64,000 bases of DNA from Mobula hypostoma. Its lineage: Eukaryota. Below the pieces are notes generated by a model. The model saw nothing but the letters and a program-made list of their open reading frames with translations. It did not search any database and was not told the DNA's origin. This document shows, piece after piece, positions 1 to 64,000 of this stretch (position 1 is the stretch's first letter; each line of letters starts with the position of its first letter). Made by a program: the position numbers and the translations under genes. The DNA lies in contig NC_086097.1 in the NCBI RefSeq assembly GCF_963921235.1, positions 149,854,001-149,918,000 on the forward strand, in the 5' to 3' direction.

Positions 1-337
1 CATCTCTTTTTCCAACATAGGATTAATGTATTTTGCAGGAGTTCTTTACACTGCGACTTTTGTTAAAATCTTATTTGTAACTGACTTCTGCTCCCTCTTT
101 TATGGGTCCAGATATCCATGTGGCCGGGGGCACATTGAATTGAATCTACAAATAATTGGACCACTTCTGGATACTTTGATTGGATAATTTGAGGGAAAAA
201 ATGGAAATATTAAGGGACAGAATGAAATATCAGTAGCAATACTTTAGGTGTTTCCATAGCAAGAAAATGAAAGGGATTACAGCGTCACCCATGCAGTGAC
301 AAAGGATGATGGTATTCTGGTCATGCAAATCAAAAAA

Positions 338-540
338 ACAATGATAAATACTGGAAATCTGAAATAAATCCAAGAATTGCTCCATTTATGGAAATAGTTA
401 TGTTGTCAGGTCTGGAAGATTTGTTCAGAACTAGGAAAGAGAACTCTTACCAGTTCTCATGAAATGTCTCAGACCTGAAATATTAACTCTGCTGCTCTGC
501 TCTTAGATACTGCCTGATCAGTTAGTGTTTCCAGCATTTA
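338..540. repeat. Head-to-head pair of decayed Penelope-derived short elements with hammerhead-like cores
   Basis: Plus unit 452-488: AGTT-CTCATGA-aatgtctcagacct-GAAA-tatt-AACT. Minus unit 396-432: AGTT-CTGAACA...gacct-GACA..AACT. Both have PLE-type tails. Confidence 0.6.
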
Positions 541-714
541 GGGAATGCTGGATATTTTGGCAGCAGTGCCATCCCGTGGATAAAGTAAGAATAGCAGGAA
601 TTATTATTGTTCAAATGACCTGAGTTGAATAATATCATGTCAAATAAGTTAGTTATTTACATATTTTAGATAATATTGAAATATGAACAAATCTTTACTA
701 TTTAATATTTTTAG

Positions 715-969
715 ATATGGGTGGAATTGGTTGTGAACTCAATGGAGCAAGGTACTACAATGGTCAAAACTTTCAACCCAACTGCAAGTACAAGTGTACA
801 TGTATGAATGGTGCAATCGGCTGCATTCCAGTGTGCAGGGAGTCCCGTCCTCCGCTCATCTGGTGTCAGAACCCCAAACGTATAAAAATACCAGGAAAAT
901 GCTGCGAGCAGTGGATATGTGATGACTCAAAGCTGAGAAAGACTGCACCTCGCCATGTGTCCATGTCAG
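715..969 (+). CDS. CCN4: CCN4/WISP1 coding exon, VWC domain
   Basis: ttag| acceptor before 715, g|gtagg donor after 969, phase 1/1. Translates GCELNGARYYNGQNFQPNCKYKCTCMNGAIGCIPVC...CCEQWICDD..RKTAPR, the WISP1-type VWC. Confidence 0.95.
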
Positions 970-2074
970 GTAGGGCAACTTGACCGTAAAGGGCAGTAAT
1001 CATGGTCTTGAGGTCCTACAGAACCTTGTATACTGAGCCACTGCCTGAAATGGTAAGCGAAGCACTTGCAATAATAATCTTCAAAAGGAAATCAATTAAA
1101 TAACTGAAAGGAGAAAGCTTGCAGATTTGTGGGACTGAACAGTGACTTAATAGATAAGTGTTTCAAAGAGAGTGCCTTTGTACTTTGGGATGTATCATTC
1201 TGTGATCCTTCGCCCCATAGTCTCCTCCTCTCCTCTCCTGAGAGCTCTCCCAATGATAGACAGGCAGCCTCCTTTACCTTGTTCATGCCTTCATTTGTGA
1301 AGTACAACACTTTTCCCAGCACACTAATTGACAACAGGAGTAGTGCTAGGGCAATTCTAGCCAAGTTGGGCATAAATGCAAACCTTGCAAGCAAGCACAT
1401 CAATAACTGTCACTCGTTACCAATTAGAAACGTCAAACGAAAATAACTCCAACCAAGGGCACATGGACTAGTTTTGCCATTTAGTTCTTCATCCAGGTGA
1501 GGTCAGCTAATTTATCAAAGACTTTATCTTCCCATATCTTCCCAAGAACCCATATCTTCCCGGTCCGTGTATCACAGTTTGAATTCATTAGACTACAGCC
1601 ACTAACTTGGGATGTAAAGTCCTTGTGATAAAAATGAAGTCAATGGCAAATGTGTGGAACATATTCCCTGTTAATTCATTCAGGCCCAATCAATTGATGT
1701 CTTTTGGAAGGTCTGGAACAATTCTTCTCAAAAACAGGTTCTGAGAATGACAGCAATGATAATATAACTTTATTCAACTTTAGACAGTAGGTTTGGAAAT
1801 AGTGGAACATCAATAATTGGTTTGTTTCTGCAGTGAAGCGTGAAAGAAGCCGATATGAACATTGAAGTAATCTATTCTCCTTCAACCCCTTCTGTTGCTT
1901 TGAATTTCCCATTTATCAACGTCTCCTTTAGTCGCTCTGGCTTCAAATATTGTGGAAGATTCCACAAACTCATTTTTATTTTGTTCTTCATTAGTCACCA
2001 ATGATCCTTGAAGACCTCAGTTGAGAAAATACCATGGATTTTTCCTCTTCACTCATAAGTGAATTGGGCAATTG

Positions 2075-2250
2075 GAGACACGAGACACTGCAGATGCTGG
2101 GATCTGGAGCAACAAACAAAATGCTGGAAGAGCTCACCGATGGGAATGGGGGAGGCATTGACGCAGAGTGTTGACCTAAATTTTGAGCGTTCCACAGCCC
2201 TCACGGATGCTGATTGACCTGCTGAGTCCCTCCAGAAAATGCTTTGTTGA
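2075..2250. repeat. Inverted pair of Penelope-derived terminal fragments
   Basis: ctgcagatgctgggatctggagcaac (minus) and gatgctgattgacctgctgagtccctccag (plus) both resemble the PLE end at 42180-42260. Confidence 0.6.
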
Positions 2251-2579
2251 ACTTAGTAAAATCAAGAGCAAAAATTAGAGATTGTGGGAAAGGGAAGGCA
2301 GTAGGGCTAACTGCGCAACCAGTGCAAGCAAAAGGCCCCAAAAGCTTCCTCCTGTAATGTATAATTCTGACCCATGAACAATTGGTTCTGAAGTAGCAAA
2401 ATTATGTTGTAGCTCATAATGCTAAAAATAGAGCCAGTATTTCTCTAGATGAGGTACGAAACTTAGTGGTATCAATTGTACAATACTTTGATCCTAGTAG
2501 AAAACTTGTTCCTAAGTTTTTGCTGATTTGGAAAGAATGGCGATTATTTGGACTAACCGTTGCTTTGTCATCTTTTTAG

Positions 2580-2773
2580 CGTTCCAAGGGGAATCGGAAG
2601 TATGGCACCAGAACTGCTTAGTGCAAACTACACCATGGAGTGTATGCTCCAAATCCTGTGGAATGGGGATTTCAACCAGGATTTCAAATGAAAACCATCA
2701 GTGTAAGATGGTGAATGAAAGACGCCTTTGTTACTTAAGGCCTTGCAACATTGACATTACCAAACATATCAAG
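2580..2773 (+). CDS. CCN4: CCN4 coding exon, TSP1 domain
   Basis: Branch point gactaac (2551-2557), tttttag acceptor, aag|gtaat donor. Encodes WHQNCLVQTTPWSVCSKSCGMGISTRISN...RLCYLRPC; frame is continuous with both neighbouring exons. Confidence 0.96.
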
Positions 2774-3917
2774 GTAATCTTCTTGGTCTTTATTAAGTTT
2801 ATCAAATTCTTATTCCGGGGACTCAGGGTGACCCCCTAAATAAAAGTATACCCATTACCTTGGTGATTGGGTTCTATGTGGAAGGAGTAGTACATCTTGA
2901 TAGGGTATTAAAGTCGAATTTGATTTGTGATTAACAATTGGATATAAAGTCTGCTTAATGTTCATCCCCCTCCAAATACCAAAGGCATCAAGTGTCAACA
3001 CATAGTGCTTAATCCTGGATTGCACAACCTTCTTGTGGACTCCAAACTGTGACAGAAAGACCACTCGCATGTGGCATTAGTTGTAATGGAATTGTTAATT
3101 TTGTCATGCTAGACTTTTAATATTTACTTTCTCTGCTTTTGTGTGTGAAGTATGCTGTTTGTGAAGTATATAAAAATTCTCCATAAAGCTTGACCTTCTA
3201 GGCTGCTCTGCTGGTAATTTAACAATGTTGGATTGTTTCCTTCAATTACAATTTGTAAGAAAATCATGAGCTTGTTTTTTGTGGCTAGTGGTAATTGGAG
3301 GAACATGATCACAATGAAAAAAGATGGAATGTTAATGAGGATATTTGTGAGTGGAGAGAGAGGAGGTACTTATTTTAACAAAACATAGCTGCCTTCAGAA
3401 TGCCTCTGAAGTGAAGTGTTTGCATGTACAGAGGATAGTTGGTGACAACATTTCAGTGCTGTAACTTTAGTTTACTGTGTAAATATACAGAAGCTATCTC
3501 TATTTTTCAAATGGAATAGAAAGCCTTCAGCAGTTAACTGGACATAAGTTTGCCTGTGGCACAGTTCCTAACCACTGCTTTATTGATCTAATTTTGAACT
3601 AAAAAGAGTTCATCTTGCACCCATTAATAATCTGATCTGAATATATGTGCATTCACAAAACAGAAACTCAACAGAACTAGAAATCCCCATACTAAAATGT
3701 ACTTGTAATACAGTAACATGAAAATATAAAAACAGAGACTCCCCAACTTTTTTCAAAGGCCCATTACTTTGAGACCAACTAACCTCGTCAGTTTAGTTTA
3801 CAATGCCGGAGCAGTGGATACAGGAAATAGCCTTATGAAAGGCATTGAAATGATCTCAGGTTTGGAATTGTGAATAAAATGACCAAGTTGAATATTTCTT
3901 GTTTGCTCTCCTTACAG

Positions 3918-4217
3918 GAGGGAAAGAGGTGCCTCAGTGTCCTGAAGCAGGTGGAACCCATAAACTTTACCTTGTCTGGGTGTGTGAGCCAACGCACATA
4001 TCGGCCCAAATACTGTGGCATCTGCACAGACGACCGATGCTGCACTCCCCAGAAATCAAAGACCATTGAGGTGAATTTTGACTGCCCTGATGGTCTGGGC
4101 TTCTCCAAGAACATGATGTGGATAAACTCCTGTTTCTGCACCCTAAGGTGCGAGAAACCAAATGACATCTTTGCAGATCTGTTGTATTATCCTGACTACT
4201 CTGAAATCGCAAACTAA
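3918..4217 (+). CDS. CCN4: CCN4 last coding exon, cystine-knot CT domain
   Basis: ccttacag| acceptor. Encodes EGKRCL...YRPKYCGICTDDRCC...WINSCFC...NDIFADL..YPDYSEIAN*; this C-terminus is diagnostic of WISP1. NDRG1 synteny agrees. Confidence 0.96.
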   Translation, partial: EGKRCLSVLKQVEPINFTLSGCVSQRTYRPKYCGICTDDRCCTPQKSKTIEVNFDCPDGLGFSKNMMWINSCFCTLRCEKPNDIFADLLYYPDYSEIAN

Positions 4218-4275
4218 GTGCTAAGAAGTGCATCCTTTTGACTAACTGCTGACAAGAATGGCAAGAATGCTGGAG

Positions 4276-4404
4276 AATAAATGCGATTTTGGCCTGAAGT
4301 AACAATGCAAATCATGTACCTGTCATCAATTGCCAGAAAGATACAGGTTCCATATCTCAGCTTTGAGGAATTATCATTCTTGACAAAATAAAATAAATTT
4401 ATTT
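4276..4404 (+). promoter_or_regulatory. Candidate CCN4 polyadenylation signals and AU-rich element
   Basis: AATAAA at 4276-4281, 4387-4392 and 4392-4397, followed by ATTTATTTA. Which site is used cannot be told from sequence. Confidence 0.4.
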
Positions 4405-5407
4405 AGTGAATTAGAATATTCAATAGAATATTTAAAGATATTATTTACTGAGGTGTTGCAAGTTCAGTCGGTTGATAGATAGCTGGTGTTCTAAAGTCTC
4501 TTTTTCAGATTTTCTCATTTGATACCAATCTGAGTATCGCAAAAAAGATACAAAAGTTAGGGGGAAAAAAATTCAAGCATCAACAAAGCAACTTCATTCC
4601 TTCCACGTTGAATTTAAACTGAACTGTTTTCCTCTGGTCAAATAAAGGATTAGGATCCAATGGCAATATTAATTTCCAAAGGTGTTAATTTTGGTTTGCT
4701 CATTCCACCTCTGTCTGCAAGACATCATGGGTTTCAAGCAGCACTCTAATGTAGCCATGGCAAGCCTCAGGCACATGCAAAAATTTGTTGGCATGCAGCA
4801 TGCAGTGCCATCAATTGATTCTTTAAACCCCATCCATAAATAAAAAAATACATAATTATCCTTACTGCCAAATGAAGCAGCAAATGTTTATAACAACCCA
4901 AGAACAGTGAGATATCTTCACAGTAAACTTCTCAAACTGGTTTGGTACCAACCGGATGGTTGCAAGAACACAGGACATTGGATAATACATTTTGAAATCC
5001 TCCCAACCTGGTATATACATCAGCATTTAGATGGTAAATGGTTAGAATAACAACACTCTTTAGATTAATAATAATAATTTTAGGAAGTTTTCTAAAATGC
5101 TTCATTTATTTCTGGCTGTCGGCTATACTTTTATTAATATTAAAACAACTAATATACATAAACAGGACATTATTTTTCCTTCAAGAAAGCTCATAATTAT
5201 TTTATTTATTCAGTAATCAGCAATACTCTCTGCATAAAATTACCATGGTGCTCAAGTTTTCAGAAGAATATTGCTATTTGGGCATACAATCTCAAAAACT
5301 TTTGCCACACCTGCTCTTGTGTGCACTGCAGGTTGCCATTTCACTGGGACAACGATGGACAAGAACACTGTAGAAGTGCTATTTTTCTTGTGAAATATCC
5401 AATATTT

Positions 5408-5797
5408 AGGACATCAAAGACCATATTCTACTACTCTGCAGAAGTCCAAAGATAATCCCAGTGAAATATATGCCTCAACACTTAAATACAAACTTTCCTA
5501 TTATTGTGGTCTGCAAATTGAATTATCTCAGATAAAGGAACTGCACTTCAAAAGTACTCCATTGACTGTTGATTATTTGAGATCCTCTAAAATACTAAAA
5601 TGTACTGTGCAATTGCAATTATTTGTAAGAAGACAAAGAAATTCTCTCAACGCCCCTGACAACATTCTTCCCTCAATCAATATAAAAATATTCCAGTATT
5701 ATTTGGCCATTCATCTCATTGCCATGTGTTCAACAGTGCGGTGTACCTTGCTGTCGCGCTCATCTCTGTAACACATTCAATGTATAGTATTAATTGG
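5408..5797 (+). mobile_element. Two adjacent ancient Deu-domain SINE (SacSINE1/AmnSINE1-like) fossils
   Basis: Segments cacttcaaaagtactccattgactgt and cctgacaacattcttccctcaatcaa...ttatttggccattcatctcattgc resemble the DeuSINE consensus as recalled. Highly diverged. Confidence 0.45.
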
Positions 5798-5912
5798 TCC
5801 TGATTCTGGGTCACAACCTAAAACATCAATCACTCTTTTACCTCCACAGATGCTGCTTGAACCTGCTGAGTTATACCAGCAGTTTACATTTTCCTACACG
5901 CAGTCTCTTGTA
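5795..5912 (+). repeat. Decayed Penelope-derived short element with a hammerhead remnant
   Basis: gtcCTGATtctgggtcacaacctAAAAcatc...cacagatgctgcttgaacctgctgagtt parallels 42128-42210. Confidence 0.6.
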
Positions 5913-7080
5913 TCTTCATTAATTTGTAGATATTTACAAATAATTTATAAAAGCATTTATTGAAGCATCCAAAAACCTATCTTCTCTAGTTCACATGGAT
6001 TGGTTGATTCAAGCTCACCATCTCCTCCTCAAGGACAATTAAAGGAAATTGCATATTAGCCTTGACATTGACATGCAGAGTTGTTTAGGACTCTAAAGGT
6101 TTATGGGAGACTGCCTGACACATTGTCACAGTGAACTGTCGCTGAAAGTATGAAATAATTTCTTCTTTTTCTACATTTAAAAAAAAATCAGCTGTCTTAA
6201 CTTTATGGAAATTTGTCATATGTTGACAGGTTTTCTCAAGTCGAGCAAAAGGATAAAGTCGTCAAGCTATTTGATGCATGTCCTGGTTGATATTGTTCCA
6301 GGATCAGTCTCAACAATGTAATCATCAATTTGAAAAATGGAGGGGGAGCAGAGGCAGAATAAATATTGTCAATGTACCAAGAACTGTGCCTGTGAATCAT
6401 ATAGAGTACAGGTTGGAAATGTTTCAAGAGAATTATGGAGCTCATACTGTTACTGACGTACTCACAACGAAACAAAGGATGAAAAAAGACAAGTGTTAGA
6501 GCTCCATTTGCAACATCTTAGAGGCAGGGAGTAGGAAGAAATGGGTTATATTACTTACTGCAATACTCACATCACAAAGCACTTCTTCCCTTGAAATGAA
6601 AAATTCTTGAACTAGTTATCTCTTACCTGGCCAAACAAATCCATTATCAGGATTGTTCTTGTGTGAGGTCAAAGACAGTATGGAATAATAAATAATTGAA
6701 ATGCACAAGGTTGAAACCGTGTCTCCTGTAAAAGAATAGTGATGTACATTGCAATTCTGCCAGCAGAGTTATTGTACACACACGATTTTAAATTGTAAAA
6801 AATTAGTCAGGCTTCATGTCATATTCACCGGTGTAATGAAAAACTTGACACAGCATCACAGTTGCACAGCATCATGTAAGAAAAATTCACAAGAAAAACA
6901 AATATAAAGACAAACTTTAGAAGAAAACAATTAGAGCAAAAAAATGTCAATTTTAGTGCAACGTGATCAAAGTGTTGCTGAACTCCAGTGATCTTATGGC
7001 AGTTGTTCAGAAACCAAATGGTTGATGGAAAGTAGCTATTCTCAAATTTGGTAGTGTGGGAATTCACGCTTCTGCACCTT

Positions 7081-8532
7081 AGACAATAAGATATAGGAGC
7101 AGAACTAGGACATTTGGCACATCGACTCTGCTCTACCATTTCATCAAGGCTGATCCATTCTCTCTCTCAACCCCAATCTCTTGCCTTCTCCCTATATCCC
7201 TTCATGCCCTGACCAACCTCTGCCTTAAATATACTTGACCTCCACAGCTACCTCTGACAAAGAAGTCCACAGATTCATCACCCTCTGGCTAAAGAAATTT
7301 CTCCTCATCTCCACTCTAAAAGGACGCCCCTCTAGTCTGAGGCTGTGTCTTCTGGTCTTACTCTCTCACACCATGGGAAATATACTCTCCACATCCACTC
7401 TATCAAGGCCTTTCATGCGATTCAATAGGTTTCAATGAGGTCACCCCTCATTCTTCATATACTTAAGGCAGAGGTTGATAGATTCTTGATTGGTCAGGGC
7501 ATTGAAGGGATATGGGGAGAAGGTAAGAGATTCGGGCCGAGAAGGAAAATGGATCAGCTATGATGAAAGGGAGAACAAAATGGCGGCACGACGCAGCACG
7601 CTCGGCCGTTCCGAATGAATATCGATCATGTGTAACTAGGGGCCGTGCACAATCTGGATTTGATGGAGACAGCTGTGAAAAGCCCAGAGGAACATCTGGA
7701 GTAACTTCTGAAAAGCCTGCTTTGCTACTGCGCGATCGAGAATCTCCGGAGACAAAGGCCCCTAATCCGCAGCTTTGCATATCGCCTGTTACCGGGGCCG
7801 GGGTTGAAGCGCTCAGCTGAGATGGTGCTCGGTGCTCTGCGTTGAAGAGGTGGTCAGAGGCTCGGGGTTTTCAGACTGACTTGGAGTCGGACTGTGGTCG
7901 GATGCTTCCAGGATGCTGCATCGGCGCTGGAGGTTTACTGTCTGCTTGAGATGATGGGACTTTCAAGAGACTTTGAGACTTTTACAGTGCCATCGTCTGA
8001 TCTTATCAAATTACTGTATTGCTTTGCACTGTTGTAACTATATGTTATAATTATATGGTTTTTGTTAGTTTTTAAGTCAGTTTGTCATGTTTTTCGTGAT
8101 ATCATTCTGGAAAGACATTTTAACATTTCTTAATGCATGCATTATTAAATGACAATAAAAGGGGACTGCGTGTCCTCATAATCATAAGTGACAAGAGCAG
8201 AGTCAATGGGCCAAATGTTCTAGCTCTGCTCCTATATCTTACAGTCTCATGGTCTAAGATGTGCATTCTTCTTAATTCCAGTGAATACAGGCCCAGAGCC
8301 ATCAAGCACTCTTCATATGACAAACCATTCAATCCTGGAATCGTTTTTGTGAACCTCCTTTGAACCCTCTCCAGTATCAGCACATCCTTTCTAAGGGGCC
8401 CAAAGCAGCTCACAATATGCCAAGTAAGGTCTCCATCAGTCCTTTATAAAGCTTCAACATTACATCTTTGCTTTTAAATTCTAGTCCTCTTGAAATGAAT
8501 GCTAATATCATATTTGCCTTCCTCACCACTAA
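7081..8532 (-). mobile_element. CR1 3' fragment (7081-7456 and 8264-8532), interrupted
   Basis: RKANMILAFISRGLEFKSKDVMLKLYK and LERVQRRFTKTIPGL peptides. TSD cattcttc (7449-7456 and 8264-8271) flanks a plus-strand CR1 3' end at 7457-8263. Confidence 0.8.
7572..8195 (+). mobile_element. CpG-rich non-autonomous retroelement with a Rex-like 3' end
   Basis: Starts near aaaatggcggc and ends aaatgacaataaa...cataatcataa. Splits a CR1 3' terminus. Confidence 0.6.
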
Positions 8533-9629
8533 CTCACTCGAATGGTGGGGAGCTTTGATGATGTTTATTGCCTTCCTGAGGCAATATGCCCTATAGATGC
8601 CACCTGTGATGTATTGGGCAGAATCCACTTCTCTCTGCAGCTTCCTACATTCCTGCACGCCCAAACTTGCAGTACCAGAGCATGAGACGAGCAGTCATGA
8701 TAATTTCAACAGCACATCTGTAGAAGCTTGGTAAACAAAAATAATTGGAACAAAGCTAATTGGAAATATTGTAATACACCTGAGCTATGGGTGAAAGTCT
8801 TTAATAGTGGTGTTTCTTTCATTCCCCAATGTTACCTTCTCCTTATAGACGATAAGAATAAGTTGCCTTGCTCAAAATGAAACATGTGTACAATTTATCA
8901 GGAACGCATTACAGGAAAGTTTTAATAACAAAAATGTATTTAAATCTACAGTATGAGTTCTCATGATATCAAAAATGAATAAGAACAGAGGATAAGGAAA
9001 AGAAACTTGGGTCATTTGGTCATACTCATCCCACCATTAGCTCTAATCATGATACTTCATCTAACAACACTAACTTCATAGTCACAATTATAACATAAAA
9101 ACGTTCTTCAGGGGAATTCATCCATGCCAACCAAGTGCCCTCCAAGCTATTCCCATTTGCTTGCATTAGCCCATATCCCTCTGAACCTTTCCTGATTTTC
9201 AACCATCCCAAGTATCTTTTAAATGTAATTGTACCTACCTCTACCACTCAGAGCACCCAGAAGCAGCCCACGTGGTTATGGAGAGAACATACAAACTCAG
9301 GGGAGAGGGGTCTTCCCTTGGTGTCCATTTGTGGCAACAAATCGTGCAAAGAAAGCAGTTAGCCTATCAGGAAGGGAGGCGCCTCTGTCATTTGTATACC
9401 CTGCCACAATGCACCATGTGTCCCTGGTGTCACAATGTTCATTTTATTTTTCATTTAAAAATCTTTTTTAATTCTTATTGAAAATCAACAAAAAATATAG
9501 TAATGTAATCAAGTCAACATGTCAATATGTACAATAAGAATTAAATTATTAAATAACTGATTAACAAAGCTAAACAATATATCAATAATAGTAAGTAAAA
9601 ACAAAATGTTAAAACTATTTTTTTGGAAA

Positions 9630-12050
9630 ATAGAAGGAAAATGTTGACATGATGATCGTAGGTAGTTGCCTCCCTGAATACGCTCCAGTCTATGCTTTCA
9701 AAACAGTCCTGCAGTATTGAGGTGGCACCTTCTGGCCAGATTCTGATCACCTTGCAAATGGATTGGGCTCATTTAACCAGTGGTCTGTACGCAGGGATTA
9801 CCAAAATGCATATGTGGCCTTAGGTAATGACAAGGGTGGTGTTTGTGGGTGGCAGCCTTGTCTTCTCTCCTCTGCTTACAAAGTTGATATGCTGGTAGAA
9901 CCTTGGCAAGACTTAAGTTGGCGTGATTGAAGTTACCAGCAACAATGAAGGAACCATCGGAACAAGTGCCTTTGAAGCCACAAATGACACCATAGTTTTT
10001 CCCCAGCACTGGCTTTGGTTGGTGGTGGGGGGGGGGTATGTGGGGTGATGTTAACAGTGACAATTACAATGGTAGTAACTCCCTCGGTAAGTAGAAGGGC
10101 CTACACTTCACCATTAAAAACTATCTGCGGTGAGCAGTAGACCATTACTACCAAGGCATTCATACACCAGACCTCCTCTGGTGGTCTTCAAATTTGCAAG
10201 TAAATTATCAGAGTACATATATATCACCATATACATCACCATATACAACCCTGAGATTCATTTACATGTGTGCATACTCAAATCAATAATGGAATAATAA
10301 CCATAATAGAACTGATAAAAATCTACACCAACTGGGCATTCAACCAATGTGCAAAGGAAAACAAACTGTGCAAGTACAAAAAGAAATAATAATAAATAAA
10401 TTAGCCATAAATATCAACAACATGAGATGAGGAGTCCTTGAAAGTACATCCATAGGTTGTGGGAATATTCCAGTGATGGGGTGAGTGAAGTTATCCCCAC
10501 TAGTTCACAAGCCAAATGGTTGAGGGGTAATTACTGCTCCTGAACCTGGTGGTATGAGCCCTGAGGCTCCTAATCCTTCTTCGTGATAGCATGTCCTGGG
10601 TAGAGGAAGGTCTCTGATGATGGATGCTGCTTTCCTGCAACAACGCTCCGTGAAGATGTGCTCAATGGTTGGAAGGGCTTTGCCTGTGATGGACTGGGCC
10701 ATATCCACTACTTTTTGAAGGATTGCCATTCAAGGGCAATTTCCATACCAGGCTGTGGTGCAGCCAGCCAACATACTTTCCATCACACATCAATAGAAGT
10801 TTGTCAAAGTTTTAGATCTCATGGCAAATATTTGCAAAGTCGTAAGTAGAGGCGCTCCAGTGCTTTCTTTGTAATCACACTTAGGTGCTGGGCCTAAGAA
10901 AGGTCCTCTGAAATGATAATACTGAGGAATTTAAAGTTGTGGCAGGGCTTGAACAAGAACATAAGAAATAGGAGCACGAGTAGGCCATCTGGCCTGTCAA
11001 GCCTACTCCACCATTCAATAAGATCATGGCTGATCTGGCCATGGACTCATCTCCCCCTACCTGCTTTTTCCCCATTACCTTTAATTCCTCTACTATGCAA
11101 AAATCTATCCAACCTTGTCTTAAGTATATTTACCGAGGTAGCCTCCGCTGCTTCATTGGGCAGAGAATTCCATAAATTCACCAATCTCTGGAAAAAGCAG
11201 TTCCTCCTCATCTCCATCCTAAATCTACTCCCCTGAATCTTGACATTATATCCTCCAGCTCTAGTCTCACCTACCAGTGGAACAACATTCTTGCCTTTGT
11301 CTTATCTATCCCTTTTCATAACTTCATGTTTCTGTAAGATTTCCTCTCATTCTTTTGAATTCCAGTGAGTACAGTTCCAGGTGACTCAAACTCTCCTCAT
11401 AGTCTAACCCCCTCATCTCTGGAATCAACCTAGTGAACCTCCTCTACGCCACCACCAAAGCCGGTATATCCTTGCTCAAGTAAGGAGACCAGAATTGCAT
11501 GCAGTACTCCAGGTGCAGCCTCACCAGTACCCTTCACAGTTGCGGCATAACCCCTCTGCTTTTAAATTGAATCCCTCTCGCAATGAAGGCCAACTTTGCC
11601 TTCTTGAAAGCTTGCTGAACTTGCAAACCAACCTTCTGTGATTCATGCACAAGCACTCCCAAGTCCCTCTGCACAGCAGCATGCTGCAATTTTTTACTAT
11701 TTAAATAATAATCTGCTCTTTTGTTTTTCCTTCCAAAGTCGATAACCTCGCATTTACCAACATTGTACTCCACCCACCAGACCCTTGCCCACTCATTTGG
11801 CCTATCAATACCTGATTTTGTGGAGGGACAGTCGTTTTTCCCCCAGAGAGCATTGTATTTTTGTCTGCCCAAGAACATCAGGCCTTCTAGCTAGATGGCT
11901 GAGTCTGGAGCGGTGCCCTGGAGCCACGATTTTGTCAGGACAAGTGTGCAGCAGTCCTTCATCTCCCACTGGTCCAGGCAGATACAGGTAATCTATCTCA
12001 TTTTCTAGCGATCGGACATTAGTGAATAGAATCATTGGGAGCGTGAGCCA
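9630..12050 (-). mobile_element. Rex1/Babar-like endonuclease-region remnant (about 9630-10175 and 11815-12050) with nested Rex 3' piece (about 10190-10945)
   Basis: Peptides ILFTNVRSLENEID, FIVAGNFNHANL, LQDCFESIDWSVF and LQKVVDMAQSITGKALPTIEHIF. Confidence 0.65.
10951..11805 (-). mobile_element. CR1 LINE 3' portion
   Basis: EWARVWWVEYNVGKCEVIDFGRKN...QRDLGVLV; tail tcttatgttcttgttc. Confidence 0.85.
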
Positions 12051-12224
12051 CTTTAAAGTCCAATTGACTAGTTCATCCTGGACTGCTTGTAATCTAATAG
12101 TTTAGACTCACCTATTACCTTGTCAAAGATCTTGCTAAATCCACATAGAAAATGTCTACTGCTCTACCTTCATCCATCTTCTCCTCAAAAAAAAACAGCC
12201 CGTACTGCCCAATTATACCTTATG

Positions 12225-12396
12225 ACCCACCAACTAACCCATACACATCTAGGATGTGAAAGGAAACCTGAGCACTCAGAGGAAACCCATGCGGTTATGG
12301 GTAAAACAATATGCCTTAGAGTCAGCTGCAGAATTGAACACTGATTGCTGGCGCTGCAATAGCATTACCTTAACTGTTACTCAACCTCATTGCCCC
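12225..12396 (-). mobile_element. V-SINE/HE1-like SINE fragment
   Basis: ggaaacctgagcactcagaggaaacccatgcggt is the reverse of the V-domain; tRNA-like head to the right. Confidence 0.6.
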
Positions 12397-13252
12397 CACA
12401 TTTGAGACAATTTTCTTTTCATGAACTTGCGTTGACTATTCCAGTTAGTCTATGCCACTCTAAATGCTGGCAGACCTTTCCCCACAGAATTCCCTCCATA
12501 TACTTGGCTCCTGGTTAATGGTGATTGAAAATACATTGATGTAGAAACTAAATTAAAATGATAATTTTAGAGAATAAAACCAAAATAAACCCTTTAATCT
12601 AAGTCAATGTTTTGTGGAAGTGGTACTAAAAGCATTTTTTAGTTGAGACTGCAGACTTATCATGCTGCCTGTTGATAGTCACTAGTTGTATTTAGATGAG
12701 ATGCCATTGTGGCAGAGGTGCACAGCAAAATGCGTACCCTTGAAATGGGAGAAGTCATTGAAACAGCTGAAAATGAATGGAAATTATCCAATAATTGTTG
12801 CAAACTCCTTTTGAGTTTATAACACACCTAGGTTTAAATTCTGACAACTAACGTCCTTTATGCCAAATACCAATGGCAAAAAGTAACACCAAATCCATTT
12901 CATAATAGCCATCACATTGCTTTTTGGGTAATAGAAAGCTGCTGTGGCCAACAAGTTATTTATAGCATTTTAAGTGAAACGTGACAATAATTTTATCTCT
13001 AGTAATCATTGCAGATACTTGACTGAGTGATTTAGCCTTTCAAAGATAACATGGTTTCAGTGTCAATTTCTTGTGGGTGTCACCAGTCCCCTTACACAAT
13101 ATTCTTTTTGGAGCACTGCAATTGTCCAAAGTTAATCATCAGTCACTCATACATCTATACAGCATTTAAACAGGCTTTACAACCCAACTTGTCCACAAAG
13201 ATTAAGATGCCTGGCTGAGCTAGTCCTATTCGCCAGCATTTGACCTATCTCC

Positions 13253-16200
13253 GGATTACTGCCTATGCCACGCGACAGTGAGAGTAGGAATGCGATGAGG
13301 TGGAGGATAAATGCGTGGTTGAGGGATTGGAGCAGGGGGCAGGGATTCCAGTTTTTGGATCATTGGGACCTCTTTTGGCGCAGGCATGACCTGTACAAAA
13401 AGGACGGGTTACACTTGAATCCTAGGGGGACCAATATCCTGGCAGGGAGATTAGCGAGGGCTACTGAGGTGACTTTAAACTAGAATGGTTGGGGGGTGGG
13501 AATCAAATTAAAAAGGCTAGGTGAGAGGAGGTTAGTTCACAACAGGGGGATGGGAACCAGTGCAGAGAGACAGAGGGGTGTAAAGTGAGGGTAGAAGCAA
13601 AAAGTAGTAAGGAGAAAAGTAAAAGTGGTAGGCCAACAAATCCAGGGCAAGCATCGAAAAGGGCCACTTTTCAACATAATTGTATAAGGGCTAAGAGAGT
13701 TCTAAAAGAGCGCCTGAAGGCTTTGTGTGTCAATGCAAGGAACATTCATAACAAGGTGGATGAATTGAAAGTGCAGATTGTTATTAATGATTACGCTATA
13801 GTTGGGATCACAGAGACATGGCTCCAGGGTGACGAAGGATGGGAGCTCAACGTTCAGGGATATTCAATATTCAGGAGCGATAGACATGAAGGAAGGAGAG
13901 GTGGGGTGGCGTTGCTGGTTAAAGAAGAGATTAACGCAATAGAAAGGAAGGACATAAGCCGGGAAGATGTGGAATCGATATGGGTAGAGCTGCATAACAC
14001 TAAGGGGCAGAAAATGCTGGTGGGAGTTGTGTACAGGCCACCTAACAGTAGTAGTGAGGTCGGAGATGGTAATAAACAGGAAATTAGAAATGTGTGCAAT
14101 AAAGGAACAGCAGTTATAATGGGTGACTTCAATCTACATGTAGATTGGGTGAACCAAATTGGTAAAGGTGCTGAGGAAGAGGATTTCTTGGAATGTATGC
14201 GGGATGGTTTTTTGAACCAACATGTCGAGGAACCAACTAGAGAGCAGGCTATTCTGGACTGGGTTTTGAGCAATGAGGAAGGGTTAATTAGCAATCTTGT
14301 CGTGAGAGGCCCCTTGGGTAAGAGTGACCATAATATGGTGGAATTCTTCATTAAGATGGAGAGTGACATAGTTAATTCAGAAACAAAGGTTCTGAACTTA
14401 AAGAGGGGTAACTTTGAAGGTATGAGATGTGAATTAGCTAAGATAGACTGGCAAATGACACTTAAAGGATTGACAGTGGATATGCAATGACAAGCATTTA
14501 AAGATTGCATGGATGAACTACAACTGTTCATCCCAGTTTGGCAAAAGAATGAATCAAGGAAGGTAGTGCACCCGTGGCTGACAAGAGAAATTAGGGATAG
14601 TATCAATTCCAAAGAAGCAGCATACAGATTAGCCAGAAAAAGTGGCTCACCTGAGGACTGGGAGAAATTCAGAGTTCAGCAGAGGAGGACAAAGGGCTTA
14701 ATTAGGAAGGGGAAAAAAGATTATGAGAGAAAACTGGCAGGGAACATAAAAACTGACTGTAAAAGCTTTTATAGATATGTAAAAAGGAAAAGACTGGTAA
14801 AGACAAATGTAGGTCCCCTACAGACAGAAACAGGTGAATTGATTGTGGGGAGCAAGGACATGGCAGACCAATTGAATAATTACTTTGGTTCTGTCTTCAC
14901 TAAGGAGGACATAAATAATTTTCCAGAAATAGTAGGGGACAGAGGGTCCAGTGAGATGGAGGAACTGAGCGAAATACATGTTCGTTGGGAAGTGGTGTTA
15001 GGTAAATTGAAGGGATTAAAGGCAGATAAATCCCCAGGGACAGATGGTCTCCATCCCAGAGTGCTTAAGGAAGTAGCCCAAGAAACAGTGGATGCATTAG
15101 TGATAATTTTTCAAAACTCGTTAGATTCTGGACTAGTTCCTGAGGATTGGAGGGTGGCTAATGTAACCCCACTTTTTAAGAAAGGAGGGAGAGAGAAACT
15201 GGGGAATTATAGACCGGTTAGCCTAACATCAGTGGTGGGGAAACTGCTGGGGTCAGTTATCAAAGATGTGATAACAGCACATTTGGAAAGCGGTGAAATG
15301 ATCGGACAAAGTCAGCATGGATTTGTGAAAGGAAAATCATGTCTGACGAATCTCATAGAATTTTTTGAGGATGTAACTAGTAGAGTGGATAGGAGAGAAC
15401 CAGTTGATGTGGTATATTTGGATTTTCAAAAGGCTTTTGACAAGATCCCACACAGGAGATTAGTGTGCAAACTTAAAGCACACGGTATTGGGGGTAAGGT
15501 ATTGATGTGGATAGAGAATTGGTTAGCAGACAGGAAGCAAAGAGTGGGAATAAGCCGGACCTTTTCAGAATGGCAGGCAGTGACTAGTGGGGTACCGCAA
15601 GGCTCAGTGCTGGGACCCAGTTGTTTACAATATATATTAATGACTTGGATGAGGGAATTAAATGCAGCATCTCCAAGTTTGCGGATCACACGAAGCTGGG
15701 CGGCAGTGTTAGCTGTGAGGAGGATGCAGAATGACTTGGATAGGTTGGGTGAGTGGGCAAATTCATGGCAGATGCAACTTAATGTGGATAAATGTGAAGT
15801 TATCCACTTTGGTGGCAAAAATAGGAAAACAGATTATTATCTGAATGGTGGCCGATTAGGAAAAGGGGAGGTGCAACAAGACCTGGGTGTTATTATACAC
15901 CAGTCATTGAAAGTGGGCATGCAGGTACAGCAGGCGGTGAAAAAGGCAAATGGTATGCTGGCATTTATAAGCGAGAGGATTCGAGTACAGGAGCAGGGAG
16001 GTACTACTGCAGTTGTACAAGGCCTTGGTGAGACCACACCTGGAGTATTGTGTGCAGTTTTGGTCCCCTAATCTGAGGAAAGACATCCTTGCCATAGAGG
16101 GAGTACAAAGAAGGTTCACCAGATTGATTCCTGGGATGGCAGGACTTTCATATGAAGAAAGACTGGATGAACTAGGCTTGTACTCCTTGGAATTTAGAAG

Positions 16201-16592
16201 ATTGACGGGGGATCTGATTGAAACGTATAAAATCCTAAAGAGATTGGACAGGCTAGATGCAGGAAGATTGTTCCCGATGTTGGCGAAGTCCAGAATGAGG
16301 GGTCACAGTTTGAGGATAAAGGGGAAGCCTTTTAGGACTGAGATTAGGAAAAACTTCTTCACACAAGAGTGGTGAATCTGTGGAATTCTCTGCCACAGGA
16401 AACAGTTGAGGCCAGTTCATTGGCTATATTTAAGAGGGAGTTAGATATGGCCCTTATGGCTACGGGGATCAGGGGGTATGGAGGGAAGGCTGGTGCAGGG
16501 TTCTGAGTTGGATGATCAGCCATGATCATAATAAATGGCGGTGCAGGCTCAAAGGGCCGAATGGCCTACTCCTGCACCTATTTTCTATGTTT
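13253..16592 (+). mobile_element. 5'-truncated CR1 LINE: ORF1 esterase C-terminus plus near-complete, inactivated ORF2 (APE + RT)
   Basis: ORF1 13265-13483 has the SGNH block V motif (DGLHLN). ORF2 APE motifs VGITETWL, VYRPP, GDFN, SDH; RT motifs NYRPVSLTS, YLDFQKAFD, SGVPQGSVLGP. Lesions: TGA at 14488, frameshift near 15617, FADD changed to FADH. Tail (tttctatg)n. ctatctcc is duplicated at 13245-13252 and 16593-16600. Confidence 0.95.
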
Positions 16593-16739
16593 CTATCTCC
16601 CTCTAAAGCTTTCATAACTATGTACCTACCTGATTGTACCCACCTCTACCACTTCCTCTGGAAGCACCTCCCATGTACCCACCACCCTCTGCATTAAAAA
16701 TCTGTCCCTCAAGTACCCTTTAACACTATCACAGGGTGA

Positions 16740-16970
16740 AGTAGCAACACCTTGTATTCAACCTGATAGCATGAATATTGATTTCTCCTTCCAGTTAAAA
16801 AAAACTCCCACCCATTTCCCTCTTTCCATGCCCCACTCTGACCTCTTAACTTCTCACCTGCCTATCACTTCCCCCAGTACCCCTCCTCCTATGGTCCACT
16901 CTCCTCTCGTATCAGGTTCATTTATCTCTAGCCCTTTAACTTTCTACCTCATCTGGCTTCACCTATTAGT
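16740..16970 (+). mobile_element. Penelope-like 3' fragment
   Basis: caacaccttgtattc..caacctgatagcatgaatattgatttctc matches 41765-41825, followed by a pyrimidine-rich tract. Confidence 0.6.
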
Positions 16971-17179
16971 TTTTAGCTATCCTCAAGGTATCTTGAGGTA
17001 TTTATTTTACCATATGTGCCACCTCAACTTGATCAAGCTCCTTTGGTACCTTCCAAATTTTGGTGAGACTGCCCACCAATTCATATTTTTCTTCTAGTAT
17101 AATCAGAATCAACTTTACATCACTTCAATAACTGTAGGAGCCTGGAGTAGATAGTAACAGTATTCTTAAACTACGCTTG

Positions 17180-19612
17180 GATTTATTTCCATGTGTACTG
17201 ACTAATGTTGATGTTAGCAGGGTCCCTAACTTAAACTAAAATCTTATGCAGAATGTGTACTCCAGACAACTTGAATTCAATAAAGTGTATAGCATTCATA
17301 GTGGACATTTATTTTAAGTCATTTTTCACCATTTCCTTCAAACAGATAATGTAGAAATCCTGATATCTTGCTGATTAGTTGTCACTTAAAACCCAATTGA
17401 GCTCAGTCAGAGTTATGATTTCATCAACCCCTGATATGTTGAAGCTTGCTTTTCACAATCCAATCTGAATGCTTTATTCCAAAGTCATCAACAAACACTA
17501 TAAATCATTTCTGGATTACTCAAATTCTATTTATAACTCAGAATACAGCAAAGAATATTAGAATTTAAAAGTCATAGAAAATAAATTTTACAGTTTCAAG
17601 AATTTAATTTCAAAATAAATACAAATGTGCAAGTCATTGTTAGCTTAACTATTCAAAATCATTCCAGGCTCCCCTTTGCAAGATCGAAAAGGATCACAAT
17701 CTTTAAAGCCAAAATCTGTTCATAAATTGTATATATAGATAGTGACCCAAAAAAAGCTAGAAAACCATTTTAAATTCAATTTCGATAGCAAATGCAGCTT
17801 TAGGAAGAGCATTTCCTATCCCTGATAAGGAAGCAAATAGAGGTGAAAGGATACCATACTTGCCATCCAATGTCCCAAAATTTCAGCAGTTAATACCCAA
17901 TTTAAAGACTGAACAATAACATTGTTAAATATGATGAGACCCATCTTACAGCTAAAAGTGAAATGCCAAAACCAATGAATAATTGTAATTTACCTTTGAT
18001 ATCACTATACTTTCAAAATTAACATTCTGTAGCACTTATTCCCTTCTCTCCCCCCACCCCCGCCCCAACCAAAGAGTTTCACCACTTTGGTACACTGCTG
18101 TTGGAATTCTGTAATACTACTTTCTAGCTAAGCTTGCTGTTAGAAACAAACATACTATGCAGAATTCTATGAATAGAACGAACGACCTTCCTCAACGCAA
18201 GTGTTTAAACAGGCCTCTAGTGTGTTCTTTTTAGGACACAAGTAGCCACACTAGGATGACATTCTAGGATACAACTTAGACAACATAAAATGGTAAAATT
18301 TAGTTGAACAGCAGTAGTACAGGAAAAAGCATGCATTTAAAGAACATACACATCTAATTAATCAACTATTGAGTCTAGTGTTTAAATGACAATTTCACAC
18401 CTTTATATTGTTTCTTCTACTCTTACTTTCAACTTTCACATTGATGGACACAATGAAAATCAAGAAGCTTTTGTGTGGACAAAATATCCATAGATTGCCA
18501 ATGTTGGATCCCTAAAACATAAATAAAATGGAAGTCTAAAAATAACACAGGTCACATCATTGAAGAGGAATATTATCACAATTAAATGTTAGCCATTTTG
18601 TTCAGAATTTTTAATACAAATTTAGGCATGAAATTTTACAGCATGTTAAGTAAGCCTTTTGGCTAATAAGCTTCATGTAATATGCACAACCTGCTGTGCT
18701 TAGAAAACAGGATCATAGGTAGCAGGGGAAAGCATAATACATTTCTGGGCAAATAAATGCAAGTATGGCTTAACATTTTCAGATTATATCATTTATCTTG
18801 GCATTCCTATTTGTCCACAGATTTTAGGATACTGTAAACTGATACATGCTCAGAAAAAAATTCCAGTTGAAGAAAAACCTTGGAATATGAAAATATACAC
18901 CATATTACTGAGCACCCAATCAGAATTCATATTTTGGCTGCAACTTTTAGAACTCAAAGCATCAAAAATTTACTAGAAATCACAATATCATTCAAAAGGA
19001 TTCTTGCAAGGAAATCCAAAAGTACAAAGTTACTGTAATACAAACTCTTTAGAATAATCTGAAACTATGAAGTAATATTCTAAGCACAACTTCAAAAAAA
19101 AAAATCAAAATTTTACTTGCCTAGTTACAAATATAAGCAGACTAAAGGTAAGTTTGCACCAGGAAGTAACAGCAGCATCAAAAAAGCAATGTTTATACTT
19201 AGGGCTTAAAAAGCAACAGCACATCAAAGTGGAAAGTCAACAGACAATTAACGTTTTACAAAAAGTTACAGCACCTAAGATTTAACATTTCTTAATTAAG
19301 AAATTAATTGAACTATATACACATCTGAACATTTAACTTCTTCACATGACATGAGACTAATGGGCATGTTTGGAGAATAGTTACCCAGAATGCATTGCTT
19401 CCAAAGAAAGTTTGATTTTGTTATATCATGCAATTTTGGAACCCTGGTATTCAAATACAGCACCAATTGAAATGTCCCAAACAGGAAAGTATGCACAAAG
19501 GTTTTAATTTCTACATTTTTCCACATGCCCTCTACAACGTGCCCATTGAATGCATTGAGGGTAACTTTATAACACATTTGATTTTTTTTTTAGGGTGGTA
19601 GTGAGAAAGGCT
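17180..19612 (-). other. NDRG1: Probable NDRG1 3' UTR
   Basis: About 2.4 kb, AT-rich, no recognisable TE, downstream of the stop. Minus-strand AATAAA at 17473-17478, 17308-17313 and 17182-17187. Confidence 0.5.
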
Positions 19613-19839
19613 TCAACATGAAATCTCTGTCGACTGAGGGCCAGAGTGTTCAACACTTCCCACATTTGCATTTGGGTTGGCATTAGCATTTGTGTTCTGG
19701 TGCAGTCCACTTGTGGGATGAGTATAAAACTTCGCAGCCTCGCCAGTGTGAGTTCGGCTTCTGTTACCCTCTGTGGATGCTACACTGGATCCTGATGCTG
19801 AACGGGATCTCATTAGTCGGGTCATGCTGGCTGCAGGCA
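19613..19839 (-). CDS. NDRG1: NDRG1 last coding exon
   Basis: (M)PAASMTRLMRSRSASGSSVASTEGNRSRTHTGE...SGPQSTEISC*; ttcatag acceptor; TGA at 19613-19615. Confidence 0.95.
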
Positions 19840-19931
19840 CTATGAATTGGCGATAGTAAAGAAACAGCATTAGGTATATGACAGTACAGCCCTGTTGTAC
19901 CACACGGAAAAGGCATATTCATTCTACTTAC

Positions 19932-19983
19932 TATAGCCCATTCCTTGCACAAAATACTTCAGAGCTTCCGTAAGTTTTGCTGG
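19932..19983 (-). CDS. NDRG1: NDRG1 exon 15 (52 nt)
   Basis: PAKLTEALKYFVQGMGY; AG/GT flanks. Confidence 0.96.
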
Positions 19984-20236
19984 CTGTGAGAGAGTAAATT
20001 ATGTATTTAAAAAATAATCCATCATGATCATGGACTGAATATTTCCATAACGCTGCCAAGTTTAACTTCCGGGGACGGGGTGCAAGTCGGAATACTTCAG
20101 CACCAAGGACATGTTTCTAGAAATAACAGTACTAACAAAATGAATGCATATGGATCATTATATGCCAAAAACCTGACATGAATCATTGGCTTCCCTTCTA
20201 TTGCACACAGCTATGCCGGGGTCCTATTTGAGTGCA

Positions 20237-20317
20237 CAGCTGTGCAAGGCACTTTCCTGTAGCAAAAAAGCTGTGATGACGTTTTCTTTGCTACAGAAAA
20301 GTGCCAGTACCAAGCTG
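20237..20317 (-). ncRNA. Candidate pre-miRNA-like hairpin in NDRG1 intron 14
   Basis: 22 contiguous pairs (two G.U) with a 14-nt loop at 20248-20305 on the minus strand, plus an imperfect basal stem. Confidence 0.35.
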
Positions 20318-20554
20318 AGTAGAGCGGAACAAAACACCGAGGCAAGGTACAGAGACTGTATCAAGATTAAATAGGTTGGTGTTTACAGTGCTACCGCTCA
20401 ATGAGGAGATGCAGGGCTCAGTGTGCATCTTGAACGCAGTGAGAGCGGACCATTGCTCAGGAAGCAACGTGTTGACAAATTGAACCAAGTCCTTCTATTA
20501 GCTCCTGTTCGACACATTGGGAATCTCATACAAGAAAGGATGTACTAGCATTTT

Positions 20555-21065
20555 TAAGGTTACAGAAGAGGATCACGAGAATAATCCTTTAATGAAAGGG
20601 TTAATGTATGAGGGGCATTTAATGGCTCCGGGCCTGTACTTGCTGGAGTTTGGAAGAATGATGGGTGGTGGGGGGGGGGGGGGTTAAAAAAAATCACATC
20701 AAAACTACTGAATATTGAAAGGCCTAGACAGAGTAGAAATGGAGAGGATGTTTCCAATGGTGAAAGAGTCTAGAACAAGGCAGCACAGCCTCAGAATGGA
20801 ACTATGTCAGTTTAAAACAGAAATTGAGGAATTTCTTAAGCCAGAGGATGGTGAATCTGTGGCATTCATTTCCAAGGGCAGTTGTTGAGGCCAAGTCATT
20901 CAGTACATTTAGTGGAGATTGATAGGATCCTGATTAGTAAGAGCGTCAAAAGGTACAGGAAGGAACAGGAAAATGGTGTTGAGAGGGAAAATAAATCAGC
21001 TATGACTGAATGGCAGAGCAGACCTGGAGGGGCCAAATGGCCTAATTTTGCTCCTATGTCTTATG
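20555..21065 (+). mobile_element. CR1 3' fragment
   Basis: Similar to 16150-16590 (gtgaatctgtgg...gggccaaatggcctaatt..ctcctatgtcttatg). Confidence 0.8.
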
Positions 21066-21813
21066 CTGTCTCTCCCTTCTCGATGGTAAAAATTTCAATG
21101 ATGGCCACTGCCCCACAAATTGCAGCCCAAGTCCTTAATCTCAGCAGCACCAGTCACCTCAAGTTACCCAATACAACCAGTCCTCAAGAAATAGTTCTGT
21201 AGAATTTAAGTGAACCACTAAGGAATCAAACCATGTGGCAATGAGGGCATCATTTAATTACTGCAGGAGCATGAAAGAGCAGGGGTCCAAGCTGGGTTCC
21301 CAGCATATTCATGCACTACTAAAGCAGATACCTTTTTAAAATATGAGGGGTATATATCTCCATCTAAATGCTCAAATTCCAGGACTAAAAATACTGTAAT
21401 AAATCAACACTCTGCATGGTTGTGCTAAGTAAGAGTACTGATGCACTTGCAACTATCCAAATTCCTCCCTCAGAGAAAACAGGGATGTAAATCCATAATG
21501 AGTGCAACCCTATGAAGGGGGCAAAGCAGCAAAATGTTTGTAATCCAGGCATCAAAGGTTACGAGGAGGAGGCCAGGAACTGGGGTTGAGGAGAAGATTA
21601 AAAAAGAAGCCAATTAGAGATGTGGCTGTAAAGTGAGCTGCCATATGGATTTTCTGACTGCTATCCTGCAACAGCTAGCAGATCCATTCCACCAGACTCA
21701 AACACTTATTCCTATGTTTAGGCTGTACACCAGTTGAGAGTTTGTAAGCTGAGAGAACAGATATTAGAGCAATTATGGGTAAACAGTTATTTTACAGAGA
21801 ATTGCAAACATAC

Positions 21814-21849
21814 CTGAACAATTTGTGGCAGTCCTCCACAATCAGACAT
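21814..21849 (-). CDS. NDRG1: NDRG1 exon 14 (36 nt)
   Basis: MSDCGGLPQIVQ; AG/GT flanks. Confidence 0.95.
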
Positions 21850-22594
21850 CTATTTTAAATAAAGAAGATAGTTAAGTCAAAATGGCACACTAAAATTAAT
21901 GGCCTATATAGCTCAATTAGGTTATATTATCACTGGATTATGACATGAGCTGGATTTGTCAGTGAAAATCTGTACATTTGCTTAATTTGCCAGTCCTGGA
22001 AAATCCTATAATCTGATAATATTTTGCTGGAAACAGTCATTCATTTTTATATTCAAAACAATTCCACTTGGAGGATTGACTTTTGAGAATCACTATCAAG
22101 CCTGAAAGAACGATTTGAATGAGATCCCACATTATTATTGAATTCAATAGTCTGCAGGACTAGTTTCTTCTCTCCCTACTTTTACTAATTGTTCTCATTG
22201 GTCTTCATGAATGGCCTCAGAAGTACACAAGTATGGTTACTAGACAAGTACATTTGCGTGATTTTTGTGTATTTTCTGACCTGTGGGAAAAAAATAAATC
22301 AACTTAAGGACATCTGTGTAAATGGAATGCTTTCATTACCCGAAGACAGCCTGTACTATCTTGTTCACCTGGAAGACTAAAACTAACAGATATAATTTTG
22401 AAATAAGCTCAAGATTTCTATATTAAAGACAGCACTAGCATCAGAACTTCTCTTTAAAGGAATAGGTTTTGTGCACTTTGGTTCAAATAGATATGACAAT
22501 GGCTTTCTGTAAACTTAAGTTTTGCATTAAGGAAAGCTTCCCTTAGTTCAAACTATTTGTCTAAATGCACTACTTTTTGTGTAAAAAGTGTTAC

Positions 22595-22642
22595 CTTTAG
22601 CAGAGTAGTTTTTGTTGGATCAAGCTTAGTATTACAGTCAAC
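22595..22642 (-). CDS. NDRG1: NDRG1 exon 13 (48 nt)
   Basis: VDCNTKLDPTKTTLLK; AG/GT flanks. Confidence 0.96.
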
Positions 22643-22899
22643 CTGAAAACAAAGCATTTCTGCATTTAGCACTTATAAAACGAACAGCATTACAAACATG
22701 CAGGAACGGGTGCTTGATATTTAAAAAGGGAAGATATTTAAAAGTATTTTGTCCAATCTCAAGAGATGAAAATAACAGCACTGAAAAATGAACACAAAGA
22801 GGGATTACACTATTTTGCTAAGTAGGATTTATAAAGAGGGGCCCAGGTAAAATGAAGTCAGTCTTCAACCTCTGGGTTAAAGCTACAAGAATAGATTGG

Positions 22900-24060
22900 G
22901 GAAGGAAAAAAAATTAAAGTGACGTGAAGGGCAACTTCTGCCACAAAGATGGTGATAGGTATATGCAGCAAACCCCCAGAGGAAGAGGTAGAGACAGATA
23001 GAACACATTTAAAAGACTACTAGACAAGTGGCATGGAATTCAAAGTTTAGAAGGATTATAAGCAGAACAGATACAAATGGACAAGCCCAGATAGGCAACT
23101 TGGTCAACATGGACAAGTTTAGTCAAAGAACCCATTCTTGTGGAAAACAACTGACTCTTGAGCATGCAGATGTCTCTTTACCCGACTGTATTCACAAACA
23201 CATTCCTAATTGGGATCTCCTTGGCCCATTGGACAATTGAAATAAACAACCCAGAGATTTGGGGGGGGGGGGGTGTTTAGAAAGGGGAAAATACAAGTTG
23301 CAGGATATATATTCCTAAAGTAACGAAGATAGAAATTTCTGAAATTGTTTTCTGAAACATTTCAGAATATAACAGTGAATGCTATCCTGACTCAAGCCAC
23401 TCACTCACTAGATCAAATATTTTAGTGAGTGCCAATACAGCATTGGGTCAAATCTACCTCCCTCCATGGGAGACGTTCTTGGCCTCTATAGATTAAGTGA
23501 ACAAAATTACTTTCACTGTGTTTGGTGAACCAACGTTTGTTAATTTAAAGCATGGCTCAAGACACTACTGGTAGAGAGGAAAAAATCCTGCATGCCTCCA
23601 GCTCTTTAAAATTGCAAGTGTATTTTTTATACATTCTCTTACAAGATATTTAAGAAGGAATATGATCGTTCCCTGATTGGTTAGGGCATCAAAGGATATG
23701 GCGAGAAGGCAGGCATATGGGGTTGAGTGGAATCTAGGATCAGCCATGATGGAATGGCAGAGTAGACTCAGTGGGCTGAACAGCCCAATTCTGCTCTGAT
23801 GTCTTATGGTCTTATATTGGGTGTCTAACTGGCCCGTTGAGTCTCTGTCAGCTTCACAATCTATCAGTCTCAAGAGCAATTTCAGTTCCCCATTACCCAC
23901 TAACTCCAGATTCTTTAAGCAAATGGATATGATAGAAAACCAAAATATTCAGGGGAAACCCACACAGTCCGAGGGAGAATGCATAAAACCACACAAAGTT
24001 CAGGATCTATCCTGGGGTTCTGGAACAATAGAATAGTAACAGCTAAGTGCTGCACCACTA
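22900..24060. mobile_element. Two CR1 3' fragments (+; about 22900-23150 and 23640-23815) and a V-SINE fragment (-; about 23920-24060)
   Basis: CR1 tail tcttatggtcttat; ggaaacccacacagtc is a V-domain remnant. Confidence 0.6.
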
Positions 24061-24303
24061 AACCTATTCATTATATGGCCACAGAATTCCAGTTTCCCAA
24101 GCATGAATTTTAATATAATGTACATTTCAACAATCATTTTAATATCCAAGAATACCACAATATTTAAATGATCTGATGAGTAAGTTAATAAGACCACTTA
24201 AAGTGGTTCTCAATTCTGAATAGTCCCTTAAATATAACTTGAATGAAATATGAACGTACTCCATTTTGTTTCTTAATTAAATACATGCAGAATATAAACA
24301 TAC

Positions 24304-24355
24304 CACAGCATCTACTGCAGGTGAACTGTCGCCAACCACCAATAATGTGGGACAT
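24304..24355 (-). CDS. NDRG1: NDRG1 exon 12 (52 nt)
   Basis: CPTLLVVGDSSPAVDAV; AG/GT flanks. Confidence 0.96.
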
Positions 24356-24571
24356 CTACAAGATAAATTGTTAATTATTTCATTGAGACCAATAAATGCC
24401 AAGATCATCATTTCAGTATTACTTATGTCTTAAAGAATACTAACAAAAATTCTGATTAAACTCTAAAATTTGTGTCCTGAAATTTAACTGCACATTACTG
24501 ATTTCCTCACACTGCTTCACCAATCCCCAAACAGACCAAAACATAACTGCAATATTTTTTCAGTGCTGATA

Positions 24572-24697
24572 TGCCAAAAGACTGCAGGTGCTAAAATCTG
24601 GAGAAATAAACAATGTTCTGGAGGAACTCAGCCTGACATGCAGAATCTGTGGGAGGAAAGAAACTGTCGGCATTTCAGGTTGAAACCCTGCATCATG
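24572..24697 (-). repeat. Decayed Penelope-derived short element with a hammerhead remnant
   Basis: Minus strand reads caTGATGCagggtttcaacctGAAAtgccgacag...tgagttcctccag. Confidence 0.6.
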
Positions 24698-24759
24698 GTG
24701 ATGGCAAATTTTCTCACTGTTATTCTTATCTTAATGGAGAAAACACAGGCCACAATTCA

Positions 24760-25275
24760 CGCAACACAAAAAATGCTGGTGAACGCAGCAGGCCAGGCAG
24801 CAACTATAGGAAGAGGTACAGTCAACATTTTGGGCCGAGACCCTTCGTCAGGACTAACTGAAAGAAGAGACAGTAAGAGATTTGAAAGTGGGAGGGGGAG
24901 GGGAAATCCGAAATGACAGGAGGGGGAGGGATGGAGCTAAGAGCTGGAAAGTTGATTGGCAAAAAGGATACGAGGCTGGAGAAGGGAGAGGATGATGGGA
25001 CGGGAGGCCTAGGGAGAAAGGGGGAGGGGGGAAGCCCAGAGGATGGGCAGGGAGTGAAAGGGACAGAGGGAGAAAAAGAATGTGTGTATATAAATAAATA
25101 AGGGTTGGGATATGAAGGGGAGGTGGGGTATTAACAGAAGTTCGAGAAGTCAATGTTCATGCCGTCAGGTTGGAGGCTACCCAGACGGAATACAAGGTGT
25201 TGTTCCTCCAACCTGAGTGTGGCTTCATCTTGACAGTAGAGGAGGCTGTGGATAGACATATCAGAATGGGAATGA
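24760..25275 (-). mobile_element. Penelope-like element 3' part with a CpG-decayed hammerhead (24819-24856)
   Basis: Closely similar to 40696-41230. Core CTGACGA is intact, but GAAA has become AAAA and CGTC has become TGTT. Confidence 0.88.
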
Positions 25276-25684
25276 GACAATTCCCCTTATGTTCTTCTCA
25301 TACACATTCCACATCAGACCCATGGGATGACTTTACTGTGTAATGCTCCTTTTGGGGCATTGTTGGGGAAATCCTAGAGCCCCATTGGACTTGGACTTGT
25401 AGCTTTGCCAATTTTAGCAATAGAATTAGATGTTCACCAGTAAGTCAACCATTTACCCAGCAGCCTTAAGCATCCCCTAACCACGTCCAATAGAGTGGAC
25501 TTCTAAAAGACAGTTATTTTGGTCATAGCATGAAAATCAGGATATGGAAATATCTAGCTGGATCCCATGTTCATTTCTACCACTGACAACCCCAAATATC
25601 TAACACTATTATATATCAAAACATACATAAACTTTCATCCAGAATTTCTAAATTAGTAGATGTTATAAATTGACTTCAACTCAC

Positions 25685-25744
25685 TTTAAAGTAGTTCTTT
25701 GATGATGTCCAGGAAGAGGTCGTCCAATTTCCAAGTCTCTTCGA
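25685..25744 (-). CDS. NDRG1: NDRG1 exon 11 (60 nt)
   Basis: RRDLEIGRPLPGHHQRTTLK; ctgtag and gtgagt flanks. One codon longer than the human exon as I recall it. Confidence 0.93.
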
Positions 25745-26689
25745 CTACAGAAAAACAAACTGGGTTAATTATAGAGCATTGGATGGTTTATCCCATAAAC
25801 CAGCTCCTCCCCCAACACACACCACCACCAATATTGTGTGTAGGCTTCTTCCCACTGAGTGGTAAACAGACTTTACCTCCTTTATTATTTCTATCACAGA
25901 ATCCATTCAACCACAAACTGCATTTTCCAATGTCTGGCTTTAGCTGGTACTTACCACTCACAATTTTAGGTCTATTTCTGTTGTGACTAATGTAATTCTT
26001 TACAAGTAGCTTGTGCTCTGCGCTCTTCAAGAGGGTAATAAACTCAATATAAATAATAGTTTCAGACAATTCACAGGCCTTGGGAGAAAAAGTAGGACAG
26101 AAAACATGACATCCTCAGGAAGAGGGAGCATGCATTATCTAGAGTTGGTGTTGATCACAAAGCTGCAAGTCATTCAGTTTCTTCAATGAGTGATATTTGA
26201 CCTGCCTCTGCCCCCTGCAGATGCTGCTCCAGATTCCAGCATCTTCAGTCTGGTGTTGTGTTCTTTACGTCATTCTTGTATTTGAAACAACTGTGCAAAT
26301 ATGACACCTACACCTTAGTTTAGGTACAGTAAATAGGCAACTATTCAACATGACAGCCAATCACTATCAGTGAATGTTGTTTACATTTGAAAAATAAGAT
26401 GGAATGGAAATGGCTCAGATGAAGGTCAGGAGAACATGTCTCCAGGTCCTCAATCTCCATGAAAAGACAATGCTGACCATTACTGTAACATCTGTAACCA
26501 AGACCGCAAAATCATCAGAAAAGCATCAAGCCATAAAAATGCTAGAAATCTGAATTAAAAACAAAACTGCTGGAAATACTTAGTGGGTCAAGCAGCAACT
26601 ATGGGAGAGACCTATGATTAAAACTAAGAAAAGTTGTAAGTGTTTTGAATTACAGAAGTGGATGGGTGGCGGGAACAAATGATATACTG

Positions 26690-26945
26690 TGGGTGGCGCA
26701 TTAGCGTAGCGGTTACCACGCTTTACAGTACAGGCAACACAGGTTCAATTCCCACCACTGTCCTGCACATTCTCCCTGTGACCACATGGGTTTCCTCCCA
26801 CAATCCAAAGACCTACCAGTTAGTAGGTTAATGAGTTGTTGTAAATTGTCCCATGATTAGGCTAGGATTAGATTGGGGCATTGCTCGGCAATGTGGTTTG
26901 AAGGGCCTACTTCACACTGCATACACACTGCAATAAATAAATAAA
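26690..26945 (+). mobile_element. HE1/V-SINE-like tRNA-derived SINE
   Basis: A-box tagcgtagcgg, B-box ggttcaattcc, V-domain ttctccctgtgaccacatgggtttcctcccaca, CR1-like 3' gaagggccta, (taaa)n tail. Confidence 0.8.
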
Positions 26946-27899
26946 TCTGTAATAGCATGAGGATCAAGAGAAACAGCGTCAATCTTGGTTGTTACAGAAT
27001 AGTGAAGGTTTTCTCAATTACAGGTAATCTCTCAGGAAGAGACACAACAAATTAAAGGAGACAGAAAGCAATGTTAGAACTGAGAGAGAAAACATGGTAG
27101 CTACCGCAAATATGAAATGACAATACTATGAACATTCTGCATATTAAACAACTGCTAAGGAGAGAGAAACAATTTAGTTGATAACCTTTTATCAGATCAG
27201 AACTGGGCAGCTATGAACTAAAAAGGTTGTTTTTTCTGAAACTGTACAGATTATGTCAAGCCCTGCATGCCTTAATGCAAGAGATTACTGGTCTGACCAC
27301 ATGCTACACTTTGATGGAAAACAAAAAGCAAAAGACAGGGATCAGACAGGAGTGGGATGGAGAACTAAAATGGCAGGCAACTGGAAATTTGCGATCACCT
27401 TTACTGCAGAGCAGTTACTCAGCCAACATTTGATTTTTTTTAATATAGGAAAAAAGAATCGTATAATGGATGTAGAAATTTGGAACATGAATAAGCCCGC
27501 AGTGAGTAACATGAAGTGCTGCAAGCTGCTCTACCATTTAATAATATAACTGACCTAACTGTAACCTCAAATCCACATTCTTTTCTCAGTCACCTTTCAC
27601 CCTAATGCTTAAAGTATTTACTCTTGCCTTAAAAGTATTTAATCACTCTCTTCCACTGCTCTTTCAACTAAAGTTCCAAAAGTTCACACCTCTCAGAAGT
27701 TTAGCCTCATCTAAAGTAAATGGGCAAATGTAAATTGATTCTTAGCTCTAGAATCCCACAGGAACAAAAACAATCTTCCCCATTCTCCCATCCAACCTAT
27801 CAAGACCACCATTACCCTAGAAGATCTTGTACATTTCACTCTGAGCACCAAATTAAACATACACGTGAAGCAGCATCTCACATGGAAAGGCTATGTGAC

Positions 27900-28245
27900 A
27901 TTTTTTTTAATTTATTCATTTACAGGATGTGGGGATCACCAGCTAGGCCAGCATTTATTGTCTATCCCTAGTTGTCCCTGTGAAGGCAGTTAAAGTGAAG
28001 CTGCCTTCATGAACCGCTGCAGTCCCTGAGGTGTAGGTATACCCACAGTGCTGTTAGGGAGGGAATTCTATGATTTTGACCCAGCAACAATAAAGGAATG
28101 GCCATATGTTTGCAAGTCAGGATGGTGAGTGACTTGGATGGCAAGTGACCAAGTGGTGTTCCCAGGTATCTGCTGTTCTTGCCCTTCTCCATGGTAGTGG
28201 TCATGGGTCTAGAAAGTGCTGCCTAAGGAACTTTGGTGTGGGATG
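27900..28245 (-). mobile_element. LINE 3' end (L2/CR1-group); relatives at about 6010-6075 and 34385-34770
   Basis: Minus strand ...gactgcagcggttcatgaaggcagcttcac...caataaatgctggcctagc...gaataaattaaaaaaaa. Clade uncertain. Confidence 0.6.
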
Positions 28246-29234
28246 TGGCTACTTGTACGGTAAGATGAGCATTCGCTGCTTTCTTTGCAGCTGCAGGTGT
28301 TCAGAAATCCTGAACTAGCTGGACCCCTTCTGTGGCCTCTCACCTTTCCTACATCTATTCACTGCTATTTGCTTCAGTGACGTTTACGGCAAAAAATTCT
28401 AACAACCTTACTTATTCTAACCTACAGCTCTCAGCCCCAGAAGATCAATATCAATCTGCTGACCAGGGTGCTGCTACTGCTTGTCAAACTGATCTCTGAA
28501 ACTCACTTCACAAACATACAGCAACCAGTTTGTAAGAAACTGGTTACAAGAGAGAAAAGCAGCTAAAAAAAGTAAATTGAGTTAATTTGAGGCAAATGAA
28601 ATGAAAAGATGAACAAACTTGCCTGCAACTGCAGTTAATCTTAAACCGATGCAGTGAACCCCTCTGAACACTCTACACACTGTTGTGGCTTGAATTCCTA
28701 TCTGACATCAAGTCTTGCAAGGCTCCAAATAAGAGCAGAATCCTCAAGCAAGCTATTTAAATCATCTGAGTGTGGCAAATAGAAGCCTAGCTTGGACAGG
28801 TTTGAAATTTCTTTGAGACGAGTTGAGCAGCACTCTTCCACTAAATGTCAGCAATATATCTAACCCTTTAAATTAAGCTGCTTTGGAATCCTCACCTTAA
28901 GTAAATGTTGTGTTTCATGCATGAACAGCTCCAATCATTGACAAATTCAGAGCCAAAGGTTGGACATGACATATTTGGGCATGCTAACCACTTGGTGGGG
29001 GGAGGGGGGGGAGGGTTGTAAAACAGGAATCTTTTGCAGCATAAACCTATAGAACATTAACCACCAGTGTAAACTCTCAGAAATGTGCACAGCAGTACTT
29101 AATACACCAATGATGCTGTTTTATGTGCAACGCTACATTTTCAAATGTTGCTGAGACATATTTCAATTCACATTTTATTTTATCTTTGTAGCCAAGATAT
29201 ATGAAGTCTTGCAGAACTGCAACAGGATCACTAA

Positions 29235-32055
29235 CCCCAAAACCAGACCTTCGAGGTCAGAGGAGGCAAGGCAGGTGAAGGAGCGAGTGTGGGGATTGGC
29301 TGAGAAGGAGCAGCTGATTTAAAAAGCCAGTCGTGAGCAGCAAGCTAACCAGACCTTCGAGGTCGGAGTTGGCGAGGCAGGTGAAACTAATTACTGAAAA
29401 TATCAGCTAATATAAGCAAGGCTCACTCTAGGGGAGCGGCCTGTCGAGGAGCGGCCTTGTCGAGGGAAGTGCCTTGTGAGATAAGTGCGAGTCTTTGGCT
29501 CAGGAGTCTTTGGCAAGGAGGCTGAGGGAAGAGACTACGCCACAGTTGGAGAGGGTGAGAAGTGGAGAAGAGATGACCGCCAGGCTGATTCAGTGTGCTG
29601 CGTGCATGATGTGGGAGGTCAGGGACACTGATGGTGCCTCTGGATCCTACACCTGCGAAAAATGTGTCCAGTTTCAGCTTCTGAAGGACTGTGTTGCAGC
29701 ACTGGAGAGGCAACTGGATGATGTTAGGTTAATCCGGGAGAAAGAGTTTTCTGGACAGGACCTACAGTGAGGTCGTTACACCCAGGATACAGGAAAAGAG
29801 TAGGATGACGATGATGAGCAAGGCAAGGATGCTTGAAGTACAGGAGACCCCGGGAGATGTGCCTCTTGTAAACAGGTTCTCCCTCTTGGAAGCTGTCGGG
29901 ACAGAAGACAGTGTCAGTCTGAGAGGCGGACGGGTCTGCGAGTCAACAATTGGCGCTGAGGCAAACCCGAGGAGACAGACGTCAGGCAGAGCCGTGGTAG
30001 TAGGGGACTCCATAGTGAGAGGTACAGAAAGGGGCTTCTGCAGCAACAGGCAGGATTTAAGGATGGTGTGTTGCCTCCCTAGCGCCAGGATCCAGGACGT
30101 CACGGACCGATTGCAAGGAATCCTCAAGGGTGAAGGAGAACATCCGGAAGTGGTGGTGCATGTCGGCACAAATGATGTGGGGAAGAGGAAGAAAGAGCAA
30201 CAGAAGGTAACTAAAAGGGCAATACGCAGAGAAAAAATGAGGTATGAAGGTAAACTAGCCGAGAATATAAAGGAGGATAATAAAAGCTTCTTTAGGTACA
30301 TGAAAAGGAAAAAAATAGTTAATACCAAAATTGGGCCCTTGAAGACAGAAGCGGATGAATTTATTATGGGGAAACAAGGAAATGGCAGGCGAGTTGAACA
30401 GGTACTTTGGATTGATTCACTAGGGAAGACACAAACAATCTCCCAGATATAATAGTGGCCAAAAGACCTAGGGTAATGGATGAATTGAAGGAAATTTATA
30501 TTAGGCAGGAAATGGTGTTGGATAGGATGTTGGGTCTGAAGGCTGATAAGTCCCCGGGACCTGATGGTCTGCATCCCAGGGTACTTAAGGAGGTGGCTTT
30601 AGAAATCGTGGACGCATTGGTAATCATTTTCCAATGTTCTATAGATTCAGGATCAGTTCCTGTGGACTGGAGGGTGGCTAATGTTGTCCCTCTCTTCAAG
30701 AAGGGAGAAAGAGAGAAAACAGGGAATTATAGACCGGTTAGCCTGACGTCGGTGGTGGGAAAGATGCTGGAGTCAATTATAAAAGATGAAATTACGACAC
30801 ATCTGGATAGCAGTAACAGGATCAGTCCGAGTCAGCATGGATTTACGAAGGAGAAATCGTGCTTGACTAATCATCTGGAATTTTTTGAGGATGTAACTAT
30901 GAAAATGGACAAGGGAGAGCCAGTGGATGTAGTGTACCTGGACTTTCAGAAAGCCTTTGATAAAGTCCCACATAGGAGGTTAGTGGGCAAAATTAGGGCA
31001 CATGGTATTGGGGGCAGAGTACTGACATGGATTGAAAATTGGCTGGCTGACAGAAAACAAAGAGTAGCGATTAACGGGTCCCTTTCTGAATGGCAGGCAG
31101 TGACCAGTGGGGTACCGCAGGGTTCAGTGCTGGGACCGCAGCTGTTTACAATATATATTATTGATTTAGATGAGGGAATTAAAAGTAACATTAGCAAATT
31201 TGCTGATGACACAAAGCTGGGAGGCAGTGTGAAATGTGAGGAGGATGTTATGAGAATGCAGGGTGACTTGGACAGGCTGGGTGAGTGGGCAGATGCAGTT
31301 TAATGTGGATAAGTGTGAGGTTATCCACTTTGGTGGTAAGAACGGGAAGGTAGATTATTATCTAAATGGAGTCAAGTTAGGAAAAGGGGAAGCACAACAA
31401 GATCTAGGTGTTCTTGTACATCAGTCACTGAAAGCAAGTATGCAAGTACAGCAGGCAGTGAAAAAAGCTAATGGCATGCCGGCCTTCATAACAAGGGGAA
31501 TTGAGTATAAGAGCAAAGGGGTCCTTCTGCAGGTGTACAGGGCCCTGGTGAGACCACACCTGGAGTACTGTGTGCAGTTTTGGTCTCCAAATTTGAGGAA
31601 GGACATTCTTGCTATTGAGGGAGTGTAGTATAGGTTCACAAGGTTAATTCCCAGGATGGCGGGACTGTCATATGTCAAAAGATTGGAGCAACTGGGCTTG
31701 AATACACTGGAATTTAGAAGGCTGAGGGGGGATCTTATTGAAACATGTAAGATTATTAAGGGATTGGACACGCTGCAGGCAGGAAGCATGTTCCCACTGA
31801 TGGGCGAGTCCAGAACCAGAGGCCACAGTTTAAGAATTAGGGGTAGGCCATTTAGAACGGAGTTGAGGAAAAACTTTTTCACCCAGAGAGTGGTGTATAT
31901 ATGGAATGCTCTGCCCCAGAAGGCTGTGGAGGCAAAGGTTTTGGGGATAAGGTAGGAACTGGATACTGATAGTGGATGATCAGCCATGATCACAGTGAAT
32001 GGCGGTGTTGGCTCGAAGGGCCAAATGGCCTACTCCTGCACCTCTTGTCTATTAT
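29235..32055 (+). mobile_element. CR1 LINE with 5' end and a large internal deletion (ORF1 zinc finger/esterase joined to ORF2 RT)
   Basis: ORF1 CAAC..CEKC zinc finger and coiled coil, VVVGDSIVRG, VVVHVGTND. These run directly into ORF2 KEQQKVTKRAIRREK, then RT with QGSVLGP and an intact KFADD. Several frameshifts and stops. Confidence 0.92.
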
Positions 32056-32129
32056 CAGTTTCTTTCACCATAGAAGCTCTAATTTCCTTGTTCTTGGACA
32101 GTACTCATGGTCCTGCACAATCTGGCAAT

Positions 32130-33350
32130 CAGGAATATATTTCCTGGATGTCATCTTCAAATCCCATTAAAATTCTGTAGGTTTCTACAAGACCCTATCA
32201 ATCTTCCACATTCTAATGAATAAGCCTACTGATTAATACAATCTTTGTTCATAGTCCTTTTATCTCAGGAATCAGTTAAGTGAATGCCTTCCAATGCATG
32301 ACCATCCTTCTTCAGTTAAAGGAAATCAACACTGCACACAATGCTCATGCAGCAAGACATCCTGCTCCTTACTCAAATTCTTTTGTTATAACAACCAGCA
32401 TAAAATTTATCTTCTTAACCTAGGTCTTGCTGCTCCTATCTTTCCCAATCTATTGTCATTCTGATAATAATTTACCTTCCTGTGGATAACCTCACATTTA
32501 TCTACATTATACTCTATCGACTCGGCTGGTGGTGTAGTGGCATCAGCGCCAGACTTCAGGACAAAGGTCCCGGGTTCGAATCCAGCCAGCTGGCTCCCCT
32601 GCATGCTTACCATCCATGCTGGGTTACGAGCTAGTGATCTCTTTGAAACTCACCCGGCAGAAAGCAATGGCGAATCACTGCTGTAACTTGCCTCACACGC
32701 GATTCACCACTACGTCAGAAAGGCGTGGAGGGAAATCGACCGCTAACCGGAGAAATTCCAGATGCAACGTACCTTTCCTTTCCTATACACTATCTGCCGG
32801 GCATCTGGCCAAAGCCTCAAGCTGAAGCTTCTCTGCATCTTCCTCAGGTACACTTTTCCACTGAACTTTGATGCCATCCACAAACCCTTGGGATATCACA
32901 CTTAATTTGCTCCTCAAAATCATTAACATGAATGTAGTGAACCAAGCATTGATCCCAGTGGTGGTATTCCAATAGTCATTGCCTGCAAGCTAGACTATTT
33001 ATTTGTATTTTGTTTCCTGTCATCCAACTAGCTGTCTATCCATAACTCAGTATCTTGCCTTCAATCCCATTTGCTTTGATTTTGCATGCCGTTCTTCGAC
33101 CGAACCCAAAAGCTTTTTGAAGGTCAAAATACATCATATTTACTGGTTCTCCTTGAGCAATTCTGTTGGTTACAACCCAAAAAATATTATTAGGCTTGTC
33201 AAACATGTTTTTTCCCTTTTACAAATCCTTGTCAACTGTCTGATCCTGTCACTCTTCTCCATGTACTATACTATTACATCTTTTATAACTGACTAGCAAT
33301 TTCTGCACCACAGATGTCAGGCTAATCAGTCTGTAATTCCGTTTTCCCTA
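32130..33350 (-). mobile_element. Old, degraded CR1 remnant
   Basis: IEYNVDKCEVIH on the minus strand and further RT-like patches. Interrupted by the SINE at 32519-32783. Confidence 0.65.
32519..32783 (+). mobile_element. tRNA-derived SINE with RTE-like body
   Basis: A-box TGGTGTAGTGG (32530-32540), B-box GGTTCGAATCC (32573-32583), tail acctttcctttcc. TSD tatactctatc / tatacactatc (32508-32518 and 32784-32794). Confidence 0.85.
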
Positions 33351-33450
33351 TTTTTTCTTTTGATGAATTGCCCTGTAATTGATTGAAACTATCCAAAACA
33401 AACATAATTATTTAAAGATTAATGTAAAGAGAGATCCAGTGTTACTTTAC

Positions 33451-33554
33451 CTGTTGTACGAGTCAACAAACAGCTGAAGATTGTGATGATTAAGCCCAGT
33501 GGAGATGTGATTACGGTATGTCTGGATCAATTCAGGATTAGAATTTATTTCATC
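33451..33554 (-). CDS. NDRG1: NDRG1 exon 10 (104 nt)
   Basis: DEINSNPELIQTYRNHISTGLNHHNLQLFVDSYNS; AG/GT flanks. Confidence 0.94.
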
Positions 33555-34410
33555 CTAAAGTTAGATTACATACATGTTGTTAGACAAACGTAAACTATAA
33601 TCATAATGGTCCTAATCACTGATAATTTTATTACTTTGCACATAAGCTAGAAAGTGAGAGGAATGGTCAAGGTTTAAGAATTCACAAATGAGAAAATACA
33701 ATTTGGACAAGTATTTGCTGTCAGCAGCAAACATGGTTGCTGTACAGCCATATCTGATAAAAATTCCATTTAGCTTTGGTGATACGCTCAATTGGGATTT
33801 TTAGAAAATGTATGGTGAATTCCCTGGTTTGACTGTACTATGAGAAACAAGTCATTCCCCTTGGAGGAGAAAAACTGATCGCTGGACATGGTTCTTCATC
33901 TTAAATTAGTTAATCAAAGCCATTTTGAATTCCTCAAATAATTCAAAATGTTCAAAAGGTTGGAAGGAGGCAATAAAGTATGTAGCATAAAATTCACTCA
34001 GCCATTATGGTCCATTCAAATTTAAATAGGGAAAAGGCAATTCTGACACTGGAGAAATGCTGACAACAGCTTTCTGGTGTGCATAGTCAAATGGGAAATG
34101 TTAGTTACATTGAGAAATAGCACCGAATGCTCAGATCACTAAAGTGACACAAGTTGTCATCAGTACCATCAAATCTGGATTAAAAAAAGCTGAATTCCAG
34201 AGGGAAGGACACAGTGATCTTCGACTTTAAGAGAGCGTTTCACTGAGTATGGCATTCAAACACATTGATAACACAGAGGTGGAAAACAAAGTCAGTTATG
34301 GTTGTCAAAAAGAGGACATAAATGATATTGGCTGAAAGGGCCTACTTTAGTGTTATACAATTCTGTGAAATAAATCCTCTAACCCAAAGACATCACTGCA
34401 GGAGTTCTGG

Positions 34411-34452
34411 TGTAATGCCCTCAGCCAAACATGTAATGCCCTCAGCCAAACA
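34411..34452 (+). repeat. Perfect 21-bp tandem duplication
   Basis: tgtaatgccctcagccaaaca twice, inside a LINE remnant. Confidence 0.9.
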
Positions 34453-36045
34453 ATATTCAGCTGTTACAATTATCTTCCCTTCATCAGAGTCAGAAGAGGA
34501 GATAGTTAAAAAGCCTTTCAAAACCCATATTCAATTGCACTCTAGTCCTCAAAGAAAGCAAGCAAGCATGCTAGTATGCAAGCTAGACAGGCAACACTCA
34601 GGCAGGACTGATAAGTGGCAATACATGTCACAAATATCCCAAGGAGTGATTATCTCCAGGGAGTGGGAGTCTAGTCATCTGCCCTTGATCTTCAATAGAA
34701 TTACCATCAGCAAGTTCTCCACTGATATCACAGGGGTTAACACTGACAAGATACTCAAACAGCATGGTCACAGAAATAAAGGACAAGCACAGGGCAAGTT
34801 TTTTTTTGTACACACAACAGTAGGTCCTGAAACTTAATGCAGGGGAAGTGATAAAAGCAGATATGACAGCAACATTTAAGAGGTAGACAGACAACCACAC
34901 AAATGGATAGAAAATAGAGGGATAGAGACCTTGTGCAGGCAGATTGGATTTGTTAAATTAGCATGGTAAGTACAGACATGGTGGGCCAAAGAACCTCGTT
35001 CTGTATTTGTAATGTACCATTTTCCAGTTGTTTGGGGGAAAAGGCCTCAGTGCTATCATTATGTTCTAAGGTGGGGCCCATCAGCCAAGGGACTAAAGTT
35101 ATTATATCTGCTAGGATATAGTTTCAGGTTCAAAACTGCTCTCAGGGACACACTGAACATGCTCCAGAAAAGGTCACCAGATTACTGGTCAACAGAAAGA
35201 TACCTGCCTCTCCATTACTGTCAATTTTTAAATTATTGCACTGCACACTTCTAGGCACAAGTATTCAAGGTATTTTATAAAAACTTTGGAGCAAAGTTAC
35301 TAACATTTGGATACTAACTGTACTTTGATTAATGCCAGGACTTGCTCTGGGGCTGGACTGGCTGCTAGTAACTTGATTACACTTGTCATGAATGGAAGAC
35401 AAGGTGGCATTTGTAGCTGAAGTCATTAGTCATTTCATTCTGATTTCTTACAGAAGCTTCTGAAAAGGAGCTTCATTTGAACATTCTTCTACTAGTTCAT
35501 TCAATTCTCCACTGAATATATCAGTCAAGCTAGAGATTTGCTCAAAATCACTGGGCCTTCTACTTTCATAAAAATTGCAGCACATAGAGAGTCTTGCACC
35601 GTAGCTTTATTAGGTTGGCACATCAGTTTAGGTATGCCAAGGCAATTATTGACATACCTTTCTGAAAACTGATTGGCAGAACAATAATCACATTACTATT
35701 GATGAAGAGCAAAATGATGGATGGTGGTGGTACACAAATGTTCTCACCTGCAGTATTTGACACAAGCACCAGTAACAGTGAACAAACTGAAGGCAATATT
35801 CACAAGAACTGCTGCAGTCATTTCTGCTAAATCCATTAGACAGTCTAGTATACTACAAATATTTTGATGAGATCATTAATAAGGGTCAGTTATATCCTTC
35901 AGTAAGTGGCTAATACACCCAACTAATGTGTGCAGGATATCCAAAGAAAATAAGGATTCCTACCAGATGATCCAAATTATGTTAACTTCTACTCTATCTA
36001 AAGGAGAAAACTTTGATGCAAGTGAAATGTGAATATTGAACTTAC

Positions 36046-36102
36046 CTTACTAAAGAGATGACTGATCAAAACATCTGCCAAATTAGAGGTCCAGCCAGTA
36101 AG
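36046..36102 (-). CDS. NDRG1: NDRG1 exon 9 (57 nt)
   Basis: LTGWTSNLADVLISHLFSK, with GWT as in NDRG1; AG/GT flanks. Confidence 0.94.
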
Positions 36103-39100
36103 CTAGGAGAAAATTGAAATTAAAATCATGCAGAACTGAATACTCAACTTTACACCTATTACTTTTCTCTCTGAAAACCAACCACTGAAAGATGTTTTGT
36201 AACACCTTATAGTAATCATAAAACAATGCACTAGTATAAGGCAATAGTAAGGGAATAAAGAGCAAATTCTTGAAGTTATTCAAACAAAGTCTTATAAAGT
36301 TTGATAAACAGTGGCACAGATTTTTAAAAGCTCATCCTTATGGCCAAAAACATTCAAAGTTCAAATTTGTTATCAAGGTTTCTTTTCAACCTTCTGTGTC
36401 AAGATGACACTGGTGACACATGGCAATGTTATGTGGGCAACTCACTAAACTACTAGATATACTTCTGAACTATGATCATCACAAAATACAGCATACATGT
36501 CACCCAGTTTGCTATTTCTCCATTTTTCAGCACCACACTTCAGAAAATTATCAAGTCTTGGAGACAAAATGATTTACCATGGCAAATAAGGGAGTTTTCA
36601 GTCATCTGGGGAATTTCCATAGAATTAGACAGTTAAATATACCTACTGTAAACTGGCAACCTGATCCACTACAAAGTACACCTACATCAGACTGGACAGA
36701 TGGTTGCTTTTGCTGTTTAATGATCCTTTCACCAATGCATAATTAATTTTGTTGTGTTACACACAGAAAATTAGATAATTGTCCTTCCAGTGGTCCCATC
36801 TTATTTATACATGTTAAAAATCTTGGACCTGTGTAGATTAGAATGCCAATTTTTTTTTCTTTTTTTAAATTACTCAAAACATGATCCAGATTGCTTTACT
36901 ATTGAACACTGTTGGCACCTTCTGGCTTCGCATGTAATTTTTTTTGAGAAAAAAAACTATTTTAAGAAGGAGGTGCATAGAAGAAACAAACAGCAAGGAA
37001 CAAATATGGTTCTTGAGGAGTACAAGAAATCCAAGAAAACACTGAGGAAATCAGGAGGGCTACAAGGGATGAGGTTGCTCTAGTAGCCAAGGTGAATGAG
37101 GATTCTAAAGGCTTCTGCAGATGCATTAAAAGCACAAGGACAATGTGACAGAATGTTGGCAATGCTAATTCAACTAACCTTGCCCCTTTGCCCAGTTAGT
37201 CACTCCTCCTCATTCTGCCCTTAGTCTAGTTTCCCCAGTAGTGCACACAGTTTGCTCTCCCATTCTGCAGTTCTTGGGAATTCACCATTTACACACCTAC
37301 CAAATGCTAACTCGACTAATCAAAACAATCCCTTCAGTTAAGGTGTTCTACTGGTTTGCAACTCAAAAATAAGGATTCCAGACACAGGCATTCCAAACAG
37401 TTTTTATTTTTACTCATACTGTTAAACCCCCAAGGGACCATTTGGGGTGTCCTAAAATAATGCCTGGGTTAGTGGGACAGGCACTATTCTTCTATATTCA
37501 TCGGAGCATGTGGACACCGATCCATGGGTTTAACTAAAGCATTTGTTGTGGAATAAATGTAGGATGTTAGAGTTGCCTAATTCTGCATCTGAATTAATTA
37601 TTATGGACTGGTCACTTGATCACACCCCCCCCCCCACCCCCAACCCCAGACCAACAGTAGAACTTCCTGTTCGTTCTAGGCCAGGTGGAGGCAGATTTAA
37701 ACACTTAATCTGGTTTTACGAGAGGTGTGGAGGTTGGATTTGACATTGATTAATAGTTATATTAGAAAGTTAAAGACTGTCGTGGAGAAAGCCTCTGCAT
37801 ATTGGTACGTACATGATTATTTTCATTTGTCTATTTGTAAATACTTTTTTCTTCACAACTTTTGGGCAGATTTTGCATTTTTTTCCACCTGGCACCAAAT
37901 AAAACTTCTTGCACTAACATGCTGTTGTGGCGTGCCATTTTTTTTTCAACTGGTGAGCCTATTCGGGCATGCTTACCCACACCTGGTGGCAAGGTATGAT
38001 ATTTGGTAGTACGGCACAAAATTGGTCCACTGGAAGATTAGAGCAGTCATCTATGTATGGAGCCTAAAGATACGGGGGAGAACTTAAATGGAATTTTTGT
38101 ATCTGTATTTACTCGGGAGACAGACACAGCATCTGTAGAAGTGGGGCAAAGTAGCAGTGAGGTCATGGACCATATAGAGATTACAGAGGTGTTGTTTGCT
38201 GTTTCGAGGAAAATTACGGTGGATAATTCCTAGAGCGTGACAAGATGTTCCCTCAAACCTTAAGGGAGGCTAGTGCAGAAATTGCAGGTGCCCTAGCAGA
38301 GATATTTAAAATATCCTTAACCATGGGTGAAGTGCCAGAATATTGGAAGATAGCTAATATTGTTCCATGTTTAAGAAAGGCTCTAGGAATAAGCCAGGAA
38401 ATTATCGACTACTGAGCCTGACATCAGTAGTGAGAAAGTTATTGGAAGGTATTCTAAGGGACCAGATATACAAGTATTTAGATAGGCAGAGTCTGATTAG
38501 GGATAATCAACATGGCTTTGTGCATGGTAGGTCTTTTCTTACCAATCTTAAGAATTTTTCCAAGTACGTTATCAAGAGAGTTGATGAAGGCAAGGCAGTA
38601 GATGTTGTTTACATGGACTTTAACAAAGCTTTTGAGAGGGTCTTGCATGGGAGGATGGTCAACAAGGTTCAGTCACTTAGCATTCAAGATGAGACAGTAA
38701 ATATGATGAGACATCGATTTCACAGGAGAAGCCAGAGAGTAATAGTAGATGGTTGCCTCTCTGACTGAAGCCCTGTGGCTAGTGATGTGCCACAGGGATC
38801 AGTGTTGGGTCTGTTCTAGTTTGTCATCTATATAACAAGCTAGGGGATAAAGTGGCAAGCTGGATTTGTAAATTTGCACCAAGTTTGGAGGTGTAGTGGA
38901 CAATATGGTTGACTATCAAAGCTTGCAGCGGGATCTGGAGCAACTGGGACATGGGCTGAAAAAAAAAAAATGGCAGATAGAATTTAATGCAGACAAGTGT
39001 GAGATGTTGCACTTTGGGAGTAAAAACCAGGGTAGGATTTACTTGCATGATTTGTGGTAGGGCACTGAGAAATGCAGTAGAATAGAGGTATCTGCGAATG

Positions 39101-40751
39101 CAGATCCATAATTCTTTGAAAGTGGTGTCACTGGTAGTTAGGGTTGTAAAGAAAGCTTTTGGCACATTGACCTTTATAAGTCAAAGTATTGAGTACAAGA
39201 GTTGGGATGTTATGACGAAGTTGTTAAAAAAAAAAGTTGGCGAGGCCTAACTTGAAGTATAGTGTGCAATTTCTGTCACCTAACTACAGGAAAGATATCA
39301 ATAAGATTGGAAGAGTGCAGAGAAAATTTCCAAAGATGTTGCAGGACTCTAGGACCTGAGTTATAGGGAAAGGATGAATAGGTTAGTACGTTATTTCCCA
39401 CAGCATAGAAGAATGAGGGGAAACTCGATAGAGAAATACAAAACTGTAAGAGGTATAACTAGGGTAAATACAAGCAGGCTTTTTCCACTGAGGTTGGGTG
39501 AGACTAGAACAATATGTCATGGGTTAAGAATAAAAGGTGAAATGGCTAAGACCATAAGACATGGGAGCAGAATTCGGCCATTTGGCCCATCGAGTCTACT
39601 CCGCCATTCAATCGTGGCCAATCCTTTTTTTCCTCCTCAACCCCATTTCCCGGCCTTTTCCCCATAATCTTTGATGCCATGTCCAGTCAAGAACCTATCA
39701 ATCTCTGCCTTATATACACCCAACGACCTGGCCTCCACATGGCAACAAATGCCACAAATTCACCATCCTCTGGCTAAAGAAATTTCTCTGCATCTGTTTT
39801 GAATGGATGCCCCTCTATCCTGAGGCTCTGCCCTCTTATCATAGACTCTCCCACCATGGGAAACACCCTTTCCACCTCTACTCTGTCTAATCCTTTCAAC
39901 ATTTTAAAGGTCTCAAGGAGATCCCCCCCTCATCCTTCTAAATTCTAGCCAGTAGAGACCCAGAGCCATCAAACATTCCTTTCATTCCTGGAATCATCCT
40001 TGTGAATCTCCTCTGGACCCTCTTCAATACCAGCACATCTCTTCTAAGATGAGGAGCCCAAAACTGTACACAATACTCAAAGTGAGGCCTCACCAGTGCC
40101 TTATAAAGCCTTAGCATCACATCCCTACACTTGTATTCTAGACCTCTTGAAATGAATGCTACATTGCATTTGCCTTCCTCACCACCAACTCAACCTGCAA
40201 GTTAACCTTTAGGGTATTCTGCACAAGGACTCCAAAGTCCCTTTGCATCTCAGAATTTTGGATTTTCTCCCTGTTTAGAAAATAGTCCACACATTTACTT
40301 CTACTACCAAAGTGCATGACCATGCATTTTCCAATATTATATTTCATTTGCCACTTTCTTGGCCATTCTCCTAATCCAAGTCCTTCTGCATCCTATCTGC
40401 CCCTCCACCAATCATTGTATCATCTGCAAACTTAGTAACAAAGCTATCTGTCTCATCATCAGCATAGATAGAAGTGGTCCCAATACTGAATCCTGCGGAA
40501 CACCACTAGTCATCTTAAGCCAACCAGGCAAGGATCCTTTTATTCCCACTCGCCACTTCCCTCCAATCAACCAATTGACCTAACTATTTTATTAACTTTC
40601 CTGTAATACCACAGGCTCTTAACTTGGTAAGCAGCCTCATGTGTGGCACCTTGTCAAAAGCCTTCTGAAAGACCAACTACGCAACATCCACTGTAACACA
40701 CATAAATATTGCTGGTGAACGCAGGCCACGCAGCATTTATAGGAAGAGATA

Positions 40752-40789
40752 CAGTCGACGTTTCGGGCCGACACCCTTCATCAGGACTA
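40752..40789 (-). ncRNA. Minimal type I hammerhead ribozyme motif, core intact
   Basis: UAGUC-CUGAUGA-A-GGG-UGUCGG-CCC-GAAA-C-GUC-GACUG. Confidence 0.75.
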
Positions 40790-42127
40790 ACTTAAAGAAG
40801 AGATAGTAAGAGATTTGAAAGTGGGAGGGGGAGGGGGAGATCCAAAATGATAGGAGAAAACAGGAGGGGGAGGGATGGAGCTAAGAGCTGGGAAGTTGAT
40901 TGGCAAAAGGGATATGAGAGGATCATGGGATGGGAGGCCTAGGGAGAAAGAAAGGGGGAGAGGGGAAGCCCGAGGATGGGCAAGGAGTATAGTGAGAGGG
41001 ACAGAGAGAAAAAGGAGAGAGAGAGAAAAAATTATATTATAATAAAAGGTAATTAACAGATGGGGTACGAAGGGGAGGTGGGGCATTAACGGAAGTTAGA
41101 GAAGTCAATGTTCACGCCATCAGGTTGGAGGCTACCCAGACGGAATACAAGGTGTTGTTCCTCCAACCTGAGTGTGGCTTCATCTTGACAGCAGAGGCGG
41201 CCATGGATAGACATATCAGAATGGGAATGGGATGTAGAATTGAATGTGTGGCCACTGGGAGATCCTGCTTCCTCTGGCGGACACAGTGTAGGTGTTCAGC
41301 GAAACGGTCTCCCACCCTGCGTTGGGTCTCGCCAATATATAGAAGGCCGCATCGGGAGCACCAGACGCAGTATATCACCCCAGCCGACTCATATCCCCCC
41401 CATCCCTTCCCACCGATCTCCCTCCTGGCACTTATCCTTGTAAGCGGAACAAGTGCCACACATGCCCTTACACTTCCTCCCCCACCACCATTCAGGGCCC
41501 TAGACAGTCCTTCCAGGTAAGGCCACACTTCACCTGTGAGTCAGCTGGGGTGATATACTGCGTCCGGTGCTCTCGATGCGGCCTTCTATATATTGGTGAG
41601 ACCTGACGCAGGCTGGGAGACCATTTCGTTGAACATCTAGGCTCTGTCCGCCAGAGAAAGGAGGATCTCCCAGTGGCCACACATTTTAATTCCACATCCC
41701 ATTCCGCAATGTCTATCCATGGCCTCCTCTGCTGTCAAGATGTAGCCACACTCAGGTTGGAGGAACAATACCTTATATTCCGTCTGGGTAGCCTCCAACC
41801 TGATGGCATGAACATTGACTTCTCTAACTTCTGTTAATGCCCCACCTCCCCTTTGTACCCCATCTGTTATTTATTTACCTTTTACTATTATATCATTTTT
41901 TTTCTCTCTCCTTTTTCTCCCTCTGTCCCTCACTATACTCCTTGCCCATCCTCTGGGGTCCCCTCCCCCCCCCTTCTTTCTCCTTAGGCCTCCTGTCCCA
42001 TGATCCTCTCATATCCCTTTTGCCAATCAACTTTCCAGCTCTTAGATCCATCCCTCCCCCTCCTGTCTTCTATCATTTTGGATCTCCCCCTCCCCCTTTC
42101 AAATCTCTTATTATCTCTTCTTTCAGT

Positions 42128-42165
42128 TAGTTCTGACAAAGGGTCTCAGCCCAAAACGTCGACTG
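42128..42165 (+). pseudogene. Inactivated hammerhead motif in the second Penelope arm
   Basis: tagtt-CTGACAA-a-ggg-tctcag-ccc-AAAA-c-GTC-gactg; G8 and G12 are both changed to A. Confidence 0.7.
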
Positions 42166-44178
42166 TACCTCTTGCTATAGATGCTGCCTGGCCTGCTGTG
42201 TTCACCAGCAATTTTTATGTGTGTTGCTTGAAATTCCAGCATCTGCAGATTTCCTCGTGTTAACATCCACTGTATCCCCTTTATCTATCCTATTTGTAAT
42301 TTCTCAAAGAATTCCAACAGGTTCGCCAGGCAAAATTTCCCCTGAAGGAAACCATGCTGACTTTGTACCATCTTGTCCCGCGTCACCAAGTACTCCATCA
42401 CCTCGTCCTTAATAATTGACTCCAACATCTTCCTAATCACTGAGGTCAGGCTAACTGGTCTACAATTTGTTTTCTGCTGCCTTCCTCCTTTTCTTAAAGA
42501 GTGGAGTGACATTTGCAATTTTCCAGTCCTCTGGCACCATGCCAGAGTCCAATGATGTTTGAAAGATCATTTCTAATGCCACCACAATCTCGAATGCTGC
42601 CCCTTTTAGAACCCTAGGGTGCAGTTCATCTGGTCCGGGTGACTTATGTACTTTTAGGTCTTTCAGCTTTTTGAGCACCTTCTCCTTCGTAATAGTAACT
42701 GCACTCACTTCTCTTCTTTCACACACTACAACATCTGGCACATTGCTAGTGTCTTCCACAGTGAAGACTGATGCAAAATACTCATTTAGTTCATCTACCA
42801 TCTCTTTGCCCCCCATTATTATTTCTTCTGCCTCATTCTCTAGCGGTCCCATATCCACTCTCATCTCTCATTTATTTATTTACTTGAAAAAGCTTTTACT
42901 ATCCACTTTAATATTATTTGCTAACTTGCTTTCATATTTCATCTCTTCCCTTCTGATTCTTTTAGTTGCTCTCTGTAGGTTTTTAAAAAACTTCCCAACC
43001 CTTTATCTTTTTGCTTTGTTGTATGCCCTCTCTTTTGTTTTTACATTAACTTTGACTTCCCTTGCCAGCCACAGTGGTACTATTTTGCCATTTCAGTACT
43101 TCTTCACTTTTGGAATACACATGTATTGCATCTTCCTCATTTTTCCCAGAAACACACGCCATTGCTGCTTTGCTGACATCCCTGACAGCAACTCCTTCCA
43201 ATTTACTTTGGCCAGCTGCTCTCTCATACCATTGTAATTTCCCTTACTCCACTGAAATACTGCTATATCAGACTTTACTTTCTCCCTATCAAAATTCAAG
43301 TTGAACTCAATCATATTAAGGGGAACTTCTTCAGAGATGGAACAAGCTGCCAGCAGAAACAGTGGATGCGGGCTTTGATTTCTACATTTAAGATATTTGG
43401 ATAGGTACATGCATGGGAGGGGGTATAAAGGGCTATGGCCTGTGTGCAGGTCAATGGGACTGGACGGATTAATAGTTCAGCATGGACTAGACAGGCTGAA
43501 GGATCTGTTTCTGTGCTATAGTGTCTGTGACTACGACGAAAACCAAGCCAATACAAACATCCTTTAAGGATCTAATATAGTCAGCAGATTATTACCCGAC
43601 TTCTGTCATGCTTGGATAACATTTTACTTATTTAGCACAGTATCCTTTTCTCTAGTGCCCTATTTATTATCAGTAACTCTTCCTCTACCATGCTTTTTAA
43701 TTGATGGAAGGAGATGGAATGTATAATGCTATCTTTCCTGAAGCCTGGCAACTCTCATTACTATATAGAAGAAGCAAATGCCTCAGGTTAAAACAGCCAT
43801 AACCATTCCCACCTCCACCATCACTCCACTTCCAATTTGACCTTAATATGAAGGTTGAATGAAAGAAGAAAAGTCCTAAATCTTCAACTTTTAAACACAA
43901 GTTGAGGCAGTGTGTCCCACTTCTATTAGTTTTCCACAATCTATTTCAGGGTTTCATACACTTGTACATTTTTCTAAAAATTAAAAACTATTTCGGAAAG
44001 TGCCGCTAATAGAATTACAACTATTAATGACGTTCTATACTTGGTGTAGTGTTCTATTTGTGTAGCATAACATACACAAATTACACCAGATTCACATGCT
44101 TTCATTTAAATATTTGGTATAATACAAGTAGTTCATGAAGTTAGAATTTACTGCCTAAAGCCTCCAGTCTTGTATTAC

Positions 44179-44265
44179 CTTAGTTGCTGCCCAGTCCATC
44201 CATCCTTCAGCATTGCAATTAATATTAATGAGACAGAGTCCTTCAACAAGATCAGGATAAGTCAA
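44179..44265 (-). CDS. NDRG1: NDRG1 exon 8 (87 nt)
   Basis: [29 protein letters not shown]; AG/GT flanks. Confidence 0.96.
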
Positions 44266-44428
44266 CTGGAAAAGAAAAAATTTGAAGTTTTTGCATTTTT
44301 GTTTTACTCTCAATGAAATGAGAATCAAATAAATAATTCTATTCAAACACAAGTTTTAATGAGAGCACCCAAGACTATGGCTAGCAACACCCACAAAGTT
44401 ACTATTATGGAAGTGGTGTCAAACTTAC

Positions 44429-44489
44429 AGCTAATCTGGTCAGGATATAAGCACCAGCTCCAACTCCTAATCCAATAATGCTCCTCAAA
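44429..44489 (-). CDS. NDRG1: NDRG1 exon 7 (61 nt)
   Basis: LRSIIGLGVGAGAYILTRLA, the non-catalytic nucleophile elbow of the NDRG alpha/beta-hydrolase fold; AG/GT flanks. Confidence 0.95.
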
Positions 44490-45173
44490 CTGAAAGAGAA
44501 ATTAGGCTGTTTTAGGCAACAGTTGAAAGAAGATGTTGGCTCCTAAAATTGGTCTAAGGTTCTTGTTGCTCTATACAAAGAATTAGTTAAAATACATCAG
44601 TGTTGTAAAGAAACAAAAGTACTTCTATTGCAGCATAGTAAAAACATACAATATAAATAAGGGTTTAACAGCAAGCTAGAATGTACTACGTTTTTATTAA
44701 GGGCGTTTCAAAATGAAACTATTCTGAATTATGGCCACATTGTTGGTGGAATAATTCAATGTGTACATTCACCTAGAAATTAGTCACCTACTTCTCTAGC
44801 TTTAAAACACTAGTCTCTTGAATATTGCTTTAAAAGACATAAAATATGTAAAGTTAGTACTAATTGCAAATCAAGACTGCAGAACTTCAAAGAATAACAG
44901 TATTGGACTTGGAAAAATATTGCCATTCCTTCATCACTGAGTATTAAATCCTATCCAACACAATACTTTTTCAAGATACATGGACAATAAATACCAACCT
45001 TAATATCACTACTCAATTCAAATAAAAAAGTACATTAAGAAAATTGCAAAGTGATGCATCAGTATTTTTATAAACAAATCAGTGACGGGCAAAAACTGCA
45101 GCATGTAACTAGGTTGCTGTTAATTGTATTATTGATTAAATGCATTATAGACATTGTAGGCTTATAGTCTTAC

Positions 45174-45236
45174 CCAAAATGTTTTAAGACAGCAGGAATT
45201 AACTCTGCCATTTGGTCCATTGATGGATATTCGTAT
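45174..45236 (-). CDS. NDRG1: NDRG1 exon 6 (63 nt)
   Basis: YEYPSMDQMAELIPAVLKHFG; AG/GT flanks. Confidence 0.95.
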
Positions 45237-45680
45237 CTGTAAATCAGATGCAAAGTTGCATATTATTTTTGAACAGCTGTTAAATTATCTACTCATCTAA
45301 AATCAGGATTATGAAACAATATTGCCAGAAATTATGAAGTAATTTGCCTTGGATGTGTCAAATATGAAATCTGCTTCAAGTTACAATGAGCTGCTAAGAC
45401 ATCACTGGAGAGCAGGTGACAATTCCCAGTCATCTGGAAGTACATTTTAAATTACTGTAAAATGATATGATATGAAATAGACTTTGCACAATAAATACAC
45501 AAGCTACATGCCTTATACAATGTTTCAAGCATTCAATCATTAAATTACTCAAAACAGCATTATTCTTCATCTAACAGACAAGCCTCTTTATACTAGGCCA
45601 CTTTGAAGTGAAAACAGCAATAAGCACACTTATTAGAATGTTGTAAAATAAAATTAGCTGCTGATTTTAAGGAATACTTA

Positions 45681-46059
45681 CAGATCCTCTCCAGGTTACA
45701 AATCGCTGACATATGGATATCCTATACATACAAACATTTGGGAGACCACCGGGATAGATTTGCTAACCGCCCTGAGCCCACAGTAATCTTTTAGCGGGTG
45801 GGAACAAAACATTTCCATGTTCCTTCTCTAGCTGTTCATTATCATCCTCCGCCCCCAAAATGGGAGTTGCATCAAACCAAACAGAACCAGACGTGCAGAG
45901 CAAACCCACTCGTTCACTCACCGGGGCTAACAGCATCCGCTCTTTCATAACAGCTATTTCTTTGATCCACCCACACATTTTGTATATTCCAAGTTATAAA
46001 TAGTTCTGTTTATGAACAGTTCTTAGGAACAGAATCCTATTGTACCTGGGCATTGCCTG
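45681..46059. mobile_element. Degenerate Tigger-like MITE
   Basis: Left ta|CAGatcctctCCAGGTTACAA; right end reverse complement CAGgcaatgcCCAGGT-ACAA. Right TA is not preserved. Confidence 0.4.
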
Positions 46060-46114
46060 TCTACATGAGTAAGTTTTTCATCTTGAATATATTACTGTCA
46101 ACATAACAGTGCAT

Positions 46115-46702
46115 GGAGGAGGTGCGCAGTCTAACAGAGTGAGTGTTTCAGATTTTTTTTTGTGATCACAAGACTCTGTTGAACATTGGTAATGCAGAAT
46201 ACTGCAAGTCCAGTTCATTGGTTCATTGCAAGACCAATGGCAGGAGAGCTATGTGGCCTTGGTTTTAGTGCAGACCAGGTCCCAGTGTTGCTGGGTCGCC
46301 TGTTGCAGCCACCCAGAGAAGAAACACTGGAGAATACGTGAGAGGCAGCAGACGCGGTACGGGTGCGCTGGAGTCCTGTTGAGTTCGAGGTTGGCCCCTC
46401 CCATTGGTGCTGCCCTCTAGTGTACTCTTGGCGGAAGACAAGCATGACTACGTTCACCTGTGGCTGCAGTAGTACGTGATGATTGGACCACTACAGAATT
46501 GTTCTTGCAAACAATATCTATGCAGCATCGATCTATAGGACATGATACTCAGGAACTCGAGCTATAGTATTTATTTTTGCATGACTGCTTGTTTACTGCT
46601 ATCTTATATGTGCCTTATGCTGTGTATTACTGTTAGTACTGTTTTGCACCTTGGCCCCGGAGGTATTCATGGATAATTGAATGACAATTAAACTTGAACT
46701 TG
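46115..46702 (+). mobile_element. Non-autonomous Rex-tailed retroelement
   Basis: GC-rich body; 3' gttttgcaccttggccccggag...gaatgacaattaaacttgaacttg. Confidence 0.55.
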
Positions 46703-47328
46703 TACCAATGGCTTTGCTACTTTAGAGTTGAAGCAAACTGTCATGCTAACTAAATAACCTTTTCTCAAGTAAAGCAAAATATACTTCAGAATTAGGAAAA
46801 ACAGAAAGTAAACCATTTAAAAAAAAATTACAATGGGAAGAGAACACAAAACTATGAAATGAAGAGACATACAAGACATAAATGGACACACCAGCTTGCC
46901 TCATTCATGCCAACAGCTTTACCTATCTTCAGTAATAACATGTGCTCACATCTCTTCTGTATTATTACATGCCTTGCTAATTCATGTGCCCAAACTGTCT
47001 CTTAAACACAGTAAATTGTCTTATTTCACCACTGCCTCTGGTAGCATATTCTAGATACACAGTCACCCTGTAAAAATCCTTCCTTAATATTATATTATCG
47101 CCTCTTGACTCTTCTCACATAAGATTCCGCCCACCTACCCTATCTGTGCCTGTCATAGTTTTACACTTTGATCAGGACAACCCACAGCATCACTCAGTCC
47201 AAGGAGACCAAGCTCCAACCTATGTGATTTCTCCCCACAAATAAAGCCCTCCAATCTAGGTGGTGAATCTCAGCAACTCCAGCACTACCATCCCTCCCAT
47301 AGTGTGCCAACCAGAAAAGCACATGATA

Positions 47329-48647
47329 CAGGTGGCCCTCGTTTTCTGAACATTCGCTTTATGGCACCTCACTGTTATGAAAGACCTCCATTAGTTATCT
47401 GTTTTCGCTAACAGAAGGTGTTTTCACTGTTAGGAAAAAAGGCAGCGTGCGCCCGAACAGCCAAGCTTCTCCCCTGGAACAGCATTCTAGCCGGCATTAC
47501 TTAAACACGTGCTTTACTTCGATTTATTTTGTGCATCCGTTAGCAAGATGAGTTCCAAGGCATCGGAAAAGCCTAGAAGAGCTCATAAGGGTGTTACACT
47601 TAGCGTAAAACTAGAGATGATGAAGCGTTTCGATCGTGGTGAACAAAGTAAGGACATTGTCCGCGCGTTGAACTTGCCTGCGTCCACAATTCGCACTACT
47701 TATACGCAGAGAGAAAGAATTTTGAAAGCTCCCGCTGTTATTGTTGGTTCTGTTCGTAACAAAGTGGTCTCTCTTAGTCGGCATCCAATAATGGATAAAA
47801 TGGAAAGTCTATTGCTTGAGTGGATTGATGGGTGTACAAAGCGTGATGTTCCATTAAGTTTTCTTACACTTAAGAAGAAATCAATCTTTTTAATAAGCTG
47901 AAACAGAAAGCACTGGACGATGATGGAAGTGTTGCGAAAGTGGAATTTAAAGGTAGTCATGGGTGGTTTGATCGGTTTCTGAGGCAAGGGCAGCTTCATA
48001 GTTTAAGTAGTGGTCCCCAACCTCCAGGCCGCAGACCAATACATTGCCACAAAGAATGCAGTGGTAGCCAGGACGCACCCAGCACATCTTTAAGAAAAAA
48101 GCCGAAATAGACAAGCTAATTAATTAGGTGTCGCCTGGCTCGTAAATGTCGGCCCAGATCAGAGGCGATTATGTCAGGTGGTTATTCCTATAAGCAAGTG
48201 TTTAACTGTGACGGAACTGTAATTTATTGGAGTCTTCCAGATTCTGGTAAGTGAAACTACACTGTACATATATTATTTCTACTTTATATAGGCTGTGTAT
48301 TTTTGTGTTATTTGGTATGATTTGGCAGCTTCATAGTTACTGGAGAGAGTGTTTCTGCCGAGAGCGCTTCCGCGAGATTTTCGCTGCACTAGACAGTGCT
48401 GCAGAAAAGTATTTCTACTTTATATAGGCTGTGTATTTATCATATCATTCCTGCTTTTACTATATGTTACTGTTATTTTACGTTTTGTGTGTTATTTGGC
48501 ATGATTTTGTAGGTTATTTTTTGGGTCTGGGAATGATCAAAAATTTTTCCTATATTAATAAATGGTAATCGCTTATTCGCTTTACCACATTCCGGCTTAC
48601 GAACCATTTCATAGGAACGCTCTACCTTCGGATAGCGGGGAAACCTG
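47329..48647 (+). mobile_element. Tigger/pogo DNA transposon, internally deleted
   Basis: TA|CAGGT...ACCTG|TA with imperfect TIRs. From ATG 47548: CENP-B-type HTH (VTLSVKLEMMKRFDRGE..IVRALNLPASTIRT), MESLLLEWI, EFKGSHGWFDRF and remnant KQVFNCD. Inserted in a minus-strand CR1 remnant (about 46865-49620). Confidence 0.88.
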
Positions 48648-49669
48648 TATGCCAAGTTTGGACTTAAGTTTTTTTTTTGTAAAGTTGCAATAAATGACCC
48701 ACTTAAGTTTGGTGCTCCAACCTATGAGGGCAGGTAACCTCATGCCTTCTTCATCATACTACTCACCCATATTGTACACTTAGGGAACTTCAACCCCAAG
48801 GTCTTTGTTCATCAGTATCTATTAATACAAAATGACTTGGGGCACATATGCTACCTCTATTTTATGTCCCAAAATGCATCACCTCCACAAGGCCAAGATA
48901 TTAATATCAGAATTAGGCCATTTGGCCCATCAAGTCTGTTTCATCAATCATGATGGATTTATATTCCTTCCTCAATCCTACTGTCCCGTTTTCTCCGCTT
49001 ACCAATCAAGATCCTATTTGCAGCAGTAGTTAATAGTGTTATTCCTATGCCAGTGGGTTAGGCACTCCCACAAGGAAAGAGTTCACATCCTGTACAAGCA
49101 GGATTGGCAATAAAGTTCAGTTGAAAATCCTGCATGTTGGCATCCTGGTGTGTTCTGCACTCTCTCTCAATAATAAACAACAGTATCAAGCTCCACTTTA
49201 AATATACCCAATGACATGGTCTCCACAGCCATCTGTGATAATGAGTTCTACAAATTAACCACCTCACGAAAGAAATTCCTCATCTGTTCTAAAAGGACAT
49301 CTTTCTATTTTGAGGCTGTGTCCTTGTGTCCGAGACTCTCCCAATTAGAAACATCCTCTCCACATCCACTGTAGATTCCAGCTGTTCCCTGTAAGGAGGT
49401 TACACGATCTCCCGGTGAATGCATGAGTTTCCTCCAGGTGCGTATACTTAATTGGTCATACGTGTGTAATTAGGCAGCAAGGGTTCATTGGGCCAAAAGG
49501 GCCTGTTAGCATGTTATAGCTCTAAATTTTTTTTAAAAATGTGCTCTCATCTTGTTCAGCAACCTCCTGTATGGCACCTGAGCAAAAGTCTTCTGAAAAC
49601 TCAAGTAAACAACATCCACACCTCCACTGGCTACTCTTTATAAAAAAAACAAACAAACAAACATTTAGT

Positions 49670-51582
49670 CAGGGCCGGATTAAGCTAGTGTGGGGCCTGT
49701 AGCATATGTTATAAAGGGGCCCTAAATTTAAAAAAGGTACGTTAAGTATTAAAACATAAATTATTTATTTGCATAGTAAAGTAATTCAATTTTTTCATTT
49801 GCTATACAGGCAGATAATACGACAAATGTCTGACACTTCAATAATAGTATTGCTTACATGTAGGTATCAATTTCAAATGTCAAAAGTAACAAAACTACAA
49901 TTTAAAAGTTACATTTTCTAGATTTAGCATGAGCAAATTTGTTGATGATACTGGAAATGTCTATTTCACGCAGAAGTTCATGTTCAATGCTCATTAGGGT
50001 GAGATTGCTCAATCTGTTTTGACCCATGGTGCTCCTTAGTTCATTTTTAATCCTTTTCAGTTTTGAAAATGAGTGTTTTCCACTGCAGTTGGTAACCATG
50101 AGTGACAAATAGATGCACAAAGCATTTTCTACATTTGGAAAACATGACTCCAAAGAATTGTCAGTTATCAAAAGGTACAACTGTAACTCTACAAGGTCTT
50201 GTTTGGCACCAATATGAGAAACAAGATCAGTTTTCAACAGTTCAGTAAACTGCACAAATTCTCCATCAAGACTTTCTTCCATATCTTCCAGATATGATTT
50301 AATAAGATTTGATGACCTCTTTACGATCTCTTCAGGTGTAAACAACTGTAACTGATGAAGGAATCCAAAAACACTATTTACCTTTAGATAAGCTTTCTGC
50401 CTTTTTGACAGGGCAGAAAGCAAGCTGTCAATAGTGGCAAGAAATGTTCGGCTTTTAAACTTCTGAGAAGGCATTTGAGATTCAACAAGTGGATCAAGAG
50501 TGCTGGAACCACTGAAACCATCATATGCGCGATTTTGCTTGTGCTTTCTTCGAGTTTGCTGTTGATAATCTTCACACTTAGTCAGATCCTTGGCTTTCTG
50601 CTCAATGTCTGAAAAAGTAGACCGCACAGCTTGAATATATCCATGCAAGGGATCATAGAGTGCACAAGCTGTGTTCAAGTCTTGGCCAGAAGATTATAAG
50701 AAGCACTGGTCATTTGAAAACACTGTAATACTTGATCCCACAATATGACCATTATTCCTGTTTCCAACTTTGTCATGGTTGAAACTAGTCCACGAGCCCG
50801 TTGTTGACAATCTGCCTTCTGATCATTGTTATTTGAAATGTCATCCACGACTTGTTTTATTGCTGAAAAGCTGTAAAAGTGCTTTTGTTGCATCTGCACG
50901 AGCTGACCACCTGGTACCTGACACTCCTTTCATAATGGGCAAATGAGCACCACCATCAGATAATGCAGCAGAAAGGAGATCCCACCGATAAGTAGAAGCA
51001 GAAAAAAAATGTATACAGGCTTTCTACAAATTGAAAGAAAATTAATGCTTCTCGACAACATTCAGCAGCACATTTTCCAATCAAATTTAGTAAATGTGCA
51101 AAACATGGAACGTAATCCGCAAACTCATTCAGCTCTTCAATTCGTGCTTGTAAGCCACTATACTTGCCACTCATGTTGCTGGCATTGTCATAACTTTGAT
51201 CACGGCAATCTTTTATATCAATGTCATTTTCCTTTAAAAAGTCAAGTAAACTTTGAGCGAGCTGTTCAGCACTATGACCTTCCATATCCAAAAACTTCAT
51301 AAATCTTTCAGCTGGTCCAGACGGCAAATCATAGCACACAGTCAAAGTCAGCGGGGCACTTTCCAGCGGCTTAGGAGCTTGGGAGATAGCAAGGGTCACA
51401 ACACAGCAAGGAGCCAACATACGCCTGCACACATACTATGCAGCATGCAGCTCCCCCAACATGAAAACAACGGTGTTGCCAGATCGTCGTGAGAATACAG
51501 TGAGATGCCGATTTCACCAGACTACAGCTTGCAAGGGGCCCGTAGCATTTGCTACTTTTGCTACTAGGTTAATCCAGCCCTG
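49670..51582 (-). mobile_element. hAT transposon (ZMYM1-like/Tip100-type transposase), N-terminally deleted pseudogene
   Basis: Perfect 8-bp TSD catttagt (49662-49669 and 51583-51590). 20-bp TIRs, 18/20 match. Motifs QSYDNASNMSG, VPCFAHLLNL, TRWSAR and dimerisation domain SFSKLKRIKNELRSTMGQNRL. Confidence 0.95.
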
Positions 51583-51769
51583 CATTTAGTAGGCATTCTT
51601 CAAATTCCTTCCCTTGGGATCCAGCACCAAGCTGATTACCCCAATCTAGCTGCATATTGAAATCCCCCATGACTATAACATTGCCCTTTTTAACTGCCTT
51701 TTCTATCTCTCGTTATAATTTGTACTGCATATCCTGGTTACTGTTTGGAGGCCTTGCACTTCTCATGAT

Positions 51770-52262
51770 TAAACCTCATTTTCCAGGGCTCCTCCCAACA
51801 TTCCGGTGGATCATATCCTGCTGTAGCCTTGGAAAGTGTTCTTGACTATGCTGAAATCCACCTATTGTCATGTCATTCAGAAGTTTACTAATTGTACCTC
51901 CCACAAATGGAAACACCTCTTTCTCCCTTATTAGGAAAGGGGAGAGCCTGTGGTATGTCGAATGCCGGATGAACAATGTAGTCTTTGGAGTACTGCAAGA
52001 CTATGTCTTTGCTGTTGCCTTGCTCACGCTTGAATACTCAAGTGGTGGGTGCTGATAGTTTTTCCCGTGGAGGGAGGGGGGATTGTTGCTTGCTGTTTAC
52101 ATGTGGGAGGGAGGAGAGACTTTGGGGTTCTAACATTTAACTGTCATTTATTCTTTGGGGGCACTCCTCTGTTTTTGTGGATGGTTATGAAGAAAAAGCA
52201 TTTCAGGATGTATACTGTATACATTTCTCTGACATTAAATGTACCTTTGAAACCTTTGAAAC
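51770..52262 (+). mobile_element. Non-autonomous Rex-tailed retroelement
   Basis: 3' catttcaggatgtatactgtatacatttctctgacattaaatgta(cctttgaaa)2. Confidence 0.55.
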
Positions 52263-52264
52263 AT

Positions 52265-53720
52265 TTATATCCAAGCTGGTCATACTTAGGGACAAGATCC
52301 AAGGTCCCATCTCCCGTTCTTGCATAACACCACTGGGTAGACTGGTCATCAGTAAAGCTCACCTCCATTATCCTGAGGCCCCTAAACACCAAGCCACATT
52401 TTCAATCCAGTTAGCCAGCTCATGTTGGATATCATGTGACTGAACTTTCTGGACCATTCTACCAAACAGGACACTGTCAAATGCCCATCAAAGACCATAT
52501 AGACAACATTTATTGTTCACTCTTCAGTCTCTTTAGTTACCTCCTCAAAAAAAAACACAAATTAAGACATACTGGCTATTCCTAAGCAGCCTCTACCTTT
52601 CCAAATATACTAAATTGTATGCTTCAGAATTTCTCCATTAATTTGCCGAACACTGCTGCAAGGGTCACTGGTGTGCAGGAAGCTGGCTTATCCCTGCTGC
52701 CCTTCATAAAGGAGGAAAAAAATATGCTACCTTCCACTCTTTTGGCTCCTCACCTGTGGATAACAAAGGTGGAAAGATCTCTGTCAGGGATCCATTCTTC
52801 TCCCATGTTTCCTGCAAAAGATCTCATCCAGCTCTGGGGATTTACCTACACGTAGACATTCCAATACCACACAATCAACTTACACCTCCCATCAAGTCAT
52901 TATCTCTCATGTCTTCTCCTTGGTGAACACAAGCAATACATATTCACTTAGGCCCTCACCCACAGATCCTGATTTCATAGATAGATAACCCACTTGATTA
53001 CTAAGGCAATCTATTCCTTCACTGCTACTCTTTTGCTCCGAATAGAATGTCTCTTTAAATCATAAAATCTTAAATTTTCATAGCTCATTTTTGCCTTCTA
53101 TTTTCTTGATTATCCAACACTCTCTTATGCTCAAGGACTTCACTCAACCCCCTCCGAATCGAACTTTCACTATCTTTTATTATCATTGCTTCCTCCACTG
53201 TAATACCTTTGCCTTTCACCCTTACCAGAACACATTGGCCTTAAACTCTTACTGACTTTAAGAACCCCATTTGTCAGATATTGTTTTATCCAGATACATC
53301 TGATCCCAACCTACTTTTGCTACTTTTATACGATTGAAGTTGGCCTTTCAATGATCTAGAATCTTAACTTGAGGATCATCTTTATCTGTAACCACTTTGG
53401 AACTTGCATTCTCAATGTGTTCGCCCATCAACACTTCTTCCACCTGGCTAGTTTCATTTACTAACAACAAGTCTCCAGCTCTATCTCCAGCTGGATACCT
53501 ACAAATTGACTTAAAGAATCCCTTGTGGAAGCATTCAAATTCTTGTACTAAGGAAATCGCTGTTCAATATTGGGAATATTAAAATCCCCCCTACTATAAT
53601 TGTATTGATCTTAACCTTTCTGAAGTTTTCTTATATTGGTCTCTCAAACTCTGGCTGATTATTGGGAGACCTACACTATTAATGCTTGCCCCTCTTTTGT
53701 ACCTATATGACTGAACTGGA
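52265..53720 (-). mobile_element. Highly degraded CR1 ORF2 remnant
   Basis: Patchy similarity to the reverse complement of CR1 ORF2 (ggacactgtcaaatgcc, gggtcactggt, ttaaaatccccc). Confidence 0.5.
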
Positions 53721-53877
53721 CAACCCTTCTAGGATATTCTCTTACCTCTGGAAAAGCCTGCCAGTTCTGTGATCATGGCTGTGCCTGGTCAATGTATGTG
53801 CTCTGTGCTGCATAGCACCAACAGTAACAAATTCATAAACCACTCATTATTTATATTACACGAGCAGTCATCCTTAC

Positions 53878-53998
53878 CCAGCTGGAAAAGATGAAGCTCC
53901 TTCATGCTGGCCCGGTAAATCAATATGGTAAATTGCAAAATGTAGTATTATTTCCTGCATGTCCTCGGAGTTGAAAAGAGTGTCAAAACATGATTTAT
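53878..53998 (-). CDS. NDRG1: NDRG1 exon 5 (121 nt)
   Basis: HKSCFDTLFNSEDMQEIILHFAIYHIDLPGQHEGASSFPAG; tttttacag and gtaagg flanks. Confidence 0.95.
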
Positions 53999-54589
53999 CT
54001 GTAAAAAGAACATATTTCAATGGCTACATAAGGTGGTTCAGATAATGCAGTTAATTTTACAAAGACCAATTGCTAGTGAACATTATTTAGTGTCTACCCA
54101 CAAAATTTGGGTAGAAAGCCACAAATGACTTCCCATTTGGAAAAAACTCTCAAAATACTTGTACCTGAAATTTTCCTAAATGCAAGGCAAATTGAGAACA
54201 AATTAACAAAAGTAAAAACAAGAGGGCTACTTTCATGAAACTTCATAAAGCTCAAGAACTTTCCAAATTATACAGTTAACTTTCCACTTCACTATAGCTA
54301 TTAAACAACAATGCCAAGAAATTTTAAATAATCCTCTGTTTTCAGCATTAAACCTTTTTCCATTCATCCTCTCCACACACCACAGGAACTAAAATAAGTC
54401 CATTTGCATCTTTCTATACACTCTGAATATTTAATCAAGCACATATTAGGCTTGTAGCTCTGATGCAATTCTCACATGATTCCTTATACAATGCCCTGCA
54501 GCATCAGAGACGGACATGTGCTTTTGATGTACTGGAACACATTCATTACGTGCTCCTAGGACAACATCTTTTGAACAGTTGCTCGGTCC

Positions 54590-57350
54590 ATAGTTGTTTG
54601 CCATCTATATCATCAATTTGGATGAAAACGTGGTTGCCATGATTAGCATGTATGCAGACGACACTAAAACTGGTAGTGCTGTAGACCAGGAATAAGGTTA
54701 TCTAAAATTAAATCAGGGAGTTAGGTCAACTCTTCAAAAATCTCTTTCTTAAGCCTACCCTCCACCACCTCCAGTTTAAATTCCATGCGGAATATTTTGG
54801 AGGATCAAGAACCAAGAACTGGGAAAATGGGTCAAGAAATAGCAAATGGAGTTTTGCAGCTTGGGAAATTAAACTAGTGCAAAATTGGTACAGAGAATCC
54901 AGGGCTCTGCACAGTGTTGCACAGAGAGATCGAAGGATATAAGCACCTATTTCCCCAAGAGGTGCAACACAAGTAGACAGAGTGGTAAAGGTGTTCTGTG
55001 GACTTGCCAATTATTTTCTTGCAGGCATTTACAGGAAAAGGAAATGCAATTCTACAAAAATATATTCAACAGAGACTGGCAAACAACCAATGTGCAAAAG
55101 ACAACAAACTGCAAATAAAAATAATACTGAGAACACGAGTTGTAATGAGTCCTTTAAAGAGATAGTAGATTGTAGAATCAGTTCTAAGTAGTGGTGAATG
55201 AATTATCCACACTGTTTCAGGAACCTGATGGCTGTAGGATAATAACTGTTCTACACATGGATCAGATGGGGCGTTATGTTGCAACTGTCCAAGGCAATGA
55301 AACTACATTAGGAGTATTGTGCGCTGTTTGGTCACCTAGCTATAGGAAATCATCAAGCTGGAAAGGGTGCAGAAAATATTCACCAGGATGTTACTAGTAC
55401 TGGAGGGTTTGAATTATAAAGGCAGATTAGACAGGCTATATTTTTCTCTTCCTCCCAAGATCTTAGGAGACAGAGATGACCTAATTAGACACAAATTAAT
55501 GAGGGGCATAGATAAGATGAACGGCCAGGGTAGGGGAGTTTAAATTTTAAAAGGCTTTCCTTTAAGATGAGAGGTGAAAGACTTTATAGGAACTGAGGAA
55601 AATCTTCTTCCACTTAAGAGTGGTGTGTATGTGGAATCTGCTGTCACGAAAAAGTAGTGGAACTGAGGACATCTGAAAAGTTTAAGTTAGATAGGTACAT
55701 GGGTAGGAAAGGACAGGGATATGGGCCAAATGTAGGCTAACAGGACTAGCTCAGGCAAGTACAGACAAATTAGGGCAAAAAGACTATTTCCATTCTTTAA
55801 CTCTATGACCTTTCCTTTCTATTATTCTACACCGAATGAGTCTTAAATCCTGTTTCATTTGCAGCTCCAAAATTCAGCATCAAATCAAAACTTAAACAGT
55901 TAACTGAAAAGCCACAAATGTGGGATTTAAGAGGAGCATCTGTTTAAGATTACAGATTAAATCACAGATTAGTGTGCTAATAAAACTATTAGATTGATCT
56001 TAATGTGACCCATTTACTCCTATTTGAAATAGTAACCCAGCCAACTATTTGTTGTCAGTTCATAAAAAACACATAAGCTGCTTCAGAAACCTTAATGCCA
56101 GATAAACACTAAACATTTAATGATTAGCTTTGAAAGTCAGTCTATATGATGCACAACTATACCAGCAGCAGCTATCCCATCTTCAATCTGCTGGCACTCT
56201 GGATTGACCTGCAAGGATTGGCACCTGGTTTTACAACCAGTCTTCTGCAATATTAGAAACCCCATGCACCAATCAGATGTTGACTTAATTCCCCATTTCT
56301 TCACATCTTCATTCACCAAGAAAATCAATAGTGGCAGAATTAGTGAGGGGTATGCTGTTATTTTAAAGGCAATGCCAACATTAAGGAACAGGAGTAGGGC
56401 ATCTTGCAAAACATTAAATGTGGACAAGACCCTCGGTTCAGATGGGATTTATCCCAGGATACTGAGGGAAACAAAGGGTTGCTGGGGCTTTAGCTGCAGG
56501 CGATATCCCAGAAGACTGGAGAATAGCCAATGTTGTTCAGTTAAGAACACTGGCTACAAGAACCAACCAGGAAATATAAGCTGGTGAGCCTGATAGTGGG
56601 AAGGCTACCATTAAGATTCTTAGGGGCAGGATTTATTTGCATTTGGAAAACTCTGACTTATTAAGATGCAATCAGCATGGCTTTGCTCAGGGAAAGTCCT
56701 GTACTTTCTGAAGTGGTGTATAACAAAGTCTGGACTGTAAATGTTGTCTACATGGACTAAAGATTAAGTCACATGGAATCAAACTCTAATTCAAATTTGC
56801 TTTGGCAATTGAAGACAGAGGGAAGAGGTAGAAAGTAATTTTTCTGACTGTAGATCTGTACCTATTAATGTTCCGAAAAGGTCACTGGTAGGATCTTGTT
56901 TGTACTAGGATGTTAACTGGATACGGTGCTGCACAATCTTTTGTTGTTTTCTCAAGTGTTAGAAGCTAAAGGGGCAACTTGATAGAAGTGAATAGAATTA
57001 TGAGACCCGTATTGTGTAAATAATCTTTTTCCCCAGGATGGAATTGTCAAATACCAGAAAAACTGGAAGTTTAAAGAAAGAAAGAAAGAGAGTTTAAAGA
57101 AAGAAAGAGAGAGTTTAAGGAGATTTGAGAGGCACGATTTTTGTGTGTTTTTTTTAAAAAGAAACAAGAGCCTGCCTGGAACACTGCTAAGAGGGGTGGT
57201 AGAATCAGATGCAATAGCAATGTTTAGAGGCATTTACACAGACAAATAAACAGATAGGGATATGCACCATGTGCAGGTAAATGAAATTAAATTTGGATCA
57301 TGGTCCCTATGGATATGTTGGGCCAAAGAACCAGTTTCTATCCCGTGACT
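54590..57350 (+). mobile_element. Degraded CR1 fragments (about 54590-55810 with a Rex-type insert at about 54975-55250; about 56280-57350)
   Basis: SMYADDTK at about 54645; DGIYPRILRET; CR1 3' ends. Confidence 0.7.
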
Positions 57351-57837
57351 TTCTAGGTTTCTTGTGGGAAAACTAATAGCAAGATTGTACAGTTTAAACT
57401 TTTTGACTTTTCATCCTTAGGTAATTTGGATTTTAGATACAGATACAATTTATCACAAAGAATTTGAATTCTGTAAAGTTTGAGACACAGCTCAAACAAG
57501 ATATATATTCAAAACTTTCATTCTTAACAGGGATTCGCAAACTCAGAAATGTGACCTACAAGTTCCCATAATATCAGTGGACAGCTCTGAAATATATCAC
57601 GCAGAACAAAATCCCATATTTCTAATATATCAAAAATTTTATACAACCTACTGAAAAGTATCTACACCAAGAAATTCATGTTTGGATAGGTACAATTAAA
57701 ATTGGTTCATCCAAATCTTAGAATAAGACCAATCCCAATTTGGCAAAAAGCTTGTTACAGTTTTCACCTGCAACTGCTAAATTTTTGAAAGACTGGAAGA
57801 ACTACCTGGATGGGTAGGCACTGCTTACACTACTTAC

Positions 57838-57943
57838 GATTCATCCCAATGTCATGAAGAGTGAGTAAGACTGGCCTAATTCCTTTAGATGCACCACGCA
57901 CTGCAACGCGAATAATACCAAATGGTGTTTCAACATCATGCTC
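57838..57943 (-). CDS. NDRG1: NDRG1 exon 4 (106 nt)
   Basis: EHDVETPFGIIRVAVRGASKGIRPVLLTLHDIGMN; ttcacag and gtaagt flanks. Confidence 0.95.
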
Positions 57944-58164
57944 CTGTGAAAGAAATATGCATAGCAGCCAATTATTACTTAGTCTAAAGTCCATAAAATT
58001 CTGAAACATTCCAAAATTAATAAAACTCAATTGTTAATATATCACTATATTGAGAACTGTTCAATTTGGCCAAGAGGTCAATATTTGTTTTGAAGAATGA
58101 GCATACAATCAAGATCTTCCTTTTTCAGAGTTGAGCTTTTGAACTACCTGTATGACCTGTCATT

Positions 58165-58720
58165 TTTATGGTGCGAACTTAAGTCTCAAAGGTGCACGAT
58201 AGTTGCGGCATAGCACGTACGGGCCAAATTGAGGTGGTAGGGCCCAGGCAAGACAGCAAAAAATGAACCATTGTTGCAGCAGACTTGGAGCCAATTCAAA
58301 GCGGGAGATCCAAGGTGAGGCAGCAGAGCCCGGGCCCGAGAGCATATCCAAGTGGCAGGCCCTGGGTCAGAGCAGGATTGAACCATGTTTGACCGGATTA
58401 AGTGCCAGGCCAGAGAGAAGAGGACAGGGTGCTGGGGCCAGTATTCAGCTCGTTGCTCGGCAACGTTTAAGCTGAATTAAGGCTGTGGTCTGCCACTAAC
58501 AGATTCCTGGCTGCAGCGATGACCAATTTTGTGGCTGTGAACTTAGTTCTAATGTTATTTGCTTACTTTTTATTGTTTGCACAATATTTTGTTTCTTCTG
58601 CACATCGAGTTTTTTTTAAAAAATTGGTTCTATTTGGTTTATTTGCTTTGTGGCTGTCTGTAAAGAGAGGAATCTTGAGGTTGTATACAGTATACTTTGA
58701 TAACAAAATGTACTTTGAAC
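58165..58720 (+). mobile_element. Non-autonomous Rex-tailed retroelement
   Basis: GC-rich body; 3' aatcttgaggttgtatacagtatactttgataacaaaatgtactttgaac. Confidence 0.55.
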
Positions 58721-59509
58721 AACTTCTTGCATCTGACACCTCTTATAGCTAGAGTTGATTCATAAAGGCATAAATGGAGCGGTGAGCCAACACCTCCCAG
58801 CCCCCAGAGTGGGGATGGGTAATATGAGGGGGCATAATTTAATAATAATTGGAAAGATTAGGCTGGGGAGCAGAGACACACACACACATACACACACAGA
58901 AGGGGGCATGGCACACACTGCCAAGAGTGGTTGTAGAGACAGATGAATTAGGGACATTCCAGAGATTCTTAGACAGGAACATGGAAGATGTACAGCTACA
59001 TCCTCAGAACTCAACCTGCCGTGCTCTGGAATTCACTGAACTCTCGACTTTTATCTGTTTCCTGATTTTACCAATCTGAGCTTACACATATGCCCAATGT
59101 GGGCTGCCAGTCCTCAATTCTCTCTTCCCAACCTCCACTATCTGCAGATTAGGAAGTGGGATGTCTCCTGGCTTTCACCAGCTGCCCACTGCCTCTCAAA
59201 TACAATGCCCTCCACCCACAAGCCAGGTCAGGAAGGACTGGGAAACACATTTTCAAATGCAAAAATATGCCACTCTCCTGCCCAAGAAAACTGAATTTGA
59301 TGTTTCTATATGGCTGGGGTGTACCAGAATTTCTAAGTAGTTATCAACATGGACTACATAATTAACAGTATTAAAGATTAGAAAAAGGTAAAGATTAGCT
59401 TTGTCACATGTACAGTGAAATGTATTATCTTGCATCAAATCAGCTAGGATTGTGCTGTGCTGTAATTGCTGCCATGTTTCCAACACCAACATAGTCCACA
59501 GTTCACTAT

Positions 59510-60146
59510 CAAAGGAAGTTCACGAAAATGATTCCAGGATTGAATGGCTTGTCATATGGAGAACATCTGATGGCTCAGGGCCTGCATTCACTCGGATTCA
59601 GAAGAATGATAGGTGACCTCATTGAAACCTATCAAATGGTGAAAGGCCTCAACAGAGTGGATGTGGAGAGGATGTTTCCTATGGTGGGAGAGTCTAAGTT
59701 CAGAGGAGACAGCCTCAGAATAGAGGGGTGTCCTTTTAGAATGGAGATAAAGAATTTCTTTAGCCATAGAGTTGTGAATCTGTGGAATTCATTCCCATAC
59801 GTAGCTGTGGAGGTCAAGTCTTTATGTATATTTAAGGCAGAGTAAGTAGATTCTTGATTGGTCAGGGCATGAAGGGATACAGGAGGGAAGGCAGGAGATT
59901 GGTGCCGAGAGGAAAAACGGATCAGCCATGATGAAATGGTGAAGCAGACATGATGGGCCAAATGGCCTAATTCTGTTCCTATATCTATGGTCTTACGATA
60001 AGTCTTTGTAATATGGGAGAAAACTGGAGCACCCAGAGGAAATCCATGCAGTCACGGGCAGAATGTACCAACTCCTTACAAGCAGCGGCAGGAACTGAAC
60101 CCCAATCTTACAAATGGAACTAACCGCTAAGTTACTGTGCTGCCAC
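59510..60146. mobile_element. CR1 3' fragment (+, 59510-59995) and V-SINE fragment (-, about 60000-60146)
   Basis: MIPGLNGLSY...GDLIETYQMVKG; gaaaactggagcacccagaggaaatccatgcagtcacgg. Confidence 0.8.
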
Positions 60147-60199
60147 TTAATTCTCTACTTCAGGAAATAAACACCTGAACGATTAGGAGTCATTACTAC

Positions 60200-60830
60200 C
60201 ATAATCAATCATACCAGTGCCCAAGAGCAGGGCAAGCTGCCTCAACAATTATCACGCAGATGCACTCACATCTATTGTGAAGTGCTCTGAGAGTTTATCA
60301 TGGCTAGAATCAACTCCTTCCCAAAAACCTGGATCCACTGCAATTCGCCCTATGCCACAACAGGCCTATGTCGGATGCAATCTTACTGGCTCTCCACTTG
60401 GCTTTGGACGACCTGGAAAAACAGCAATACCTAATGTCAGGCTGCTGCATATTGATTCTATCTCAGTACTCAACACCATCATTACTACTGTACGTCCATC
60501 AGCTTCAAAACCTGGGCATTTGTACCTCCCTCTGCAAATGACTTCCTTCGGGAGACCACACAGATCGAAACTAACATCTTCTCCAACCTGAATAACAACG
60601 CAGGTACACCTCAAGGACGTGTGCTTACCTGCTGCTCTACTCTCTCTACAGCCCTGACTGTGTGCATAGGCACTATGCAAACACCACATATAAATTTGCC
60701 TATGACACAACTATTGTCAGCAAAATCTCAGGTGACGAGGCAACATAGGAATGTGAAAGACTGGCTGGTTGAGTGGTGTCACAACAATACTACTGGACTT
60801 TAGGAAGGGGAAGTCGAGGAAACACACACC
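60200..60830 (+). mobile_element. Rex1/Babar-like RT fragment, degraded
   Basis: PVPK..SCLNNY..ALTS.VKC, NVRLLHID, tGtPQGcvl, KFAYDTT. Confidence 0.7.
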
Positions 60831-61107
60831 TGTAAGTTCTTGAAACTGCTGCCACAAAACAAAAATCATATGTCAGTGATCAGTGAACTGACAAATGTTT
60901 TGCAACAGCAAGTCAAAAGACTGCATAACAATGTTTTTAGTCTGTTTTATTTTTTTCCAAAATTTGATGTTTTTGTGATAAAGACTGCCAGTGCTTTACT
61001 CTGCTTAACAATCTTGAGCAAAATCTTTTCTGCATTGTCTCTTCTTGTTTATCACGCATATTTGATGTTGCTTTCAGCTTTAAATTCATGAGTTCCCACC
61101 AGATTCT

Positions 61108-61578
61108 GCAGCTTCCAAATGTCATTTATGTTAGGTTTTTGCTCCAACCTTCTATCATCCTCGCCATTCTCAATCATTTGTTCTTCTGCTTCAGGACCAT
61201 ACTGATGGAATAAGCTGCTATAATACTTGTTATTCTCACCTCCACTTTAAATGGCTTTAGTCATTGTCTCCCAGGTCTACTATTTTGCTGATTCAAAAAG
61301 ATTGTAGAATATTCAAATGAAAATAAAGAGTTGTAGTTAGCATGTCCTGCTAAATATATGATAAACATCCTAAGCCACTTAATCACAAATACCAAGTGTT
61401 GACTGTCTGGGTCAATTAAGGATCTGTAGCTTTTGCTTCCTAATTCCTCTCCCAACTAACCAGCCTGTAAAATCAGCTTATATTACCCAATCTCATTATT
61501 CAATTACAGACTACCAAACTGTATACACAAAGAAGGGTGAACATGTGGTGGCAGCTTCCAAATGTCATTTATGTTAGG
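61108..61578 (+). repeat. Perfect 28-bp dispersed direct repeat
   Basis: gcagcttccaaatgtcatttatgttagg at 61108-61135 and 61551-61578. Confidence 0.9.
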
Positions 61579-62194
61579 CTGTTTAACACACTAATCAATA
61601 TTAGCACTATCTTGAGAGTAGGAAGTGTTAAGGGCAACAATCCAATGTAAAGAAAGAAAACTCACTTCCATCTGTTCCCAAAAATCCTCAAAAATAAAAA
61701 GTGCAATCTAGACTGACGTGCTGGCAAAGAATTTCAAATGAGACCCAAATGGATTCCAGTTATCAGCAAGAAATGGAAATTAGATTAGCCAAATCAGTAC
61801 CCAAAATTTGCAAAAATTTTGCTTCTATTTAAGTGTTGGTTGTCAGCTTGGAATCAGCAGTAGATAATATTTTTGCTTTACCACCTTCCATAAGCAACAA
61901 ATTTGTTAATGTCTTTTCATCATTTCTATACAACAATCCCATGTCAGCCTGGCTGTTTTCAAGCTGCTTCATGATCCTGGAAACAGATGCCTTGCAACTC
62001 CTCCTCAGCATTTAAAATTAGGCTGGAACAATTTTACTTCAGAACTGCAGAAGGGAAGATAAAATATCTCTCCCAAAAATACCTGATAACACAAAAAAAA
62101 AGTTGATTTCAAGACAAAAACAAACTGGATGTGTGCCACTAGCCAACTAAAAATGGGGACATACAAAAAAAGTTGGACATTTGGATTAGGTAAA

Positions 62195-62455
62195 ACCTGG
62201 GGCACAGATTTAGAGTGAGAGAGGAATGATTTAAGGGACAACATTTTCCACACAGAGTGGTGAGTATATGAACAAGCTACCAGAGGAAGTGCTTGAGGCA
62301 GGTACAATAGTACTTGGATAGGTACATGGTGGGGCTGGTCTTAGATGGATATGGGCAGAGCTTGGAAAATTAGCCCTTGCTGGGTGGGCATTGTGGTCAG
62401 CATGGATTTATTGGGCCAAGAGGCCTGTATCTGTAATATATTGTTCTATGATTCT
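62195..62455 (+). mobile_element. CR1 3' fragment
   Basis: ggcacagatttagagtgagagagg...cacagagtggtg...gggccaagaggcctgt...ttctatgattct. Confidence 0.7.
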
Positions 62456-63010
62456 CAAGTACTAGAAACAATACTTGATGCAGTCTTTAACCAAAATGAC
62501 AAACTGATTCTCCTTCCACTGATGTGTGTGACATTAAATGTTTACAGCATTTTATGTTACCATGTCAGATTTCCAGCATCAACAGTTCTTTGGTTTTCAT
62601 TCATAGCTGATATTCAACATGGGTTCATATGATGTACAGTTACTTTGAATGAAATACTGAATAAAACCACATATCCTTGCAACCAAAATATGTGCAAAAG
62701 TTAAATTTCATTAATGGTCTAATGATCACAAACTACTGATTTGTTCTACAGTAGCTGAGGTTTTAAAAATATCACATTCACTACAAGTAATCAGCAAAAA
62801 TTTAATACAAAAAAGAAAATATTAGAAATACTCAGCAAGATCTTCCGATAAAAAACATTTAGTTTTACTCTGCACAGATTCTTGCTAGACTTGGAGTATT
62901 AGCAATATTTTCATTTTTATTCCAGATTTACAGCATCTGAATTTTTTTTGATTTTCACATACACAATTATCTAATTGATTCAAAACACCACACACTTCAA
63001 ACAAAGTTAC

Positions 63011-63046
63011 CTTAATATCATGTGCGTAGAAGCTGTTAGTATTTGC
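63011..63046 (-). CDS. NDRG1: NDRG1 exon 3 equivalent (36 nt, ANTNSFYAHDIK)
   Basis: ttcttttgcaacag acceptor, AAG|gtaact donor, phase 0, 36 nt like human exon 3. The peptide itself is poorly conserved. Confidence 0.75.
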
Positions 63047-63560
63047 CTGTTGCAAAAGAAAAAATTAATGTAGAATTCATAAGAGGCAAGGAACAAAGCT
63101 CCTGGATGAAGTGATTTGGTTATGAGAACCAATGGTCCCAGATTCAATCCAGATTTGTCCTGGTCATCTACAATGTAAATAGTTCTGACATTTGGTCCAG
63201 TACAATGTATTCAGTTACTCTCCCCTACTCTTCAAAATAAAACCTTCCTCACTTGCTTTCAAGAAATATCCATCCTTTTGCTGCTGATTTTTTTTCTCTA
63301 TTGAAGATAAATCTTTCACTGGATTATTTGCTCTCCATGTTCATGACAGTTTCATTAGCAAAGAATGGTAGAATTACAATGGCTTGCTCTGTTCAAAGAA
63401 CGGAAGTGGTTTCTTTCAATTTGTTCTTTTGATGACTTAAATGAACATACACATTTGGAGCAGGAGAAAGGGAGCAAACAGCACAGACCCCTCATTATGA
63501 TTCAATAAGTTCACAGTTGATCTGACTGCAACCTCAGCATATCCCACTTATGCTCGCGCG

Positions 63561-63581
63561 CTCTCTCTCTCTCTCTCTCTC
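63561..63581. repeat. (CT)10 microsatellite
   Basis: Read directly. Confidence 0.9.
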
Positions 63582-64000
63582 ATAACTTTCAATCAGCTGG
63601 AGAATTAGGAATCAATCTACTGATGCCTTAGAAGTATTCAAAAGCATCAATTCCATCATGTTGAAAAAAATTCAACTAAGTCATTCAAAGAAGAACATTC
63701 TTGGCCTTGCTATTTATCCTTAAAAGAATGAATCCCAACTCTAAAGATTCCGTCAAGAACCCTTGTTTACTCTCAGCACAAATTTAAGTAGGATTCAGTA
63801 GTACTACAATTTGAAAGTCTATTCCCAGCCTAGAAATTTCCATTCAGTACGAAGATGAGGGAATCAAAATACAAACACTTAGCTCTCTGTTCTATTCTTT
63901 TCTTCACCAACATCTTAGTCTGCTTATTTTATCATTAGAGCTTCCGAAGATTCTTTCATCTTCTAATCTTTAAATATGATGTTGTACATTATCTTCTCTC

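What the first reader, a model, noticed from the sequence alone, without database searches (positions are those of the whole stretch)
40752..40789. Core-intact minimal hammerhead ribozyme in the sense strand of NDRG1 intron 8
Seen: the minus strand reads UAGUC CUGAUGA A GGG UGUCGG CCC GAAA C GUC GACUG. All hammerhead core nucleotides are present (CUGANGA, GAAA, GUC triplet), with a 5-bp helix I and a 3-bp helix II. Helix III is only the palindrome ACGU, which cannot close in a monomer. Established: Penelope-like elements carry such minimal hammerheads, thought to cleave as dimers. Inference: NDRG1 is transcribed from this strand, so its pre-mRNA carries a potential self-cleavage site between 40757 and 40756. 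Cleavage would need a partner copy, either another transcript in trans or a distant copy. This is the only undecayed copy I found in the window.
Basis: partly seen in the sequence, partly recalled or inferred. Interest (0 to 1): 0.8.

Follow-up and report, generated by a model that had tools for sequence, protein, structure and literature searches.

The report
Penelope retrotransposon hammerhead relic in intron
The hammerhead motif is real and its core is intact, but it is the standard small ribozyme at the tail of a dead, truncated Penelope-like jumping gene, one of about 90,000 such motifs in this genome, and it probably does not cut the host gene's RNA.

Summary
Window 40752-40789 (minus strand) carries a complete minimal type-I hammerhead: CUGAUGA, GAAA, an ACGU palindrome in place of helix III, C17, a 5-bp helix I and a 3-4-bp helix II. 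The predicted cleavage site lies between 40757 and 40756. It is the only core-intact copy in the window.

It is not special. It sits at the 3' end of a 5'-truncated Penelope-like element (PLE). That element inserted as an inverted pair (40695-42261) with a 12-bp target-site duplication into an older LINE. The LINE lies in an 8,076-nt intron of an NDRG1/NDRG3-type gene, on the sense strand.

The genome holds 89,846 core-intact motifs of this one family (reversed-pattern control: 284). It also holds full-length elements with a hammerhead in each flanking repeat around a reverse transcriptase + GIY-YIG ORF. This is the architecture published by Cervera & de la Peña in 2014.

No intact same-strand partner exists in the window. 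A computed fold pairs 36 of the 38 motif bases with the inverted arm. Published PLE hammerheads cleave poorly and need a dimer or the element's own protein.

The NDRG1 name and "intron 8" could not be confirmed. This scan has flagged the same family many times elsewhere in this genome. Verdict: a known kind, an ordinary transposon relic, low interest.

The parts
40752..40789 (-). Minimal type-I hammerhead (min-HHR) with an intact core. Helix I is 40789-40785 paired with 40756-40752. The predicted cleavage is 3' of C17, between 40757 and 40756.
   Evidence: It matches the published PLE min-HHR features (PMC4209133).
40695..41391 (-). Arm A: a 5'-truncated Penelope-like element. It holds the frameshifted C-terminal GIY-YIG coding part, the 3' UTR/pLTR with the intact hammerhead, and the element's 3' end.
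   Evidence: GIY-YIG Pfam hit E=0.003. About 86% identity to positions 4393-5091 of the full-length element L059. Other genomic copies end at the same base.
41394..42261 (+). Arm B: the inverted, 5'-truncated copy of the same element. Its hammerhead at 42128-42165 is decayed, and it runs a 30-36-nt 'tail' beyond arm A's end point.
   Evidence: 92% identity to arm A and about 86% to L059 4250-5121. Tail and inverted-copy architecture as in PMC8557442.
42262..42273 (-). Target-site duplication ACAGTGGATGTT, upstream copy on the minus strand.
40683..40694 (-). Target-site duplication ACAGTGGATGTT, downstream copy on the minus strand.
39560..43400 (-). Older decayed LINE (CR1/L2-like reverse-transcriptase reading frame), split by the PLE insertion. 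Boundaries are approximate.
   Evidence: Weak RVT_1 hits on ORF pieces at 42288-42518 and 40415-40570. The RT reading frame continues across the insertion once one TSD copy is removed.
36103..44178 (-). The 8,076-nt intron of the NDRG1/NDRG3-type host gene that contains everything above.
   Evidence: Flanking exons 44265-44179 and 36102-36046 have AG/GT boundaries and join in frame with exon 33554-33451. Ndr Pfam exon hits are on the minus strand.
24788..24897 (-). A third, decayed PLE 3' end on the same strand in a downstream intron. Its hammerhead is dead: G12 to A (GAAA reads AAAA) and CGTC reads TGTT.

Best explanation
The motif is the standard minimal hammerhead ribozyme in the terminal repeat (pLTR, 3' region) of a Penelope-like retrotransposon (PLE).

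**In a live element.** One hammerhead sits in each flanking repeat, about 3.5 kb apart on one transcript, roughly 60 nt upstream of the ORF start. The published, still unproven role is to trim unit-length element RNA out of longer transcripts. It would act as a dimer of two copies, helped by the element's own protein.

**This copy.** It arrived as part of a dead-on-arrival, 5'-truncated, inverted-pair insertion into a LINE inside an NDRG-family intron. Its 38 bases have escaped mutation by chance. Its sister arm and a third copy nearby have decayed.

**In the host pre-mRNA.** The copy is most likely inert. It has no intact partner on the same strand. It is predicted to be locked in a roughly 690-bp hairpin with the inverted arm, which is transcribed first. 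It is removed with the intron.

**Shown and inferred.** Shown: the motif, the element anatomy, the copy number and the host strand. Inferred: the lack of cleavage in vivo.
For: - **Motif.** It meets every published PLE min-HHR feature: a nucleotide between A9 and 10.1, G10.1-C11.1, palindromic 15.2/16.2, a 4-5-bp helix I (PMC4209133).
- **Element context.** A frameshifted GIY-YIG ORF lies just upstream. Intact versions in other copies carry a CxxxxCxxC linker followed by GIY-YIG.
- **Insertion anatomy.** Inverted arms at 92% identity, a 12-bp TSD, and a 30-36-nt tail on one arm only. This is the PLE architecture described in PMC8557442 and PMC11167929.
[quoted passage not shown] Direct repeats 3516 nt apart are 99-100% identical.
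- **Copy number.** 89,846 core-intact motifs against 284 for the reversed-pattern control. 53,853 lie within 3 mismatches of this 38-mer. This copy differs by one loop-II base from a variant with 716 exact copies.
- **Partners.** The two other copies in the window carry G12-to-A and other core changes.
- **Folding.** The MFE of the 1641-nt segment is -1248.5 kcal/mol, with 36 of 38 motif bases paired to 42128-42165. The double-hammerhead structure scores -18.5 kcal/mol, against -27.7 for an alternative dimer and 2 x -12.0 for two monomers.
- **Literature.** Activity is low even as dimers (PMC4209133). The Anolis PLE hammerhead cleaves only with the PLE protein, and no RNA-seq ends fall at its site (PMC11167929).
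Against: - No experiment or read-level RNA data bear on this copy. The only public runs available were assembled contigs dominated by repeats.
- MFE folding ignores co-transcriptional kinetics, helicases and proteins.
- The family appears to be active, with intact 1042-aa ORFs and 100%-identical repeats. The assisting protein could therefore be present in some cells.
- Thousands of identical motifs in other transcripts could in principle pair in trans.
- All copies sampled in this genome belong to one sequence family and show decay, not compensatory change. The helices are therefore not independently supported by covariation here.
Confidence: 0.88

Rival explanations
1. The intact sense-strand hammerhead does cleave the NDRG pre-mRNA at 40757/40756. 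It would pair in trans with identical motifs in other transcripts, or be assisted by protein from active PLE copies, and so lower or modulate the host gene's output.
For: - The core is fully intact and on the transcribed strand.
- The family has apparently functional copies.
- The Anolis PLE hammerhead is protein-assisted (PMC11167929).
- HHR-bearing retrozymes are under-represented in Xenopus introns (bioRxiv 10.64898/2026.07.22.740005).
Against: - No intact partner lies in cis.
- The motif is predicted to be sequestered in a long hairpin.
- The catalytic dimer is not energetically favoured.
- Activity in vitro is low, and no cleavage ends are seen in Anolis RNA-seq (PMC4209133, PMC11167929).
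- About 44% of Xenopus retrozyme copies still sit in introns, so intronic copies are tolerated.
- With about 90,000 intact motifs, widespread cleavage would be very costly.
Confidence: 0.06
2. The biologically relevant feature is the roughly 690-bp inverted repeat, not the ribozyme. In the intron it forms long double-stranded RNA that is edited by ADAR, processed into small RNAs, or affects splicing.
For: The arms are 92% identical over about 690 bp, and the predicted hairpin has an MFE of -1248.5 kcal/mol.
Against: No editing or small-RNA data could be obtained, because one search gave contigs only. Such fold-back PLE insertions are very common in this genome (one search lists many close inverted pairs). 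Any such effect would therefore be generic.
Confidence: 0.05
3. The motif is a chance match to a loose hammerhead descriptor and has no ribozyme ancestry.
For: No Rfam hammerhead model matches it, even when only 81 nt are searched at E<=10.
Against: - There are 0 hits in 50 shuffles of the window.
- The genome holds 89,846 copies against 284 for the control.
- The motif keeps a conserved position in both repeats of a full-length RT+GIY-YIG element.
- Rfam models require a helix III, which this published minimal class lacks.
Confidence: 0.01

Closest known systems
Minimal hammerhead ribozymes (min-HHR) of metazoan Penelope-like elements (Cervera & de la Peña 2014, PMC4209133; also Lünse, Weinberg & Breaker 2017, cited in PMC6765202 but not readable here)
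   Same: - Type-I topology with helix I open.
- CUGANGA/GAAA core.
- An unpaired nucleotide between A9 and 10.1.
- A G10.1-C11.1 pair.
- No helix III beyond a palindromic ACGU, which implies dimer action.
- A 5-bp helix I.
- Location in the PLE terminal repeat, with one motif on each side of the ORF in full-length copies.
- Massive genome-wide dispersal, mostly as single motifs from truncated elements.
   Different: - Helix II is short here (3 G-C pairs plus a U.G), against 6-8 bp in the Schistosoma and Drosophila examples.
- The copy number, about 90,000 core-intact motifs, is roughly ten times the largest counts reported in 2014 (about 4,000 in coelacanth and about 9,000 in Xenopus).
- Within this genome the motif is nearly invariant, one family, rather than highly variable.
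Poseidon PLE of Anolis carolinensis (PAc) and its hammerhead (PMC11167929)
   Same: - A vertebrate EN+ PLE with pLTRs.
- A hammerhead near the ORF start.
- Two adjacent reverse-transcription start sites that produce a 'tail'. This matches the two arm ends seen here, 30-36 nt apart.
   Different: - In PAc the ORF starts inside stem II. Here the ATG lies about 60 nt downstream of the motif (L059).
- This family carries a CxxxxCxxC linker before GIY-YIG. By the literature's criterion (PMC8557442) that points to the Neptune/Nematis type rather than Poseidon. This is an inference; no phylogeny was made.
Animal non-LTR retrozymes (PMC7229834; bioRxiv 10.64898/2026.07.22.740005)
   Same: They are hammerhead-bearing, PLE-related repeats, and many copies lie in introns.
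   Different: Retrozymes are short tandem units with canonical type-I hammerheads that yield circular RNAs. The window copy is a single dispersed 3' fragment of an autonomous PLE that still has coding remnants. It is not a tandem array.
Conserved intronic hammerheads of amniotes (HH9/HH10, Rfam RF02275/RF02277)
   Same: A hammerhead on the sense strand of a host-gene intron.
   Different: HH9 and HH10 are single-copy, conserved across species, have a full helix III and are active as monomers. This motif is a multicopy transposon relic, lacks helix III and matches no Rfam model.

Membership tests
PLE minimal hammerhead (min-HHR) | Conserved catalytic core C3 U4 G5 A6 N7 G8 A9 ... G12 A13 A14, an A15.1-U16.1 pair, and H17 | tested here: met
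   CUGAUGA at 40784-40778, GAA at 40764-40762, A15.1 at 40761, U16.1 at 40758, C17 at 40757.
PLE minimal hammerhead (min-HHR) | An unpaired nucleotide between A9 and 10.1, and a G10.1-C11.1 closing pair | tested here: met
   A at 40777. G at 40776 pairs with C at 40765. The criterion comes from PMC4209133.
PLE minimal hammerhead (min-HHR) | No stable helix III, with palindromic 15.2/16.2 that allows a dimer | tested here: met
   ACGU at 40761-40758 with no loop. The double-hammerhead pairing can be drawn and scores -18.5 kcal/mol.
PLE minimal hammerhead (min-HHR) | Short open helix I (4-5 bp), type-I topology | tested here: met
   UAGUC pairs with GACUG: 5 bp including one U.G.
PLE minimal hammerhead (min-HHR) | Location in the terminal repeat of an element that encodes RT plus GIY-YIG | tested here: met
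   In the window, a GIY-YIG remnant lies about 300 nt upstream. In the full-length relative L059, a hammerhead sits in both direct repeats around an RVT_1 + GIY-YIG ORF.
PLE minimal hammerhead (min-HHR) | Helices supported by compensatory changes among copies | tested here: inconclusive
   The 48 sampled copies are one sequence family. Their variation is decay, much of it at CpG sites, with no compensatory pairs.
PLE minimal hammerhead (min-HHR) | Site-specific self-cleavage as a dimer or with protein | not testable with these tools
   This needs a cleavage assay. The public runs gave contigs only.
Rfam hammerhead families (types I, II, III, HH9, HH10) | A score against the covariance model | tested here: not met
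   No hammerhead hit at E<=10 in 7 kb or in 81 nt. This is expected, because those models include helix III.
Penelope-like element (EN+) | A single ORF with a reverse transcriptase followed by a C-terminal GIY-YIG endonuclease | tested here: met
   L059 ORF 1571-4699: RVT_1 at residues 533-695 (E=3.8e-5) and GIY-YIG at 945-1019 (E=1.1e-3). Both fall below Pfam's curated cut-offs. The window copy keeps only a frameshifted GIY-YIG part.
Penelope-like element (EN+) | pLTR direct repeats, frequent 5' truncation, an adjacent inverted 5'-truncated copy, and a 30-40-bp tail at one end | tested here: met
   Direct repeats 3516 nt apart in L059. In the window, inverted arms, a tail on arm B only, and a 12-bp TSD. 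Criteria come from PMC8557442.
Non-LTR retrozyme | Tandem array of short units, each with a canonical type-I hammerhead | tested here: not met
   There is no tandem arrangement. Only one intact motif exists in the window.

The most novel reading that the evidence does not exclude
This genome has an apparently active PLE family and about 90,000 core-intact hammerheads. The PLE protein might assist cleavage, or trans-mobilisation, at sense-strand intronic copies such as this one. Bursts of PLE expression would then cut many host pre-mRNAs, including this NDRG gene.
Probability: 0.05. Interest if true: 0.6.

Novelty: already known. Interest (0 to 1): 0.1.

Why it matters
For this locus it matters little. 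The motif is a routine by-product of a transposon insertion and should be annotated as a PLE fragment, not as a feature of the NDRG gene.

The genome-level picture is of more interest. One PLE family has left about 90,000 intact minimal hammerheads, and apparently live copies remain. That makes this genome a good system for a question still open in the literature: whether PLE hammerheads cleave in vivo, and whether intact sense-strand copies in introns carry a cost.

Tried and rejected
- **Rfam cmscan** on 7 kb and on 81 nt found no hammerhead model hit. This does not count against the motif, because the minimal class lacks helix III.
- **RNA evidence.** The look-up of sequencing runs returned only Logan contigs, and their RNA status is a guess. 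Laying four runs on 40000-42400 gave thousands of short repeat-derived pieces and joints from other genomic copies. It gave no molecule ends and no piece spanning the stretch. It is uninformative for cleavage or expression.
- **Covariation among genomic copies.** All sampled copies are one family, with no compensatory changes.
- **Fuzzy-regex scan for decayed copies** timed out. It was replaced by blastn-short.
- **L048.** The long minus-strand ORF next to one copy is a neighbouring LINE-type RT, not the PLE. A true full-length PLE was then found as L059.
- **Paralogue naming.** Summed phmmer bits over five exons are 177 for human NDRG1 and 184 for NDRG3, which does not decide. No GTRSRSHTSE-type repeat was found in the window.
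- **Lünse et al. 2017** (PMC5785218) is not held in the library.
- **Supplements of PMC4209133** are not held.

Full report
**1. The observation**

The minus strand of window 40789-40752 reads UAGUC CUGAUGA A GGGUGUCGGCCC GAAA CG UC GACUG. In standard hammerhead numbering:
- C3-A9 = 40784-40778.
- There is an extra A at 40777.
- Helix II has G10.1-C11.1 plus two more G-C pairs and a possible U.G, closing a GUCG loop.
- G12 A13 A14 = 40764-40762.
- A15.1 C15.2 G16.2 U16.1 = 40761-40758.
- C17 = 40757 and G1.1 = 40756.

Helix I is 5 bp (UAGUC with GACUG, including one U.G).

A descriptor scan of both strands finds only this hit and none in 50 shuffles. The 28-mer is unique in the window at up to 3 mismatches. 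No Rfam hammerhead model matches, even when only 81 nt are searched. That is expected for a motif without helix III.

**2. What surrounds it**

About 300 nt upstream on the same strand is a frameshifted reading frame. It contains ...GVIYCVWCSRCGLLYIGETQRRVGDRFAEH... and ends ...LRLEEQHLVFRLGSLQPDGVNIDFSNFR*. It gives a weak GIY-YIG match (E=0.003).

The stretch 40695-42261 is a pair of inverted copies:
- Arm A is 41391-40695 on the minus strand.
- Arm B is 41394-42261 on the plus strand.
- The arms are 92% identical over about 690 bp.

Arm B's hammerhead (42128-42165) has decayed to CUGACAA...AAAA. Arm B also runs 30-36 nt further than arm A at its outer end.

The whole pair is flanked by a perfect 12-bp direct repeat, ACAGTGGATGTT, at 42273-42262 and 40694-40683. 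It interrupts the reverse-transcriptase frame of an older LINE on the minus strand.

Four features here match the published signature of Penelope-like element (PLE) insertions (PMC8557442, PMC11167929):
- 5' truncation.
- An adjacent inverted truncated copy.
- A 30-40-bp tail at one end.
- A target-site duplication.

**3. The family in the genome**

Copy numbers:
- The window's exact 38-mer occurs 3 times, and its 28-mer 15 times.
- 53,853 sites lie within 3 mismatches (reversed-pattern control: 0).
- The core-only pattern CTGANGA-N10-18-GAAACGTC occurs 89,846 times, against 284 for the control. That is about one per 39 kb.

The first hundred listed sites all belong to one sequence family. Its main forms are CTGACGAAGGGTCTCGGCCTGAAACGTC and CTGATGAAGGGTCTCGGCCCGAAACGTC. 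The latter has 716 exact 38-mer copies. The window copy differs from it by one loop-II base.

In 48 copies with flanks, helix I is TAGTC/GACTG in 30. The remainder show single decays, not compensatory changes.

Other copies have intact C-terminal frames with a CxxxxCxxC linker followed by GIY-YIG. More than 91,000 first-look candidates match the protein, and many have open frames of 1,000 aa or more at 98% identity.

One such copy, L059, shows the full organisation:
- A hammerhead at 1483-1509.
- An ATG-initiated ORF at 1571-4699 (1042 aa), with RVT_1 at residues 533-695 and GIY-YIG at 945-1019.
- A hammerhead at 4999-5025.
- Direct repeats 3516 nt apart that are 99-100% identical.

This is the canonical pLTR-ORF-pLTR Penelope-like element with a hammerhead in each repeat, as described by Cervera & de la Peña (PMC4209133).

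The window's arms are about 86% identical to L059. The window insertion is therefore an older member of the family.

**4. The host gene**

Pfam Ndr exon hits lie on the minus strand at window 57815-57943, 53877-53999, 44423-44497, 44023-44274, 33450-33551 and 19933-19995.

Three exons have AG/GT boundaries and join in one frame:
- Exon e, 44265-44179.
- Exon f, 36102-36046, a small exon found by pattern.
- Exon g, 33554-33451.

The hammerhead therefore lies in the 8,076-nt intron 44178-36103, on the sense strand, as claimed.

Against solved human proteins, the five exons sum to about 177 bits for NDRG1 and about 184 for NDRG3. The paralogue name is unsettled and the intron number could not be checked.

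**5. Would it cut the pre-mRNA?**

A minimal hammerhead needs a second copy to build helices I and III.
- The only other same-strand copy in the window (24788-24897) has G12-to-A and further changes.
- Arm B is on the other strand, and it is also decayed.

In the transcript, the antisense of arm B is made first. The MFE fold of the 1641-nt segment (-1248.5 kcal/mol) pairs 36 of the 38 motif bases with 42128-42165.

For two isolated 38-mers, the energies are:
- Double-hammerhead pairing: -18.5 kcal/mol.
- An alternative duplex: -27.7 kcal/mol.
- Two separate monomers: -24.0 kcal/mol in total.

The literature points the same way:
- Metazoan PLE min-HHRs show no monomer activity and low dimer activity, mostly at non-physiological Mg2+ (PMC4209133).
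- The Anolis PLE hammerhead cleaved only when the PLE protein was added. No RNA-seq reads began or ended at its site (PMC11167929).

Public runs for this genome were available only as contigs and were swamped by repeats, so they say nothing either way.

**6. Verdict**

- It is an ordinary relic of a very abundant, known class of transposon-borne ribozyme.
- Its intactness is chance survival in one of three local copies.
- Its most likely fate is to be sequestered in a hairpin and spliced out with the intron.

Earlier notes of this scan show that the same family has been flagged repeatedly elsewhere in this genome. Those notes also call the animal a devil ray, which I did not verify.

The residual novel possibility is protein-assisted cleavage of host introns in a genome with an active PLE family. 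The strand-bias and end-mapping analyses listed under the next steps can test it.

Noticed in passing
whole genome (G000); About 89,846 core-intact PLE minimal hammerheads of essentially one sequence family (control 284). That is roughly ten times the largest per-genome counts given in the 2014 description (about 4,000 in coelacanth, about 9,000 in Xenopus).
   Followed up: partly
L059:1483-5025 (G000:C5:53877000-53883000): An apparently intact full-length Penelope-like element: a 1042-aa ATG-initiated ORF (RT + GIY-YIG) between 99-100% identical direct repeats, each with a hammerhead. Many further copies have open frames of 1,000 aa or more at 98% identity. The family looks recently or currently active.
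   Followed up: partly
G000:C1:109236-109334, 1088319-1088431, 1935495-1935575, 2546808-2546871: Pairs of intact hammerheads on opposite strands only 36-85 bp apart. The minus-strand copy comes first and the plus-strand copy second, the same head-to-head layout as the window's arms but with extreme 5' truncation. These are mini fold-back PLE tails.
   Followed up: no
window 24788-24897 (-): A third PLE 3'-end fragment in a downstream intron of the same gene, on the same strand. Its hammerhead is dead (GAAA reads AAAA and CGTC reads TGTT).
   Followed up: yes
window 40695-42261: In the sense transcript the two arms should form a roughly 690-bp, 92%-matched double-stranded RNA hairpin with a loop of about 143 nt. 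This could be a substrate for RNA editing or small-RNA processing. It could not be tested.
   Followed up: no
window 40788 joined to 42143 (table 5): In all four laid runs, one contig joins 40788 to 42143 with CATGAA between the two sides. It most likely comes from another genomic copy with much shorter inverted arms, not from this locus.
   Followed up: no
window 19933-57943 (-): The host gene scores about equally as NDRG1 and NDRG3 against human solved structures. Four NDRG-family loci exist in the genome, on C1, C2, C40 and C55.
   Followed up: partly
L059 1571-1611, and window 42226-42261: Arm B's 'tail' matches the first ~36 nt after the usual insertion end in the full-length element. That stretch covers the ATG and the start of the ORF. 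This fits two alternative reverse-transcription start sites, as reported for the Anolis PLE.
   Followed up: partly
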